Shown here piece by piece: positions 1 through 64,000 of a stretch of DNA of 64,000 nucleotides. Under the pieces are notes generated by a model. It did no database searches and had not been told where the DNA came from. It was given only the letters and a program-made list of their open reading frames with translations. The DNA lies in the IMG/VR virus record IMGVR_UViG_3300048691_000224; one strand, written 5' to 3'. Position 1 is the stretch's first letter; every line of letters starts with the position of its first letter. The translations under genes were made by a program, and so were the position numbers. Source of the stretch: a virus (taxonomy: Duplodnaviria > Caudoviricetes).

Positions 1-321
1 CAACTTGATCATCAGCCTGATATAGGAGTCCATGTCGATCGTAGGAATAGAGTGCATGAATGCAGCAAACTTTACGAGCGATTGATAGTATCTCGACTCT
101 AGAAATGTTGTTTGAGGAGGCACCTTTCTTCCTTGGAATTTCATCCAAGTAGAATATGCGAGCCAAGCCGTCATTCCCTCTGTCGTCTTCATTTTCTGAG
201 CTCGCTGCATTTGAGTACACACGTGTTCAAGAAAGATAGTCTCGTTTACATATGCTTTATCACAGTGAGTACAGACGTAGCTATACTTGGTTTTTTTAGA
301 ATCAGTGTTATTTGTTGCCAT
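1..321 (-). CDS. Partial conserved phage protein with N-terminal C2H2/C2HC-type zinc-finger motif; runs off the window start
   Basis: Not in the ORF track. Manual translation from ATG at 321, after a GAGG RBS: MATNNTDSKKTKYSYVCTHCDKAYVNETIFLEHVC..., open to position 1. Confidence 0.7.
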   Translation of the reverse strand, partial: MATNNTDSKKTKYSYVCTHCDKAYVNETIFLEHVCTQMQRAQKMKTTEGMTAWLAYSTWMKFQGRKVPPQTTFLESRYYQSLVKFAAFMHSIPTIDMDSYIRLMIKL

Positions 322-342
322 AATACCTCAATGATACGCAAC

Positions 343-765
343 TTATTGTTTGTTGAGCTCTACCAATTCACACAATTCCTCATCAGATAGAAGAGGAAGG
401 ACACTCTGTGCGGTAGAGTGGGTGATGTTATAGTGAGCCATCACAGCCATCACAGCTGTTTCTTTTGCAACTGAACCTTTTTTTGTAGCCGCAGCTTTCC
501 ACTTCCATCGAGGGGATTTTGCTCGTGACCCCCGTCCAGCACTAGCTAGTAATGACAACTGTTGCTCCGCAGGCGTGGTGAAAACATATCGATTCACATT
601 CTGCAGGGCAATCGGGTCGGATGATCCACTATAGAACATCCACTTCATCAAAACTATTGGTACGAACTTTTTTTGTTCACTTGGAGTGAGTGCTCTGTGG
701 ATATCGTAATTCTTCTGGTGGAGTTGGTCCAGAACTTGAAACAGTGTTATTTCATTCACTGACAT
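343..765 (-). CDS. 62: Clamp loader small subunit (T4 gp62-like)
   Basis: FVPIVLMKW...W..K and C-terminal HYNITHSTAQSVLPLLSDEEL resemble gp62; lies two genes from a gp44-like gene. Start placed at MSVNE (765) to limit overlap. Confidence 0.6.
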   Translation of the reverse strand: MSVNEITLFQVLDQLHQKNYDIHRALTPSEQKKFVPIVLMKWMFYSGSSDPIALQNVNRYVFTTPAEQQLSLLASAGRGSRAKSPRWKWKAAATKKGSVAKETAVMAVMAHYNITHSTAQSVLPLLSDEELCELVELNKQ

Positions 766-1138
766 GGAACTTGCTGTTGCAAAATTTGCAGCGAATAGCA
801 AATGTTAGTTCAGAAGTGGGCTCTGCAGTATTCTTCAGTGTCTTGGATACTGATTTTGAAGCAGATGTAGTTGGTTTAGTATCTACACTCTGATCTTCAA
901 GTACCAAAAACTCCACAGAGTGGATACAGTGTTCGACTGCATCAGCTTTGAGTGTTTCCATCCTATCATACAGTGGCAATAACTTGGCACGCAAATCTTG
1001 GATCTGAGTCTCGATAGGTGAAATAGTTGCTGTCACCCATTCTTCTAATGCGCCCGTTCGTCTAAGAAACGCAACCTTATCATTGGGGCTCACTTTGGTA
1101 ATTTTACTTGCGATATTTGGTGGAATTTGAGAAGTCAT
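752..1138 (-). CDS. Hypothetical protein with possible C-terminal zinc ribbon
   Basis: 128-aa ORF in operon with HCIH and CKFC motifs. Confidence 0.55.
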   Translation of the reverse strand: MTSQIPPNIASKITKVSPNDKVAFLRRTGALEEWVTATISPIETQIQDLRAKLLPLYDRMETLKADAVEHCIHSVEFLVLEDQSVDTKPTTSASKSVSKTLKNTAEPTSELTFAIRCKFCNSKFHVSE

Positions 1139-1144
1139 AATATG

Positions 1145-2065
1145 TTAGTTGGTGTCGATAATTCTAAGTTGAGCAATCAGTGCTGCGAGACAAATAGTCA
1201 CGTCAGCTGAAAATGAGTGTTGGTACTGATACTGTGCAATAGCAATCACCGCATTATCAAACTTTACTGGTGTTGTGGAAAACGTCGGGTGTTCTAAGAG
1301 CGCATTAAAAATATCTGAGTAGCAGGTGACTACTTCGCTTGGAGTCATGTTAGTTGCGTGCGTCAACATATTTGAATATTGACTATCGAGAAAGCTGTGG
1401 ATCAAGTCACTTGTTTGATCACTCAATGGACCTGACAGCAACTTCCCCTTGACAGTTCGGTGCTGTAATGTGTTGATTACAGCTCTCATGTCTGGCATCT
1501 TGCTGGTTATAATCGCCTCAACATCACTCAAGTCAAATTCTACACCCTCAGATTCCAATATAAACAACACTCGCTTGAGTACCTGAGCATAAGGAAGTGT
1601 TGTAAAACTTATTGTTTCGCCACAACGAGACTTGAGAGCGGGAGTAATTTTATGACTGTTGTTTCCAGTGAGTATGAAACGAGCATCATTACTGTATCGA
1701 ACCATCACCTCTCTGAGTACGTCTTGGCTAGCTGTGCTCAGCCGATCGGCTTCTTCAATTAAAACAACCTTCATCTCACCAAAACCTGATGTGATGACAA
1801 AATTAATTACCCTGTCGCGCATTACGTCGACACTGTTATCCTTTGTTCCGTCAATAATTAGAACATCAGACGGTTCGATTCCACAGGCTTCTATTAATAG
1901 TTCAGCTAGTGTACTCTTGCCTGTACCTGGATCACCTGTTAGTAATAAGTGTGGGATTGATTTCTCTACCACAAACTCTCGCACCATCGATTTGAGGTGG
2001 GGAGATGTGAATGTGTATTCGTTGAGATTCTTCGGCGAATACTTGGATACCCATAATTCTTTCAT
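1145..2065 (-). CDS. 44: Clamp loader large subunit (T4 gp44 / RFC small-subunit family AAA+)
   Basis: LWVSKYSP RFC box, PHLLLTGDPGTGKST Walker A, VLIEEAD Walker B, ALKSRC SRC motif. Confidence 0.93.
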   Translation of the reverse strand: MKELWVSKYSPKNLNEYTFTSPHLKSMVREFVVEKSIPHLLLTGDPGTGKSTLAELLIEACGIEPSDVLIIDGTKDNSVDVMRDRVINFVITSGFGEMKVVLIEEADRLSTASQDVLREVMVRYSNDARFILTGNNSHKITPALKSRCGETISFTTLPYAQVLKRVLFILESEGVEFDLSDVEAIITSKMPDMRAVINTLQHRTVKGKLLSGPLSDQTSDLIHSFLDSQYSNMLTHATNMTPSEVVTCYSDIFNALLEHPTFSTTPVKFDNAVIAIAQYQYQHSFSADVTICLAALIAQLRIIDTN

Positions 2066-3204
2066 TATTTTTTAGTCTCTTGTTGCTTACGGTGAATGAA
2101 AGCTATTATACGCTCTTTCAGAATTTGTTCGTCAGCTGTTAATGTGTCTACCCTCGAATCAAGATCATCTACATACCGTTTTAGTTGGTCTATCTTTTCA
2201 GCCAAATCCCCATCAGATTTAATTTTATTACTAAAGTGTGTCCAGTCGGATTGCATCAAAGTAACGTTAAGTGGTTCTAGTCGCGAATGAGAGTTATCAG
2301 TAAATGTGTAACTAGGTAGTACTAAAGGCTGCTCATCTACTTCCGGTACTTCACTTTTGGGTTCAACCGCCGGTTGATTCTCGAACTTTGGCAGTGTGTA
2401 TTTGATACTAAGTGGTTTAAATGTTTGCTTAGGAAGAGGAGTCTCGACTAGGCGAGCCGTAGGTTGGCTTGTTGGTTCTGCCAGGATTTGTACAACGGGT
2501 TGGTTGTGATCTCGGGTGTTCTCACTAACCCGGCGGGCTATGGCGATATTGGCACAAATAGTCAATATCACGGCTAATGGATCAAATACCAATACCAGCA
2601 GTATCGTAAACCACGTGACTGCTACATCCACATCGTACCCGAGGGTTTTTGCAAGGTACACCATTGGGCCAACATCTGCTTGTTGTTCAATTTGAACGCT
2701 GGCAAGCTTTTGTTTCTCTACAGTAAGGACAGGTAACCTCTTGTTGATAGCAGTAATTTCAGTATTGAACTGCTTACCCAATCGCACTCGTCCAGCAACG
2801 TCTGTATCTTTAAGCTGCGCAATTTGTTGATCGATCTGCAGCTTGCGGTTGTTCAGTTGCTTCTCTTCTGCCTCGAGTAGTGCTAATGTGCTACTCGATT
2901 GTTTGAGTACCACCATGTCCATTTGATTTGCTTTGGTTAGGAAACCAAACACACCAAAACTCGTCACAAACATAACAAGAACTACCATCACTGATAGCAG
3001 TAACTTCATCACCCAACTTACATTGCCCCAAAATCTATACAGAAAGCTAACTGCAACCAGCTTCCCGAATTCAATTGTACTACCTAGAGCAACCACCGCC
3101 CAAAATGATCCAGCAAATGTAGTGGCTAAGCCGACAACACTAAAAAAACCTGCCGCAGTTGCGAGAGAGAAAGCAGCAAGGGATAATAAAATAATGAGTG
3201 GCAT
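2065..3204 (-). CDS. Membrane protein with coiled-coil region
   Basis: Three N-terminal hydrophobic segments, a heptad-rich middle and a further TM segment (WFTILLVLVFDPLAVILTI). Confidence 0.65.
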   Translation of the reverse strand: MPLIILLSLAAFSLATAAGFFSVVGLATTFAGSFWAVVALGSTIEFGKLVAVSFLYRFWGNVSWVMKLLLSVMVVLVMFVTSFGVFGFLTKANQMDMVVLKQSSSTLALLEAEEKQLNNRKLQIDQQIAQLKDTDVAGRVRLGKQFNTEITAINKRLPVLTVEKQKLASVQIEQQADVGPMVYLAKTLGYDVDVAVTWFTILLVLVFDPLAVILTICANIAIARRVSENTRDHNQPVVQILAEPTSQPTARLVETPLPKQTFKPLSIKYTLPKFENQPAVEPKSEVPEVDEQPLVLPSYTFTDNSHSRLEPLNVTLMQSDWTHFSNKIKSDGDLAEKIDQLKRYVDDLDSRVDTLTADEQILKERIIAFIHRKQQETKK

Positions 3205-3213
3205 ATTGAGTAG

Positions 3214-3438
3214 TTATTTTAAGCGGAGATTTGTGACTCGTGGAATATTTGAGCCAGGAAGTTCTTCTATCGAATCCCACACATACAGACCAATATCTGT
3301 AGAGTAGATCCGCAGCACCTCAGGTACTGCATCTGTAGTGTTAAAGGGCGGTTGGTTTAACACATATACAGGAAAGGGTTCGCCAGTAGACGATCCCTTG
3401 TCAAGTTGATTCCCAAGCGCTTCACGTAGTGTAACCAT
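3214..3438 (-). CDS. Hypothetical protein
   Basis: 74-aa ORF packed in the minus-strand operon. Confidence 0.5.
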   Translation of the reverse strand: MVTLREALGNQLDKGSSTGEPFPVYVLNQPPFNTTDAVPEVLRIYSTDIGLYVWDSIEELPGSNIPRVTNLRLK

Positions 3439-3444
3439 TAAGAA

Positions 3445-3741
3445 TCAGTCTTCGACGGCTAATACTTTAGCTTCATCCGTTCGCCAAACTCTGACGCCAT
3501 CTGACGTTACAGCTGCTGTCCATCCCATAGGCTCAATCAAGATGTGTGCACCAACGGTGATTCCAGTTGAAACATCTACCTCAGGTCCAACTGCAACGAC
3601 AGTCCCCCATCTAGTAGCTTTCACTTGCCCATCTGTAGATGCACCTAATATAATGCCTGAGGCCGCGTAGTCGTAAAATCGACCATCACGAACTTCATCA
3701 TCAAATTGGAATAAAATACTATCCTTGATTGGTGTAATCAT
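3445..3741 (-). CDS. groES: GroES-like co-chaperonin
   Basis: ITPIKDSILF, mobile loop SGIILG, GTVVAVGP, GAHILI and KVLAVED match the Cpn10 pattern; 98 aa. Confidence 0.85.
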   Translation of the reverse strand: MITPIKDSILFQFDDEVRDGRFYDYAASGIILGASTDGQVKATRWGTVVAVGPEVDVSTGITVGAHILIEPMGWTAAVTSDGVRVWRTDEAKVLAVED

Positions 3742-4070
3742 TTTGATTTTTTGCCAGTTGTTTGATTTGTTGGTTGTTCAGTAACTGATATGGATTCATC
3801 AATATTGACTGATAGTGACTGCAGTAATTCACCCGCCACACGAGCTTTCTCTTCTGCTTCTTTTTGTTCAGCCATCTTAGCATCTTGCTGTTTGGCTGCA
3901 ACCAATTTTTTCGCAGCCTCCATGTTGGCTCTCATTCTCTTTCGAGCGGCTTGTTCAACTGGATTGACGAGCGCGACAGGCGGTGCGACATTATTCGCTA
4001 CAGATGCCTGTACATTGAGAAGGTCCCAATCAATTAACTGCCCGCGTGCGCTTTTTATCATTTTAGTCAT
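3738..4070 (-). CDS. Hypothetical protein
   Basis: 110-aa ORF, ATGA overlap with groES; KSARGQLIDWD N-terminus. Confidence 0.55.
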   Translation of the reverse strand: MTKMIKSARGQLIDWDLLNVQASVANNVAPPVALVNPVEQAARKRMRANMEAAKKLVAAKQQDAKMAEQKEAEEKARVAGELLQSLSVNIDESISVTEQPTNQTTGKKSK

Positions 4071-4088
4071 AATACTCTTCCTTTAAAT

Positions 4089-4652
4089 TTAAACTCGTAA
4101 AAATTCTCTATAATCCAACTCGTGTACGATCGGATCAATTGCATGTAGCTCCAATAAAAATAGTAGGTAACAGTATACCGAGCTACCTCTACCAACACCC
4201 CAGGGAACACTAGCCATCTTTAGTCTGTCGACAATAAATTTGACAGTCTTCAGGATATCAAATTTATCCTTTGTTTGGAACCAACTCATCTCAGCAGCAA
4301 AGCGTACATCATATAAGTCACTTTCCTGAAGCGGCAGCGTATGTTGAAAGTGCAACTCTTTCATGTGCTCTACTATGTTCAAGTTACTATATGCAGCTGG
4401 TAGTGTACTAGATACATCCAGAGAGGCAGTAAGGTCAGATTCTGAGAATTCTGTAACCGGTGTTGATGTATATTTATTAAACTCTCGCAGCTCGTCATTC
4501 ATTTTGAACACACGAACATTGTCACCAGGTACCTTCCGAAACGCCTTGTTCTTTGTAAAATTCTCTACAGACGTAACAGATACTCCCGTTTCGAGTAGAA
4601 ATCTACCATCTAATTTAGTATACCCAACATCAAACGAACGATGGGAACTCAA
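4089..4652 (-). CDS. dnaE: DNA polymerase III alpha (DnaE) fragment
   Basis: C-terminal WGVGRGSSVYCYLLFLLELHAIDPIVHELDYREFLR matches the DnaE GxGRGS...IDP...FERFL segment; ends before the PDID catalytic motif. Confidence 0.8.
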   Translation of the reverse strand: MSSHRSFDVGYTKLDGRFLLETGVSVTSVENFTKNKAFRKVPGDNVRVFKMNDELREFNKYTSTPVTEFSESDLTASLDVSSTLPAAYSNLNIVEHMKELHFQHTLPLQESDLYDVRFAAEMSWFQTKDKFDILKTVKFIVDRLKMASVPWGVGRGSSVYCYLLFLLELHAIDPIVHELDYREFLRV

Positions 4653-4968
4653 CTGCCTGATCTCCGGTTGGTTGATCTAAACGTGATGTAGATTTTGAGA
4701 TAGATTCGTACTGCTGAACAGGTGCAGGGAGCCAAGTTGGCTGTGTTACACCAGGATATGTTGTTGGTTGACGAGGTGCCGCAACCTTTGGTGATGTATC
4801 CAACTGATCAATAATTTGAACAATATCAGCCCATTGTTGAGCTGTCGGTACCCAATTTTTGCCTCCTACGAACATAATTCCTTTTAGGTAGGAACGAAAT
4901 TCTTCAAGGGTCATTACTCCTGGAGTAATTTTAGTGATTTTGGTTGATTTTGGTTTAGGTGATGTCAT
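4630..4968 (-). CDS. Hypothetical protein
   Basis: 112-aa ORF with MTLEEFRSYLKG...WVPTAQQW motif, in operon. Confidence 0.55.
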   Translation of the reverse strand: MTSPKPKSTKITKITPGVMTLEEFRSYLKGIMFVGGKNWVPTAQQWADIVQIIDQLDTSPKVAAPRQPTTYPGVTQPTWLPAPVQQYESISKSTSRLDQPTGDQAVEFPSFV

Positions 4969-4984
4969 TGAAGTATCCTAGTAG

Positions 4985-5545
4985 TTACATAATCAAGTCA
5001 GCTGGGCACATATTCTTCAAGAATTTTTGCCAAAAGTCGATGGGTGAAATCAATATCCATTTAGTTGGAGAGATTGCAATGCACATAACCTGATGTTTAG
5101 TTAGCGATGGATAGAAGAATGTGCGAGCTTGATCAAAATTAACGATGCGGTACCCACTATCCATTACAGTGTGATGTGTCGGGCCAACAACAAATAACTT
5201 AAAATTGCTATTGGTCAACTCATGTACCTTGATTACATCCATAGTACAAGTCGCCTTGTCACATACAATGACGTGCCAATCTACAGGCAGGTGAATCATG
5301 TTACCACCGATCTCTAAAGTAATAGAGGATGATTGCATTTCTACCCCGACGGTAATTGGTGAACAGAAATAGTCAAGGTGTTTAAGGTTATAATTCCAAA
5401 AACCATCAGACACAGCTTTCAAGTCACTAAGTGTGGAAATTGGTCGAGGAGTATCAAGTTTATCTAGTAGAATCATGTGTGCTTTAGTTTGAATCGTAAA
5501 TGTTAGTATACATCGGTGTAGTATTAGGTCACTACTCGCCAGCAT
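4985..5545 (-). CDS. Hypothetical protein (true start probably at the internal MILLDK)
   Basis: ORF between uvsW-like and dnaE-fragment genes. Confidence 0.55.
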   Translation of the reverse strand: MLASSDLILHRCILTFTIQTKAHMILLDKLDTPRPISTLSDLKAVSDGFWNYNLKHLDYFCSPITVGVEMQSSSITLEIGGNMIHLPVDWHVIVCDKATCTMDVIKVHELTNSNFKLFVVGPTHHTVMDSGYRIVNFDQARTFFYPSLTKHQVMCIAISPTKWILISPIDFWQKFLKNMCPADLIM

Positions 5546-6965
5546 ACCTTACTTTTTTCACAGTGCACGGGTAGCGTGCATCTGTGTAATATTTTTGCCT
5601 TTGCCGCCCATGAGAAGCGCCAAATGAGTAATTGGTACCGATGTCATACAAGTTCACGTGCGTTTTGTCATGGGCCATTCTCAACCCACGCCCAATTGCC
5701 TGCACCACTCGTGTAAACGACTTGCCAATATCAATCAACCCCAAATTAAATACACGATCGATACTCAATCCTGTACCAGCAATTTGAACATTGGCGATAA
5801 CAATAATGTTATCCTGAGTCTCAAACAAATCATAGGCAACTCGGCGGTCCTTTTCTTTGTCTTGGCCGTATAAGAATGTACAGCGATCTCTACCGATAAT
5901 ATCAGCAATTAACTTACCTTGTTTGACAGATGATACCAGGATTAGTGTATTACCACTTTCGCTGGTATTAACTATGAACTCTGATATGTAATCATTTCTG
6001 TCACTATCGAGAATCAGTGCTTTTTTCTCAAAATCATATTCTGAGAAAACATTTGCCTTTGGATCGTGGGTGTCTTGCAACACCATCTGAGTAATCTGAA
6101 TGGTGGCGAGTAGTCCTTGATCCATGAGGGTAGAGGCTTCAATTGTATAAACAACATCTGATCCCATGCCTGCAATCACTGTGCGCTTATCAGACTCATC
6201 TTTGGGTAGTGTTCCTGTACATCCAATCCTCACTGGAATGTTCGCGCCGTGCTTAATCAACAATTTTTGAAGTACTTCACCCTTCGCGCCATGAACCTCA
6301 TCACATATGATGGCCTGAAATCCTCCACCAGATATAATTTCTGGGTGATTCTTCAGCGCTTGCCAGGTGGAGATCACGTGATCGTGTTCCAGATCCTTTG
6401 TCTTACCTGAGTACGAACCAACATCAAGTCCTACGGCGGCGTAAGATTTGACCGTCTGATTGATCAGTGTGACACTCGGAACAATTACTATAGATCGAAA
6501 CCCAACATCCTGGTAGACTTTGCTTAGTGCTGCACAGATATACGTCTTACCAGCACCAGTGCTTGCTAAGATAATACCCTTGTGGTGATTATCAATAATA
6601 GCATTCACTGCCTCTACCTGGTGCTTCCTCAATGTTATACCATATTGTGAGAATATAGATTCATTGATTTGAGCAATGTCCAGGTCAAGTGTACCACGTT
6701 GATCGTTGAGTTTGAGTTTGTACCCGAATCGTTGGATCGCTACTATGACTGTGGGTAGAAATGCTTGGTACGTTCTACCAGCTGTGGTAAAGAATGCTAC
6801 CTTGCCGTCCCACCGCCCAAGCTTAAACAGTGGCATGTACTTGTAACCAGGAACATAGAAGCTATTATTTTTAACCAACACATCAGTGTGCTCTGGAGTA
6901 AGACCACTCAGAGTGCAAGTCACTTCATCTTTAATGGTTACAGTACAGATTCGTTGGTTTTCCAT
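5532..6965 (-). CDS. uvsW: UvsW-like SF2 DNA helicase
   Basis: LRKHQ Q-motif, STGAGKT, DEVH, TGT, GTGLSI and QAIGRGLR; near uvsX/uvsY. Confidence 0.88.
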   Translation of the reverse strand: MENQRICTVTIKDEVTCTLSGLTPEHTDVLVKNNSFYVPGYKYMPLFKLGRWDGKVAFFTTAGRTYQAFLPTVIVAIQRFGYKLKLNDQRGTLDLDIAQINESIFSQYGITLRKHQVEAVNAIIDNHHKGIILASTGAGKTYICAALSKVYQDVGFRSIVIVPSVTLINQTVKSYAAVGLDVGSYSGKTKDLEHDHVISTWQALKNHPEIISGGGFQAIICDEVHGAKGEVLQKLLIKHGANIPVRIGCTGTLPKDESDKRTVIAGMGSDVVYTIEASTLMDQGLLATIQITQMVLQDTHDPKANVFSEYDFEKKALILDSDRNDYISEFIVNTSESGNTLILVSSVKQGKLIADIIGRDRCTFLYGQDKEKDRRVAYDLFETQDNIIVIANVQIAGTGLSIDRVFNLGLIDIGKSFTRVVQAIGRGLRMAHDKTHVNLYDIGTNYSFGASHGRQRQKYYTDARYPCTVKKVRYAGE

Positions 6966-6992
6966 TGGAGTAAAATTATTCTATTGTGGGGT

Positions 6993-7196
6993 TTACGGCT
7001 CATACATCGTCAGTATAATGTCCGAAATTGCTTGAATTGCTGCTGCCTTAATCTCAGTCGTCAGGCTACTATCACTATCGATTGCAATCACGAGCATTGC
7101 TCCGTAAAGATCAACTGGCGTAGCTGACGGTAGCATCTGTCGATGCATATTAGTAATTGCTGCAATGCATGTCTCTAAGTGAGAATTTGTTTCCAT
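6993..7196 (-). CDS. Hypothetical protein
   Basis: 67-aa ORF with GGGA RBS. Confidence 0.45.
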   Translation of the reverse strand: METNSHLETCIAAITNMHRQMLPSATPVDLYGAMLVIAIDSDSSLTTEIKAAAIQAISDIILTMYEP

Positions 7197-7245
7197 TGAT
7201 TATCCCATTCACACAAGTTGGTGGATTCGATTTTATACGTGGCAA

Positions 7246-7692
7246 TTAACAGAATTTTTCCAGAGCTGGTTCAAAATAATCAGGACCTTTTCCAATTTTT
7301 CCCTGATCGTTGAAAATCGGCATTCCATCGACGAATTTAGAATTATTGGACGCTGACACCTCAGCTAGGGATTCAATCATGTCATACCCAAACATCCAAC
7401 CAACACCATTCGCGGTAACTTGCTGATCGCACAGAGAGTCCAATAGTTCTACGGGGTCAACTGCAAAAATGTTCACTCGATGATTTGATTTCAGATAGTT
7501 TGAAGCGTTTTCCGCTACTACCTTTAGTTCCTCTAGCAGTTTGATTGCATCTTTATCATCAGCGGCAATTCCTCTGAACATCTCAGCAAATTCTTCAATG
7601 TGTACAGCAATCTGCACACGTTTGTTTGCTTGTGTAGGGTTGGGAACAGCCTTGCTAAACCATTCGATAATTTCTTGTTGTGTATTTTTCAT
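7246..7692 (-). CDS. MazG-like / all-alpha NTP pyrophosphohydrolase
   Basis: IEEFAE, ELLDSLCD, EVSASNNSKF and GKIGKGPDYFEP are typical of phage NTP-PPases. Confidence 0.8.
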   Translation of the reverse strand: MKNTQQEIIEWFSKAVPNPTQANKRVQIAVHIEEFAEMFRGIAADDKDAIKLLEELKVVAENASNYLKSNHRVNIFAVDPVELLDSLCDQQVTANGVGWMFGYDMIESLAEVSASNNSKFVDGMPIFNDQGKIGKGPDYFEPALEKFC

Positions 7693-7976
7693 TGTGTGCT
7701 AATTGCTTCGTAAGTTTTGTGAAAGATTTCCGGTTTGCAGGCATAGAATTCACCCTCTACACCCTTGATGACATAATCACCCTCTGTAGCAATGTGGATT
7801 ACTTTAAGTTCCGAACCATCTTCGAGGGTACCAATCTCCATCTCACCCTTTGCACTCGGATGCCGAGCTTTTGATAGTTTACCCATACTAGATCCTAGAA
7901 ATTTTTTAAATTCAGGTGTAGGAGGGTACGTGAATAGCAGTGCGTCAATCACTACGGGTTTTTTGCGGTATTGCAT
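7689..7976 (-). CDS. Widespread small phage protein (YRKKPV...GDYVIKGVEGEFYACKP family)
   Basis: Recognisable conserved N- and C-terminal motifs; function not established from sequence. Confidence 0.7.
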   Translation of the reverse strand: MQYRKKPVVIDALLFTYPPTPEFKKFLGSSMGKLSKARHPSAKGEMEIGTLEDGSELKVIHIATEGDYVIKGVEGEFYACKPEIFHKTYEAISTQ

Positions 7977-7978
7977 AA

Positions 7979-9097
7979 TCAGACAAATCCAAATGGTTTT
8001 TTAGTACTATCTACTGTACGATTCCGAGCTTGCAAATTATACAACTCTGCTAAGGTGTAATCTTTGTTGCTTAATTGTTTAACATCATAAGTCGGGTCAT
8101 ACTCAGACATAAATGTACGGGCTTGCTCTCGTTCGAGAGCCTTGAAGTTGACTACAGAGAAGCACCGACCTGGTCGAAGCAGCGCTGGGTCGATTTTATC
8201 GTGCGATTCTAAGTTGGTTGTGAATATAATCTTCTTGCTAGCGCTTGATACCAATCCATCACCAACATTCAAGAACTTGTGCATCAACGTGTTGCCAGCA
8301 CTACGAGCTTCCAAGAATGTGTCAGCATCTTCCATGATTAGTGATCCGTGCTGCCCTTCCATGAACTCACCGAAGAAGTAATCCTTCTCTAGAATTCCTG
8401 TATCGTATGTGACCATTGCGTCTTTTTTCATACGCTGCAATAGGAATTTCAAGAATGTTGATTTGCCAGTCCCTGGTGTACCCAACAACACCAACACATT
8501 TTCACTTGATGCAATAAAATCATCCACAAACTTTTCTACACCGCCCTCAATGTATGGATATGCAGCATCAGTGACGGCGTGCTTTGGTGGCGTCAGAGGA
8601 ATATCAAACTGCCCACCATCATTGGAGTATACCCACGAGATCATCACATCGACTGGTGCGAAGTTCTCAAGTAACACACCCATAACTCCACTGACGAGCG
8701 TTTCATCACCTGCGATCTCGAGGTTACACAGATTGGCAGATCGAAATCGAACCTGAATCAACAATTCTTTATCTGGACACTGGAGCCACATCTGAGTTTC
8801 TGAAAACGCAAATACTAGGAAATTCGGGTATAGATCTCGGAGCAGTGCAAAGACGACCTTACCAGCAGCCTGGGTCTGGAATTGTTGTGTGCTTGTATTC
8901 TTTTTGGCATCATAACGAGCCTTGAGGAATGTAGACTCAGCGAGGTTTTTGAATGTAGATTCGACTAGCGATATTGGGTTTGTTGTTGGCATAGGTGGGT
9001 ATGTTTGTATTGAATAACGAGAGGATAGGGATGAACGAGCTAGATGAGCAAGCTCTCTAGGAAGGAACTGTTTGGCAGCGTGGAAACTGTGGGACAT
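7979..9097 (-). CDS. AAA+ ATPase (BCS1-like)
   Basis: LLGTPGTGKST, LIMEDAD, IIFTTN and IDPALLRPGRC. Confidence 0.85.
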   Translation of the reverse strand: MSHSFHAAKQFLPRELAHLARSSLSSRYSIQTYPPMPTTNPISLVESTFKNLAESTFLKARYDAKKNTSTQQFQTQAAGKVVFALLRDLYPNFLVFAFSETQMWLQCPDKELLIQVRFRSANLCNLEIAGDETLVSGVMGVLLENFAPVDVMISWVYSNDGGQFDIPLTPPKHAVTDAAYPYIEGGVEKFVDDFIASSENVLVLLGTPGTGKSTFLKFLLQRMKKDAMVTYDTGILEKDYFFGEFMEGQHGSLIMEDADTFLEARSAGNTLMHKFLNVGDGLVSSASKKIIFTTNLESHDKIDPALLRPGRCFSVVNFKALEREQARTFMSEYDPTYDVKQLSNKDYTLAELYNLQARNRTVDSTKKPFGFV

Positions 9098-9108
9098 GAG
9101 TTTAAGTA

Positions 9109-9567
9109 TTACAAAAATAAATTATCGAGACTTGCTACACGTGCTTTGACCAGTGCGTTCAACATGAAGCCCTTTTGTTTCAGTGCTTCGCACGCGGCGC
9201 GGTACTTTTCTTCTAATTCAGACACTTCTAGGAATAGTTCTTTCAATTCCACTAGAGATTCTTCGTTGTTTACGTAGTTTTCTTTATCGCGGTAATTTAA
9301 CTCACGGGGGTGGTGCTCTGTGAAGTGTTTCCATAAGCGACCACGCACCTTCTCAACTCGGGTCTCAATTACCTTGCGCAGAGCTTTTAATTCTACTGCC
9401 CTCAGTTCGTAATACCCGACTAAGCTTGCTTGCTCGATCAGTAATTGATCCAGCGCCTTACCCTTCATCTTGAGATCGATAGTGACGTTTTTAAACTCAC
9501 TCTCAAACTTGTCCAAGATTTCGGATAGATTTTCGAAATTATTTCCGAGTGAATTGATTATACTCAT
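9109..9567 (-). CDS. uvsY: UvsY-like recombination mediator
   Basis: 152-aa helical protein with EALKQKGFML C-terminal motif; near uvsX and uvsW. Confidence 0.7.
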   Translation of the reverse strand: MSIINSLGNNFENLSEILDKFESEFKNVTIDLKMKGKALDQLLIEQASLVGYYELRAVELKALRKVIETRVEKVRGRLWKHFTEHHPRELNYRDKENYVNNEESLVELKELFLEVSELEEKYRAACEALKQKGFMLNALVKARVASLDNLFL

Positions 9568-10092
9568 TTATTGTAATTGGTCGCTAGGTGGGGATAAAAA
9601 TACACTACCTTCTGCCAGTCTATTGTTCAAATCAAGAATCGTTGCTTTATCTGCAACCATGTCGGGGAATTGGTTCAGTGCTTCATCTACAGCTCTGCTG
9701 AATAGCTCAAGTGGAGTATCATCAGCAAACAATTTGTCCACTACATTAGGAGTTGTTTCAAGATAGTCTAATAACGGCAGGTACGCATCATCGTCTCCAG
9801 CTTCGGCCGCAAGGCGCAGTGGAATATCAAGAGTGAAGAATGATCGTGTCCCACCACCCGGCGTCTCTGCAGATACAGAATAGTTCAACACTCCACTGTA
9901 ACCATCATACGCAAGATCAATCAACCGCACCTCTGTTAGGTTATACCGTGCATCTATGTGGGTCTCTATACAACCCCAGGTACCAGGTAGATAATTGGCA
10001 ATCGCCACACACATTTCAATCCAAACATTTGCTCTGTCTACAAACAAAGATGTTATGTGGTCCGTAAGTTGATTTTGATCTTGTGTACTCAT
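9568..10092 (-). CDS. Hypothetical protein
   Basis: 174-aa ORF between uvsX and uvsY. Confidence 0.55.
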   Translation of the reverse strand: MSTQDQNQLTDHITSLFVDRANVWIEMCVAIANYLPGTWGCIETHIDARYNLTEVRLIDLAYDGYSGVLNYSVSAETPGGGTRSFFTLDIPLRLAAEAGDDDAYLPLLDYLETTPNVVDKLFADDTPLELFSRAVDEALNQFPDMVADKATILDLNNRLAEGSVFLSPPSDQLQ

Positions 10093-10102
10093 AGTTGAAC
10101 CA

Positions 10103-11212
10103 TTATTCCTCTAGTTCATTCAACATTGCTGTTGCATTCATTACTTTCTGCGCACGCTTAGATGTCGTCGCAGAGGGAACATCATCATCTTCGGTAGGCT
10201 CTGTCAGAGTAATTGCTCTGTCACTAATCGCAGCACACCGGATAAGAACTTCATCTTGATACTCTGCAAAATCTGCAGCACGCCATTTAGTAGTACTATC
10301 AGCTAAACTGTACCACGCACCGTGTTTCTTGATGACTCCAAGCGAAATCGCCGCCTCAAACATACCATCGTGCTCTTCGATGCCGATTCCCCATTTGACG
10401 TGCATTGTACACTCTTGGAACGGAAGCGCGAAACGAGTCTTAAACCCTGAACACTTCATGCGTACACCAACGACATCTTTGGTTTGATCATCTTTTAACT
10501 TCAGACGAGTCACCAAGATAATTTGAGATAGAGCGTATCGAATTGCATCATTCACAACCCACTTACCTTCACCTTCCAACAACTGGTCAGCCTTGGCTCT
10601 GTACACCTGGCTAGTCACAGTCATCGTGACATTGAGTTGTTCGATCATATGCACGAACTTTTTCAACATCTTCTTCTGCATTTTACGTTGCAGACCCTGA
10701 TCAGCTGAACTCGTGCCTTTTTTGAAGTGCTCATACTCTGAATCTGTCATGAGCATGTCCAGCGAATCAATTGCAATGTGTACCTTTGGCGCATTGTCCA
10801 AATCAGCAGCATACTCTTCTTTGTACCCCTTCAAGAAGTTGTATACTAGAGACTCCACATTCTCAATTGTGATCACTTTCTTGTAGATGTAATTGTTCGA
10901 TGTGTCGATTCCAGCGCCGGTCATGAAGTTATCATCCAATGCATTCTCCGAATCGAGTACGAGCAAGAATGCACCATCACGTTGAGCTGCACGCGCAATA
11001 TTTGCGGTGATAAACGACTTTCCGGAGCTTGACGGTCCAACCAGGCCTAAAATACGACCTTGAGGTGCACAGTCGCTGAAGTTGCCTGACATAATTTTAT
11101 TAAGCGTGAAGTTTCCACTGCCTACCCAATAGCGTGGCTCAGCTGAACGGTCCGATACGCCTTCAATCTTACTTGCTTCCTTGTGAAAGGTTTCCAGGAA
11201 TTTAAATGCCAT
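10103..11212 (-). CDS. uvsX: RecA/UvsX recombinase
   Basis: GPSSSGKS Walker A, VLDSENA, IAIDSLDML, TSQVY and KTRF; GGA RBS. Confidence 0.92.
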   Translation of the reverse strand: MAFKFLETFHKEASKIEGVSDRSAEPRYWVGSGNFTLNKIMSGNFSDCAPQGRILGLVGPSSSGKSFITANIARAAQRDGAFLLVLDSENALDDNFMTGAGIDTSNNYIYKKVITIENVESLVYNFLKGYKEEYAADLDNAPKVHIAIDSLDMLMTDSEYEHFKKGTSSADQGLQRKMQKKMLKKFVHMIEQLNVTMTVTSQVYRAKADQLLEGEGKWVVNDAIRYALSQIILVTRLKLKDDQTKDVVGVRMKCSGFKTRFALPFQECTMHVKWGIGIEEHDGMFEAAISLGVIKKHGAWYSLADSTTKWRAADFAEYQDEVLIRCAAISDRAITLTEPTEDDDVPSATTSKRAQKVMNATAMLNELEE

Positions 11213-11348
11213 GTGATGTGTCCTTGTTTGTTAATAAGTGTGTGGTTATATGTCCACTGGATACTCTGAGTATGAAATAATTATAAGTTGAATAATGCTC
11301 TGGTTGCAATATTCATACTTCAGATGTATTTGATTCATAGATGGAACT

Positions 11349-11379
11349 AAAATAGGGAGCACACTGGCCCCCTATTTTT
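11349..11379 (-). terminator. Rho-independent terminator after the gp32-like gene
   Basis: AAAATAGGG / CCCTATTTT stem with flanking T/A runs. Confidence 0.7.
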
Positions 11380-11402
11380 CAAACTATGTCATTGTACGAT
11401 GA

Positions 11403-12389
11403 TCAATATGGAATGTCATCATCCATATCATCGAATGTAGTCGCAGGCTTTGCTTTTGCAGCGCGTGATGCGCGAACTTGAGCCAAGAATGCTTCTGCTT
11501 CGTCAGCTTCATCTTCTGCCGCCGGCGCCGCCGCTGGTTTACGAGGAGCTGCAGCGCGTGGAGGAGCTTCATCCTCATCTTCCGCTGGGGCAGCACGGCG
11601 TGCAGGTGCAGCCTTTTTAGGTGCTGGCGCATCCATTCCTGATTCAGCCAATACTTCTTCAATCAAACCCTCGAGATATTCCACCGTTGGTTTCTTCCCC
11701 AACAGGACTTGGAGGTCAACGAAGTTAGGTGTTCCACCAGTTTCGTCTGTAAATTCAACGACAGCCAATTCATCATCTGTGAGTGCACGATTTGAACGAG
11801 CGAATTTAGAAAGTGAGTAATCAGACCACGACTCACCATTTGGACCTTTTTTCTCAGAACGGTTGATAATGAAATCAACACCATTTTCTGTGTGACAAGG
11901 CAAATCATCACCAAGCTCACCTGAAGAGATTCCGTGGCTGATGATATCATACAAGGTTTTACCAAGTGCTAGGGTAACAACCTTGCCTGTATACGTCTCG
12001 CCTGTTTCAGGATCTGGTGGTAGACCATCTTTAACAACAATAGCGCGTGCCATATAGTCAGTCTTTGGCCAGAATTTCTTTCCCATTACCTTGTCATTTG
12101 CTTTGTAGAATTGACGGCTCAGAGCCAAGATTGGACACGCTTCACCAAATGACTCCAGTGAGGTTGCACGAACCTTTTCACCATCAATTGTAGTCTCCCA
12201 CAATTTTCGTTCTTTGAGAAAACCTAGATCATTATCCTGGTTAGCATCTGGGAGGAATCGCAATGTTGCGCTCTTACCGATAGCCATCTTGTAGAATGGG
12301 TAGTACTGTGGTCGGTCTGATTTTGGGCCACTGGATTTAGAAAATGCTGCACGAGCTTTTTCAATGTTGAAGTTTTTGTTGTTAATCAT
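11403..12389 (-). CDS. 32: T4 gp32-like single-stranded DNA-binding protein
   Basis: ATLRFLPD, CPIL, KKFWPKTDYMARAIVV and DYSLSKF; Ala/Pro-rich linker and acidic tail. Confidence 0.88.
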   Translation of the reverse strand: MINNKNFNIEKARAAFSKSSGPKSDRPQYYPFYKMAIGKSATLRFLPDANQDNDLGFLKERKLWETTIDGEKVRATSLESFGEACPILALSRQFYKANDKVMGKKFWPKTDYMARAIVVKDGLPPDPETGETYTGKVVTLALGKTLYDIISHGISSGELGDDLPCHTENGVDFIINRSEKKGPNGESWSDYSLSKFARSNRALTDDELAVVEFTDETGGTPNFVDLQVLLGKKPTVEYLEGLIEEVLAESGMDAPAPKKAAPARRAAPAEDEDEAPPRAAAPRKPAAAPAAEDEADEAEAFLAQVRASRAAKAKPATTFDDMDDDIPY

Positions 12390-12863
12390 AATTTATAAGT
12401 CCTTGATATTAAAGTAAAATCTGGTTTATTCGGTCCCAGTAAACGATCTGATGACTGTTCTATATTAGCTGAATACTAATATGTGCTCAATCAAATTCTT
12501 GAATTAGTAATTTATGGTACCACCCAATGTGTAATGTCCCAATCGGGTGGGTTGTGAGTGATTTGGTGGGTAGATGAACGTTGAGTCTGCTACTGTAACA
12601 GGATTAAGTTTTTCTAAAAATAATTTGTGTTGTGTATGTTTCAAAATTTAGTGAGGGTTAAACGGTCCCTCTAACGTATCAATAGTGCAATGATCTATTT
12701 ATGCGTCGATTGAATGAAGTATCCATTTTCTACCAAAGAAAATACACAAATCGAACTGTGAGTTGATCAACAGTTTCACAAGAGCTGCTTGATAATCCCA
12801 AGGTAGATTACTATGATAGTCACAAATACACCAAAGGCGGTTCCAGCGAAGAATGTGATCATA

Positions 12864-13994
12864 TTAGTACTCCGTGGGTTCGGCGAGAGATCGCAACACA
12901 TCATTATATTCACTTGCGACAAGAGATATATTGTGGAAGTTAGGAGTCCCACTAGCCATAACGAGGCTACTAAAGTGGTTGATTGATGATGGTAAGCACT
13001 TACCCCCATATCCATACCCTGTGTGACCAGGTACACTCCAGTGAGTCGTCCCAAGTCTTGGATCATTTGTAGTCAATACTGAGATAAACTTATCCCAGTC
13101 AGCAAGGGCTACCATTGGGGAACCGTGTGGGCGTACGTAATCCAGATATACATCAAACATTTGATTTGCAAGCGCAACTTTAACAGCAAGTGCAGTATTT
13201 GTAATAATCTTCGCAAATGCAGCTTCTGTTGGAGTGAGTCGCAGAATTGTCACCAAGTGATCAAAAGATCCGTGCTCGTTATATAGTGTTTTGACTACCT
13301 CCGCTAAATCATCGTCAGTGGTCCCAACAATGTGTCGAGATCTTGCTAGAAAGTCGTTGGTGGCATTACGTTCTGTCAGAAATTCTGGACAATACACCAC
13401 TGGCATATTGAACTCGATTCGTTCATCCCACCAATCAATTGGAGTGGTGGATTTGATAATTACTATCCCACCATATTTAAGCTTATCCAATTGCTGGAGA
13501 ATACCATCTAGTGTGGAGGTATCGTATACAGCAACACCCACGCCGGCGGTGGTATTGGTTGGGACACAGATAAAAATTACCGAACAGTCTTTCAAGTCTT
13601 CTAACTTGGTGTTTGAAAATTTAGTGTCGTAGATTGACACGCGACACTTTGGGTTAAATGCTGCCGCTACTGCTTGGCCAACAAACCCATATCCAACAAT
13701 ACCAATATGTAGCATCTTCTCAGAAGTATTCAGGGTAACAATTGGTTGGTCGTTGGGTAACACAGCCTCCGCTAGTGTGTATGCTACCCGATCTACTGGC
13801 ACCCACCAAACTGATGGGGTAGCATCTCGTCTACGGAGGCACATTTCAGAAGTTCTGTCGTAAGGAGAGAAATTAATTGACAGCACTTCACACTCAAACG
13901 GAAAGGTCCTCCATATTGGTGGAAGCACACATTCTGAGTGTTCGGCTGTAATAGTAATTACAGCTCCAGCTTCAGGGTATGGATGGTTTTGCAT
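12864..13994 (-). CDS. UDP-glucose/GDP-mannose dehydrogenase family protein with N-terminal extension
   Basis: IGIVGYGFVG Rossmann motif, FICVPT, IIKST, YCPEFLTE and GYGGKCLP catalytic Cys. Confidence 0.85.
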   Translation of the reverse strand: MQNHPYPEAGAVITITAEHSECVLPPIWRTFPFECEVLSINFSPYDRTSEMCLRRRDATPSVWWVPVDRVAYTLAEAVLPNDQPIVTLNTSEKMLHIGIVGYGFVGQAVAAAFNPKCRVSIYDTKFSNTKLEDLKDCSVIFICVPTNTTAGVGVAVYDTSTLDGILQQLDKLKYGGIVIIKSTTPIDWWDERIEFNMPVVYCPEFLTERNATNDFLARSRHIVGTTDDDLAEVVKTLYNEHGSFDHLVTILRLTPTEAAFAKIITNTALAVKVALANQMFDVYLDYVRPHGSPMVALADWDKFISVLTTNDPRLGTTHWSVPGHTGYGYGGKCLPSSINHFSSLVMASGTPNFHNISLVASEYNDVLRSLAEPTEY

Positions 13995-14070
13995 ACTATA
14001 TTATTCGATAAAAATAATGATTGTTAGACCAACAATTAACGCAGCGAAAAATATTGTCATGGTGTAGATT

Positions 14071-14619
14071 CTAAATGGTTAGTTGGGATTTAACGAGAGT
14101 TACGTGATCAGATGTCAAGAATCTCAATCCAGGATTGACGTGGTTCACAAGTAAGGTTCGGCTATCAAGTTCACCTGCTGCTGTGGGGTTTCTGTGGTCA
14201 ATCAAACCAGTCCCTGAGTTAGTGTCATCAAGCACAAAGTACGATTGTGGGGTAGCAAGCTGATCAGAGTACTCCAAGAGCCACGTATTGATTCGATCAC
14301 GGCGGGTCGGTACTACAGGCTTACACGAAAATGTCAGTTCGGGGTAGATTACCGTCTGGGGAAAGTGTCGACTCAAAACTTCATTGAGTACTTTCCGAGT
14401 AGCATACTTGATCCAGCTCGTACTGAGTACAATGACTGGTGCCAGATCAGCGTCACGCAAGTGATAGATCAGTTCGTATACAGCATTGACGGATGTAGAA
14501 TTGAATACAAAGTTTTCGCGCAACCAGTATGTAGACTTGAGCTGCACCGGTCGATTTTGATTCGCTGGTTCGATAAGCACATCATCGAAGTCTAAAAATA
14601 TTGCAAATTTATCAACCAT
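14071..14619 (-). CDS. HAD-family phosphatase (Swiss-army-knife RNA-repair HAD type)
   Basis: FLDFDDVL, IVLSTSW and YFVLDD motifs. Confidence 0.75.
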   Translation of the reverse strand: MVDKFAIFLDFDDVLIEPANQNRPVQLKSTYWLRENFVFNSTSVNAVYELIYHLRDADLAPVIVLSTSWIKYATRKVLNEVLSRHFPQTVIYPELTFSCKPVVPTRRDRINTWLLEYSDQLATPQSYFVLDDTNSGTGLIDHRNPTAAGELDSRTLLVNHVNPGLRFLTSDHVTLVKSQLTI

Positions 14620-14631
14620 GTGTATACAGCA

Positions 14632-15771
14632 TCACTTGTTTTTGTTGAACAGATTGGCGAAAATGATAATTGTTGATAAGAACATGATTACCTTTCCTAC
14701 CCCTTTGAGAAACTTGGCGGAAGGCTTTTCAGAGTTATCCTCTACCCAATCCGCGAGGTAAATCATACTAATGATAAAAGCAAGCACGCAAAAGATAAAA
14801 AAGCCAACTTGCAGCATGGCGAGTGTAAATTCTAACATAGCAAATCTCTATAAAATCTGATATAATTCAGAAAATTTTAACCACTTTCGAGGGGTGATGT
14901 CGGGAGTTCCCGAATTATCTAAAAATTGAACCTCCACCAATCCTGTTAATAGAGTTGGATTACTACCACGGCCAGCAAAGCGCCCTGTCAATCCAACTAC
15001 ATTACCTTCGTATATGAACTGACTAGCCATGTACGCTGTTAGCAGTTTGTTTATAGCATCAGGCACTGTACTACTATCCTTGTTTGTTGAGCATATTAAA
15101 TACACCCACACTACATGCCATCAGCGAATCCATATCACATGATGTATCACTAGTGGATGTATACATGAAAGAGGTAAGTGCGGCCAAGAGCCGCGCCTCA
15201 TTACCAACGAGCGGATGAGGTGCGTTCACGAGCACTTGAATCACATTGTCTACTAGCGAGATATCTTGATTCAGATCCAGCTTGGTACAAAACTCTTTGC
15301 GGCCTTTAGCAATGGAAATTCCACGAAATTTGCTGAAGTTATCATCTGAGCTGCAAACCGAATACCCGACAGTGTATTTTGATTCATTGTGAAATAAATC
15401 AAACACCAATGTAACCCCACCGAGGTTGGAATTAAGGCAGCTCTTAGGTGGACGAATGTGGCGAACGATATTCCGAGTGATTGTGGGTCGTTGTGGTGTA
15501 GTCATTTGAGAAGTCTTGTAAGATTTTGGAGGATAGTTGGGGAGATGTGTAGGTCTGTAGCAGTCAAGTCCCGCCAGTAATAGGACGGGTGCCTGACCTG
15601 ATCCAGAGTGAAAGGATCGTTGTAGTCAACTCTAATTTTGATTTGTACAACAAGCTTCTTGTTCCAAGATACACGGACAGCAAGTTCTTCTGTCGTCGAC
15701 TCTGTTTTGATTGGTTCTGGTTTCATATCTAAATCAGTGGCATGTTTCTGCAAAGAATGCACGGTCAGCAT
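14632..15771 (-). other. Run of four small hypothetical CDSs (14632-14838 membrane, 14848-15111, 15074-15505, 15502-15771)
   Basis: Tightly packed or overlapping minus-strand ORFs; no recognisable motifs. Confidence 0.5.
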
Positions 15772-16825
15772 CTTGAAAGGTATCTGACATCATTTCACTA
15801 CCTGTTGACTCGATGTTCAACTGACGCTTGTGGTCAAAAATGCAACTGTTGCTAAATGCTTGTAACTTACTCTTGGATAAATCTTCAGCCATGTAATGGG
15901 AAGTCAGTTCTGTTGCAATATTAAACGCGTCAAACGTTGAGATTGGTGAAGCAATTCGCTTCAAGTCTCCGGTACTTAAAGAACTGACTCCAGGCTGAGC
16001 CAAGATCGGCGACAACTTAGCTTTGAGTGACTCAACAAACTTACGAGCCAATACTTGGGTCCGATCACTAGCGAGGATGGCATCGACCTGGTGTCCAAGG
16101 ACTCGAACATCACTAAGCGCAATTCGTTCAGATGGCATGTGTTCCAAACGCGAAGTCACAGTCGTCTCAAACACACGTTTCAGCACGTGGTTAGCAACTT
16201 CCATGTTAGATTCCCACCCGCTGATGATTGGCACTGATCGTGACATCACAGTTCCTTGGCCAAATACGTGTCCATTCGAACACAATTGGCGAACCATTTC
16301 AAAGTGAGATTCCAAATTTGGAGAAAATGCAGACCATTGGAAGCCAATATCGACATCAAATTGACCACCAGCAGAGTCGAAAGCATTGTGTTCGAAGCGC
16401 GAGGTGGAGTTTTTTGCTGAGATAGAACCGAATCCATCTTTAGTGAATCCGATCCGGCGAGACAATTCCTTCAGTGAATCTGGTGTGTGGAGAAATCCAG
16501 TATATCCACTACGGCGATAATCGATGATCTGATCATCGACAATGTGAAATTTACCATCTACGTATGGTTGAGCCAACAATTCTGGGTCGATACCCAACTC
16601 CAGTTGTCTGACGACATCACTAGACTTTGAAAATGTAATATCATACTGGTCATCAACACGAAACGCGAATCCACCAGTTGATGTGTGGATCGGAGTAACA
16701 ACTTTCGCAGTATGGATGTAATTTTGGTGTGGGGCGAAAGATGTTCCGCTGTTGTGCCTAACAGGCTGGCGTGCTAGTGTCATATTGAACCTTTTTAAAG
16801 TTGTTAATATCGTGTGATGTGTCAA
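15734..16825 (-). CDS. DUF932-like protein
   Basis: MVRQLCSNG resembles the DUF932/945 RLxCxNG motif; start may be the internal MTLARQ. Confidence 0.5.
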   Translation of the reverse strand: MTHHTILTTLKRFNMTLARQPVRHNSGTSFAPHQNYIHTAKVVTPIHTSTGGFAFRVDDQYDITFSKSSDVVRQLELGIDPELLAQPYVDGKFHIVDDQIIDYRRSGYTGFLHTPDSLKELSRRIGFTKDGFGSISAKNSTSRFEHNAFDSAGGQFDVDIGFQWSAFSPNLESHFEMVRQLCSNGHVFGQGTVMSRSVPIISGWESNMEVANHVLKRVFETTVTSRLEHMPSERIALSDVRVLGHQVDAILASDRTQVLARKFVESLKAKLSPILAQPGVSSLSTGDLKRIASPISTFDAFNIATELTSHYMAEDLSKSKLQAFSNSCIFDHKRQLNIESTGSEMMSDTFQDADRAFFAETCH

Positions 16826-16872
16826 TTATATAGCGATTTAATCCCAAAGTCAACAAGTATTTTGGATTTTAT

Positions 16873-17940
16873 TTACCCTATAAGGGCAACTGCAGGTGCG
16901 TGGCTGAAGTGGGATCGCAGGGCCTTAATCAAATCCTGGCGAGAGGCAGGAGGGGTGTCAGTAGAATCGACCGTCTTTGGTTCGATTCTGGTGCGAGTAT
17001 TCCCCTTCATCAGTAACATCTTGATGCACTGCTTGAGAGTATTCATCTCTGCAAGAGTAGTTACTCGTGAGTGCAAACCAATCAACCACGCCAGAGCGCT
17101 CGTGAATTTTAGAGGTGCGGCGTGCAATTGCTGCTCAACACGGGTAATTCCACCCAGATTGAAAGTTTGGTGTTCCACCATCAACAACGGAATACCAAGT
17201 GGTTCAGTTGCTGTGTAGTCAAACGTATCTGTTAACCTGCGTGCCACGAAGTTAACGAAGCACAGGTTCACAAACCGAGCAGTGTCGATGCTGCTGAATG
17301 TATTGTACACAGCGAGATTTGTGTCTGAGAGATCCTCAACATCACCAACCAATTGGATTCTGCCGCCCGCACCTACTGCAGTGACGGGTGGGGTTACAAC
17401 CCAGTCTCCACCAGCGTTGTACGCAAACCCGGCACGAATTTTTTGCACAAACACTGTACGATATGCGTGATGTAAATTGAAAGTATCAGCAGTGCGGTAT
17501 CCGAAACCACCATCAATTGAAGTAGGATCGCTAGTGAAACGGTACACATATTGTCCATCAAAGTATTGGTCTGCAGCAGCCCAAGTGCGCAGTGACTGTT
17601 GTAGATAAGCAATGTTCACTGCCATTTTAGATGTCCACTGATATGTACTATCGGCGGCCATTGCGGCGATGTCTTGTTTGTCTGGACCAATTGCGCACAC
17701 GACATTGTCCCCGACCCATAACAAATCAACAGGATATCCAACTAAGAATGTGGACACCTTATTCGCTGTCAACAATAATTGGCGGCCGACCGCCGCAGGG
17801 AGTACAACACGTGTAGTTGTTGCGTCTCCACTACGAGTAAACGTGATAGATGGTTCAATCGTACTCTGAGAGATTTTATGGAGTGTCACTCGCTCGATTT
17901 TGAGTGAGGACATGTCAAATTTGATGTGTGTATTGTGCAT
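16873..17940 (-). CDS. Hypothetical protein
   Basis: 355-aa ORF downstream of a sigma70 promoter at 17948-17976. Confidence 0.6.
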   Translation of the reverse strand: MHNTHIKFDMSSLKIERVTLHKISQSTIEPSITFTRSGDATTTRVVLPAAVGRQLLLTANKVSTFLVGYPVDLLWVGDNVVCAIGPDKQDIAAMAADSTYQWTSKMAVNIAYLQQSLRTWAAADQYFDGQYVYRFTSDPTSIDGGFGYRTADTFNLHHAYRTVFVQKIRAGFAYNAGGDWVVTPPVTAVGAGGRIQLVGDVEDLSDTNLAVYNTFSSIDTARFVNLCFVNFVARRLTDTFDYTATEPLGIPLLMVEHQTFNLGGITRVEQQLHAAPLKFTSALAWLIGLHSRVTTLAEMNTLKQCIKMLLMKGNTRTRIEPKTVDSTDTPPASRQDLIKALRSHFSHAPAVALIG

Positions 17941-17958
17941 AGTGTTTATTGTACCCTA

Positions 17959-18237
17959 TTATTTCTCAGAAGTCAACAGGATCTTCCAATCCCAGAACCA
18001 ATCACCCTCACCTGCTTTCATCTGCCCGAGACAAAAGCACACTGGGAAAGGGTACAACACCAAGTTATTATCTGCATCACGTGCAATCGTAGATACCGAC
18101 CACTCATCATCGAACGAGTTACGTGCAGGCATGATGCAACTCGCCATGTTAGGGTTGGCCAGGAATCGAGGAATACGGATTTCATCTACTTGTTCACCCT
18201 GCAGGCCAGTAGTTGGATCAAATTTGAATACTTTCAT
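17959..18237 (-). CDS. Hypothetical protein
   Basis: 92-aa ORF. Confidence 0.5.
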   Translation of the reverse strand: MKVFKFDPTTGLQGEQVDEIRIPRFLANPNMASCIMPARNSFDDEWSVSTIARDADNNLVLYPFPVCFCLGQMKAGEGDWFWDWKILLTSEK

Positions 18238-18313
18238 GTAAAAACCCCATTTGCGTTAACAGATGGGGTTATTGTACCCTATTAATTAGGGTAAGTCAAC
18301 AGGGAGAAGTGGA

Positions 18314-18874
18314 TTATTTCAACTCTGAGGCTCTAGTGGGATCAATGGCCACTTCGACGGCCGTCCGCAACTCACCAAACACAGTTCGCACCTTGTCTAG
18401 CTTCGTCGAATCGCCATACAGGTTATCGCTACACCAATCCATCAGATCTCGGTTAAACAGTAAGGTCTCAATTTTATCTAAATGATTTTCAATTTGAGCT
18501 GGGTTCCAAACCTTTGGCGACTCATTCAGTGACCGGATAATTGAAGCCATAAAGCCTGTACCTTCAGCCATCGCTGTATACTTGCCATCGACTGTGATAT
18601 CGACGCCAGTGATGCAGCGGTATTTTGCACCTGTTGGTTCGCGAACCAACACAACCAGGTTATCCTTTGTGTACGTGACCAACGGCCGAGACTCATTTGG
18701 CTGTTTTTTCACAAAGCCTTGGGCCACTAGATCACTCAAAAATTTATCGAGACGGGCTGCTTCAGCTTCTTCTTTTGGAACCACCACGCCGAAGTCAGGA
18801 GACTGTGCAAGTGTGATGGAGTTTTTATCAGCAACATCATTAAGGAGTGCTTGGGCTGTTTTAATTGTGTACAT
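18314..18874 (-). CDS. Hypothetical protein
   Basis: 186-aa ORF preceded by a late-promoter-like CTAAATA near 18900. Confidence 0.55.
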   Translation of the reverse strand: MYTIKTAQALLNDVADKNSITLAQSPDFGVVVPKEEAEAARLDKFLSDLVAQGFVKKQPNESRPLVTYTKDNLVVLVREPTGAKYRCITGVDITVDGKYTAMAEGTGFMASIIRSLNESPKVWNPAQIENHLDKIETLLFNRDLMDWCSDNLYGDSTKLDKVRTVFGELRTAVEVAIDPTRASELK

Positions 18875-19023
18875 GTGCGAGTGTTTTAATTGTGTTCAGT
18901 ATATTTAGCCTGAGGCTGCGCAAAGTGGTTTCAAATTAACTAGTGGGGTGCCATTCGCGGGAGTGAGTAAGTCCCCAATGGCACTACCGATCCTGAAAAG
19001 GGAAATGGATCAGCAGGAACGGT

Positions 19024-19254
19024 TTATGTAAAGCTTTGTATATTACTAGCCGTCATCAATATTTTGGCCGCCACCTCCAACTCGATCCACTGTTGGTGAT
19101 CAATTTTGATTGTGTTGTCGTTTAGATCGCTAAGCACGAGGAACACACCTCCTGCTTCATCATCAAGCGCCAATTTGATTGTGTTCTCACCAAAAATCGG
19201 CGATTCGTCTTGGTACGATACTGCAACGGAAGTGATTGTGGATTTATACGTCAT
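19024..19254 (-). CDS. Small conserved phage protein
   Basis: ESPIFGE...LDDEAGGVFL motif; overlaps the ligase stop. Confidence 0.55.
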   Translation of the reverse strand: MTYKSTITSVAVSYQDESPIFGENTIKLALDDEAGGVFLVLSDLNDNTIKIDHQQWIELEVAAKILMTASNIQSFT

Positions 19255-20326
19255 TTTTCAGCAACCATTTGTTAGAGATCGCTTTGAATGAGAATTGGCC
19301 ATCGAGACGCTTCCACACCAAACCTTCGCGTTGCTTAGCAGTCAGTGAAGGTCCATCAGCCATCTCAAGCAAATCTGGAATCGAGTGGTTCAGAGTGAAT
19401 GTTCCGAGAATAGGAACCTGTTTCACCCCATTGAACCCCAAGGCGGTTATCTGATTGATGATTGCAGTGCGCTCTGCAGGTGGTAAGTACTTCCCAGTAT
19501 CAATATCAAAGATATCAAATACATAAGAATCAATTCCTGTGATCTTTTCCTGGTTACCTTGAATGCCCATACCAATCATCTCAGATTGTAGTGCTAAATT
19601 GCGGCCAGTCGACTGAATTGCCTCAATCAATTGATTCTGACGAGCGCACTTCCAGAATGCATTGTCTGCAGTCTCGAGTAACTCCAAATTACGAGAGCAC
19701 ACCCCAGGCACTCCATCTTTTACAAATACTGTCAGTGAGGAGCCATCAAGTTTAATCGATACCTCGAACTCCTGACCTGCGTTGTCAGTAATTGCTCTAC
19801 TCAAGTTTTGGCAGCGCTCTTGATCGCTACGGTGCAAGAATGATGGAAAATTCCCCTTTGCGATTCCGCCCAGCGCCGCTGGCAATTGGAGCTCCCACTT
19901 ATTAACATTCAGGCGTTTGCTGAATTCCATCCCCAACACATATTCCCTGAAGAAATCAAATCGTGTTGCGAGCGTGAATACACTACGTGCAAATTTGTTG
20001 GTCAGCGTATTACCTTCCGAGAACAAGCAATCTAATGGGAGAATCAAGCCCTGTGATAGTTGTTTTCTCAACCTCACTGTTCGCAGCTTCTCCCCCTTAA
20101 TACCCATGTATTGTCGAGGCTCTTTACCCTTAGACAAGAATGGCGCAAGTTTAGTGGGGATCCAGGAATCCACCTCAAAGTAGACGATCAGATCACCTAC
20201 TTTGAACTCATCTTTTTTGACGACAACCTCCCAACCGCCAATGCGGGCAGCTACAATTGCATCTGCGTCTGGGATTGGTGTAATCTCATCGATCACTCGG
20301 ATTGTTACTAATTTTCGTTCTGACAT
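19244..20326 (-). CDS. RNA ligase, DRB0094 family
   Basis: N-terminal OB-like RKLVTIRVIDEITPIPDAD..GGWEVVVKK; SIKLDGSS (motif I), REGLVWK and SFKAISNKWLL. Confidence 0.9.
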   Translation of the reverse strand: MSERKLVTIRVIDEITPIPDADAIVAARIGGWEVVVKKDEFKVGDLIVYFEVDSWIPTKLAPFLSKGKEPRQYMGIKGEKLRTVRLRKQLSQGLILPLDCLFSEGNTLTNKFARSVFTLATRFDFFREYVLGMEFSKRLNVNKWELQLPAALGGIAKGNFPSFLHRSDQERCQNLSRAITDNAGQEFEVSIKLDGSSLTVFVKDGVPGVCSRNLELLETADNAFWKCARQNQLIEAIQSTGRNLALQSEMIGMGIQGNQEKITGIDSYVFDIFDIDTGKYLPPAERTAIINQITALGFNGVKQVPILGTFTLNHSIPDLLEMADGPSLTAKQREGLVWKRLDGQFSFKAISNKWLLKNDV

Positions 20327-20349
20327 TTTATAATTCCTATTAATTTATG

Positions 20350-21393
20350 TTATGCTCGAGCAATGTTACTGCGCCACTCTCCACGTACCTTGTACCACAC
20401 TTCATGCACTTCAGGTGAGATCAGTGCTGTAGCATCGAGATTGGAGTTGCTCAGTGGGTTAATAATTTCAAATACATTGCTGTCACAATCTGGCCGTGAA
20501 CTGCGCCCAATTATTTGACTCAAAAGTGGATAACTCTGTAGCGTGCGGCCGATGATGACTGATTCGCAGCCCTTAACATCGACACCTTCACCAAGCTTGT
20601 TACAGGACACAGCAAACTGGTACTCCCTATCCTCGAAACTTTTCAGCTGAGTGTTAAGCTCTTTCTCACTAATATCAACAAGCGCTCGCGCTGTCTTACC
20701 GAGCTTGTTGATCGCCGTGGTCAGACTTACAGCCTCTGCTCTCGTTCGTACGAATACCATCGCTTGACCAACAATGTTCTCTTTCAACTTAATGATGTCG
20801 AGTACCATTTCACTGTGCGCTCGGGATGGATTATCAATAAAGGAGAACAATTTGCTATTAGCCAAGAAACCTTGCTTGACAGCATCTTCACGAGACAGTG
20901 GCTCCACAAACTTATCAAATTTGATAAGTGTAGAATCATTGCGGAGTTGAGTTGCCGTCAGACCGATGAACGGTACACGAGAGATTTTGTCCAACTTTAG
21001 TTGGATTGATAGGGTACTTTCGTGATGACACTCATCCATACACACGATATCAAATTCTAGATCATCTGGAATCGGGCTGGCGCTGGATTGAGGAAGAATC
21101 ATAATACCACTTTCTTGGGCGTACAATTCTTCTGCCTGGGACAACAATCGTTTGCGATGTGCAATAAACAGAATCCGAATCGGTCGAGCGGCTGGAATTT
21201 TGAGAAACTCCCGCATTTCAGGGCACGCAAATACTAGACCTGAGGCTAGTGACTTGCCAGCACCAGTCGGTAACACAACGCATATGCGCGTGAACCCCTC
21301 CTTGAGCGCTTGAATGACTTGGTTTTTTGCGGCAATTTGGTAATGGCGGGCTTCGCGATTACCAAACATTTCGATTACTGAGTCTTGATCCAA
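20350..21393 (-). CDS. SF2 helicase (DEAD/ResIII-like)
   Basis: RHYQ, LPTGAGKS, DECHH, GLTAT, KLGEGVDV and QIIGRSSR. Confidence 0.85.
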   Translation of the reverse strand: MDQDSVIEMFGNREARHYQIAAKNQVIQALKEGFTRICVVLPTGAGKSLASGLVFACPEMREFLKIPAARPIRILFIAHRKRLLSQAEELYAQESGIMILPQSSASPIPDDLEFDIVCMDECHHESTLSIQLKLDKISRVPFIGLTATQLRNDSTLIKFDKFVEPLSREDAVKQGFLANSKLFSFIDNPSRAHSEMVLDIIKLKENIVGQAMVFVRTRAEAVSLTTAINKLGKTARALVDISEKELNTQLKSFEDREYQFAVSCNKLGEGVDVKGCESVIIGRTLQSYPLLSQIIGRSSRPDCDSNVFEIINPLSNSNLDATALISPEVHEVWYKVRGEWRSNIARA

Positions 21394-21487
21394 AATAGTA
21401 CTCCTTGTTGTAGCGTTTCGGGTAATTTACTGTACCCATGGACCCTATTATACAGACTATTTTGGATTAGTCAACACTTATTTTACG

Positions 21488-22567
21488 TTAAAACGCCATC
21501 CCAGCATACTTGAATCCAACTTGTTTTTTGAGTGTGATGAGCACTTCCTTCTTGCCGCGAGTAAATTTGTATACTTGCTCACCACCGTTTTGGATTGTCA
21601 TCAGTGTAGCGGGTGACAACTCAAAGCTTTCATCACCGTCATCTGGCAATTTCAGTGCCTTACTGTCTCGAATTTGCATTGAATACCCACCTTCTAGAGC
21701 CAGTGGGGATAAATCAAGTGATTTTGGGTAGTAATTCACAATCTTGGGGAGTGGTGCTCCATCGACAGTGATATCGATAGCGTATTCCACATTTTCGTGG
21801 CGAGGTGATACGTTAAGCACAGATACAGATTCAGCCGCACTTTCGCCAAAGCGATTCATTTCCTCGACTAGTGCCTGCAACATGTCGAAATTGAATTTTG
21901 TGAACAAATTGACTACATCCAGTAAGCCTTGCAGTTGAGTTTGATCACTTAAATTTTGTGTAGCATATTCCACAACAACTTCAGGCTCGAGTGACCCATA
22001 CTCAAATGCGTAGTACACACGACCTGGGCGATTGAGTAGGTAATTACTTACCATCACTGAGTTAGTAGTGAGGACATACAAGTGCTTGCACGTTGCTGTA
22101 CCATCCAAAAGTGTCAGCAGCACTTCCTGATCATCACGATCATACACCTTCTCAAATTCATCAAATACAATGACGCACGGTGTGGTGATATCTGTGATCA
22201 ATTTGTTGAAGTCTGCCCCACAGTGCGCTTCACTAATCAAAATCACCGGGGTTCCGGTAGTTATCAGCTTGTTAGCCAACATCTTGGTGAGTAGTGTTTT
22301 TCCTGATCCCTTTTCGCCCGACAACAGGACGCCTGTAGAACGAGATCGGTCATTGAATGATTTGATGATTCGGTCTACGCGCTTCTGGGGAGAATTGCCG
22401 TACAATTTTGGAGGAAGTCCCATCACCGCCGTAGTCTGTAGGTAGTACTCAAGGGTCTGTGGATTCTGCTTTACAGCGTATGTGCCAGCGGGGAGTGAGG
22501 TTGATACCTCGATTGATCCAGTTGGAGCAAGCTTAATTGTATCGCCAGTTTTAATAAAGTGTGTCAT
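21488..22567 (-). CDS. AAA+ ATPase (BCS1-like)
   Basis: LLSGEKGSGKT, IVFDEFEK, LTTN and LLNRPGR. Confidence 0.85.
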   Translation of the reverse strand: MTHFIKTGDTIKLAPTGSIEVSTSLPAGTYAVKQNPQTLEYYLQTTAVMGLPPKLYGNSPQKRVDRIIKSFNDRSRSTGVLLSGEKGSGKTLLTKMLANKLITTGTPVILISEAHCGADFNKLITDITTPCVIVFDEFEKVYDRDDQEVLLTLLDGTATCKHLYVLTTNSVMVSNYLLNRPGRVYYAFEYGSLEPEVVVEYATQNLSDQTQLQGLLDVVNLFTKFNFDMLQALVEEMNRFGESAAESVSVLNVSPRHENVEYAIDITVDGAPLPKIVNYYPKSLDLSPLALEGGYSMQIRDSKALKLPDDGDESFELSPATLMTIQNGGEQVYKFTRGKKEVLITLKKQVGFKYAGMAF

Positions 22568-22589
22568 AGTTTTTATGGTAAGGTAAATT

Positions 22590-22691
22590 TGGTGTTCCGT
22601 GAGGGACTCGAACCCTCATTCACTGCCGAGCCGGCGACACCTTTTTCCGACTACTCGAGGGCAGCATCTTATCCTATTAGAAGAATGGAAC
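22590..22691 (-). tRNA. tRNA-like gene (Glu-like body) with a 25-nt insertion in the anticodon loop; anticodon undetermined
   Basis: GTTCCAT/ACGGAAC acceptor (one A-C mismatch) with A-CCA; T-arm GAGGG TTCGAGT CCCTC; anticodon stem CTGCC/GGCAG enclosing 32 nt instead of 7. Confidence 0.75.
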
Positions 22692-22754
22692 GATTGTTGT
22701 GTTATTGATTATCTGTTATTGATTATCTGTTGTTAAATTAATTAGTATTTTCAT

Positions 22755-23345
22755 TTATGTTATATGACACGTAAGATATGTACCAAGTTCTAGACCCTGT
22801 AGTTCTTTGGGCAATTTCTGTACAGCTTCGAGGTACGACTGTGAGAAATTATCAATTTTCTCACAGCCGCCGTCAGTGTACTCAATCCAGATACCGACAA
22901 CATTCCAATCGCGAACCGAGTCATAGAAAATTGACCCAACTTGTAGAGTATCATTATCGATCATCTCATCAACAATTCCCTTCCCAACGAGTGTACACAT
23001 TTCATTATATGGTAACCCGAGTATAATTCCACATCCAGTATCAATGCTCATATTGTTCTCCTAGTTCAAATATTACCTGGGGTTGCGTGTATGTTCACTT
23101 GGTCTTTTTGGGTGGCAAAGTGGGGTACTAAAAAATGCAGAATTGATCATTAATTCTTCCAACTGAACTAAAAAACATATAGTTCCAAAAATTGGAACCA
23201 GGCTCAGCACAACCATCCAAAAAGCATCGCCACGTGTTACTCCATATTTGTACCCCAACAGTCCATAGAACACGACCCAGTTGCCGATAATACTCGCCAA
23301 GTAGATCCATGGAATAATTTGTGTGAGTGTGTCGAATGGTATCAT
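22755..23345 (-). other. Two small hypothetical CDSs (22755-23051; 23073-23345 membrane)
   Basis: ORFs with RBS; the second is hydrophobic. Confidence 0.5.
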
Positions 23346-23347
23346 GT

Positions 23348-23956
23348 TTATACCTCCCCGTGGTGGTCGTACGTCACTTCAATTTTATACAATTCTTCGA
23401 CGACACTAGCGAGAGTATACGGGAACAAATTGTTGGTGTCTAGCCCAACATCCTTGATTCGTCCTCGTACTGCACAGTGTGACCCGTGTAAGTGTCCGTG
23501 AAGCATCAGTGTACCGTGCCCTTGCCCATTCCAGTGCATCATCGGATAGTGCGACATGATCAATTTGATCTTTGAGCGTTTCTCATTTTCACGAGTGAAT
23601 GTGTGCTCATAGTAGTCGTGGATGGACACAAAAAGATCGCTCAGAGTTGGATCATTCTTGATCAACCTTTTCAGTGATACGTCGTGGTTACCAGCGATTA
23701 GTGTCTTGGTTCCATTCAGGCGGCGAATCAGCGCAGGAGCACCTTCGATCTTACCCATTGCCACATCACCAAGAATAAATGTGTGATCTGTTGGTGATAC
23801 AACAGAATTCCAGTTTGTGATGATATTCTCATTCATGTGAGCAACATCATCCCACGTAGGTTCGATCTTGGCTGACTCTGATACCGCACGATTTGGGCAA
23901 TACTTCTGGATTGCTAGATGGTTGAAGTGAATATCACTTGCAATAAATTGTGTCAT
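23348..23956 (-). CDS. Calcineurin-like metallophosphoesterase
   Basis: SDIHF, LGDV, AGNHD, SHYP and HGHLH. Confidence 0.9.
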   Translation of the reverse strand: MTQFIASDIHFNHLAIQKYCPNRAVSESAKIEPTWDDVAHMNENIITNWNSVVSPTDHTFILGDVAMGKIEGAPALIRRLNGTKTLIAGNHDVSLKRLIKNDPTLSDLFVSIHDYYEHTFTRENEKRSKIKLIMSHYPMMHWNGQGHGTLMLHGHLHGSHCAVRGRIKDVGLDTNNLFPYTLASVVEELYKIEVTYDHHGEV

Positions 23957-24871
23957 GTTTTCTTTATTCCCCCGAATGCTTTATATGCACCATCTAATGT
24001 GAATGCAGGATTGTTGTATATTGATTCCATAATCCTGCGCAGCGTCGCAGTGATTTCTGGAATTTGTCGATCGGCAGTATTGTTCATCTCTTTGACGAGT
24101 GAGTACCTATGATAACAGAGGCTTACAGCACGTTCTCCAAGAGAGCGCCGAGTATCAATGTGTGGGTCAATCTCACCCTTCTTGGGTTGGGGCAATTTTG
24201 CATACTCATGCATACTCATCCTTTAGGATTTGAATATCAATATCCGACTGATCCCATTTTGATATAGTCATGTTATTTTGAGATTTGACCATATACCAAA
24301 TTCTTAACATACTTCACGGTGTTTGGGTTTAGGTCAACATATAGTATATCAATTATACCCTCTTCGGTCATTGCACAAACTGTTTGAGTTATATCGATGA
24401 TATCTAAAGGGACTAGCTCTTCGCCCTGTTCGTACACTAGACGCAATGCTTGATGAACTCGTGATAAATTTTCTGATATTACCAAGTGGTTCTGGTACGA
24501 TTTATCTAGGGTTCTAACATGGTCCAGATATTTTGCAAAACATAAATTTGCGGAATCAAACGTGGAATATTTGTTCAAGATATTGTCTGATTGATTATGA
24601 TTCACCACCAATTTGTAGAGCGTAGTTTGCTCGGTCATTCGGAAATTCCATTCAGTTCAAGAATTACTCGGCCAGCAAATTTTGGGCTTGTTCGACGATC
24701 CTTCGCTGATGTGAAATCATAGACCACGATTCCTTCAAGGTCAACTGGGACAAACTCAACATGAGATGAATAGTGCTCCTCATATAGCCCGGCTACCTCA
24801 ACTTCAGCTGTCTGAGGGTATGTCAACAATTTTTCAATCAATTGTGCTACAGTAGTCATTTCTGAATCCAT
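23953..24871 (-). other. Three small hypothetical CDSs (23953-24219, 24273-24638, 24635-24871)
   Basis: Packed ORFs downstream of the 24887-24927 promoter. Confidence 0.5.
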
Positions 24872-24940
24872 TCGTTGCTTAACTTACTCTTAGGGTCTAT
24901 TATAACCCCAAACTAGAATAGAGTCAACAGTTGCATGAAA

Positions 24941-25714
24941 TTAATCGATGTACCCAGCGGATTCAGTTATCATTCCTGGGTTTGCTGCAACACAAAGCAA
25001 AAATTGGATTGCTCCTCCAGTGCAGAGGTCGTAGTCCTGTTTTGAGTATTTGACAATTCGCTTCAGTGTTGCTACTGGGTGGTGAATATTATTAATTACT
25101 AATTTTTTGGAGCTAATATCGTGCAGTGCAAGAGGGGTTGTTACTAGGGTAACCTTTGTTCCATCTATTTTAGTGATGGCGACTTGTGAAATCGTCAAGT
25201 CGAAGAAATTAAATACTGAGGCGATATCAGTGAAGTACTCTAGTGTAACTAGGTTCACCTCGGTTGTGCCCCTTGTCAACATCAGACTATTGGGTTGGGT
25301 TTTTGTGACAGCAAATCCATTTGTGATTAATAGCCCCAATACCGTAGTAAATTGCTGCTCTGATTTAAAAAATATATCAAAATCAGACTTAGACGTGTCT
25401 CTACCATCTAGTAGTCGAGTGCAAAATCCTCCAGCCAGCCACGGGCCTGCAGTGTGATCCAAATTGATATCAGGCAATTTTCCTAAATTTGTGAGATACC
25501 TTTGATAAAATGTTGTATCAGCCTGGTCGCCCTTATTGTGGAGGCGTTCGATGTAGTGCTGAGGATCAAAATGAATCAGATCAGACATCGCCAACACAGG
25601 TGTATCAACCGGGGCCGCAGGAGTAGGAGAAGCAGTAGAGGACATTGAGTCTGCTGAGCTCAATAATGCTAGAAAGTCAGATGACGGTAATACGACGTTG
25701 TGATTAAATGACAT
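24941..25714 (-). CDS. Pol-beta-superfamily nucleotidyltransferase (CCA/poly(A) polymerase head-like)
   Basis: WLAGGF...SDFDIFF (hGG + DxD), FDLTISQ and RIVKYSK. Confidence 0.7.
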   Translation of the reverse strand: MSFNHNVVLPSSDFLALLSSADSMSSTASPTPAAPVDTPVLAMSDLIHFDPQHYIERLHNKGDQADTTFYQRYLTNLGKLPDINLDHTAGPWLAGGFCTRLLDGRDTSKSDFDIFFKSEQQFTTVLGLLITNGFAVTKTQPNSLMLTRGTTEVNLVTLEYFTDIASVFNFFDLTISQVAITKIDGTKVTLVTTPLALHDISSKKLVINNIHHPVATLKRIVKYSKQDYDLCTGGAIQFLLCVAANPGMITESAGYID

Positions 25715-25732
25715 GTCAATGTGTATGTGGGT

Positions 25733-26041
25733 TTATGATTCATCTGCGAGGGCGGTCAAAATTGCACCCCACCATCGGCCGTGTTCTGCCAGTTCTGCAT
25801 CTGGATAGTTGTGGCACTGAGTACCTTGAAGGAGTTCGACGATTGGACAGTATTGTTTGTCGTACTTCCCCGTATCAGGAGTATAGTACTCCCTCTCCAA
25901 CAAACCGATTGTACTCCAGGCTACCGCATCTGGGTGCCAGGCATCGACAGGCTTGTTGGTAGAGTCGACAGCGTTGTACTCAGATACGTAATCTCTACAG
26001 ACATCCGAGTATAACCGCTTGAGGGTATTTGAATATTTCAC
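25733..26041 (-). CDS. Hypothetical protein
   Basis: DAVAWSTIGLL motif; 102 aa. Confidence 0.5.
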   Translation of the reverse strand: MKYSNTLKRLYSDVCRDYVSEYNAVDSTNKPVDAWHPDAVAWSTIGLLEREYYTPDTGKYDKQYCPIVELLQGTQCHNYPDAELAEHGRWWGAILTALADES

Positions 26042-26061
26042 TATTCAATTACTTGGGTAAA

Positions 26062-26412
26062 TTATCGGCGAGGGATGCCGTACTTGACCATGGCAGCGTG
26101 CACCATTGTGTGTGGCAAGCACAACTCAGCACCAATTTCACGCAAGCTCTTTCCTTGTGCCCAATATGCGGTCACGAGTTTAGAAGGGGTGAGGGCTGTC
26201 GGTTGACGGCCTACTGTGTTTACTGCATTGCCAGTTCGAGCCAACAGTGCAGTGACAGAAGAACCATCAACACCCAACAACTCACTGGTCTTGCGGCGGG
26301 AACCAGTAAGTGAGTACACTGCTTTGATGGCATTTAGTGTAACATCACGATTACCAAGAATAGACGAGCGCTGGATTGCTGAAGTGATTGCTGTTGATTT
26401 AGATTTTGTCAT
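26062..26412 (-). CDS. Double helix-turn-helix DNA-binding protein
   Basis: SRRKTSELLGVDGSSV and SLREIGAELCLPHTMV are HTH-like. Confidence 0.6.
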   Translation of the reverse strand: MTKSKSTAITSAIQRSSILGNRDVTLNAIKAVYSLTGSRRKTSELLGVDGSSVTALLARTGNAVNTVGRQPTALTPSKLVTAYWAQGKSLREIGAELCLPHTMVHAAMVKYGIPRR

Positions 26413-26484
26413 TAGTGTGGTATCCTTATAGATAGTGAGTTTAGTGAAAAAGTAATCTCTGAACTTTCAGAGACTTCGTCTATA

Positions 26485-27084
26485 TTACCGTTGTTCTGAG
26501 TTGTGCTCAACCAACGATCTAATATATGTAGTTACCGTGGACTTCTTTACCCCGGCTTGCAAGGCTTGTTCATATATCCATCGAGTGTCGTACCCTTCGC
26601 AGATGCAGATTGTGTATAGTTGTTGGATGAGTTGTCGACGAGTCTTAAATGTAAATTCCTGCAGTGTTATATCGTGGGTCCAAGTGATTTCAGTCACATC
26701 GCGCTGTCGTTTAACAGAGTCTGTATTCATTATGTGGCAGACTGTTGGTTCTACGCCGAATTTGCGCATGATCGCCTTCCAGATTCTATCGTGCCCTCTA
26801 CTACCTAGACCATCAGCGATTAAATGAGCAACTTCATGGGGGACGATTTGATTGAGGAACGTGTCTAGATTTTCTGCCGCAAGTTGAATATTAAAATTCA
26901 GTGTATTGGTGGTGTGGCAAGCAGTACCTGCCACCGTGCCCTTTAGTGTAAATTCTATAGTGGGGATTGCTCGATTGAACCGACGTGGGTATAGCGTACG
27001 GCCGAATAAAACCCACTTGATCACGCACTGCGTTAGTTGAGTTTTAGTTGAGTTATAATCATACGCTAGTGATTCTACCTTCAT
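26485..27084 (-). CDS. SprT-like zinc metalloprotease
   Basis: AGTA, VPHEVAHL, GHDRIWKAIM and PTVCH. Confidence 0.85.
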   Translation of the reverse strand: MKVESLAYDYNSTKTQLTQCVIKWVLFGRTLYPRRFNRAIPTIEFTLKGTVAGTACHTTNTLNFNIQLAAENLDTFLNQIVPHEVAHLIADGLGSRGHDRIWKAIMRKFGVEPTVCHIMNTDSVKRQRDVTEITWTHDITLQEFTFKTRRQLIQQLYTICICEGYDTRWIYEQALQAGVKKSTVTTYIRSLVEHNSEQR

Positions 27085-27504
27085 CTATTCATCTAATTTT
27101 CGACATGCGTGAGAGGTGAGTTCACTCAACACTAATAAATTGGGTAACCTGAACGCAAGTGTATCCCTAAAACCCATTCTGACACCTGACTCGACGACAG
27201 CACCTGAGCGGCTGATTCCAGCAGTGCACTGAACAACGAGATTGGTATCAGTATTCAGAGCACTAATTAAAATGTCGACGAGTGCTTCTGCTTGATCGCT
27301 CGAAATCCTACTAGGTTCGGTACTCCCATCAACATCAGCGAATATAACTTCATGTACTTCGTTAAAGTGTTCCAATAGGGCTGGGTATGTTCGTAAGTCT
27401 TCTTCTCTATCTACTATCCGAATGAGTGTAGTCTTACCAGGAACCAAGAAATGAAATCCATCACGCACAGCTGTATGGGAAATGTTGACTATCCACGGTT
27501 TCAT
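27085..27504 (-). CDS. Protein-tyrosine/dual-specificity phosphatase-like protein
   Basis: VVQCTAGISRSGAV CX5R loop; FADV; PNLLV. Confidence 0.85.
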   Translation of the reverse strand: MKPWIVNISHTAVRDGFHFLVPGKTTLIRIVDREEDLRTYPALLEHFNEVHEVIFADVDGSTEPSRISSDQAEALVDILISALNTDTNLVVQCTAGISRSGAVVESGVRMGFRDTLAFRLPNLLVLSELTSHACRKLDE

Positions 27505-27505
27505 A

Positions 27506-30500
27506 TTATATCCAAAGAGTTAAACAAAAGCCGGTGGCGAGTGCAACAATCGGTAGACCGAAGTAAATCAGTGCTGTATCACGCACGGTACGTATCGGGC
27601 GATAGTGATCACGAAATGTCAGTAATTGAATCAACAACATTATTCCACAAGCGTGTATTAGTGGGACAGTCGGAAGGGGTGTGAAAACTGGAATCACGAA
27701 CCACTCCCACAACTGCACAGCCACGGCAGCCCACACAAGTAGGCGACCTGTTTCACATACTACAAAAACAGCAAGCTTATCGCTACCTCGAGCCGTCATC
27801 TCGCGTATCCAGCTAAATCGCCAGGCACGCGTGATGCGGCTAACAATCGTTTCATGTCGATTGTGCGATTTGATGTACACCAAACGCAAGAGTTATTGTG
27901 TTCACAACTCGATGCTTTGATGTGCGATTGGTTCTGCCCGTCGCGCAACTTTTGTCCAGTACTTTTGTCGCGTCGAATTGTATTACTCATTTGAGTTTGC
28001 CCTCTGTTCATTGTTGTCGTCGATTAAGATTGGTATTCTAGTCAGCCCCAAACGCCGAATCTTCTGCGGCCTTGAGCCTCAAAAATTCAGCATATCCAGG
28101 GGAAGACTTAGCCTTCAAGTGAGACTTAATCTCATTGGCGGTGGTGGGATCACTACCCTTATTCAAAATCGCTGAAATCACTTCTTCTACAGTGTATTTC
28201 GGTTGTTTGACCGGCAATGTTAGTTCATTTTTCATATTGTTGTACGTGGTGCGATAGTTACAATTATACTAGAGACAATAGTTGTTGTCTTATGTGCGTG
28301 TGTTATCTTTGGACTACTAATCATATACCAAAGCTGTCCATGAGATCAACAGGCAATTAAGTTGATTTGATGGTCTTGAGGACGGTCGGCGGTGCAATGT
28401 TCATACAGCCACCGTTAATAGCAATACCACCTTGCTTTCTACACTTTGATTCAAACTGATAAGCAGTGATCGCACTCCATACCAAACCAATCAATGTACC
28501 AATCAGGGTAGAAATTGCAATTTTTAGAAATTAGATTCATCACGGCGGCACCTTGGCAATTTTGGAAATCAAAATATAGGCGTGGTGAGATCGCACACCA
28601 ATGGTCTGTGTAAGTTATTCATTAGTTAATTCCGATTTTGGAATTGGAAGTAGGTAGGTTTTTGGGTTTAATTTGTAGTTCTTTGTGTTTACCCTCATCC
28701 GCAAATTCAAATGAGCACATTACTGAGAGAATCCAAACAAGAGCTTGAGTTATACCCTGTAGTTCGCTATTGGGTCGAATTAGTGTTAATCCCGTCAACC
28801 CAAACAACACCCAGTTGAATGAAATGAAACTGGCCAACCCAACGGAAATCAACCACCAAAGTTTATATTTTTTCAGCATATCACTCCTCTAATCCAAAAT
28901 GTTTGATAATCCGTTGCTTATCTAAATGGTCAGTCATTTGTGAGAGACACTCTTGAATAATAACTCTAGCGTATTCTCTTTCCCATTTCCATGCTGCATT
29001 AGAACCTTGTTCAATACAAATATCTGTTGCTCGGTAATTCAAGCTTTTGTATAAATCGTTCATTTTCACACCCACCATTTAATAGTTTTTATTGTATTTT
29101 CGAGTTTGTGTTTGAGTCTTGCGGCTCTGTACTCAGCAAGCCTATCTAACGCATATTCCTTGGCCGGCGCTTCTGCATAGCGGCGGTGCGTTGTTGGCCA
29201 CCAATAACAGTCATTGCGACTATGACAATACCAATCATCTGTCATATCCATATACTCTTTAAAGAATATGCCACGTACAATCGCGAATTTATCACCAATT
29301 TGAACTAATCTCATGTGTATTCTCCTTAAATTGACTCTTTGTAGAAATAATATCTAGACATATATGAATTATAGTCTAGTTTGTATGGTAGAACAATGTT
29401 ACCAAAATCATCTTGGAATTGTTCCAATGTAATTGAGCTTGGAGTCATCATTTACCACCAAATTCTTTAGTCTTGAGTTCTGCTAGACGTTTTAACATTT
29501 TGAATTTCCTGTAGTTTACACTTGCTCTTAGGGTCTATTATACCCCAAATCGGAGTAAGGTCAACAAGTTAACATCGATTTCGAATTTTTTATGGTGATC
29601 GTCAACGTATGTGTTGTTGCCCCACTGGGTGAATGTCACATCACATTCATCGGGGCGAGAGACTGACCGGAATAAATTTGTGTATAACTGTTTAAATTGC
29701 GCGCCTGCGTTGAATCTAGGATCACTTCTGAGTGAGTAAGTGATGTCGTATCGAGTTTTGAAGAATAATCGATTGGCTAGTGTGGCTTCATGTGGACATA
29801 GTACATGTAAGTCACCATCATAACTATATCCGTCTTCATATCCCCGATTACTCTGCCACTTTTGAGGAATAATTAAATCCATCTCTGCAATTTTGTGAGA
29901 CTTACCGCAAATGCACTTGATGGTTTGGTTGCCCCGCAGCGCATTTAACTCGCGATTGATTTGTTCAAGCTCGGCTGTGACGGCTCTCAGGCGAGCTTTT
30001 TGTGCTGCAATTTTACTTGGCATAATTATTCTTTACATTTAGGTACGTGATTTTAACAATGTTCTAGCAACGAACACAACGGGCATCTATTTTCCGGAGG
30101 TGTGATTTTTGCTCAAGAGTTACCCATGGCGCACCGCCGCGGAGGGACATCCGGTCAACATAGCAAAGTTGAGAGTCGACATCTCTCACAACTGTTGCTG
30201 TACCCATTGCCCTATACTCTCCACATACGTACACACCAATGCGGACCAAATCACCGAATCCAATTTCATCGCTCATAATTATTCTTTGCCTTCAGCCAGT
30301 ACAAACTCTTGACAGAGTTGCACATAGTCTTCCATTTTATTTGCAACTGCATCATATCCAGCAGAATGAGCGTCTTCATATGCTTTATTGTAACATACCT
30401 TATATTGTGCGGGAGATAGTTCAGAGAAATAATCTACGAGCTTAGTTTCAAAGTGATCATTCGCTGCAGCCTCAAGTTCAACAAGACGTGTCCGATAACT

Positions 30501-31443
30501 ATCACGAGCAAGTTTTGATTCTGGAGTCACAATTTTCTCTCTGAGTTTGAACTTGTTCCAAGTTTTCTCATCCTCACACTCGATGACATTACCTTCAAGA
30601 TAAGCAACTAGCTTATACTCAAGGTTTGGTGTGTCAGCCAAGTTGAGTGTTTTATTGTACCCGACCGCTTCACAAACAGCCGCACAAGATTCTTTGTATG
30701 TAAAATGCATTTTGAATTTCCTAAACAGTGGCGATAAGGTAATTATACCCCAAATCTGATCAAGGTCAACAGCTATTTTGCAAGTTTAACATGAGTGCAG
30801 AACCCTTTGCCGTAAGATTTACGGTTATTGCGTTTGGTCTGTGTTGTGTGAAGCAGCAGCTGCTTCACACAACACTGTGTTGTGTGAAGCAGCAACCAAC
30901 TCTTAGAAAATTTGTAATTTTCTCTATACTCGAATGACATACCTGGTTTGTGTGAAATCCATTGACCATTCACGGAGCGGTTCATATGCCGTTTGAGGTG
31001 ATTTGCTTGAATTAGTTTAATTCTGGTGCTGGTCATTTTAAATTTCATTTAAAAGTTTTGATAGAGTAATTATACTACAAAATCAAGCAAATTTTACATT
31101 GTTACACACATTCGGTATATGTTCGTAAAATATATTCTCTCGCCATACGATATGAACCGCCATGATAATCGCGAAGATCCACAACATCTATACCCAAATA
31201 TTGCACATAATATTCTAGCGTAGCAATATCAATCTTTATACCCTTCTTTGCCTGCTCGGGTGATTGCGCCCAAACATATTGGTAAGTTCCAGAATATTTT
31301 AACCCAAATAAACGAGATATAAATTTGGATTCATATTCCAGTTTATCTTTGCGTTCAGCCTCAGCTTCATCGATCATCCGCTTTTCATATTGTTTTGCGC
31401 GAAAACGAAGCCAAGGTAAAATGTGTTCGATTTTTACTTTCAT
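27506..31443 (-). other. Cluster of small early hypothetical CDSs (27506-27889, 28038-28235, 28622-28879, 28881-29078, 29066-29314, 29538-30023, 30064-30276, 30279-30710, 30773-31048, 31102-31443)
   Basis: Short minus-strand ORFs interspersed with sigma70 promoters; some hydrophobic; no functional motifs recognised. Confidence 0.5.
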
Positions 31444-32240
31444 AATGTTACCGGTATATCTCCATAAATTAGTACATGTTCTGGATTTACTAATGTCACC
31501 AAAATCGGTAGATCTAGTTCAACAACTTTTGATCTAAAAACTGGGCTAGATGGTCGCTTGTCTGCTGGAATTTTACTCAGAGTAACTTCATCTAGTTCAA
31601 CTTCAAAAACTTTGCGTTGAACATATGTACCTCGCTTAAAGAAAATTGGGTAATCAGCCCATTGGATGCTCTTGCTCTCCAGCATTTCGAGTTTCTCAGA
31701 AGAATTCTTCTTATGTAGCTCTGCTTGTGAAAAGTATTCATGCGCTGCCATTGAGATTGAATTTTTTGTGGCGTCTTGTTCACGCCACAAAAAATTCAGA
31801 TATACATTCCGCAGTGTTGGCACTTGCCACATTCGGCAGTCGAATGTAGGCAGTAAATTAGATTTCTCAGGAATATATGTATTCAATGAATGATTGAAAT
31901 ATGCAGTCGCCATTGCAGCTAGTGTTGATACCAGCTTCTGATACTTGCCATCAAACATATACTCCGAAGAAGATTCATAATCGTGATACCAACACAGTGT
32001 GATTTCGTCAGATTGTGTGTACCCAACGCATGCCTGAGTATTCTCGACAAGATACTTTGTAGTATCGATCATCAGTTGAGACATACGTTCATCGTACGGC
32101 CTCTTTAATCCCTTTGTGAACTTAGAGAAACCTCGACCATCAAGCCTAGCCATTAGTGGCAGACCTTTCATGGCTTTTCTTGAGGTTTCTGCTTGCTCTA
32201 GGTCCTTGAGCTTGTCGCCAAGATTATCTTTTGAACACAT
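31440..32240 (-). CDS. thg1: tRNA(His) guanylyltransferase Thg1-like
   Basis: RLDGRGFSKFT, KRPYD, YTQSDEI, FDCR, WREQDATKNSI and FKRGTY; start placed at MCSKD (32240). Confidence 0.92.
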   Translation of the reverse strand: MCSKDNLGDKLKDLEQAETSRKAMKGLPLMARLDGRGFSKFTKGLKRPYDERMSQLMIDTTKYLVENTQACVGYTQSDEITLCWYHDYESSSEYMFDGKYQKLVSTLAAMATAYFNHSLNTYIPEKSNLLPTFDCRMWQVPTLRNVYLNFLWREQDATKNSISMAAHEYFSQAELHKKNSSEKLEMLESKSIQWADYPIFFKRGTYVQRKVFEVELDEVTLSKIPADKRPSSPVFRSKVVELDLPILVTLVNPEHVLIYGDIPVTL

Positions 32241-32242
32241 AC

Positions 32243-32800
32243 TTAAATCTCGTGTGTTGTTGTTTGAGGTTCTTCTAACCAACGAATAAATGATTTGATT
32301 ATAATGGGAATTTCTTCCTGTGGAGTTTCCCAGTGTGACGACCAGATATTGATTAATACTGCATCATCTGAGTCACGCTGTAGGAATTTACGTGTTGTTA
32401 CTGAAAGAACTTTCAGTACTTTCTTATATCGCCACATGAGCCCGCGGTTGAAGTGTTGGAGATATGTGATAACTTTTTGATCTAAGCCAAGTGACTGATC
32501 TGATAAGAAATCTGGTGTGAAGTATGATTGTTTATTGACTGGATTCGACGTCGATGAACACTCAATCGGAGTTTCTGAATAGATTGCAGCAATTACTTCA
32601 GCTTTTGTTAGTGATGATTGCTCAGGTTCCTTGTATTCTCTATATATCACACTTGGATTCGAACATTGGCTGTCTGAATAGCCTTTATCATCAGTTGGAA
32701 ATGTACAACATGAACCGGTAAAGGCACAACCACCACACCAGCCATCTGGACTAGCAATTTTAATATATTTTTTATCACCGATAATGGCAAAATCTGTCAT
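32243..32800 (-). CDS. Hypothetical modular protein with Cys-rich N-terminus
   Basis: WCGGCAFTGSCC module shared with 37331-37855. Confidence 0.5.
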   Translation of the reverse strand: MTDFAIIGDKKYIKIASPDGWCGGCAFTGSCCTFPTDDKGYSDSQCSNPSVIYREYKEPEQSSLTKAEVIAAIYSETPIECSSTSNPVNKQSYFTPDFLSDQSLGLDQKVITYLQHFNRGLMWRYKKVLKVLSVTTRKFLQRDSDDAVLINIWSSHWETPQEEIPIIIKSFIRWLEEPQTTTHEI

Positions 32801-33021
32801 TTTAATTTCCTTAAAAGTTTTGATAATCAAAATTAACGCAATAAATCAAATAAGATATTAATCATAAATGATGCAAATATACACCAAAAAGCAAAATTTG
32901 TTGATGATAACTCTGATTTTAGATCAGCTATGGTTGTTTCCATCTCATCAATAATGGACTGATATTGTTCTTCTTTATTTTGAATTTTTTTCTTTATCAT
33001 AATGTTTCCTACACTGTTACT

Positions 33022-33637
33022 TTATTTTTCAGAGGCGTCAACAAACAGTTGAATCAACTCATATTGATTTTTGAGCATGGTTTCAGCATTGTAGTATGCA
33101 TCCATCTGTCGTGGGAACAATTTGCGTGCCCTTTTAGCCATAACCAAAAAATACTTTTTAACTTCATCAGCATATTTTTTCTGCTTTTCGATAGTAAATT
33201 TGCCACGGTTCATACTTTGAAAATTATTGATGCGGTCACATAATTTAACTAAGGAGCCATTCACATCTGTGGTAAGGTTAGCAAAATACACATCATAATT
33301 TTCCCAACGATTTTTATCGAGGTAGTGTAAAGATTGCAATACGTCTTGACCAAATTGTTTGAGGATCCAAGCTTCACTCACTGCTGAGGGGTAATCTTCA
33401 AGTGTGTCATGTAAAAGAGCACATATAATGGCACCCTCCAAGTCTTGGACATCTTTCAATGTCAGAATGAACAGTGCAATCTCAAGTTGGTGTTGATACT
33501 CTGGGGTTTTACCGTCTTTTCGAAAGCCGCTATGGATATCACGGCCTTTTTCCAAGGCAATCAGAGCCTTAAAAAAATCCCATACCATGAAGGCGAAATT
33601 TGAGTGCGATGTAGAGTTTAGAAAATCTATCTACCAT
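33022..33637 (-). CDS. HD-domain (RelA/SpoT hydrolase / Mesh1-like) protein; frameshifted at a T7 run near its 5' end
   Basis: RKDGKTPEYQH, ALLHDTLED and LVKLCDRINN; upstream ATG (33637) with GGAG RBS is out of frame by one base at 33571-33577. Confidence 0.8.
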
Positions 33638-33672
33638 TTTTGCTCCAATTTGAGGTTTTGTGCTTATAGGGT

Positions 33673-34697
33673 CTATGCGGTAGTTGGCGATGGCTTGATG
33701 CGCCAATCTAAATTTTCGAAGTGGCGGGTGAGTGAGTGGTAGTCACGCTCTCGAATTTCTGCACTCGTGCCACTCAAATCAGTCCAGCAATCGAATGTGG
33801 TGGTGTAAAATTGTACGGCGACGTAGTTACGAATTGCAGTGAGGATGTAATTAAATCCAACAACAATAGGTTCATCTTCGGCGGTAGGTGCTACCTTCTC
33901 CCCTACCGGATACAAACCTTGCAGTTGTTCGGTGCACCGACGTAGGTAGCCTTGCCAAACACATTCAATGTAATTGTTTGAGTAGTACCCTGTTGGATCT
34001 CTTTTTAATTCCGCAGTTGCAAGTTCAGTTTTTTCAAACTCCTTGCGCCACTCTGCTATCTGTGCGTTTGTCTGTATCATTCTCGTGGTTCCTGGATTGT
34101 TATTTGCTCTTAGGGTCTATTATCCACCAACTTTTGCATTAGGTCAACCCTTATTTTCAGGAATATCAACTAACAAACTGGTATGCTTCAGGCCGCCACC
34201 CTTCTCAAATTAACGTACGTTCGTGGGTTCATCCAAATTTTGTTGCTCACCTCGCTCACTATGGTATTTCCGTCGGTGATGAAATTCGTCGTTCCGAAAA
34301 ACGAAAGCAGCCATTCATCAATTTCTTGACGAAAGGCTGGTGTAACATAGTCGCCTTGAGCCAGCTTCATCTTCGGCAAATCAGGTGTGACAATAACATC
34401 AAATCCAGTAATCATGATTACCTTCTGCGTATAGTGAGCACTTGGCGCGACGTTTGAATCATACAACATCAACCCAAGAATGGATATTCATTTTCTGACT
34501 TTCTTAATTAGATCTAGGATTTTATATTTTTGTACTGTACCGTCTCTATGTGTCACTTCAACTGGAATAACACCAATCGCGAATAACATAAACAGTACCC
34601 CGATGGTGATCAATATGTAGAACATAAAAAACCAGAGTAGGATTGTCGAGCCAACAACAATCGCTATCAATAATAAAATTTCAATAAGGTTTTTCAT
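33673..34697 (-). other. Three small hypothetical CDSs (33673-34080, 34188-34472, 34488-34697)
   Basis: ORF track plus RBS context. Confidence 0.5.
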
Positions 34698-34821
34698 TTT
34701 CTATTTTACCAAGCAGTACATGGCTCCTGTCATCTAAAACTTTAAATTGTTCCATAAATTTCGTCATTGTGTAAGGCGATAACCTTACAGATAGTTGGGA
34801 TAATTGCCTTCAATTTAATAA

Positions 34822-36048
34822 TCATGTTGTTTTATAAAAATCTATAAAACTAACTAAACGCTTCAACGAAGATGCCTTTGGTATTTCTACCGAAGGTCTT
34901 AATTCCTCTCGACGTTTGTAATCGGTCAATTCTTCCGATGAAAACCCATAAAGATCGTCAAGACCTTTATTTAAAATATTAACCGCAGCGTTTAAGTCTC
35001 TATCATGATTTGTTCCACAAGAACTACAAACCCAATCTCTTATGTGTAAACCCATATCAGTTTCTTTATGACCGCAATTAGAACACGTCTTTGAAGATGG
35101 ATACCAACGATCAATTTTCTGAAAGGACCTACCATACCAGTTCGACTTATATGCAATCATAGAAACTAGAGTCGACCAAGAAGCGTCAGAAATTGACTTC
35201 GCTAATTTTCGATTCTTAACCATCCCTTTGATATTCAAATCTTCCATGCATATGGTGTCATAATTATTAACTAACCACGTGGATAAGTTTTGATAAACCC
35301 AGTTTCTTTGATTAGATAATTTAAGATAAGACCTTGCAACTTTTAATCGTTGCTTCTCATACCTAGAACTGCCATTCACCTTTCGACTTAAATGCTGCTG
35401 TTCTCGTTTTAGTTTAGATTGGTTTTCTCTAAACCATCTTGGATTTTCAATCTTCATACCATTACTCATGATGCAAAGATGTGTAAGGCCCAAGTCAATA
35501 CCGATTGAGCGACCGGTATTTTGTTTCAACTCTATAGTTTCTTCAACTAGAATTGAAGCAAAATATTGGTTTGCTTTATTTTTAGAAATTGTTACATTCT
35601 TTACAGCGCCGGAAAACTTCCTATCTATAGACATTTTGATTGGCGTCATCTTAGGAATTTTAATCCTTGAAGTCTCAAAATTTACTTGAGAATTTGAAAA
35701 TTTCTGACCCGGAATACGAAAAGAGTCTATAGAAACTCCACGTTTCTTAAACTTCATTCTGCCCAGTTTAGACTTACGAGTTTTGGAAAAGAATTGACTT
35801 TTAGTTTCTTCAAAATCCATACGTTTTTGTTGGAGTGCGTATGAAATCGAATCGTTTAACCAACTAAACTCAGGTGTATCTTTTAAGGTTTTCTCACTCA
35901 TGGGTCGGTTAGGCCCTTCTTTTGAGAATGAGTTGAAGTTTGCAACTAACTGGTTCCACACAAAACGCACAGAACCGAAGACTTCAGAAAGATACTTTTC
36001 TTGAGTCTTAGTTGGATAAATTCTGTACTTATACGATTTTAGTTGCAT
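34822..36048 (-). mobile_element. tnpB: IS200/IS605-family TnpB RNA-guided endonuclease with no adjacent TnpA
   Basis: HTH YKYRIYP..GSVRFVWN; RuvC IGIDLGL / ICMEDLN / HDRDLNAA; Zn ribbon CSNC..CSSC. Confidence 0.92.
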
Positions 36049-36106
36049 TTTTTAAAAGTTTACTGGCCTATACATCTAGTTATTGTTAGTTGGTGAACAT
36101 ATTTGA

Positions 36107-36556
36107 TCATGAATTTCCTGCGTATTGTGTGAGTTTGATATAATTCCCGTACAGAGAATTTGTTTCGTCGAATGAGCGATGTTTTGAATTATAAACTATT
36201 TCTTTGATACCACATTGAATTAACAGTGATGTACATTTTGTGCATGGTGAGTGTGTCAGAACGACCGTACCACCATCAATTGAAATTCCTCTACGAGCGG
36301 CATGGGCAATCAAATTTTGTTCTGCATGGATAGTGATTGCTTCATTGGTGACCAGAATTGGGCCAATCGCATGATCTGAATATTGCTCAAACTCACAGTC
36401 ATTCGTATGAAATCCACGCACAGTACCGTTATAACCACTCGCCACAATGTTTAAACTGGAATCAGTTACTACTGCACCAACTTGCAACCTTCTTGCAGAG
36501 GAACGGGTTGCTGCAAGCTCAGCCACACCCATCAGGAAATCAATTTCGTTCGACAT
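36107..36556 (-). CDS. cd: dCMP deaminase
   Basis: RLQVGAV, GYNG, HAEQN and SPCTKC. Confidence 0.92.
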   Translation of the reverse strand: MSNEIDFLMGVAELAATRSSARRLQVGAVVTDSSLNIVASGYNGTVRGFHTNDCEFEQYSDHAIGPILVTNEAITIHAEQNLIAHAARRGISIDGGTVVLTHSPCTKCTSLLIQCGIKEIVYNSKHRSFDETNSLYGNYIKLTQYAGNS

Positions 36557-36568
36557 TCGATTGATATC

Positions 36569-39500
36569 TTACTGCATTGCAAATTTGTTTGCAAAGACAC
36601 CAACTGCTCTCTGTGAATTACGGCGTACAAATTCAGCATCAATTTCGTCCAGAACTGCACTTGCGTCTGCGATGGTTTGTAGTGCTTCATCGCGTTCTGT
36701 TGTGTACATTGCCACTGCATCATGCAGTGTTGAGTCTGCGAGTGTTGTTAGGTCTACGTGGTTCATTTTAATTAACTTTCTTGATGTGGCTTGCAGTTTC
36801 TACAATTGATTTTAACGTTGGGGCATCGGCCCAGCATCGTCCGCGTACCTCTGCAGCATTCACGTGAAGATCATACCCAACCCCACAATCCGCGAATACT
36901 TTAACCACTTTACCACACAGTCTTGTGGGTGGTAATGAGTACGGTGCACGAAGAAATTTTCTAGGCAGTTCATATTCAATTTCATCCCCAAAACAGATTC
37001 CTGTTCCGTCTGAATAATGATATCCAGTCAGTTCACGCTCATCATATTCTGACTCCGGTGGTGATTGATGTTCTGTTGCACCTTCAAACTTTTCTTTCAG
37101 GCGAATATATGTAGAATATTCATCTTCCGTATCGAGGAGATAATGTGTAACTTTATCAATTTCAGAATGATGTGTGGAATTCAAGCCATTAACGCTCGCA
37201 TATGCGTCCAAAACTTCTTTGACAGAAAACTTTGTTGGTTCTTGTTCAACAGGAGTTGACTCAGTATACATTGGTTGTTCCGCTGGACTCTTATAATATA
37301 CTCTCTTATATTTCGCTTGTGAAAACATAATTATTTTACCTTGAGTGTGATGAAAGTGTTAGTGAGTTTGTTAGTGACTGCCTCTGCTTCTTTACGTGTA
37401 GCGAATGTTTGATAACAAATCACCACACCATTAAGATGAATTCTAACAATACACTGTTCCTGAATTACATCTGGCTCCACAAACTCAGCAATTTTCTGGC
37501 CATTCATGTACCAGAACTTTTTCGGTTCTGGTTTGATGCGATACTCGAAATCAACATTCCAAGAAGTATTGGCGCTAGCATTAATCCAAAAATCAAGAAC
37601 TGAAGCTCGATATTCTAATTGTTTTGGCTTGCCGGCTAATAGCGACTCAGTGTATTCGCGCCATACAGCATGATGCGGGTGGGTTGATTCGTAAATTTCA
37701 GGAGTTTTCATAGTTTCTTGTTTTGGTTTGCGTATGAAGATATAATCTCCACCTTCACATTCCGTATTGCATCCGTTGATAAATGCACACCCAACACAAC
37801 TACCAACTTTTGCGGTTTTAATATATCCATCAACATTTCTCATTTTATTCTCCAATTTCCACAGTCACAGTTTCACCAATCCACTTAACAAAATCTGGGT
37901 ATTCTTCACATTCTTTCTGAAGAGCAATACTTGCAGAACTACATACAGAAACATCGAATGTACCGGCTAAGTTGGTATACAAAAAGCAACGATACGAAAT
38001 AGTACGTACTTCTGGTTTCAACCTAAACACAACATCACAGTGTGCGTAATAAATTGCTTTGAGTTTTACAATTAAAATGTATGGTCTTCCTGCGAAAGAA
38101 TTTATCCAATTAATCTGATCGGTACTGTTTTGAATTGGTACACCATCGATGACGGCTTTCATTGCTTCTGCTCTAGTGATAATCATAATTTAAATTCCTA
38201 TGTTTAGTGTAACGTATGTGTGATCGACAAAACTATCATCCATCTTGATTTCACGCTTTTCGACGGGTTCAAATGTTTGGATATATTTGTTCGTACCTGG
38301 CATTTGAACAATCGCAGCATCAGGCAAATCTTTAATGAATTCCTTGAGATCTTTCACAGTCAGATAGTTCATTAATAATCTCCGTAAAGTTCATCATAAA
38401 TTTTGTCGGAATTCTCGTACCCGGTTCTCCATGAAATAAAGCATAACTGAGTCACCAATTCTGAATATTCAGTTTTATTTCTAGTAAAGTTTAGGTATTT
38501 TGAATCAATATTTTTCTCAAAAATATTCATTAAATCCAGTGTCATCATTTCAATGAGTCGCTCTACACCTGGAAACATACCACACTTGTCACCATCGCCA
38601 TATTTGCAACCGTATTTGTATTCACCTTGATAGCAGTGTGTTGAGCAAGCCATATCAAGTACCCTCTTTCAAGATATAGAGTTGTTTAAGTAACTTAGCT
38701 GCATCAATAACAGTGATATATTCTGTAACATATCTTTTTGGGCCATCAAACGAATATTGCTCGGTCTCTCCAGTTTGAAATTCAATCTTAACCTTTGAAT
38801 ATTCAATTAGTTCAATGAGAAGTTCTAGTGTGATGTTCATTATAGCGCACTCATATTACAACCCAACACCATTACATGGGACATTGGTAATCATTTGGTT
38901 GATTGCAGTATGCAAGTTAGAATCAATCCGACTTACTGTGACAACACCAAAGCACAAACCATTTTCGGCTTTGGCATAAGTTATGCCGTCAACCAAACTT
39001 TGAGCATCTTGTGGTTTCGTCTCTTCAACAGCAGGTGTACGCGCAATTAGTGTTACCGTAACACTAATTGCGGCAATTAGTGTTACCAAAATTAGCAAAA
39101 ATAAAAATTTATATAGTTTCATACTATCCTTTATAATAACCTTCAATATCAAATTCTTCAATCAGTGAATCTAACCAACGATGTCGAAATTGTTGTACAT
39201 TTTTATATGTAAGCTGGGAGCGAGGCACTTTAACAACTTCACGTAGATAAGTTTCTACAGAATGTGGAAATGCTTTATCTGGTCGCTTGGGGAATCGTGA
39301 CATAATGATGCTTCTACAAATAGCATTAACGTCACGTTGATAATCACAATAAGAAAAAGCCATAACATCAACAATAGCATTACAAATATGCATTTGTGTT
39401 GTTGATCGACTATATGAAGTAGACCCATCACACAGTCTGGATTTAGCTGATTTAAAATAATCAGAAATATTTTTATTTGATATTTTCATATAATTCCAAT

Positions 39501-42500
39501 CACCAAGATATGTGCACAACTGGGGTAGTAGAAGGAACTTTGTTATCTTCTGAATCAAAAACGAATATATCAAGGTCAATAATTTTAACCTGATATCCAA
39601 GTTCTTTTAATTTCTTCACAACAGCGTATTGCTTCAGTGTAAATTCTGGTGAACGGAATGGGACTTTTTCTACCTTGAAGAACTCATTGGCAAGATATGC
39701 ACGAGAACCTGAGTACAATTCAATTGCTTTCTTACCAGTCTCAGCAATGCGGCGTACTTCATCCGAGATGCTAACCAAGACTGCATCATGAGTTGCATCA
39801 GATTGTTCGGTTATCTCTCGCGCTTGTTTAGCAGTTAAAAACATAATAATTCCTTAATAAACTTCACCACAAGCAACCCACCACAATTCATACCGTTGAA
39901 GTCACCACATCCATTTTCTTCGATGTGGGTAATGGCTTCATCTTCTGCGTTAAATGACTTCATTCATGTATTTCCTTTGTTTAACTTGCTCTTAGGGTCT
40001 ATTATACCCTAATTTCACATCAAGTCAACACTTTATTTCAAATTTCTTCAATTGTTCGAATGGTTTGAGCCGCAAATGTTGTATTTGCTGCAGTACGAAG
40101 CTCGCTGAGCAATTTTTTATTACTGTCTGTATCGTAGATACTTGCAACACCTTCAGTAATCTGTTGATTAACAGAACCCGTCGGATACACATTGTAGAAA
40201 GTTGGGTATGGTAGGTGTGCGTGTTTGTATTTGACAATAACAAAGTTTACTAGTTTAGTTTCAAGTACCATCAGTATTCTCCAAATTCTGCTCTGCTGCA
40301 GTTACAAACTCGTCGAGTGTTCCTGAAATTACCCTAATGTGCCCCGAATAATCGGATATGGCTATCACATTACCAATTGAAATTTGTGTGGTATAACCCT
40401 CATCCATTATCGCCAGTACAACGTCACCCAATTGGTACTTCTCGACTGTCCACATTCCACCAATTGTCTGGTAATCTCGTGGCACATAATTGGTCGGTTG
40501 TTTGACCAGTGCTCTCAGGTCACTGAATGCCTGCGTTAATTGGATTTGGTTCATTCTTGTGGTTCTTTTGGTGTGAAGAAACTGTTCAACACATCCTCTG
40601 CTTTTTGTAGAGCATTACATTCACGATGATAATAGTCAGAAAAGTAGTACCCATCGAAACCCTCCCTACATTCATCAACAATACGCTTTGTTCTTAAATA
40701 TTCATCCAATGCTTCTGTGAACTTCATGATAAATTTCCTTCACCCGATTTTAAAGTTGGCCGTAGCCATCTGGATTATCTCCAAATTTCTTCTTCAGTGA
40801 TTCAAATGTTTCTCGCTCTTGTTCTAAGCGACGGGCATCCCGAGTTTCTTCCCCAACTGTTCGCATATGATATTCTTCATCAGTTTCTTCACGTTTGGCA
40901 AAAATTGCAACATAAGAATCATCTGAGTACATGTGAGTCTCTTTGCTGAGTGTTACATTACCTTTACCGTGAATTTCAATAAAATGATTCAGTTGATCGA
41001 TTACCGATTCAGCTGAATTGTAATCGTAATCTAGTGTTCCGACTTCAACTTTGATAATTTTCTTCATTTTTAAATTCCTTATGTTGTTTCGCTCTTAGGG
41101 TCTATTATACCCTAATTTTGAGTAGAGTCAACACTTATTTTACAAACCCAACAACTTTAATTCTTCTGGTGTCATGAGCGAACGAGCCTTATCCTTTGCA
41201 GCAGAAATCCTAGCTAGTCGCTCTTGTTCCCTGGTGCGCCTTTCCACAAGGTCATCAATTTGATTTTGAAGTGTAGAAAAATCATCCTCTAAATTTCGTA
41301 AATTATGACCAATAACGGAATGAGGAAGCGTGATTTTAGAGTAGTTAGTGAACACATTCGCATCTGTATCAAATACAAACCCATCTGGTAAAATTTTCAC
41401 AGAATTTACTCCGTGTGTTGGTACGACATTTATTTCAAAGTCAAACGCAAGTTTGAACAACTTCTCAGTGTATGTTGAAATGAACAGGTTTTCTTTAATA
41501 ATCTGCTCTTGCTCAAGGCGAATAATTTCTTCGATCTTAGTTTGTTTAGCTTTTGAAATTGGTTTAGTGGTCATTTTGAATTTCCATTTCGTTAATTGCT
41601 TACTCTTAGGGTCTATTATCCCCTAAACTTAAGCAAAGTCAACAGGTTAATTTGCGTTTGGTATAACAGCTACAGCTGATTCTAGATCAGCAAAGTGATG
41701 ATAACTTGTCAACTCGGTGATGTGAATAAACGTGCTGGTGGCGATGTCATACCCCTGCAATAGCAGTGGTTGACCATCTGGTGTTGGATCGGTCCGAAGC
41801 ACCGTAACGTCTGTGGGGGTAACTATGAACGTGTAGACTTGATCACTCGCTGTGTCCATATACTCATATACTGCTGATTTCACTGTCAATTCGAAACCAC
41901 TAACATTCATGGCACTTCTCCTGCTATGGCTGCGTCGATAGCAGCGTCAAGGGTTTCAACGTCACCGACCTTACTGATTCTGTGATGCGCTGCACCAATT
42001 GCAGTGTTGATGTTGTGCATGCCAATCTCAAACCAATCACCACGCAGCCACCGATACCGCCCTGCATCCATACGCAGCGCTTTTAATTCCTCGTTGATGA
42101 TGCGGTCAACTTCACGCGCCTCTGCTGTTGCAGCAATGCTAGAGTGATACAATTCAGTCTTAAGCGCTTCTACTTCGGCTTGCAGCTTTAAAATAATTTC
42201 AAGTAGCGTTACTCTTGGGGTAGCTAGCAGTGTTTGAGCTAATTCAATTTGTCCTGTTGTGTAGTTCATGTCTTTGCTTTCAGGTAAGCGTTGACAATTC
42301 TCAGAACAGCTTCCTTGCTGCTGGACGTTGTGGTGTGATACGCGGCTACCATCTCATCGGTGATGTCGGCGGTTGTAATAGGTTGCAGTGCTTTCTCAAC
42401 CATCCACCGCTCACGTTTCAATAACTGAGCCATACTAAGCGCAGTCTGCATATCTGTTTTATCAGGTCTTGCACCTCCTAAAACACGGCAAATGAACTGG

Positions 42501-44504
42501 AGCTTGTAAAACCAGTCTGAGCCGTCATCCTCTGCAATTGGTGCGATAACGGCTGGTGACGTAGGCAATAACTTGGCACTCTTTTGAAACAATGCAGGAA
42601 CGTGTTCACCGTACTGGTAAATAATTTCGCCGTCTTTCAATGCTTTCCATTGCCACATTTGGTTAAAAAATTTAAATTCTTCTACTGGCTCCTGTTGATC
42701 AGACTGTGCTAGTAGCCCTTCTAGCATGTCAGTTACCTGCAATGCGTAGCTCGAAGACATTACAGAGATAACGTCAATAACTTGCTCAATCTGAGCCTTT
42801 GATATTGTGTAGTTCATGTTAGTCTTTTGCCTTGCGAAAACCAAACGACAAGCACCCGAAACGATAATCGTCGTCAGTCACGCCAGCTTTGAACGGCTCG
42901 GTTTCACCGTTGATGTCAACCACTGGCAAACCATCAGGTATGAATGCATACCATTCTTTTGGAAAAAGCCAGATAGTTCCGTTGTCGTCACTACCCCAAA
43001 CACCACAACCCAACGCTATTAATTCAGCATCATCTTTTAGGCTAAGATTTGCATAATCAATCTGTGGGTCAACAGCATCTACTTTAATAGTATCAATGCG
43101 CTCAAATTGCGGTGTTGCAACTTCTAAGGCTTGATCATCTTGCAATCCAATTGCAGCTTTGAAATCATCTACAAAAGAGGGTGAGTCCATGTAGATAACT
43201 GGTGTATTTGCTGGTAATTTAATACTCATTTTCATCCTTCAATAGTTGGTCGATGGTGGCTTCTATACTTGGTGTGTAGCTGACTTGCCCGTCAGTATCT
43301 ACAGCGCACCCGCTGTCAATTAGAGCGTGTGTTAAGTCCTCTGCGTCTATAAAATCGCCATCAGAGTGTGACTTGGCCACCATCGCACCAAACCACGCCA
43401 GTGGAACTAGACTATTCACGTGCATCTGAGTATTTGCACCCTGCGAGTTGAGTGCTGCTGTCTCGGTACGAGCACGTAGATAGCCTCTAAATTGCAGGTC
43501 GTGGCCGTAGTGGAGGTAGTTACCAAAACTATCAATTGGCAGATACGCATCGAACGAAGCCTCAAACTCTTCGCGCCATGCGGATATTTGTTCTGGTGAT
43601 GGGTTCATTTCCTCACCTCCAAGTTCATTTTCATTGTGCAAACTTTTTTCAGATTCATGTGTTTGTATTTTTCAACTAACGAGAATAGTCGCAGTGTGCC
43701 GTAGGGCATTACTACGCGCCAAACTTTACAGACTTTTATTTGGGGTTTCATTTGGTTTCCTTTAGTTTGGTAATGGTGGTTTAGTGTTTTCCCATAGACC
43801 AGCAGTGCTATCTCTAGGGTCATAACGAACTAGGTATTTGCCATCTCCCATTGCAAAAAACCAATTCCCTGTTCGACTTCCTACCATATGGATTTGGTCC
43901 GGAGCTAGATATGGTGCTAAATCAATAATCAAGGTTTGATAGTTTGCGACCATCTTTCTATAGTCTTCGCGGGATTCTGCCAGCTTTGCTTTTAGCTCTG
44001 CTATCTCGGCAGATTGTTCAGTGTATGCGTCTAACCCAAGCTGTTTCGCCAGCAAATCCGTGTCTTCTTTCGCAGACTTGATCCGCAAAGATTCAGACTC
44101 GCCGTAGCACCAGCAACCGCCTTCACTGACTTCAGCAAAACCAGCTGAAATTACGTCACCTGAGTGGTCAAATACTTGTCCGATGTGTGAGTGGTAAACA
44201 TCATCAGTCATAGGCCAAATGATGAAGCCTAGTTTTGTTCTTACATATTTGTGTATCATTTCAAAGCTCCTTCGGCCGCTGCATGTTGGACAACAGCGTG
44301 TGCCATATCCTGCGTCCAGCTTTTTTGTTTAATAAAACCATTGGCGACATCTTCAATCGCTTGCTTGCGTCCGTAGGCTACCCCCTTAGTAAAGTAGGTA
44401 TATGCATCTTGGCTCACCCGAGAGTGGTACTTACCATCTACGCCTAGCCGGTGGTCATATTGAGGGTATGCAGCCTCAAAAACCTTTTGTGATTCGGTAG
44501 TCAT
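36569..44504 (-). other. Dense cluster of about 25 small early hypothetical CDSs (e.g. 36768-37328, 37331-37855, 37845-38186, 38856-39161, 39124-39600, 39500-39844, 40261-40554, 40750-41067, 41140-41574, 41907-42269, 42266-42844, 42819-43235, 43219-43641, 43762-44259, 44256-44504)
   Basis: Overlapping or abutting minus-strand ORFs with GGA/AGGA RBS, organised behind repeated promoters; several share short modules. Confidence 0.55.
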
Positions 44505-44607
44505 TTGGAATTTCCTTTGTTACTCTTAGTGGTCTATTATCCCCCAAAAATGAACAAAGTCAACAGGCGCGTATTCAGCGAATACCTTTCGATACCTTAC
44601 CAAATTG

Positions 44608-45960
44608 TTAGTTATCCAATACCCATCTTGGAATATTTGCATCTAATTCAGGGCGACGTACGCACAACTGCTTAATAAATTCTACTTGGTCTTCTTTACC
44701 AGCTGTATCACGTGGAACCTCGAGTGCCCATGTCATCATGCGCTCCCAAGCTTCACTCTCTTGGCTAGTTAGTGCAGCGTGACCATACAATGATTTGTTA
44801 CTCAGAGACTCCAGCGCGCGTCTCCAATGTACGAAGCACTGTTCTAGTGCAGCTTTAGACATTGTTGGGAGTGCTAAGAATGCTGGATACCTGAGGTAAT
44901 TAAAGCTAAGATTTATTTTATGAATATCATCACTCACATAGGCTGCACGCTGCTCAACTACCCTAGTAGCAAGGTGATGGAGTGTTTTAAGACTAAACAC
45001 ATTGACGGTTGTCATGTATGCTAGTCGGATATTGGGGCACTGGTCAAGTAGTAATTCAACATTCCGCCAAAAACGATCGACGTCCATACCATCTCTGACG
45101 AATTCTTGTTCTGGACCATCACCCTCAATTGAGGTAAAAATAGTGATCCGAGCGACTTTGTTGTCGAGGCTATTAAGTTTGGATATTAACCGTGTGATCA
45201 ATTCATCTGGTACACATAAGTTTGTATTAATCGCAAAATCTAACGTTGGTTGGGGCGATGTAATCAGATCCTCGATCAACTTCCATGTATTTTTACTGAG
45301 TAGAGGTTCGCCTCCTGTGATTCTAAAGTGAGTCAGCTTTTGTTTAAGTTCTGGCCACCAATTCCAAAATGCATCGACATATGGGTTCACTTCTTTGGAT
45401 TGGTACGGCATTTTATCTGTAGACTTGAGATATTCAATATCATTGAATGTTGTGTGTGGTAATTTGTATGGTCCATGACGCTGGGAATCTTCCATCCACC
45501 TGGAACTCACATCAGGAGAACAATACAGACACCGAAAGTTACAAGTATTATCAAAATTCACCTCAATGTATGATGGGAAGAACTCCGAACCTTGGCCCGA
45601 TTGAATCACTTCTTCAAAACGTGGGTATGACCACGATGTCCTACTTTTAAATGTTCGATCACTGTCGTGATCACCCGTCGTCAAATTTTCAATTTTCCAG
45701 CAATATTCACACTCAGGAGTCTGAATTCCATTAAGCATATCTTGCCGAGCTTTTTGCTTGTGTGTAGTATTATGCAAGGCAGACAAGTTTGTTTCTAATT
45801 CACTCAGTGGTATTTTGTGAGTAGCCGGGTGATGACACGAGTGGGTATGTCCAGTATTCAAGTGAATCGTTCCCTGTGTCCATTTCGCCAGGCACATTGT
45901 CGGACTGACTTCACTCAATTCGTCGCGAATTTGTTTGATTGGAATAATTTTAAAGTTCAT
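44608..45960 (-). CDS. Radical SAM protein with N-terminal twitch/SPASM-like Cys cluster
   Basis: CNFRCLYC, ITGGEPLL and INTNL; CLAKW..SCHH..CEYCW; start placed at MNFKII (45960). Confidence 0.88.
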   Translation of the reverse strand: MNFKIIPIKQIRDELSEVSPTMCLAKWTQGTIHLNTGHTHSCHHPATHKIPLSELETNLSALHNTTHKQKARQDMLNGIQTPECEYCWKIENLTTGDHDSDRTFKSRTSWSYPRFEEVIQSGQGSEFFPSYIEVNFDNTCNFRCLYCSPDVSSRWMEDSQRHGPYKLPHTTFNDIEYLKSTDKMPYQSKEVNPYVDAFWNWWPELKQKLTHFRITGGEPLLSKNTWKLIEDLITSPQPTLDFAINTNLCVPDELITRLISKLNSLDNKVARITIFTSIEGDGPEQEFVRDGMDVDRFWRNVELLLDQCPNIRLAYMTTVNVFSLKTLHHLATRVVEQRAAYVSDDIHKINLSFNYLRYPAFLALPTMSKAALEQCFVHWRRALESLSNKSLYGHAALTSQESEAWERMMTWALEVPRDTAGKEDQVEFIKQLCVRRPELDANIPRWVLDN

Positions 45961-46103
45961 GTGTATACGGATATAACTGGTGATGGTTAAGAGACAGTGA
46001 AGAGCACTCGAGTGCTCTTCACTGTAACCATTGGGTTTACACCATGGCGCTAATGAACTACACGGCGTTGCGAATTGTAACAATATTACTGTGTGAGATA
46101 CTG

Positions 46104-47228
46104 TTAAGGAACAGTGTTTGTCCGCCCGACAGTGACTGTAATCTTGTATGTGATTGTCCACACTCGATCCATACTCTTTAGCAGTGGGTGAAAAATGATG
46201 TGAGACAATAACCGCTCACGTTCACTACTCGGGTTAGATGGGCTATTGGCAATACCTTGAGCCTGTCCTGGCAACGCGTTAGCAATATTGGTAAATCCTG
46301 TCAGATTCGAGAATAACCAGTTTGTTGGGTATGGTAGAGGTGGGATAACAATAGAGACTGTTGAAGTGCTTCCGGCGGTGATTGATACGAACCGCAGTGC
46401 ACCGTAAGTCACTACACCTGGTTCACTTACTTGAGAATTGCAGCCAGCAGTCGCAGTAGCCAGTGCTGAATTCAAAAGCGTGTTCAGATCCTCATATGTA
46501 ATTGCCCCACCAACTCCTGAACCAGCGGTTGGGGTTGTGAGAGAGATATTCTTTGTTATTCCATCGACAGTGATGTCAAATATGTACACTGTATTAGGCA
46601 CCAATCCAGTCAGCGAATCAAATGCCTTTGTCCCAACCAAAACGTCTTGGTACCCCTGTGTTGCAATTCTAGGCAAACCAGCAGAGAACAAACCAATTTC
46701 ATCAAATACAAAATCTGTACGATCGGAGGTTGGGGATAGTGAACTCTGAACTTGTCCGACAGGCTCAAACCTATTGAGTACGCAGGTCACTATGACTTGA
46801 GATTTCAGCGTTGGCAATTCAATGCTGTGGACTCCCGTTGGTGCAATTGCAGCGTCACCACCTGGTACTGCTCCTGGACCAGTTCCTAGTAAAGGATTTG
46901 ATTCCTCGACGACTTCAGAATACACTTCGTAGTGGAGTCTGGATTCCCAGTTAGAGGGATCGGGCAGTGCGCCATCATTTACAGTTCGGAATGATACTGT
47001 ACCAGTTGCGTCGACGAATGTTCCACCACTACCAAATCCAATTCTGTAAATTCCAGCATTAGGTTCATTTGCAAGTGCTCGAGCAATAATTCTACTCATA
47101 TTTTGTGGATGAATAGCATTCGTTTTCTCGAGAATTGTGTTTCCGAGGTCGTCCGTGATGGCAACTTCACCAATCATGCCTAATTTGACATCAATTGTCG
47201 GATCTTTTTGTATAATTTCGTGGGTCAT
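46104..47228 (-). CDS. Putative virion structural (baseplate/tail-collar-like) protein
   Basis: NAIH, RIGFGSGGT, FDEIGLF and HIIFHPLLKS..ITYKITV resemble tail-collar/fibre-type proteins; late-promoter-like GATAAATA upstream near 47260. Confidence 0.45.
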   Translation of the reverse strand: MTHEIIQKDPTIDVKLGMIGEVAITDDLGNTILEKTNAIHPQNMSRIIARALANEPNAGIYRIGFGSGGTFVDATGTVSFRTVNDGALPDPSNWESRLHYEVYSEVVEESNPLLGTGPGAVPGGDAAIAPTGVHSIELPTLKSQVIVTCVLNRFEPVGQVQSSLSPTSDRTDFVFDEIGLFSAGLPRIATQGYQDVLVGTKAFDSLTGLVPNTVYIFDITVDGITKNISLTTPTAGSGVGGAITYEDLNTLLNSALATATAGCNSQVSEPGVVTYGALRFVSITAGSTSTVSIVIPPLPYPTNWLFSNLTGFTNIANALPGQAQGIANSPSNPSSERERLLSHIIFHPLLKSMDRVWTITYKITVTVGRTNTVP

Positions 47229-47589
47229 TTGTGGGAGTTTCGTCTATTTCAGTGGATTATTTATCAGATCCGCGAGGATGGTAGATGTGCCGTCTAATAT
47301 GAACACAGTGGTATTAGGGTTTGTGCGTAACTCAAGCAATACCGTTTCTTGATAGTATCACGGTATTGAATAGTACTCAACTGATGGACAGATCTAGTGG
47401 ATATTTTTCGTATCGTACTAGTCCGTTTTATCAAAACTGGTCACAATACTTGCAATGCCAGCTATGACTGCTACAATAACTAACAACATAATAATACCAT
47501 AAACATTAAACATACTTTATTTCCTTATATCATACCACATACATTAATTCATTTGCGAGACTGTAGTCAACTCACAAGTACCATTGCAA

Positions 47590-47620
47590 TAAAAATAGGG
47601 CAGATTAGGTGCCCTATTTT
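47590..47620. terminator. Rho-independent terminator
   Basis: AAAATAGGGCA...TGCCCTATTTT hairpin downstream of 47645-48037. Confidence 0.65.
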
Positions 47621-47644
47621 ATCTTGTATTAGAATTGCAAATTC

Positions 47645-48037
47645 TTATCGCGCTGGTGGTGAGTAGCTTTGCAATTGGGCAGCAGTGCCGCCAATCTGTC
47701 CGAGGCGAGGTTGTAAAATCTGCCCATTAGGAGTCAAGATTTTTGCAAGCTGGTGGTAGTACTCCAATGAATTCACACCATTGCCCAGTGTCTTCTGAGC
47801 CATCAACTCGTACAATGGAAACAATGTTGCTTGGCGGCCAGAGATGATATCAACAAGGCGGCGTTTGTCGATCGAATCCAAGCTGCTCAACGGAACAAAG
47901 TGAACATTTCCATTTGCATCGACATTCAAGATTGCGACCTCTTCCCATACACCAGTTCCGGTAGGGTCAATCCATCCGATGTGTGGATATTTGCTTGGAC
48001 GAATCTCGATAGGGGTTTGATTTTTGTATTGAAACAT
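47645..48037 (-). CDS. Hypothetical protein
   Basis: 130-aa ORF with CTAAATA late-like motif upstream near 48100. Confidence 0.6.
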   Translation of the reverse strand: MFQYKNQTPIEIRPSKYPHIGWIDPTGTGVWEEVAILNVDANGNVHFVPLSSLDSIDKRRLVDIISGRQATLFPLYELMAQKTLGNGVNSLEYYHQLAKILTPNGQILQPRLGQIGGTAAQLQSYSPPAR

Positions 48038-48151
48038 GATTTTATAGTAACTTTCTAGTAAAAACTCCCTGGTATTATGCAGAAGAGCGCTGGTAACGTC
48101 ACTATTTAGTATGCAAAAAACTGGGGTATTTTGACTCTAAGATGTATAGGC

Positions 48152-48180
48152 AAAAAAAGAGGCCCTTGTGAGGCCTCTTT
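48152..48180 (-). terminator. Terminator of the tmRNA transcript
   Basis: AAAGAGGCC-TCACAAG-GGCCTCTTT followed by a T run on the minus strand. Confidence 0.8.
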
Positions 48181-48500
48181 CTAGTTGTTGGGTGATAAGG
48201 TAACCAGCCTCAGCGTGTTGTCGGTGTTTAGGCGACTAACGCAAATAATTCATCGTTGTGAGTTATTATTTGTTTGCCAGATTTAACGACGTTCGTGCGT
48301 GTCGGATTGTAATTAAATTCTATTCTCTGTCAGTCGATTCTAGATCGCCCCCATCAAAAACACTATACTCGCACTGGACATAATGTTTTTGGTGGAGGCG
48401 TCGGGATTTGCACCCGATTGTTGCCAGTTTTACCAATTTAGGTTTCCAGAGTTTCTAGCCCGAGGCGGATTAGAGTACCGCACCCTTCGGAAGCTCATCA
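48152..48500 (-). ncRNA. ssrA: Circularly permuted (two-piece) tmRNA
   Basis: Acceptor piece ends ...TCGGGTGCAAATCCCGA-CGCCTCC-A-CCA at 48390. A 37-nt intervening segment follows. The coding piece starts GGGGGCG at 48352 and pairs 7/7 with G3-U70. Tag ORF 48260-48228 encodes HNDELFALVA*. The 5' end of the acceptor piece is approximate. Confidence 0.88.
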
Positions 48501-48519
48501 CAATCATTTCTTTTACTTA

Positions 48520-49137
48520 TTATAGTTGAGACAGAACTTGGTCACACCGGTCATTGATATCGAGGCAATTAACGATGATCTGTCGAGAGGTAGGAACCAT
48601 CACATCAAAGTATTTGCGCATTGTGTCATCAACAAGGCTTGTGTAGTGTTTGTTTACAGATGCTCGTTGCGCCTCGACTTGAGGTGCAAAGTGCCCACCT
48701 TCGATGAACACGACCTTGTTATATCCTGCTAGTGCGGATACACACTGGTGATAGTAATTATCCAACCAGTCAGAGCGGCTCTGAACTCCACCAAGAGCCA
48801 TCAGCGCGTATACAAATAAATCCACTGGACTACGTTCCGTGAATATGATTGGATGTTGTAGTGGTGTGTGTCTACGTTGAACTTCAAGATATGTGGATGT
48901 ATCGTCAGCGAGTTTTCTGGTGAGGATCTCATTCTGGAATTTTATTGTCAGTTCTGGATCGGAATTAATCTGATCCAGAGTGACGCCCCAATCCGTTTGT
49001 ATCGATCGTGATGATTTTCTTGCGACCACATAGTGCCCATGGCACTCACTTAGTCGAGTAATTAGGGTAGTCTTACCAGCTGATTGAGCTGCGGTTATTG
49101 CGATGATTGATGGTGTTGACATGTGGAGGTTTACCAA
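48520..49137 (-). CDS. P-loop deoxynucleoside monophosphate / thymidylate kinase-like protein
   Basis: ITAAQSAGKTT Walker A-like and FTERSPVD. Confidence 0.65.
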   Translation of the reverse strand: MVNLHMSTPSIIAITAAQSAGKTTLITRLSECHGHYVVARKSSRSIQTDWGVTLDQINSDPELTIKFQNEILTRKLADDTSTYLEVQRRHTPLQHPIIFTERSPVDLFVYALMALGGVQSRSDWLDNYYHQCVSALAGYNKVVFIEGGHFAPQVEAQRASVNKHYTSLVDDTMRKYFDVMVPTSRQIIVNCLDINDRCDQVLSQL

Positions 49138-49340
49138 TTATCGTACTCAGTGAGATCTAGGACCTCATTGGTTACCAGATTTGTTACTGTTGTTATTAGA
49201 CCGAGTCCTGTTGGGGTGAAGGAGAATGTGTACTGGGTACCGAGCGCATCTCGCGATGCTGTGTGGTCTTTTACCCAAGTATCAAACTTCTCCTTGTCAT
49301 ATGTCGACAACACAAACATTGTTTGTGGCTCTATCGGCAT
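49131..49340 (-). CDS. Hypothetical protein
   Basis: YTFSFTPTGLG motif; 69 aa. Confidence 0.55.
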   Translation of the reverse strand: MPIEPQTMFVLSTYDKEKFDTWVKDHTASRDALGTQYTFSFTPTGLGLITTVTNLVTNEVLDLTEYDNW

Positions 49341-49341
49341 A

Positions 49342-49566
49342 TCAGAATGTAGTTGGTTGTGCTACACTACGAACCAGTGCCATAAGACCTGTCTGGAGAT
49401 CAGTAGTACCAATACTTACCCAACGCTGATCGATGTCAGGATTTCCTCGAAGGCGTAAACACAGAGCCTCCAACACAACACCCTGTTGTTTGATCTCATT
49501 CATAAGATCAATTTCTACCTGAGAGAGGTCCCGATAGCCTTTGATGATTTTATGTTGGTTGTCCAT
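49342..49566 (-). CDS. acb2: Anti-CBASS protein Acb2 (cyclic-oligonucleotide sponge)
   Basis: MDNQHKIIKGYRDLSQVEIDLMNEIK...DQRWVSIGTTDLQTGLMALVRSVAQPTTF closely follows the Acb2/Vs.4 family signature as I recall it. Confidence 0.88.
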   Translation of the reverse strand: MDNQHKIIKGYRDLSQVEIDLMNEIKQQGVVLEALCLRLRGNPDIDQRWVSIGTTDLQTGLMALVRSVAQPTTF

Positions 49567-50061
49567 TTGATCCCTGTGTGAATAGTTGTTGGTTTTGAGT
49601 TGCGACTACCGCATTGTGGTCTCGCAGTTTGTCGGCAATTTTAGTTGATGTGATGGTGCTCAGTGTTGCTTGTGCTTCCTGATTTGCTGCTTGTGCAGTA
49701 GCGCTGTCACCTGCCGCCGAGGCTACATTACTAGCTTGAAGTGAGCCCAGCATTGACGTATATTGTTGCATGAGAATTGGATTCATAGTTTACCTGTATG
49801 TTAATTATTATCGAGACAAAATATCCGATATTTTAGATTTCGCTGTTTAGCAGCGAGCCCTAGCTCATAACCAAATGCTGAAATTTCCCGCACCTGGCAA
49901 TTTGTTGATTCGGCGATCAGTGTTGCTACATGGCGAGCAAACTCCAGTTCCTCCGTAACCAATTCACTCTCGATTACTAGCGTGTCACATCCACCAGCCA
50001 GGCGGATTAGTTGAGCATTGATGGAGGTAACATCACCACCCTTGACTTTGAATACATTCAT
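49550..50061 (-). other. Two small hypothetical CDSs (49550-49786 Ala/Gln-rich; 49801-50061)
   Basis: ORF track; operon packing. Confidence 0.5.
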
Positions 50062-50077
50062 ATATTACATAAGCCTC

Positions 50078-50356
50078 TCAGTGTTCACCGAACAGAGTCG
50101 TATACAACTCTCTCGTTGCTTCTTGCTTTGTCTCGACCTTTGTGAATGTCTGCTTGTGTCGCATCGAGATTACTTGATTGAGAATACCTGTGTCGATTTT
50201 AAATTGTTCTTTAATCGCTGTCAACACTTCTTTTTTGTGAGTTCGTTCACCGTCTGCCCGCATCATACACGCACACGCTTCATCGATCATAATCGATAAT
50301 TGTTTGCGTTCTGCGTCACTTGTCGGGATAATAAAATCGAAACCTTCTGTTGCCAT
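50078..50356 (-). CDS. dsbA: T4 DsbA-like dsDNA-binding protein
   Basis: 92 aa; LSIMIDEA...IKEQFKIDTGILNQVISMRHKQTF pattern. Confidence 0.65.
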   Translation of the reverse strand: MATEGFDFIIPTSDAERKQLSIMIDEACACMMRADGERTHKKEVLTAIKEQFKIDTGILNQVISMRHKQTFTKVETKQEATRELYTTLFGEH

Positions 50357-50373
50357 GATGGAAATACCTTTTT

Positions 50374-51006
50374 TTAAAAATTTGTCTTGAGCCAGTCTAC
50401 GTACGTTCCTGGGAAATCCGATGGTTGAAACAATAGACCAGATTTGAACGATACGAATGTTTTGGTGGCGTATAGGTCTCCAACTTCAACTTGTGAGAAT
50501 ACATGAGTGAAGTGAGGGTCGCTAGGGTACACAACCATTGTACCTCGTTGGGGGTTAAAGCCAAACCCCCAAGTCGGGAATTCCATCTTACCGCCGTATA
50601 CTTCAAAATCACCATCGAATGGTGGAGTTTCGTTGTAGTCTGATAAAAACACTACGGCTGTGATATCCCTATTGTGGATTCGTAACCACTTTCCCTTGAT
50701 TCTCGAAGAATTATCACAAACTGGATTTGGGGCAACACTAGAGTCAGACCACAGTACCCTGGTTGGTTCATAATCAACTATCTCATTTTGATAGTGAGCT
50801 TCAATTTCAGCCGCTTTAGAATCCAAGAATTGTGTGATCAGTGTGTGAGCTAGTTCTGTGTGTTTTACAGATACTACTGGCACATTGTGTTTATCAACAT
50901 CTGGAAACAAAAAGTTTGCATTTTGTATAATCTCCTCACACTGCATGGGTGAGAGAGCTTCTTCGAATATCAGAAATGGTGATCGAGTTTGTTTAGTTGT
51001 TGACAT
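50374..51006 (-). CDS. 2OG-Fe(II) oxygenase-like (prolyl-hydroxylase fold), possibly degenerate
   Basis: RDITAVVFLSDY, FEVYGGKMEF, PQRGTMVVYPS and FTH; the first His of HxD is absent (VCD). Confidence 0.7.
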   Translation of the reverse strand: MSTTKQTRSPFLIFEEALSPMQCEEIIQNANFLFPDVDKHNVPVVSVKHTELAHTLITQFLDSKAAEIEAHYQNEIVDYEPTRVLWSDSSVAPNPVCDNSSRIKGKWLRIHNRDITAVVFLSDYNETPPFDGDFEVYGGKMEFPTWGFGFNPQRGTMVVYPSDPHFTHVFSQVEVGDLYATKTFVSFKSGLLFQPSDFPGTYVDWLKTNF

Positions 51007-51697
51007 GTTGAGCTTTAGATTCGTGAAATAGTGTAAAAATGTTTTGCACTATTTTTATATATGGATGAATCTTACGCTCAAATACTTGTGGTTTAAACGA
51101 GTTTTGGTTACCTATAATAATAACAATATCTTCGACTAATATACCAGTCATTTCATACCAGCACAGTGCATACACCGTTGCCTGGAGGAAGTAGTCTCTA
51201 ATATCATCTTCACTCTTAACCTTATTGGCTGTCTTGAAGTCGATGAATGCTGGTTTGTTTTTCCAGATGCCAAGTAAGTCGGTCCGACCCGCAGTTTTCA
51301 GAGTATGGGAAACCAAGCAGTTCTCTTTGAGGATAATTTCTGATAGGTGTGCTTTGAGTAGTGCCCGAATCTGACGAACTGGGACAGCAATCTCTTTTGG
51401 TTGGTCTCCCAACTCAATCTCAATGTCGGTATTATCCAACCACACATCAAGAGTGTCATGAACCGCCGTACCTCTATCACACGCTGCCTCCGTTACTTGA
51501 GCTGCGTGCTTTTTACCAACTGCAGCTCTCCACCTCTCCAACCCTGCTTGCTTTTCGACATTTGCAGTGCCGAGGACGGTTGTTACACTTGGATACAGCA
51601 CCCCCGGCGAAACCTCATACACCCGCTTTCCATTGGGGGAGGTCTTGCTGGAAAAGTTGTACTGTTCTAGATTGAGTGGAGTATTGATTGGAATCAC
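50993..51697 (-). CDS. PD-(D/E)xK exonuclease
   Basis: YPSVTTVL, RGTAVH, AGRTD, IDFKT and YFLQATVY. Confidence 0.88.
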   Translation of the reverse strand: MIPINTPLNLEQYNFSSKTSPNGKRVYEVSPGVLYPSVTTVLGTANVEKQAGLERWRAAVGKKHAAQVTEAACDRGTAVHDTLDVWLDNTDIEIELGDQPKEIAVPVRQIRALLKAHLSEIILKENCLVSHTLKTAGRTDLLGIWKNKPAFIDFKTANKVKSEDDIRDYFLQATVYALCWYEMTGILVEDIVIIIGNQNSFKPQVFERKIHPYIKIVQNIFTLFHESKAQHVNN

Positions 51698-52665
51698 TGA
51701 GGAATCTCATCCTGATTGTTTGCTGCTCTAAATTTTGCTAATCGGGCAACGAGGCGTGCGTTTTTTTGTTCTTCACGGGCTTCGTCTTCCTCTTGCTCCA
51801 TGGCAGCGATTTCTTGGTGTTGGCTGATTTCTTGGTTGAGCTTGTCGTGTTCGACAGAAGCTAGTGTGGCGGCTGTTTTAGCTTTGTCTACCTCAACAGC
51901 TGCTGCTCGAGCTTCTGTCTCTTGTTTCAGTAGGTTGATTACTGATTGCAGTAAATCGACTGTCGAAGCAGTATCCTCAACACTTGGTTCACTTAGCGCA
52001 TCAGCTGCTGGTTCTTCGAGTTCTGGAGCCGCTGCATCATCCGCCAAATCTAGTGGTGGAGTGTCAGTCAATTCTGGATCTTCTGTGGGTTCAGTGTCAG
52101 CAGGCTCGTCTTCATCAGCCTCTGTGAGCTCTTCATCACCCTCAATATCCTCATTCCACTCTACATCTAAGATTTCAAAATCTTGACGTAAAATATGGAT
52201 AATTTCAGCAACTTCTTTGCCAGAAGCGTTATCTTCAAGCAAATCTGCTAACTGAGTTTCAAACTCCGCCGCATCTTCTCTTGGTACAGTAACCTTGATT
52301 ATGTGTCCGTCTGCATCTTGAAGGCCAAACACAGATACAGCGGTGGGGGATGATGTTTCGGACTGTCGGACAGCACTATCAACACGGGAATTGGTATCAT
52401 CCACCGTGCGTTTAACACGCTCAGTAGCCTCAGCACTAATATCATCTTCCTCCGCCTCAATTAACAGGTTGCTTTTAGGTGTAGCATCAAACATCAGTGC
52501 AGTCGATAAATCAAACTGAACTAGGGTAGATTCACCCATTGTGATTGGGCGCCGGATCATTTTGCGGCGCTTGGCTTTTGGTACCAGCGCTGGGGTTGTT
52601 GCAATTGAGGTAGAAGATGTGCAACTTGCAGCATCTACCGCTTCTAGGATTTGAGTGAGTTTCAT
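51694..52665 (-). CDS. Acidic putative prohead core/scaffold-like protein
   Basis: MKLTQILE N-terminus, LxE sites, very acidic linker and coiled-coil C-terminus. Confidence 0.45.
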   Translation of the reverse strand: MKLTQILEAVDAASCTSSTSIATTPALVPKAKRRKMIRRPITMGESTLVQFDLSTALMFDATPKSNLLIEAEEDDISAEATERVKRTVDDTNSRVDSAVRQSETSSPTAVSVFGLQDADGHIIKVTVPREDAAEFETQLADLLEDNASGKEVAEIIHILRQDFEILDVEWNEDIEGDEELTEADEDEPADTEPTEDPELTDTPPLDLADDAAAPELEEPAADALSEPSVEDTASTVDLLQSVINLLKQETEARAAAVEVDKAKTAATLASVEHDKLNQEISQHQEIAAMEQEEDEAREEQKNARLVARLAKFRAANNQDEIPQ

Positions 52666-52697
52666 ATAGTACAGGACTTTTCGTATGTGGTATTGGA

Positions 52698-54101
52698 TTA
52701 CTTATTGGTCAAATATGATTTGTATATGATGCCGATCACACCCGAAGTGGTTTGTTGGCTGCTAACTTTAGCGATCATTGATTGAATATCTGTTATTATT
52801 TCAGCCGACATCGTTAGTGTCCGATTAATAATTTCAGGTGAATATTTGAATTCTCGTGAATCCGCGAGTTGCAATCTAAGAGTTGCTACGTGCTGCTTGA
52901 AGTTAGTGTTCAGTACCTTTGCTGATCGTAGAGCGTGCTCGAGGGCGGACACAACATCACTGCGGACTGAACTTACGTCGAGGGATGAGAAGTCAGGTGT
53001 AGTTGCCAGAAATTTTCTAATCATTGTTGGCCGAGCAAGTTGATCATACTCAAATATCTCCGATAGAGTTTTCAACAAGTCAGTATAAACTGATCCTGTT
53101 CTCGTATCGATCAATCGGAGTTCATCCGCCACCTGCTTTGGCATTGAGCTCTTTAGTTGCCCACGAATTGCAAAGTTGAAATTATTGAATGCTGTAAACA
53201 CATCCTTATCAACAATTTTAACTTGTGTATTAGTTGCAGGGTCAAACAATACTACCCCCTCGACACCCGGATCGATGCTTTTATCAACACCACCAACATC
53301 TCTCAGGGATGGAGTGAGGGTTCTGACAAATTTAATCAATAGTTCTTGTTTGATTGGGAGCTTGAAGTTGTGTAGGATTACATCACCTATCTGCTTCTTC
53401 AATGCAACAATTTCAGGTGCCCTCGATTGTAGAGCTATCAATTCTCTGATTGTTGGTGAACTCCCTGATGCTAAATCAACCGTACCGTCGAGGTATTGAT
53501 TCAGTTGAGAGATTTGCTCACTAAAGTCTACTGCAGATAATTGTTGAGTATCTAATTGTTGAGGAGTGACGAACCTCCAGGTAACTGGCTCATTTGAGTT
53601 AATTACTGTCTCTCCGTCTGTCGAAGTGTATAATTTAGTATCAATTGTCACTGTCGGAAACTTAATTCCTTTGAGAGAGGCAATGATGGAGTCAGAGTCA
53701 GGTGATAATGCCCGCAAAAATGCGATACACGACGATCCATATATAATTGCATTTGGTTGTGCGCCAAACAGTACTTCAACTTCAACTAAGGTATTTGCTG
53801 GTAATACAGGCTTCAGTAGTGGAGCGATTTGGCGCAGGGCTTGGTGTGCAGACTTAAACCCAGTCATTGCTGCGGAGTCTCCCCACTCTTCGGGGTCATA
53901 TCGCCTCGTCGCTGACCCTTTCTGTTGCCGAGAACAGAAAAGCTCCCCACCATCATCAATTCCAAATGTGAGTGCAGCACCATCTAGCTTTTCAGTAGCT
54001 ATAAATTTGGATAATCTGGTGATGACACCAATAAAAGAATCTAAATCGAGATCTTCTATGTGAGTGATTCCTTCTGAAAGATATTGCTTGAAAGATCGCA
54101 T
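52698..54101 (-). CDS. Ligase-like covalent nucleotidyltransferase with capsid-targeting-like N-terminus
   Basis: MRSFKQYLSE; TEKLDG (motif I), EGVVL (IV) and VKIVDK (V); AATAAATA upstream near 54130. Confidence 0.55.
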   Translation of the reverse strand: MRSFKQYLSEGITHIEDLDLDSFIGVITRLSKFIATEKLDGAALTFGIDDGGELFCSRQQKGSATRRYDPEEWGDSAAMTGFKSAHQALRQIAPLLKPVLPANTLVEVEVLFGAQPNAIIYGSSCIAFLRALSPDSDSIIASLKGIKFPTVTIDTKLYTSTDGETVINSNEPVTWRFVTPQQLDTQQLSAVDFSEQISQLNQYLDGTVDLASGSSPTIRELIALQSRAPEIVALKKQIGDVILHNFKLPIKQELLIKFVRTLTPSLRDVGGVDKSIDPGVEGVVLFDPATNTQVKIVDKDVFTAFNNFNFAIRGQLKSSMPKQVADELRLIDTRTGSVYTDLLKTLSEIFEYDQLARPTMIRKFLATTPDFSSLDVSSVRSDVVSALEHALRSAKVLNTNFKQHVATLRLQLADSREFKYSPEIINRTLTMSAEIITDIQSMIAKVSSQQTTSGVIGIIYKSYLTNK

Positions 54102-54146
54102 TAAATTCTAGCCTGAGTGTTAGTGGGTTATTTATTATTTTACAAA

Positions 54147-55442
54147 TTATGTCAAGTCAAATATGCCTGTTATAGACTTGCGCTTTGGAAGTGGTGATTT
54201 TTCACCGTACTGTTTTTCTCGGGGATTGAAAATCTTCAATGATTTGGGTTTCCACCCTAGATTGACAATACTCCCGACACCATCAGAACTACGTGTTTTC
54301 AGAAACTGAAAACCGATCTGGCCAGCCGCCCGCATTGCGTCTGTCAAGTGGATAGCTAGACACCAATCTGAACTGCGGATCTTTTCCGCTCCACCAGCCT
54401 GATGACTCTGATCATATACCTCAACGTTCGCTGCACCTTTCGTAAGCTGAGAAGCTGTCAAGCCAATCATGTCATACTCCACAAGCAGATCAATAAATTC
54501 TTCAGTGATAAACTTATCACGAGTGCCGATGTTCTCAGTTGATACCGCCTGAATTGGGTAACACTTGTCGAGGTAGTCTAACACAATAACATCTGGTACC
54601 CACCCACGTTCGATTTCAATCTCTTTGATTAGCGCTCGAATATCATTGGCAGTTGTACCCAACCTCATCTTCTTGATTACTAAATCTCCATGAAATTCTG
54701 ATTGTGCATTCACAATTGCTTGCACATCCTCTACATTTTTATTGACATCTATTGAGCTTTTGTCGGAGATAATCATTTGGGTTCGTTTATCGAACATCTT
54801 CTCAGATAGCTCCAACGAGACACACAAACAATTCAAATACTTGCCATTCTCTTTCTGCTTGATCAAATTTAAACCAAAATTTAAAATCGACACACTCTTG
54901 CCACCGCCAGATATTGCCAATACCAACATCATCTCCGTTCTTGCGATACCACCATCCATCTTCTGATCGAGATCAGCATACCCTGTAGAAAAACGAGTCA
55001 CCTGAGCGTCTTGCCCTGCACGTTCTTCAATTTTATCAAAAAACGATATGCCGGTATCCTTATCAACACGAATAGAGATGGCGGTGCGGATTAGTGATTC
55101 TAACTCACCCAGTTTATTATTGATAATCAGTTCAGGTGATTTATCTACAATGATTAACCTGAGTGCTGATTGTTTACAGAACAGCTCCAGCCGCTCGGTA
55201 CTAAATTTAATTTGATCTCTAGATAGCTCTACAGTAGGGACATCAACGGTAGTCTCTGTACGGATCATTGTAGAAGAGGGTATACCATTGTAAGATACGT
55301 AATACTCTTGAATGAAGGAAATTACTTTGCGATATTCTGGATTGAAGTATTGTGGCTTTACGATTGTGGATGTTCGTGCAAATAGATTAGGGTCTGAAAT
55401 CCAATGGGATATTAGTTGTAGCTGTTGTTCAGAGTTTAACAT
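54147..55442 (-). CDS. 41: Replicative DNA helicase (T4 gp41/DnaB family)
   Basis: STGY..LD, AISGGGKS, SLELSE, VLDYLD, TASQL and KTRSS. Confidence 0.9.
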   Translation of the reverse strand: MLNSEQQLQLISHWISDPNLFARTSTIVKPQYFNPEYRKVISFIQEYYVSYNGIPSSTMIRTETTVDVPTVELSRDQIKFSTERLELFCKQSALRLIIVDKSPELIINNKLGELESLIRTAISIRVDKDTGISFFDKIEERAGQDAQVTRFSTGYADLDQKMDGGIARTEMMLVLAISGGGKSVSILNFGLNLIKQKENGKYLNCLCVSLELSEKMFDKRTQMIISDKSSIDVNKNVEDVQAIVNAQSEFHGDLVIKKMRLGTTANDIRALIKEIEIERGWVPDVIVLDYLDKCYPIQAVSTENIGTRDKFITEEFIDLLVEYDMIGLTASQLTKGAANVEVYDQSHQAGGAEKIRSSDWCLAIHLTDAMRAAGQIGFQFLKTRSSDGVGSIVNLGWKPKSLKIFNPREKQYGEKSPLPKRKSITGIFDLT

Positions 55443-55467
55443 TAGTTGTTCGTAGTGGTAATGGTAA

Positions 55468-55511
55468 AAAGCACCAATAAAGCTCGCGTGTCACGAGCAT
55501 AGTGCTTTTTC
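55468..55511 (-). terminator. Terminator-like hairpin
   Basis: AAAAGCAC...GCTCG..CGAGC...GTGCTTTT nested inverted repeat after 55567-55800. Confidence 0.5.
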
Positions 55512-55566
55512 ATAAAGTTGCCAACAGACTATCTGTTGGTTACCAACAGATGTATCTGAGTCAGGT

Positions 55567-57248
55567 TTAAGGAGTGTAGTATGGAACCAAGACTGTCGCA
55601 CCATTTACAGTCGTCTCAGCCCAACCGGTTGGAGTTCCCAGTGCTGACGTGTTTCCGCCATAAAAAGTTGATGTAACTGAACTGTCATCAACAGTTACAG
55701 TAGGTGCAACGCCGGGTGCTAGTGGAGCTGATGCGTCTGGAATTACCACAGTCTCAAATCTACGTGAAGCTGTGTTGAAGGTTTTTAGAGTAGTGGCCAT
55801 ATGTATATGTGATAGGTTTAAGTATATTTACTACACAAGAATGTATTGCTTCGGGATTGTTGTCATGGACGCTGGGTTAGATAGGATAAGTTGATATGAT
55901 TCTGCGACAAGACTACCGAACTCCGAATCTGTACCTTTCCAATAAACATTTTTTACAATATCCGCCGCGGTGATACTGGGAGCAGTAGTCAGTGGAATTA
56001 ACCAATCCCCATCTACCATGAGTTGCAGCGTCGATCCACGAGCAAGTAGCGATTGTGGTAACGTTGCTGAGTATAAAAAATATGGCTTCTCTAATGCAAT
56101 GTAACTATATTGATTCCACGGAGACTGAGAGATAACTCTATTGGTACTGTGTGCGTGGCCTTCAAACACTAGTGTAGTAGTGGTATAGTTAGTGCTACTC
56201 AACAACTTGACACGAATTGGTATTTCAATAGTAGGCAAATTCCTATCAACCGCGATGGTGAGCCTGTTGTTAAACAGAAGCGGTGGTGAAGTTACTACAG
56301 TCGGAGGCAAGTGTTTGACTGGTGTTCTGTATTGATTATCAGTAACCACAATTGTACCAGTCCGTGTGTAACCCAAATCGATTGTGATACTATATGCTGT
56401 CTGCGCTACAATTGTGAATGCCATCTGCTTGATTGTAGTGACAGATGTGCCGTTCGACACAGAAACAAATGGTTCAATTATTACAGAACCAAGGTGCCCG
56501 AACTGGTGAGGAATTTCGACAATTTGTTTATCGACGAAAGAGTGTTTGAACACTCGCGTTTTTTCACGCCAAGTCAATTCTGATCGCGGCGATTGTTGTT
56601 GGTTGGCGTCCCGTACCATCCTGCCGCTACAATTTTCAGTCAGAGTGCAATTATCCAAAAAGGAAATAGTACCGCCAGTAATGCGCTTGTATGCAGCTTT
56701 TTTGCAAGTCAAGCAAACGAGCATTTTGTTCACTACTCGCTTCGTTGTGATATTTTCTAATGGTATCATGTTGTGTAAATCAATTGAAGTAGTTCCCTAT
56801 AAGAGGGGGCAACTGATTGAGATACCAGGACCACCTTGCGCATTCCGTATATTTCGAGTTCTGTGCCTTCCATAATCGCATCAGTCAACTCTCCTGTCGA
56901 ACTGTATCTGTCTCGGAGCGTATATTCCAACAGCTCGAGTGATAGTATATCAACATCAGAATCCTGCTTGAATACGACTGGGCGCCAGCTAAATTCTCCT
57001 ACTGGGAACGCATAGCAGGTCGAGTCGACATTTGTCGTCAGACACCTGACAGATGCTTTCGGATAATTGCTGAGTTGGTCCTGAATAAGGTGGTGTCTCC
57101 CCAAGTCAAATGAGGAGTGTCGAACTTTGCAGATACTAAACAAGCTGGTGGAGTTACCGCTCTTTAGACCGACGGTTGTTAACCGATCCAGCGCTTGCTT
57201 GCAATTATTTCTGATATATCTACACTGATCTGTGGATAATTCAATCAT
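55567..57248 (-). other. Three hypothetical CDSs (55567-55800, 55831-56769, 56766-57248), probably late
   Basis: TAAATA motifs upstream near 55825 and 57285; 55831-56769 has Cys motifs and beta-rich composition. Confidence 0.5.
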
Positions 57249-57313
57249 CGTAGGTGTGCGTCGAGTATTGGGGGTAGTGTGCAGTATTTAGCCTCACTAC
57301 CCCCAATAACTTA

Positions 57314-58456
57314 TTATTCGACTGAATCCTCAATAGTCTCAGTTGCCCATGCTGGTTTATATTCAGAATACCGCTTGATTAAAAATTGTGGATAGTCCAC
57401 AATCCGTCCCAAGTAGGTATTCATCATCAATTGCATCAGGTCAGGATGTTCGCACTGTGCCTTGATTGCATAGTCCTTGCGCTCTAGTAGCTTGTTTTCA
57501 GCATAAAATTTACTGACTTGAGACTCAATCGAATTAAGAATTGGGAACACGTGATTCTCCATTGCTGTGATTCGATCTTGGACGTACTTGTCATCACCGA
57601 AGATACTGCGAATATCGTCCGTCCCCTGGACCGCGGCTAGTTCAAATAGTGCGCGGGGGCTGTTGACATTATCCTTCTGCTTATGCAACAGAACGTATTT
57701 GTCAGCCTTACACTTCACTAGGTACCGTACCCCTGTCGTAGGGTTGTGCATCTCGACTACACAACCTTCACCTTCTTGCAATTGCTTGCAATACTCATTG
57801 AATTCTGATGGGATCATTTCTGGAAACCCGTGAGAGACTAGGTACTCACTCGGGACAGTAACACCAGTAACTTGTGCTATTTGTGCTGGGAGAATATACT
57901 CCCCTGTTGCCAAACTCCGGATGCCCAAAATTCGCAATTGTGGGATTTGATATCCCACAACGATTCGATTGTGTGGTGCGGTGTACTCCAGACTGACTGT
58001 GTAACCAGATAACTCCAGCATTTTTAGCGCGATCCGCAGTTCTTCGTGGTATGAGATGTAATATGCTGCGTCGCCTGACTGATCAGAATACACCGAACCC
58101 TTAGACTTAACATGTAGATTGCCGTTGACCAACATTGTGCTAATTAGTGATCCATCTAGTTTTTCCATTGCACTCGAAATAACACACTCATCGTGGTCCA
58201 CCCCACCTTCGGCAAAATTAAAGAATTTTTGAGGTGGGAGAGAAATCAACTGAGGGTTGCCTGTGATGTCATATGTCGTGCCACGACAGTCAAGTGCACC
58301 TGGCTTCTGGAATTCTGTCCACGACGCGAGGCGGTAGTTGAAAATTCGAAGGACTCTCCCCAGATATTCAAAATCTTTGAAGTAAAAAGTATCACCTTCA
58401 CTGCATAGAGCCATAAGGTCTGTATACAATGTATTAGCATTGAACTTAGTTGACAT
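57314..58456 (-). CDS. rnlA: T4 Rnl1-like RNA ligase
   Basis: FNYRLASW, ALDCRG, PPQKFFN, MEKLDGSLI, SLEYTAPHNRIVVGY, EGEGCV and VKCKADKY. Confidence 0.92.
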   Translation of the reverse strand: MSTKFNANTLYTDLMALCSEGDTFYFKDFEYLGRVLRIFNYRLASWTEFQKPGALDCRGTTYDITGNPQLISLPPQKFFNFAEGGVDHDECVISSAMEKLDGSLISTMLVNGNLHVKSKGSVYSDQSGDAAYYISYHEELRIALKMLELSGYTVSLEYTAPHNRIVVGYQIPQLRILGIRSLATGEYILPAQIAQVTGVTVPSEYLVSHGFPEMIPSEFNEYCKQLQEGEGCVVEMHNPTTGVRYLVKCKADKYVLLHKQKDNVNSPRALFELAAVQGTDDIRSIFGDDKYVQDRITAMENHVFPILNSIESQVSKFYAENKLLERKDYAIKAQCEHPDLMQLMMNTYLGRIVDYPQFLIKRYSEYKPAWATETIEDSVE

Positions 58457-58548
58457 GTTTAAATATTTCCTTGATTCGGGGATTGTTCAGATGAGTTTAT
58501 TATACCCTAATTCCAGATTAAGGCAACAGAGGTTCTGGATAAAATTAT

Positions 58549-59607
58549 TCAGAGTACTACAGAAAGTCCAAGCAACCCGACTGCAATTACCGCCAATACC
58601 GAGTTCACACCTGGAATCAACATCAAGATTATGAGAGTGGGTAGGTGCCAGTCGAGCCAATTACCAAACATCGGAACATTTTCTTCTTCCACGAGAACTT
58701 CCACTCCATCAACTTGAGTACTTTGGAGTCGGTTACCAAACCGATCGACTCTCGCACTCAGTAATCGTTCTTTATTGTAGGCTTCGAACATAATGAATCC
58801 GAGAGCCCCACAGAGTAACATGCTGACTACATACAATAAACCACTTGCCATATAATTCTCCAGTTAAAATAATTTAGTGTCCAAGAAATTTCTCTTGTGG
58901 GAATCACGGTCTCTCGATGATCGATTGAATATATTATCGATGGAGACGAGGATAACCCACACACTGGTACCAAATACAATCATCACAGGAATTATCATGT
59001 TGACCCCGGGAATGAGCGAGGTGACAATTGTGACTAATAGTGTCCCGATTGTGACAGCTCTGAAGTGCAATTTGATCGCAATTACCATCACAACGAAGCA
59101 AATTGCAATAGACGTGAGATATAACTGAGTTTCCATATTAAGGGGTCTCCGGTGTGGTTTTAGAGGGTGATGAAACGGACTTCATTAGCTCTTCGAGCAT
59201 TCTACGCTGGGATTCGAGTGTAGAGATTCGATCACTAAGTTTTTGAACTGCCGTCATGAGGCGAGGTTCCAAAAGTGAATTCTGTGGGTCTTGTTCTGTC
59301 ATGTGTGCGTTTAGTCCATACAATAATCAATGAATCGGCCGGCTAAGTTCCGCGCGCACGCATACCCAAGAGCGTCGATTAGGATAGCCATGTCGCTACC
59401 AGGATGAATATCTGCATGGTTAATATTTAAATTAGCGAGGTTCACAAGTTTGGATGCATGATATAACACCAACTCAGCATCAGCGTGTGGATGTTCCCTA
59501 TAGGCGTCATATGAGATCAAAATATCTGCAACCTCAGCCTTTGTTCGGATGGAGTTTACGTAATCTGTCACATAACGAGTCAGAGATAGCATTTTGTAGG
59601 TTCTCAA
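58549..59607 (-). other. Four small hypothetical CDSs (58549-58851 and 58864-59136 membrane; 59138-59323; 59311-59607)
   Basis: ORF track; the two membrane ORFs share a (L/S)LIPGVN motif. Confidence 0.5.
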
Positions 59608-59696
59608 ATAAGTTGTGGTATAGATCCAATTGTACTCAAATAAACACGAAAGGTCAACACATCACACATACACCACATAAATAGTGCATCTACACT

Positions 59697-60689
59697 ATGA
59701 GAACATTTATGAACTTCCTGAAATACTTATCTGAAGGCATCCGAACTGCAGATTTTGCGCGTTCTATTCAACTTATCAAGCAATATCTTGAAAAATCAAC
59801 AGGCACCCTATATGCACTCCCTGAGATGGAGCACTACAAAGGCGCCGCCGGCACCGGAATTGGCTTGAGATATTTTACCGAATCAGGTAAGAGTGTTCGG
59901 TTCAACTGGACTCGCAGTGACTCAGCGTCTGTACTCGAATCCATATCTGTTTGGGATGGCTCTACCAAGCACCCCAACTTTCAGATCACAGCTATTGATG
60001 GAGCACCACTCGGGACACTATCACTGGCAACCATTCTCCCTACACTCAGTGCTGTGATCGTATCACCAAGAGTTGGTGTGGTTGAATTGTCGACTGAAGA
60101 GTCGCGTGCTCAAATCGCACTAGATGTAAAAGTACTCCGCGAATCAGAAAGTGTTTACTATGTGAATACACTATCGAAGTCCCCTGTAATATTAACTGAG
60201 GATGCGTATAGTGACGTTATTGATGCACTGAGTGCTGGTCCTGTGTCTAAGTTCAACATTTCCAAGATGGGCCGCAACCAAGAACGAATTTTCGGTGAGA
60301 TTACTCAGAAGTACAAAGATGCGTTTGATATTAAGACAGATGGTGCTGGTAGGCAGAGATTTACACTAATCGGCTCTAGTGCCGACTTTGATCGCGATGA
60401 AATTGTACAAAGTGTTCTAGATTCGGCACCCAAGAAAGGAAGAGCAGCTTTGGAGGTTCGGAGTGGTGGTGATGAATCAACGAGTACTGATTCAGAAGAT
60501 CGTGCAGCACGTGCTTACCCTGAGGCCACACAGAGTCGTATTCCTTATGAAGAGCAATTAGATGATATGAAAACCATCATCACGGCGGTAGCAAAGGGCG
60601 CAAGTAACTTCGCGATTGTATTGGGCGCTGGGGGGTTGGGAAAATGTTTGGACCCTAATTCGGAATTGGCTGGGGTATTTGGCGAGTAA
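59697..60689 (+). CDS. N-terminal half of a split AAA+ ATPase: 316-aa N-extein fused to a 14-aa N-intein
   Basis: Ends ...IVLGAGGLGK|CLDPNSELAGVFGE*. Walker A is cut before its Thr. Cys1 at 60645-60647 starts an intein block A pattern. Confidence 0.88.
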   Translation: MRTFMNFLKYLSEGIRTADFARSIQLIKQYLEKSTGTLYALPEMEHYKGAAGTGIGLRYFTESGKSVRFNWTRSDSASVLESISVWDGSTKHPNFQITAIDGAPLGTLSLATILPTLSAVIVSPRVGVVELSTEESRAQIALDVKVLRESESVYYVNTLSKSPVILTEDAYSDVIDALSAGPVSKFNISKMGRNQERIFGEITQKYKDAFDIKTDGAGRQRFTLIGSSADFDRDEIVQSVLDSAPKKGRAALEVRSGGDESTSTDSEDRAARAYPEATQSRIPYEEQLDDMKTIITAVAKGASNFAIVLGAGGLGKCLDPNSELAGVFGE

Positions 60690-60755
60690 CTCCTCAAATA
60701 TCACTACCCCTTCCTGATCCACCAGGTCCGAGTAGCACACAACTATGGAATGTTG

Positions 60756-60793
60756 TATAAATATAGGGTTAGCAATCAACCCTATATTTTATA
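60756..60793 (+). promoter_or_regulatory. T4-type late promoter overlapped by a hairpin abutting the endonuclease start codon
   Basis: TATAAATA at 60756-60763; 12-bp perfect inverted repeat at 60759-60770 / 60778-60789. Confidence 0.75.
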
Positions 60794-62052
60794 TGACAAC
60801 AATAACCAAAGTAACCCGTGTAGCAAACACACCCAACACTATTATCGAACTTTCCACTCCCGACGAAGTACTAGAATATTGTTTCATTCGAGAACTTTTG
60901 TATCGACACGAATGGAGGGGCTGGTTTCCTGAAACTCTACACAACGTGCAAGTGTTCTTGGATACAACTCCAACAATATCCCAAACTAAGGGGGATCTTG
61001 CATTGAGGTTTGGGGTAATTAACCCCAACAAAACAGCAAAACCCAACAATGTAGAACACTGGATTCGCCGAGGATGGAGCGAAGATGATGCAAAGCACTA
61101 CATATCTGAGCAACAAAAATCTCGCAATGCTATTAAGCAACTGGAACTAAATTTAGATCACTGGATTGGATTAGGACATTCTATAGAAGAAGCGCGTGTG
61201 TTGGTTGATGATAAGCGGTATGGATTTACAGCAAGGCGCCCAGAGTATTGGGTAAAGCGAGGATACTCATACGAAGAGGCAGTTGAACAAGTCACGGCAC
61301 ATCAGGGAGCACATTCTCCTAAAACTATTGGATATTGGGAACAGCAAGGTTGCTCTCGAGAGCAGGCCACGAAGGAGGTTCAAAAAGTTCAACAACATGC
61401 AGCAGACGGCGCCAAAGCGGCTTGGAAGGCAGGACTGATTGATAAAAGTACACGCAACACAAACTTACAATATTGGGTCAACAAGTGCAATGGCAATGTT
61501 GAACAAGCGGAAGTTTTATTGTCTAATAGACAACGAACCTTTTCACTGGACATCTGCATCGAAAAGTATGGGGAAGTCGACGGGTTGATTAGGTTCAAGG
61601 AACGTCAAGCACTATGGCACAAAAACTTTAAGAAACAAAATTATAGTAAGATATCACAGGTGCTGTTTGATGGGGTTTGCCAAATGCTGCCTGATACGAT
61701 CAAGGAATTACCGATATATTATGCAACCAGGGTAATTGGTAACGATACAGATATCAAGAATAACGAATTTACTCTAGAACTCCAAGAAACATTTTGTAAG
61801 CCTGATTTCTATATTCCAGATTTGGAATTAATCATTGAGTTTGATGGGCAATATTACCATCGGACTGACGATTACACATATTACACAGCTGATAAAAAGC
61901 GTAGGGATGACAAAATATTAGAAATGTATCCTAACATGTTAATCAGTCATATTACAGAGACGGAGTTTAATGCGGATGCGATGGCGGTTATTAAGCGTGT
62001 TGTTGATACAATTCAAACCCGTCACAAAGCTTTTAGTACTCAGTTCCAGTGA
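60793..62052 (+). CDS. Free-standing Vsr/EDxHD-like (DUF559-type) homing endonuclease with N-terminal tandem repeats
   Basis: Repeats of (H/Y)W..xG.S.EEA; C-terminal KPDFYIPDLELIIEFDGQYYH; start placed at ATG 60793, downstream of the late promoter. Confidence 0.82.
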   Translation: MTTITKVTRVANTPNTIIELSTPDEVLEYCFIRELLYRHEWRGWFPETLHNVQVFLDTTPTISQTKGDLALRFGVINPNKTAKPNNVEHWIRRGWSEDDAKHYISEQQKSRNAIKQLELNLDHWIGLGHSIEEARVLVDDKRYGFTARRPEYWVKRGYSYEEAVEQVTAHQGAHSPKTIGYWEQQGCSREQATKEVQKVQQHAADGAKAAWKAGLIDKSTRNTNLQYWVNKCNGNVEQAEVLLSNRQRTFSLDICIEKYGEVDGLIRFKERQALWHKNFKKQNYSKISQVLFDGVCQMLPDTIKELPIYYATRVIGNDTDIKNNEFTLELQETFCKPDFYIPDLELIIEFDGQYYHRTDDYTYYTADKKRRDDKILEMYPNMLISHITETEFNADAMAVIKRVVDTIQTRHKAFSTQFQ

Positions 62053-62055
62053 ACA

Positions 62056-62083
62056 AAAAAAAAGCGCCTCAGGCGCTTTTTTT
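62056..62083. terminator. Bidirectional Rho-independent terminator
   Basis: A-run, AAGCGCC-TCA-GGCGCTT, T-run, between convergent genes. Confidence 0.8.
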
Positions 62084-62107
62084 ATAACACTCTGTGATTT
62101 ATTTAAA

Positions 62108-62710
62108 TCAGAGCTTACCGTTTGGTGTAAATGTCCCCGTCATCGCACCGTGAACATATTCCAGATACTGTTCACCATCTCTCGTTACAGGATTCCCTTC
62201 CAGACCTGGTATGGAGCCAACCTTGGCAATCATTCCAGCTTCACAAACCTTACCCACGACAGTGTTACCGATAATCTGGCCAGTGATTGATACACCTGCG
62301 GGTGATGCCATTCCGATTTTACCGTCAGGCATCACGCCACCCGTAACCGGAAAGTGTTCATCACTAAACACTGTGATCCAAGATTTATCTGTCTTCTGCC
62401 CATTTGCATCGATTTCAAATGCATAGTGTCCACTCAACCAAATTCCGCCGTCAGGTGAACCTCCGCCAAGCACAGCATTATCAATTGAGTCGTCTCCTGT
62501 CACAGTGTGCCCGTGATTAACGAGACTTGTGTTGCGTGCAGCAATGCGAGCTTCGTGTGAAGGCATCGTGAATGACCCCACAAGTGTTCCTGGATAATAT
62601 TTAACGGGCTCGGGAGCGGCGGGGGTTTGAACTTTAGGGCTGAAGTAGCCTAATTTGTACCCACGATATCCCAAGTACCCTAATACGATGAATAAGAATG
62701 CGAAAAACAT
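62108..62710 (-). CDS. Membrane-anchored beta-rich hypothetical protein (paralogue A)
   Basis: N-terminal TM segment; Gly-rich beta pattern shared with 62723-63271. Confidence 0.65.
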   Translation of the reverse strand: MFFAFLFIVLGYLGYRGYKLGYFSPKVQTPAAPEPVKYYPGTLVGSFTMPSHEARIAARNTSLVNHGHTVTGDDSIDNAVLGGGSPDGGIWLSGHYAFEIDANGQKTDKSWITVFSDEHFPVTGGVMPDGKIGMASPAGVSITGQIIGNTVVGKVCEAGMIAKVGSIPGLEGNPVTRDGEQYLEYVHGAMTGTFTPNGKL

Positions 62711-62722
62711 ATTAAAATTCCT

Positions 62723-63271
62723 TTAGTTAATGATGGCTTCGTCACACGGAGGGCGGAGCTCACCTGTCATATTACCTGCAATCAGTTGGTGTGCTCCACA
62801 GGCTACACCTGTTAATTTACCATACTTGATTATACCCTCACACGATAACCCATACGATCCATACGCCAGATGGAATGTTCCGTCATAATTAACCTTGCCG
62901 CTGATTATGGTTTCCTTGCGGGTGGTGTGTTGTGTTTTTACCCAACCAGATGTAATTGCTCCAGTGTGGTCGATTGTGAAGCTGAACTCACCAATCAAGA
63001 ATACACCTCCGTGCTCCCCCGCGAGACCTGTTGCTGTATTATCAGTGACGTTGCTAATTTTTGGAAATGATGGAACGTAGAGGCGCTCACCAAGGTATGC
63101 GTCCCTCAGCGATAACAGATAGTACTCATCACTACTTGGTGGACATATCGTACCTTCGACGACTCCTTGGTGGGGGTTAGTATACTGTGGGATGTGGGTA
63201 GGCTCTGGTGGTTGGTTACCTACCCAGAGTGCAGACCAAATACGGCGGGCGATGGAAATAATTGAATTCAT
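62723..63271 (-). CDS. Beta-rich hypothetical protein (paralogue B)
   Basis: GVFLIGEFSFTIDHTG..W..GKVNYDG..GNMTG aligns with paralogue A; CTAAATA upstream at 63296-63302. Confidence 0.65.
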   Translation of the reverse strand: MNSIISIARRIWSALWVGNQPPEPTHIPQYTNPHQGVVEGTICPPSSDEYYLLSLRDAYLGERLYVPSFPKISNVTDNTATGLAGEHGGVFLIGEFSFTIDHTGAITSGWVKTQHTTRKETIISGKVNYDGTFHLAYGSYGLSCEGIIKYGKLTGVACGAHQLIAGNMTGELRPPCDEAIIN

Positions 63272-63295
63272 GAGGAGGGATTTTTAATGGCTTCT

Positions 63296-63325
63296 TATTT
63301 AGTAAGCACTGCTGTGGTATAAATA
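63296..63325. promoter_or_regulatory. Back-to-back divergent late promoters
   Basis: CTAAATA on the minus strand (63296-63302) and TATAAATA on the plus strand (63318-63325). Confidence 0.65.
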
Positions 63326-63347
63326 GTGATTTACAGCAGGTACACTT

Positions 63348-64000
63348 ATGCACAATCTCGAAATTCGTTCCTTCCTTCAATTGGCGGAACACGTAAAACA
63401 AAATTTATCAATTGATGAATTAGAATTAAACAAACTATATGACACTCGAGAATTCGATTGGTTGATTCGCGATCAAGAGAATTGCCTAATTCCTGTGATT
63501 GGTCTGATTCGCAAGCAAGCCAAATTAATTGAATTTGAATTTTCTACCGGTGAGACTGTAGTGTGTGCAGATCATCACATGTTTGCTACTAATGCACGGA
63601 ATGATGTCATCGTCGCAAGTGAAATGAAGGTTGGTGATCTATTAGCCAAGACATCTGGTGACATCGCCGTGGTAGTTTCTAAAATTTCCACAGGTGTTGT
63701 TAGTGATGTCTATGATATCCAAGTGCAATCTGAGAAGATGTTGTATAGCGACGCCGCAGGTTTTGTTCACCACAATACTCACACTGTTGAGGAAACTCTT
63801 CAAAATCTAGGCTTATCAGACGGCGATGGTTATTTTAAGAACACTTCATCAGGATCTGCTGCTGGTCTATACAAGACACTCTTTATGAATCGTACTGGAA
63901 TTGTGGTTCTTGATGATTGTGACACGATCGTATCTACCCAAGAAGGTCGCAACTTACTGAAAGCTGCACTGGATACTAAGAAGAAGCGTAAATTAGTTTG
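63348..64000 (+). CDS. C-terminal half of the split AAA+ ATPase: 143-aa C-intein plus C-extein (partial, runs off the window)
   Basis: Manual translation: MHNLEIRSF...TVVCADHHMF (block B)...VYDIQV (block F)...FVHHN|THTVEETL...IVVLDDCD (Walker B)...LLKAALDT. Asn at 63774-63776, Thr+1 at 63777. Absent from the ORF track because it has no stop in the window. Confidence 0.9.
   Translation, partial: MHNLEIRSFLQLAEHVKQNLSIDELELNKLYDTREFDWLIRDQENCLIPVIGLIRKQAKLIEFEFSTGETVVCADHHMFATNARNDVIVASEMKVGDLLAKTSGDIAVVVSKISTGVVSDVYDIQVQSEKMLYSDAAGFVHHNTHTVEETLQNLGLSDGDGYFKNTSSGSAAGLYKTLFMNRTGIVVLDDCDTIVSTQEGRNLLKAALDTKKKRKLV

Follow-up and report, generated by a model that had tools for sequence, protein, structure and literature searches.

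A divergent, beta-like permuted tmRNA gene in a freshwater jumbo myophage

The locus and its elements

The window, that is, the whole 64-kb stretch of viral DNA analyzed here, is the T4-like replication module of a freshwater jumbo myophage. It encodes a clamp loader, helicases, a UvsX-like recombinase, a gp32-like SSB, two RNA ligases, a Thg1-like enzyme and a DnaB-like helicase, and its DNA is present in at least 18 freshwater metagenome runs. The nearest cultured relatives, at 37-43% amino-acid identity, are the Xanthomonas phages XacN1 and Xoo-sp13, the Stenotrophomonas phages CM1/RAS14 and the Ralstonia phage RsoM2USA. There also appears to be a mobile element inside the phage genome at 34822-36048 (minus strand), where a 408-aa ORF, in the stretch of the window with the lowest G+C (about 0.38), matches the phage 'transposase' family phrog_506 (E 4.9e-120).

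The region 48152-48500 contains a permuted tmRNA gene, and direct reading of the sequence located every element that a preliminary description had assigned to it. The gene lies between a gene for an AAA_28 ATPase (48520-49137) and a 130-aa ORF (47645-48037), all on the minus strand. The order of its parts is permuted, with the T-arm, the acceptor 3' strand and CCA (ending at 48390) located upstream of G1 (48352). The following elements were delineated.

48459..48525, minus strand: candidate leader or promoter region between the AAA_28 stop (48520) and the RNA fragment end at 48456-48458; contains TATAAT (48525-48520) and a TCTAAT box (48474-48469), both from sequence
48390..48458, minus strand: acceptor piece (3' tRNA-like half), from covariance-model alignments, with the 5' end from an adapter junction in metatranscriptome run X20
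48440-48435 and 48427-48425, minus strand: P2 5' strands UAAAUU and CUG in the acceptor piece, from covariance-model alignments and compensatory changes relative to the related contig L071
48417-48401, minus strand: T-arm UCGGG / UGCAAAU / CCCGA, from sequence
48400-48394, minus strand: acceptor 3' strand CGCCUCC, from sequence
48393 and 48392-48390, minus strand: discriminator A and CCA, from sequence
48353..48389, minus strand: intervening segment of 37 nt, predicted to be excised during maturation, from sequence and the precursor fold; aligned to the intervening loop of the beta model
48152..48352, minus strand: coding piece, from covariance-model alignments and metatranscriptome contigs over 48193/8-48343/4 in three runs
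48352-48346, minus strand: acceptor 5' strand GGGGGCG, G1 = 48352, from sequence
48345-48334, minus strand: D-loop analogue within the coding piece
48329-48327 and 48319-48314, minus strand: P2 3' strands CAG and AAUUUA in the coding piece
48304-48287, minus strand: hairpin within the coding piece, ahead of the tag region
48228..48266, minus strand: frame-setting AUAA (48266-48263), then CU, then the tag ORF, from alignment with six phage homologues and the beta consensus
48260-48228, minus strand: tag ORF CAC AAC GAU GAA UUA UUU GCG UUA GUC GCC UAA, encoding (A)HNDELFALVA
48181..48212, minus strand: post-tag pseudoknot, in which UGAGG (48212-48208) pairs with CCUUA (48200-48196) in the hairpin loop
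48207-48202 / 48186-48181, minus strand: post-tag hairpin CUGGUU/AACUAG, the loop of which holds CCUUA
48152..48178, minus strand: intrinsic terminator, a 7-bp G+C-rich stem AGAGGCC / GGCCUCU followed by a U-run, from sequence and a hairpin scan; aligned to the terminal hairpin of RF01850

The two acceptor strands form the full stem of seven pairs that had been described, including G3:U70, and together with the discriminator A ahead of CCA this constitutes an alanine identity set. The intervening segment, for which the ability to pair had been proposed, is predicted to form a hairpin that stacks on or extends the acceptor stem in the precursor; its counterpart in L071 is 45 nt long, and the arms still pair. 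In some other phage permuted tmRNAs, the intervening segment reaches 100-170 nt (XacN1, L153:1563-1677; Xoo-sp13, L155:1565-1700; and the loci L120 and L122). A tag frame ending in UAA (48230-48228) and a hairpin with a U-run (48178-48152) correspond to the tag ORF and terminator noticed earlier. The candidate leader or promoter region might still belong to the mature RNA; a promoter scan detected no sigma-70-type promoter ahead of the tmRNA gene.

Family assignment, covariation and the tag

The search of the 64-kb window against Rfam yielded a single family above threshold, the permuted tmRNA RF04321 (48448-48228, minus strand; 73.3 bits against a cut-off of 47; E 3.7e-12), with the alignment spanning model positions 1-213, that is, the whole length. 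This result confirms, far beyond chance, the initial proposal that the gene is a circularly permuted phage tmRNA. When the locus alone was searched, the best match within the tmRNA clan was the betaproteobacterial two-piece family RF01850 (48471-48153, E 1.4e-23, full model 1-331), with a score of 76.9 bits that falls short of the 84 bits required for gathering. Compared to this model, the window copy has a shorter outer P2 region, and single-sequence folds disagree on the outer helices. The similarity to RF01850 extends into parts for which no pairing is modelled, namely the intervening loop, the tag (CAACGAUGA...GCCUAA), the post-tag strand with its CCUUnUnACCnAA loop, a motif common to the window and the bacterial beta consensus, and the terminal hairpin. 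The beta-specific 3' region was found as well, with a CGGGG-type strand and CCUUGUnACCnAA-loop pseudoknot (UGAGG/CCUUA in the window) followed by the terminal hairpin. The alpha tmRNA model produced weaker, partial matches to the closest relatives (46.8 bits for L071 and 73.8 bits for the contig L027), and the cyanobacterial model gave nothing on L071 and was absent or weak across the closest relatives. By homology, the window copy is thus best filed as beta-like, and not as a clean member of RF01850.

The two-piece tmRNA of betaproteobacteria (Sharkady & Williams, 2004, as cited in PMC9004378) and the window gene share the gene order, the break point, the tRNA-like domain with G3:U70, the intervening loop, a tag of the ANDExFAxAA type (ANDEQFAIAA in Dechloromonas), the post-tag pseudoknot and the terminal hairpin. 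In contrast to the bacterial genes, the window copy scores below the family cut-off, has a shortened P2, a His resume codon, an LVA tag end, the T-loop UGCAAAU and the D-loop CUAG, is AT-rich, and is carried by a virus without SmpB.

The preliminary description had warned that one-piece search models could miss such a gene, and this is the case. ARAGORN with default settings found no tRNA or tmRNA in the 64-kb window; applied to the tmRNA locus with relaxed thresholds, it again reported no tmRNA, and the option -ps50 produced a single nonsense call on the wrong strand. The homologous genes of relatives fall under the cut-off of the standard one-piece model RF00023. Among the phage copies, ARAGORN misses exactly the three that have a non-alanine resume codon (the window, L071 and Xoo-sp13), and for RsoM2USA and L027 it reports the wrong tag. 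Surveys based on ARAGORN therefore undercount phage tmRNAs, and covariance models should be preferred.

Minimum free energy and cofold predictions for single sequences yielded outer helices that are inconsistent among the window, L071 and L027, and we therefore relied only on pairs supported by comparison. The most informative comparison is with L071, a 17-kb IMG/VR contig that is syntenic with the window (flanking proteins 75%, 65% and 77% identical) and contains an RNA that is 80% identical to that of the window over 290 nt. In P2a, CUG/CAG of the window is replaced by CUA/UAG, with one G:C pair changed to A:U, and in P2b, UAAAUU/AAUUUA is replaced by UUGAGGU/AUCUCAA, with three pairs changed on both sides; P2 as a whole shows four double (compensatory) changes and zero pairs lost. 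The stem of the post-tag hairpin differs in sequence and yet remains complementary in 7/7 phage copies, with a conserved loop, and the strand that pairs with the loop covaries (UGAGG/CCUUA in the window, CCAAG/CUUGG in XacN1 and Xoo-sp13).

A further covarying feature involves the T-loop UGCAAAU (48406-48412) and the D-loop analogue CUAG (48340-48343) of the window, a recurrent variant that is also found in many aquatic viral contigs. At least 119 stretches in viral contigs match a signature for permuted acceptor stems, and many of these contigs may be prophage borders. In the unbiased first scan, 72 distinct domains from viral contigs show the combinations G/A (52), U/G (17), G/G (3) and U/A (0) for the second T-loop base and the leading base of the D-loop 'GG' (Fisher's test 8e-14, a value that ignores the relatedness of the sequences). 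This covariation suggests a swapped tertiary contact at the position equivalent to G18:psi55.

Aligning the window with six phage homologues and the beta consensus fixes the register of the tag, with UA, a three-base spacer and the resume codon, and AUAA-CU-CAC-AAC in the window parallels AUAG-UC-GCA-AAC in Escherichia coli. Published rules (PMC4236655) call for a preferred tetramer upstream and for AA at the start of the +2 codon, and the window follows both. None of the seven phage copies has a disrupted tag frame, and in each of them UA plus 3 nt lies upstream. In place of Ala, the window has a His resume codon (CAC), L071 has Gln and Xoo-sp13 has Asp; an alanine resume codon is regarded as conserved in evolution (according to a reference cited by PMC4236655), so these three codons are unusual. 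The L071 tag reads (A)QNDELFALVA, with NDELFALVA identical to that of the window, and the four nucleotide differences between the two tags all fall at third codon positions, three of them being synonymous. An intact frame in every copy, together with such third-position-only variation and a preserved NDELFALVA, is the signature of a translated sequence. The other tags differ from that of the window: ANDEVFALAA in L027, ANDSRYAVAA in RsoM2USA, ANANTFDYALAA in XacN1, DNVDSFDFAMAA in Xoo-sp13 and ANDAFYGEMRLAA in the uncultured phage G001.

RNA evidence and distribution among phages

The tmRNA gene, or part of it, was found in seven freshwater metatranscriptome runs. Four of these (X19, X20, X22 and X24) were compared with positions 47800-48900 as assembled contigs, which hence give no strand, level or true ends. 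In X20, a single contig of depth 124 matches 48198-48458 with no differences, crosses the intervening segment and runs into an Illumina adapter at 48456-48458. In X19, X22 and X24, there is a separate piece covering 48193/8-48343/4, which in X22 again abuts an adapter, and the X19 and X22 contigs contain nothing between 48355 and 48465. In X20, X22 and X24, the gene is covered (depth 124, 37 and 2, respectively) and the protein-coding flanks are empty, which makes DNA carry-over unlikely. Together, these records show a discrete, abundant RNA.

The separate coding-piece fragment fits a break near the predicted RNase P site; its end at 48343/4 lies 8-9 nt inside the predicted coding piece, not at G48352, and the X20 contig spans the unprocessed junction, both positions being those of contigs and not of raw reads. 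With respect to the expected mature sizes, about 200 nt for the coding piece is compatible with the contigs, whereas the acceptor piece, put at about 110 nt, may be shorter, at 67-69 nt, judging from the fragment end at 48456-48458.

Two side observations come from the same runs. The X20 contig matches the window as far as 48198, where 28 unrelated, partly self-complementary letters take over; the X22 contig ends at 48198 as well, and those of X19 and X24 continue to 48193. This departure in X20 could go back to strain variation, to an RNA whose 3' end falls within the loop of the pseudoknot or to an artefact of the library. Record 8 of X24, a lake metatranscriptome, contains a second, related permuted tmRNA as RNA, with the same T-arm and acceptor as the window (48386-48417) and a different intervening segment and D-loop (...GGGGGCGAAUUAGCUUCGAC).

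Permuted tmRNAs of the same kind are encoded by several members of the phage group to which the window belongs. In particular, XacN1, RsoM2USA and Xoo-sp13, the UvsX and phrog_11259 proteins of which are 37-43% identical to those of the window, all possess a beta-type permuted gene. RF04321 is above its cut-off in XacN1 (123.2 bits, with two copies in the terminal repeats), RsoM2USA (96.7 bits; MG752970.1 331728-331923, L154:1422-1733), Xoo-sp13 (65.7 bits; MN047793.1 39030-39373, L155:1501-1844) and G001 (125.2 bits). RF01850 is above its cut-off in G001 (116.9 bits), XacN1 (107.8), RsoM2USA (92.0) and L027 (91.6), and not in Xoo-sp13; the standard tmRNA model is above cut-off in none of XacN1, RsoM2USA, Xoo-sp13 and G001. 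The genomic positions of these genes differ from that in the window, and in XacN1 and Xoo-sp13 the intervening segments exceed 100 nt compared to 37 nt in the window. The XacN1 copy is located in a tRNA cluster of the terminal repeat, next to a GOLLD RNA (RF02032, 227.3 bits, cut-off 150). This GOLLD RNA lies about 1 kb downstream of the permuted tmRNA, inside the tRNA cluster (L153:2840-3253, AP018399.1 about 38570-38983), is repeated in the other terminal repeat, and is absent from the annotation of the XacN1 record and from the XacN1 paper. The permuted tmRNAs are unannotated in the records of XacN1 and RsoM2USA, and neither genome paper mentions a tmRNA. Table S1 of Buchholz et al. (2022; PMC9004378) gives the XacN1 tmRNA as 'Permuted'.

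Searches with the locus itself were less productive. The DNA of the tmRNA locus had no match in the phage collection, and no relatives of the neighboring AAA_28 protein were found. A 374-aa neighbor protein identified jumbo phage contigs at 29-43% identity; in four representative loci of these more distant relatives, no tmRNA is present beside the 374-aa gene. The generic beta signature was found in diverse bacteria, including Azonexus/Dechloromonas, Thauera, Gallionellaceae, Herbaspirillum, Comamonadaceae, Robbsia and others. The signature of the window's subtype occurs in no bacterial species representative and, in metagenomes, in one other virus only (three contigs identical to L027). A BLAST comparison with 81 bacterial copies gave no significant match to the window tmRNA. 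In a maximum-likelihood tree of 91 permuted tmRNAs, the window pairs with L071 and XacN1 with Xoo-sp13, and long branches dominate; the phage copies form long branches at the base of the beta group, none of them inside a bacterial family, and accordingly the tree appears to speak neither for nor against a single ancient capture by phages and names no donor.

Xanthomonas and Ralstonia themselves probably have a one-piece tmRNA. Alpha-type two-piece tmRNAs, some with a glutamine riboswitch, have been reported in the Methylophilales phage Melnitz and in Pelagibacter phages, and the tmRNA type of Melnitz mismatches that of its host (Buchholz et al., 2022; PMC9004378). As in the window, these are permuted ssrA genes of aquatic T4-like phages, of a type that is independent of the host; they are alpha-type, whereas the window gene is beta-type and is accompanied by no other Rfam RNA family in the window. 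The suggestion that the permuted form provides a clue to the host thus turns out to be weak, given that a beta-type gene is common to phages of Xanthomonas and Ralstonia and given the mismatch in Melnitz, and tmRNA type is an unsafe predictor of the host. The accompanying view of phage tmRNAs as mostly one-piece is correct for isolates as a whole, but many two-piece forms had already been catalogued. Among 402 phage genomes with a tmRNA, representing 133 unique forms, ARAGORN recognized 53 two-piece forms, 50 of them aquatic (Buchholz et al., 2022; PMC9004378). In the tmRNA database of 2025, 79 sequences come from phages. Two-piece tmRNAs of phages, that of XacN1 among them, are already documented.

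Proposed function, alternatives and significance

For the window gene, the gene itself, its conserved structure, the coding constraint on the tag, the presence of the RNA and the occurrence across the lineage are established, and we consider it highly probable that this is a functional permuted beta-type ssrA gene of a lytic freshwater jumbo myophage that works as follows. The gene would be transcribed as a single precursor, which host RNase P would cut before G48352, and 3' trimming would expose the CCA end at 48390, which the gene encodes. The two pieces would be kept together by the acceptor stem and helix P2, and host AlaRS would charge the molecule via G3:U70. With host SmpB and EF-Tu, it would enter ribosomes stalled on broken mRNAs, translation would resume at CAC (48260), the degradation tag (A)HNDELFALVA would be added, and the ribosome would be released at UAA. 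During infection, such an RNA might keep ribosomes free and allow truncated proteins to be recycled while host mRNA is destroyed. In laboratory strains, tags that end in LVA work as degrons of the ssrA type, and the same may apply to this tag. The three complete related genomes (XacN1, RsoM2USA and Xoo-sp13) lack an SmpB gene, and none was detected in the window (tblastn with one Dechloromonas SmpB as the query), so the activity would depend on compatibility with the host partner. The closest experimental parallel is Caulobacter crescentus (Keiler, Shapiro & Williams, 2000, as cited in PMC9004378), where one precursor likewise loses the loop between CCA and G1 and gives rise to two base-paired pieces active in tagging; that tmRNA belongs to the alpha lineage and is cellular, and its processing and activity were shown by experiment, whereas in the window both are predicted.

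Three other explanations were weighed against this reading. The RNA could be a decoy or inhibitor, that is, a tmRNA mimic that soaks up host SmpB, AlaRS or EF-Tu or blocks host trans-translation, with its tag left untranslated. The non-alanine resume codon and the lack of a phage SmpB would suit such a role, and there is a precedent in the CDS-less tmRNA-like RNA of mycobacteriophage DS6A, an inhibitor of the endogenous tmRNA in E. coli (PMC11915505). However, a decoy would be hard to reconcile with a tag frame that is intact, behind its frame-setting UA, in every phage copy and with tag differences between the window and L071 that are confined to third positions and leave NDELFALVA unchanged, and we regard it as improbable. 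Alternatively, the gene could be a functionless passenger, recently picked up from a host or at a prophage junction (tmRNA genes are integration sites) and now decaying. The possible prophage origin of many 'viral' contigs with the permuted signature and the fact that the window and L071 have the poorest covariance-model scores of the group are in line with decay, but phage genes on both sides, the synteny of the locus in L071, the compensatory changes, the abundance of the RNA relative to its flanks and the occurrence of the gene across a phage group that has diverged to about 40% amino-acid identity render this explanation very improbable.

The preliminary description had left the origin of the permuted arrangement open between capture and an independent permutation, in which a one-piece tmRNA would have been rearranged within the phage lineage, converging on the bacterial two-piece forms. 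The position of the phage copies basal to the beta group, with none nested in a bacterial family, and the lack of a bacterial species representative with the window's subtype signature could be taken to indicate such a rearrangement. Convergence would hardly account, though, for a full-length alignment to RF01850 that includes lineage-specific unpaired parts (the intervening loop, the pseudoknot with its CGGGG-type strand and loop motif, and the terminal hairpin) and the tag, for the scores of G001, XacN1, RsoM2USA and L027 above the beta cut-off, or for a break point that is the same as in bacteria. Independent permutation is thus unsupported, and we judge it to be most unlikely; homologous inheritance or capture of an existing permuted form is the alternative that the alignments support. 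Tag conservation, full-length beta homology, and synteny combined with covariation and RNA abundance thus disfavor all three competing explanations.

Within the functional reading, a more specific idea, possible but rather doubtful, is that part of the XacN1-like lineage has retuned trans-translation, or that the phage tmRNA mainly undoes the stalling caused by host abortive-infection nucleases, thus acting as an anti-defence RNA. The retuning version is based on the three non-alanine resume codons (in the window, L071 and Xoo-sp13) and the altered degron end (LVA); if it were correct, tagged proteins might be routed or timed differently from those tagged by the host.

What is new here is modest and includes a divergent family member for which there are RNA data, resume codons other than alanine in some phages of the lineage, the invisibility of the gene to ARAGORN, and the recurrence of the beta form across the XacN1-like group. 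The understanding of trans-translation is unchanged by these findings. They extend the short list of ribosome-rescue RNAs from phages by one that is expressed and has a validated structure, and show that a two-piece tmRNA of the beta type recurs in the XacN1/RsoM2USA/Xoo-sp13 group of jumbo phages.

Follow-up and report, generated by a model that had tools for sequence, protein, structure and literature searches.

A probable naturally split intein with a 14-residue N-part in the Walker A loop of a fractured phage ATPase gene

In a large freshwater T4-like phage, an ATPase gene is divided into two open reading frames (ORFs) inside the ATP-binding loop. The element at the break is probably a class 1 intein that is cysteine-dependent and naturally split; the phage gene would be of the fractured kind, with the ATPase cut between the Lys and the Thr of Walker A. 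This kind of element is already known; what is new is the range of N-part lengths (12 to 20 aa), the pairing of one C-part with two N-parts and the apparent exchange of N-part and endonuclease gene as a joint cassette. The features of the locus are collected in Table 1, where the window is the whole 64,000-nucleotide stretch of DNA analysed.

Table 1. Features of the split ATPase locus (positions in the window)
Feature	Position	Strand	Remarks
Late-promoter-like motif CATAAATAGTG	59676..59686	+	CATAAATA at 59676-59683; upstream of N-half
N-extein of P-loop/AAA-type ATPase	59697..60644	+	316 aa from first ATG; Walker A GAGGLGK at end
IntN CLDPNSELAGVFGE	60645..60689	+	14 aa and TAA stop; from sequence, eight alleles compared
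Putative exchangeable cassette	60647..62020	+	IntN residues 2-14 and endonuclease gene; from comparison with L093
Free-standing homing endonuclease gene	60745..62052	+	435 aa from first ATG; probable start 60793, 419 aa
TATAAATA inside hairpin	60751..60798	+	motif at 60756-60763; hairpin reaches endonuclease start codon at 60793; RNA fold -19.6 kcal/mol, z = -5.5
Two-way terminator hairpin	62057..62083	.	A-run, GC stem, T-run; fold -15.1 kcal/mol, z = -5.7
Cargo ORF, 200 aa	62108..62710	-	hydrophobic segment at N-terminus
Cargo ORF, 182 aa	62723..63271	-	14 synonymous and 18 non-synonymous differences from L091
Late-promoter-like motif TATAAATAGTG	63318..63328	+	TATAAATA at 63318-63325; upstream of C-half
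IntC	63348..63776	+	143 aa; helix alpha1, block B CADHH, block F VYDIQV, block G FVHHN
C-extein	63777..64000, past window end	+	starts THTVEE; Walker B VVLDDCD; whole 213 aa

The first ORF (59697-60689, plus strand, 330 aa) ends in GAGGLGK followed by CLDPNSELAGVFGE and TAA, with the Cys codon at 60645-60647 and the stop at 60687-60689, exactly as the initial annotation had read it. Its real start is probably the second ATG, at 59709, because relatives start with MNF or MKF. The second ORF, which had been proposed as an unannotated frame and is confirmed in every particular, opens with the ATG at 63348, downstream of an in-frame TGA at 63327-63329; it encodes 143 aa up to FVHHN (63348-63776), then THTVEE and VVLDDCD, and continues beyond the window to a full product of 356 aa (P0020). 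The halves are separated by 2658 nt with three other genes, so that N- and C-parts lie in genes of their own, each fused to its extein. By sequence comparison, the two exteins together are colinear with intact homologues of 503-513 aa. In close relatives the gene is a single uninterrupted one of 511 aa that reads GAGGLGKTHTVEE (allele L085), and more distant uninterrupted homologues read GK/T exactly at the junction (the slash marks the splice point), in agreement with the earlier proposal that the exteins belong to one protein. Matches to ATPase families comprise phrog_1250 (E = 6.7e-13) and, weakly, AAA_16, AAA_22 and AAA. Walker A and Walker B stand in a single chain in the intact allele, whereas here they would do so only after ligation (GAGGLGK/T plus VVLDDCD). 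These comparisons of sequence support the view that the two ORFs are two parts of one ATPase.

That the intervening parts form an intein is supported by a profile match, by conserved residues and by a modelled fold. The 143-aa C-part (IntC) matches the Pfam profile Intein_splicing with E = 2e-4 and 21.5 bits, below the gathering cut-off of 35.8. The class 1 hallmarks are present: Cys1 directly after GLGK, the block B His, HHN, Thr+1 and a HINT fold in the model. Among database proteins, 82 match IntC at E<=1e-3; His77 (block B), His142 and Asn143 are invariant in 70/70 aligned C-parts, and the +1 residue, which in the window follows as HHN/T (63768-63779), is T, S or C in the matches that align to the intein end. 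The Thr of block B (TxxH) is replaced by Cys in the window (CADH) and by Ala or Ser in most of the family, whose consensus is AxxH; VidaL, which splices, has CAFNH. The AlphaFold model of IntC (pLDDT 92.8) places helix alpha1 at H9-20, with a short strand before it, and a Foldseek search of the PDB with this model has returned 53 matches at E<=1e-3, all 50 listed being inteins or BIL/HINT domains, with E down to 3e-6. Finally, the family also includes an unsplit intein, which occupies the same GK/THTVE site in a homologous, distant ATPase (P0096).

In unsplit relatives, the counterpart of the N-part (IntN) is formed by residues 1-12. All eight split N-part alleles of the ATPase have Cys1, Leu8 and, at position 12, a hydrophobic residue; N-parts of the family are 12 to 20 aa long, with a core of 12 residues. 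Outside three to five positions, which are those conserved in unsplit relatives, the N-part is weakly conserved; a variable N-part could also be read as decay. The claim that this IntN lies at or below the short end of the natural range holds: at 14 aa it is one residue below the shortest natural N-part characterised, that of PolB16 (15 aa), with VidaL at 16 aa, according to PMC13014065 and PMC10189870, and relatives carry still shorter ones of 12 and 13 aa. The initial annotation had also described a mini-intein split after its first beta-strand. The split with a short IntN is real, but the break follows the modelled beta1-beta2 hairpin and precedes a short strand and helix alpha1; in the model of the unsplit relative P0096, a strand occupies intein residues 7-12. 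On these models the intein is broken at the known S1 position (defined in PMC13014065), where VidaL and PolB16 are also split; it is not a new split point.

The halves would be joined by trans-splicing, as the sequence suggests. In this scheme the N-half would be made with a 14-residue tail, a beta1-beta2 hairpin carrying the Cys1 nucleophile, and the C-half from its own start, probably under its own late promoter, with 143 intein residues in front. The short tail would dock into the incomplete HINT fold, and four steps would follow: an N-S acyl shift at Cys1, transesterification to Thr+1, cyclisation of Asn143 and an O-N shift. The product would be an ATPase of 525-529 aa with its GAGGLGKT loop intact, both intein pieces being released. 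The gap holds the endonuclease gene, with a putative promoter and hairpin switch of its own, and the two cargo genes on the opposite strand. Association of the two parts and the timing of their expression are likewise presumed. Late-promoter-like motifs had been noted before both halves; they are present, and the promoter reading is supported by an NTAAATA motif that seven relatives carry 20-45 nt before the N-half. Enrichment lends it no support, since TATAAATA is not over-represented within the window (2 observed vs 2.9 expected). The exact 10-mer ATAAATAGTG occurs within the window only at the N-half motif and at 63319. RNA evidence is negligible, amounting to three small contigs of a single metatranscriptome run that could be DNA carry-over.

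The endonuclease combines N-terminal W-rich helical repeats with a C-terminal Vsr-like nuclease motif, PDFYIP...EFDG.YYH, which is conserved as PDF[YF].P...EFD..Y.H in five endonuclease alleles. Its PHROG matches are phrog_559 and phrog_3339. For the Vsr (EDxHD) core, the window protein gives only a weak match to TIGR00632 Vsr (E = 0.009); matches of relatives are all weak too (MTES_1575, 2.8e-4; DUF559, 3.5e-3; Vsr, 0.13), and the family profile has no match in the PDB. A motif and hairpin analogous to those before the endonuclease gene are present in relatives. In its simple form, with all genes on one strand and only the endonuclease in the gap, the locus is found in L084, L089 and L090; L083 carries the endonuclease gene in inverted orientation. 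In the window, a terminator hairpin separates the endonuclease gene from the minus-strand ORFs. The 200-aa ORF, without matches in Pfam or PHROG or a usable Atlas lead, is also present in the gap of L083, L087, L091 and L093; the 182-aa ORF, the fastest-changing gene of the locus in the comparison with L091, is apparently its paralogue, as judged by eye from motifs common to both.

Other readings of the locus have to be weighed against a splicing intein. An assembly artefact, in which a contiguous intein with an endonuclease domain was misassembled or mis-called, has hardly any probability left. The window does come from a metagenomic assembly, and the comparison was made by contigs, not raw reads, but an independent contig (L091, 96.4% identical) has the identical stop codon, spacer, endonuclease in another frame, two opposite-strand genes and separate start; contigs of other runs, presumably from another assembler, show the same layout, which has been found in 24 freshwater metagenome runs, and six further lineages have other gap contents with the split point unchanged. 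This recurrence in independent contigs, samples and lineages leads to the conclusion that the arrangement is no misassembly, against the possibility, raised at the outset, of a rearrangement inside a contiguous cis-intein. It is also very unlikely that the ATPase gene was destroyed by endonuclease invasion and that the two ORFs are decaying remnants. An uncharacterised ATPase (phrog_1250) might be dispensable, and intact alleles outnumber split ones by 12 to 6 among the 90% clusters found; against this, both halves have been under purifying selection since the split, with synonymous to non-synonymous differences between the window and L091 (96.4% nucleotide identity) of 23:2 in the N-half and 16:5 in the C-half. 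Both ORFs are open in seven split alleles of the site, including lineages that keep the split form with no endonuclease gene between the halves (L087, L095). Across five lineages the C-part shows non-synonymous differences of 0.24-0.43 against saturated synonymous ones of about 0.75, and because synonymous sites are saturated between lineages while both halves stay intact, the split form is concluded to be maintained.

More weight, while still improbable, is given to the reading that the intein parts no longer splice and serve only as a non-covalent docking module for the half-proteins, as in NrdA of phage Aeh1, which a mobile endonuclease has split (PMC3045599). Phage enzymes in fragments that assemble without ligation are documented in that paper, Dassa et al. 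(PMC2677866) describe an SbcD-like gene that is interrupted by a Vsr-like endonuclease gene and lacks an intein, and the N-part is very variable. Docking alone does not account for the residues kept only for catalysis, namely Cys1 in 8/8 alleles, the block B His77 and the closing His-Asn pair in 70/70 C-parts, and the +1 nucleophile; moreover, an unspliced insertion of 157 residues between the P-loop Lys and Thr would be hard to square with nucleotide binding. The splicing intein is the preferred reading.

Compared with a co-occurring strain (L093), the window is 97.8% identical up to 60646 and 99.4% identical from 62021, with unrelated sequence between, and the joint (60634 to 62021, with 1512 other letters between) is also seen in contigs of two other runs. 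In this strain the N-extein and the first 217 aa of the C-half are identical to those of the window, but the N-part has 13 aa and the endonuclease allele is a different one; the identical C-part is therefore paired in nature with two N-parts, CLDPNSELAGVFGE (14 aa) or CQIGTTELLGKFE (13 aa). From these sequences, residues 2 to end of the N-part and the Vsr-like endonuclease gene appear to have been swapped together, and an identical C-part would stand beside different N-parts because they travel together. If IntN residues 2-14 and the endonuclease gene move as one cassette, one C-part is proposed to work with different N-parts. It is tentatively suggested, as something conceivable that falls a little short of probable, that the family has a functional N-part core of 12 residues (C-x4-[ST]-x-L-x-[GIV]-x-hydrophobic), below any tested natural fragment, and a C-part made naturally promiscuous by cassette exchange. 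Should splicing occur with both pairs, they would make up a natural system of one receiver and many tags, and endonuclease turnover would be shown to drive N-part evolution.

Among known systems, the closest likeness is to VidaL (PDB 6VGV; Neugebauer 2017 and Burton 2020, as cited in PMC13014065), compared here by eye and through a PDB fold search, without a computed sequence alignment. Like the window intein, VidaL is natural and cysteine-dependent, with an S1 split after beta2 and before alpha1. Its 16-aa N-part, CLPKEAVVQIRLTKKG (PMC10264447 supplement), is likewise a 12-residue core with a short tail, and its C-part starts with a strand and helix alpha1. It also lies in the P-loop of a T4-like phage ATPase, the exteins used being ESG/SGKG. 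In the Foldseek comparison, 6vgv superposes on the IntC model with an rmsd of 1.9 A; at 24%, its identity is one of the highest in the list. With the model of the unsplit relative P0096, VidaL has a TM of 0.80 by target. The window intein differs in its host protein (an uncharacterised AAA-type ATPase), in its insertion point (GK/T), in its N-part of 14 aa (12-13 in relatives) instead of 16, in Thr rather than Ser at +1, and in a C-part ending in HHN rather than SHN. PolB16 OarG (PMC10189870; PDB 8CPN/8CPO) is another natural, atypical split of the S1 type, whose 15-aa N-part was described as the shortest characterised in 2023 (PMC10189870) and as 'record-short' in 2026 (PMC13014065); unlike the window intein, it is cysteine-less (Ser1), lies in a PolB polymerase and comes from a sheep gut metagenome, and it superposes less closely on the window model (TM 0.53/0.51, rmsd 7.1 A). 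The locus has the fractured-gene arrangement of Dassa et al. 2009 (PMC2677866), in which the endonucleases are also of a Vsr-like family with control elements of their own, including hairpins, one locus also has no endonuclease, and allelic split inteins also share one insertion point. In contrast, all but one of those inteins are canonically split (N-part of 88-105 aa), only the terminase locus being atypical; three genes lie on one strand there, whereas here the gap has two extra minus-strand ORFs and, in L083, an inverted endonuclease gene; and the ATPase host is absent from their eight enzyme types. AceL-TerL, GOS-TerL and the consensus Cat (PDB 6DSL; 23% identity to the window model by Foldseek) are also natural, atypical splits of phage origin with short N-parts (25-37 aa), but their break point, S2, follows helix alpha1, and they are inserted in the terminase at Walker B (PMC13014065). 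Finally, Ssp DnaB M86 shares an ultra-short N-part (11 aa), used for semisynthesis, although it was artificially split and evolved; judged by this example, an N-part of 12-14 aa is within reach of existing engineering (PMC13014065).

One P-loop ATPase of the AAA type (phrog_1250 match; weak AAA_16, AAA_22 and AAA matches) is encoded in the window by two separate ORFs. As the initial annotation had described, the first stops just after GAGGLGK-CLDPNSELAGVFGE, and the second opens at 63348 with a 143-residue intein part ending AAGFVHHN, which is followed by THTVEETL and GIVVLDDCD, containing the Walker B motif VVLDDCD. The C-half is complete in the database protein P0020 (356 aa). Two in-frame ATGs, 59697 and 59709, are found in the first ORF; because relatives and one gene call begin at the latter, the N-half probably has 326 aa rather than 330. 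That both exteins are parts of one protein has been borne out by their colinearity with two uninterrupted proteins. In a 642-kb uncultured phage, a 439-aa homologue aligns at its N-terminus with the first ORF, and at its GMAGVGK/TATV (slashes mark junctions) the match passes from the last residues of the N-extein to the first of the C-extein precisely where the junction was proposed. In L085, a contig with an intact allele, a single 511-aa gene reads ILGAGGLGKTHTVEETL and shares 56% identity with the N-extein and 90% with the C-extein. At 90% identity, intact proteins of 503-513 aa form 12 clusters and N-halves of 315-330 aa form 6. The intact allele of L085 is followed directly by a 169-aa ORF whose N-terminus (IYTIY...YIG) is GIY-YIG-like; it may encode a further free-standing homing endonuclease beside the same gene.

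Features of the split ATPase locus and of related elements (window positions unless a contig is named)
Feature	Position	Strand	Remarks
467-aa ORF	52698-54101	-	opens MRSFKQYLSEGI
ORF1, N-half	59697-60689	+	ends ASNFAIVLGAGGLGK, then CLDPNSELAGVFGE, then TAA
ATPase N-terminus	59697-59740	+	opens MRTFMNFLKYLSEGI
Endonuclease ORF, 435 aa	60745-62052	+	same strand as halves; probable start 60793
Hairpin at endonuclease start	60751-60798		-19.6 kcal/mol, z = -5.5
Two-way terminator hairpin	62057-62083		-15.1 kcal/mol, z = -5.7
Cargo ORF, 200 aa	62108-62710	-	
Cargo ORF, 182 aa	62723-63271	-	
ORF2, C-half	from ATG 63348, past window end	+	in-frame TGA at 63327
Endonuclease gene of L083	L083:7019-8323		strand opposite to both ATPase halves
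Split intein of L095	L095:3565-5580		at GGAGG/.../TGKTH; halves 12 nt apart
169-aa ORF of L085	L085:7674-8183		

The view that the intervening parts form an intein is supported by several lines of evidence. Against Pfam, the 143-aa part matches Intein_splicing at E=2e-4, under the curated cut-off; its sequence matches in the PDB are marginal only (gp41-1 intein, E=0.97; Cat intein, E=1.1), and NCBIfam gave nothing meaningful for it or for the intact ATPase. Among 1.8 billion representative proteins it has 82 matches, and in an alignment of 70 C-part sequences K56, H77 (block B), H142 and N143 are invariant, with Y122, D123, G138 and H141 nearly so. The AlphaFold model built on this alignment (pLDDT 92.8) gave 53 Foldseek matches in the PDB at E<=1e-3 (best 3e-6), those listed being inteins and HINT/BIL domains only; the highest identities listed include those of VidaL (6vgv; 24%, rmsd 1.9 A) and of the Cat intein (23%). 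In the database protein P0096, an unsplit intein occupies the same site of a homologous ATPase (GEAGVGK/CVSYDTVIPIHV...HHN/THTVE), and its model (pLDDT 92.8) shows the whole intein fold, with a TM score of 0.80 by target against VidaL. A complex prediction of the N-extein tail plus N-part (34 aa) with the C-part plus 22 aa of extein, run without controls, scored 0.10, which counts neither for nor against their association. Judged from sequence, the window element is likely to be a functional trans-splicing intein.

The initial annotation had also considered that 60690-63347 might be misassembled inside a contiguous cis-intein; the same layout is present in independent contigs. L091, which is a JGI contig of a different record, runs colinear with 4.3 kb of the window (96.4% identity) and shares its stop, its spacer and the genes of the gap; window-type sequence is tiled by contigs of other runs (X4), and the locus stretch or part of it is held by 24 runs, all of them freshwater metagenomes. 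Misassembly is rejected on these data, and decay of a split gene on account of an excess of synonymous changes and of the retention of the split intein in contigs L087 and L095, where the halves have no endonuclease gene between them. Between the window and L091, synonymous and non-synonymous changes number 23 and 2 in the N-half, 16 and 5 in the C-half, and 19 and 10 in the endonuclease gene. Among five split lineages, synonymous sites are saturated (difference ~0.75), with non-synonymous differences of 0.24-0.43 in the C-part and 0.08-0.20 in the C-extein. Translation past the TAA into the endonuclease gene is rejected as well, since the endonuclease lies in another frame. The split intein has here been kept by selection after its endonuclease gene was lost.

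The assignment of the gap endonuclease to the Vsr-like family stays weak, because it is based on weak matches and a motif, with no PDB match by sequence or by family profile. In contig L083, the endonuclease gene is inverted, which departs from the published layout of fractured genes. The two cargo ORFs resemble paralogues, one of them with an N-terminal hydrophobic segment, and the pair is also found in L083, L087, L091 and L093 and is absent from L084, L089 and L090. Atlas scores for the 200-aa ORF were below 0.8 and uninformative; the 182-aa ORF changes fast (14 synonymous to 18 non-synonymous changes against L091). Unrelated cargo genes use the gap as a landing site.

Regarding expression, late-promoter-like motifs had been noted at both halves. 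The presence of T4 consensus late promoters throughout is not supported, as TATAAATA has 2 copies in 64 kb against 2.9 expected and is not enriched in the window; what is supported is a looser NTAAATA motif, which in relatives is conserved 20-45 nt ahead of the N-half, of the endonuclease gene and of the C-half. One copy of TATAAATA lies upstream of the C-half and the other lies in the 5' arm of the hairpin that reaches the probable endonuclease start, an arrangement resembling the late-promoter and hairpin control of T4 I-TevI style. At the equivalent place, L084 and L089 carry CATAAATAGTA and a hairpin, and hairpins precede the endonuclease gene in relatives. The exact 10-mer ATAAATAGTG is found upstream of both halves and nowhere else in the window. 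Both halves would be co-expressed late.

The N-parts of this ATPase family are short and vary in length. Besides CLDPNSELAGVFGE in the window (14 aa), the split alleles carry CQIGTTELLGKFE (L093, 13 aa), CLRSNSILAGEF (L087, 12 aa), CQLGTTNLIGSWGICGV (L083, 17 aa), CFCTLNKLHVTLGKVE (L089, 16 aa), CLDPNTKLLISLGNDKLL (L090, 18 aa), CASSAVLLNGSFKNWEKSLA (L084, 20 aa) and, from another insertion point of this ATPase family, located three residues upstream, CFCLDTELDIIE (L095, 12 aa). All 8 alleles keep Cys at position 1, Leu at 8 and a hydrophobic residue at 12, and most keep Ser/Thr6 and Gly10; the Cys1/hydrophobic-8/hydrophobic-12 pattern is common to unsplit relatives and to VidaL, whose N-part (CLPKEAVVQIRL+TKKG; supplement of PMC10264447) was compared by eye. 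Because the conserved positions end at 12 and the tails beyond are unrelated and 0-8 residues long, the functional core probably comprises 12 residues, the tails being what translation up to the first stop of the inserted DNA would give. Natural N-parts on record have 15-37 aa, 15 aa being termed the record (PMC13014065, PMC10189870), and in the wider intein family others have 23 aa (UvsX-like) or 26 aa (PhoH). The proposal that the N-part lies at or below the short end of natural examples agrees with this, as the family offers natural N-parts of 12, 13 and 14 aa versus 15-16 aa in those characterised (PolB16, VidaL). Such N-parts are within reach of peptide synthesis and enlarge a target protein little; compared with the engineered 11-aa M86 fragment (PMC13014065), the gain is modest. 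The one-residue length record is minor in itself; the 12-residue core, the pairing of one C-part with two N-parts and the cassette exchange weigh more.

Regarding the break position, the P0096 model has a strand at intein residues 7-12, then an extra helix and loop (~14-34), and then a short strand and helix alpha1. The window N-part is the counterpart of the first 12 residues, and the C-part opens with a short strand and helix (H9-20 in its model). By these models, the window intein is broken at S1, which lies "immediately following beta2" and is where VidaL and PolB16 are also split (PMC13014065), so the split point is not new; the earlier description, a split after the first beta-strand, was close enough.

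The most interesting new observation is the pairing of one C-part with two N-parts, the splicing of both pairs being putative. Contig L093, from the same sample as L091, encodes the N-extein protein of the window and a C-half whose 217 available residues are all identical. Its DNA is 97.8% identical to the window up to 60646 and 99.4% from 62021 onward, and the 1.4 kb between hold another N-part tail and another endonuclease allele, of 443 aa. The same joint is found in contigs of two further runs (60634 to 62021, with 1512 other letters between), where the alternative cassette is the deeper allele (~40-46 vs 11-14, contig depths being rough). By these alignments, genomes that are almost identical have exchanged the N-part and the endonuclease gene together as a unit, and synonymous differences between alleles in the LGK codons just upstream are as expected from co-conversion beside a homing site. 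Since L093 and the window have the same C-half and different N-parts, one identical C-part meets at least two N-parts in nature, a hint of one C-part accepting several N-parts that bears on orthogonality and tag design.

The genes neighbouring the ATPase in relatives (gp41/DnaB-like helicase, Rnl1, rIIB), the largest contig bearing both halves (221 kb) and the ATPase family point to a large T4-like phage. Among phage records, no match was obtained by megablast of the locus, no deposited phage being close at the DNA level, or by tblastn with the N-half; the C-half has distant intein-free homologues only, in T4-like and jumbo phages. The 467-aa ORF and the ATPase have a common N-terminal motif, which would recall the T4 capsid-targeting leaders cleaved after L-x-E.

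Beyond this locus, 68 of the 82 related database clusters open with a C-part (two being contig-end fragments), and these C-parts, at P-loop-like sites, end HHN (in a few cases SHN or NHN) and have T, S or C as the next residue. On this count, atypically split P-loop inteins are far commoner in phage metagenomes than the few characterised ones, and they form a large, mostly uncharacterised family. The proteins behind the C-parts in P0022-P0101 include PhoH, recorded with its Pfam match, and others that resemble SNF2, DnaB and UvsX by eye. In P0027, a C-half of the same ATPase family, a second intein start lies directly after Walker B (DDSDS/CDGDTIID), which gives two intein sites in one gene.

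Among known systems, the arrangement of the window is that of the "fractured gene" (Dassa et al., 2009; PMC2677866), including, tentatively, the Vsr-like endonuclease family, and its intein is of the atypical S1 split type, as in VidaL and PolB16. It differs from the known cases in the host protein and insertion site, in the length of the N-part (14 aa, and 12-13 aa in relatives), and in the gap of the ATPase locus, which holds cargo genes and an endonuclease gene of variable orientation. A further difference is that the N-part is exchanged at this locus together with the endonuclease gene, a joint exchange that goes beyond the 2009 description of fractured genes, from which it is absent (Dassa et al., 2009; PMC2677866).
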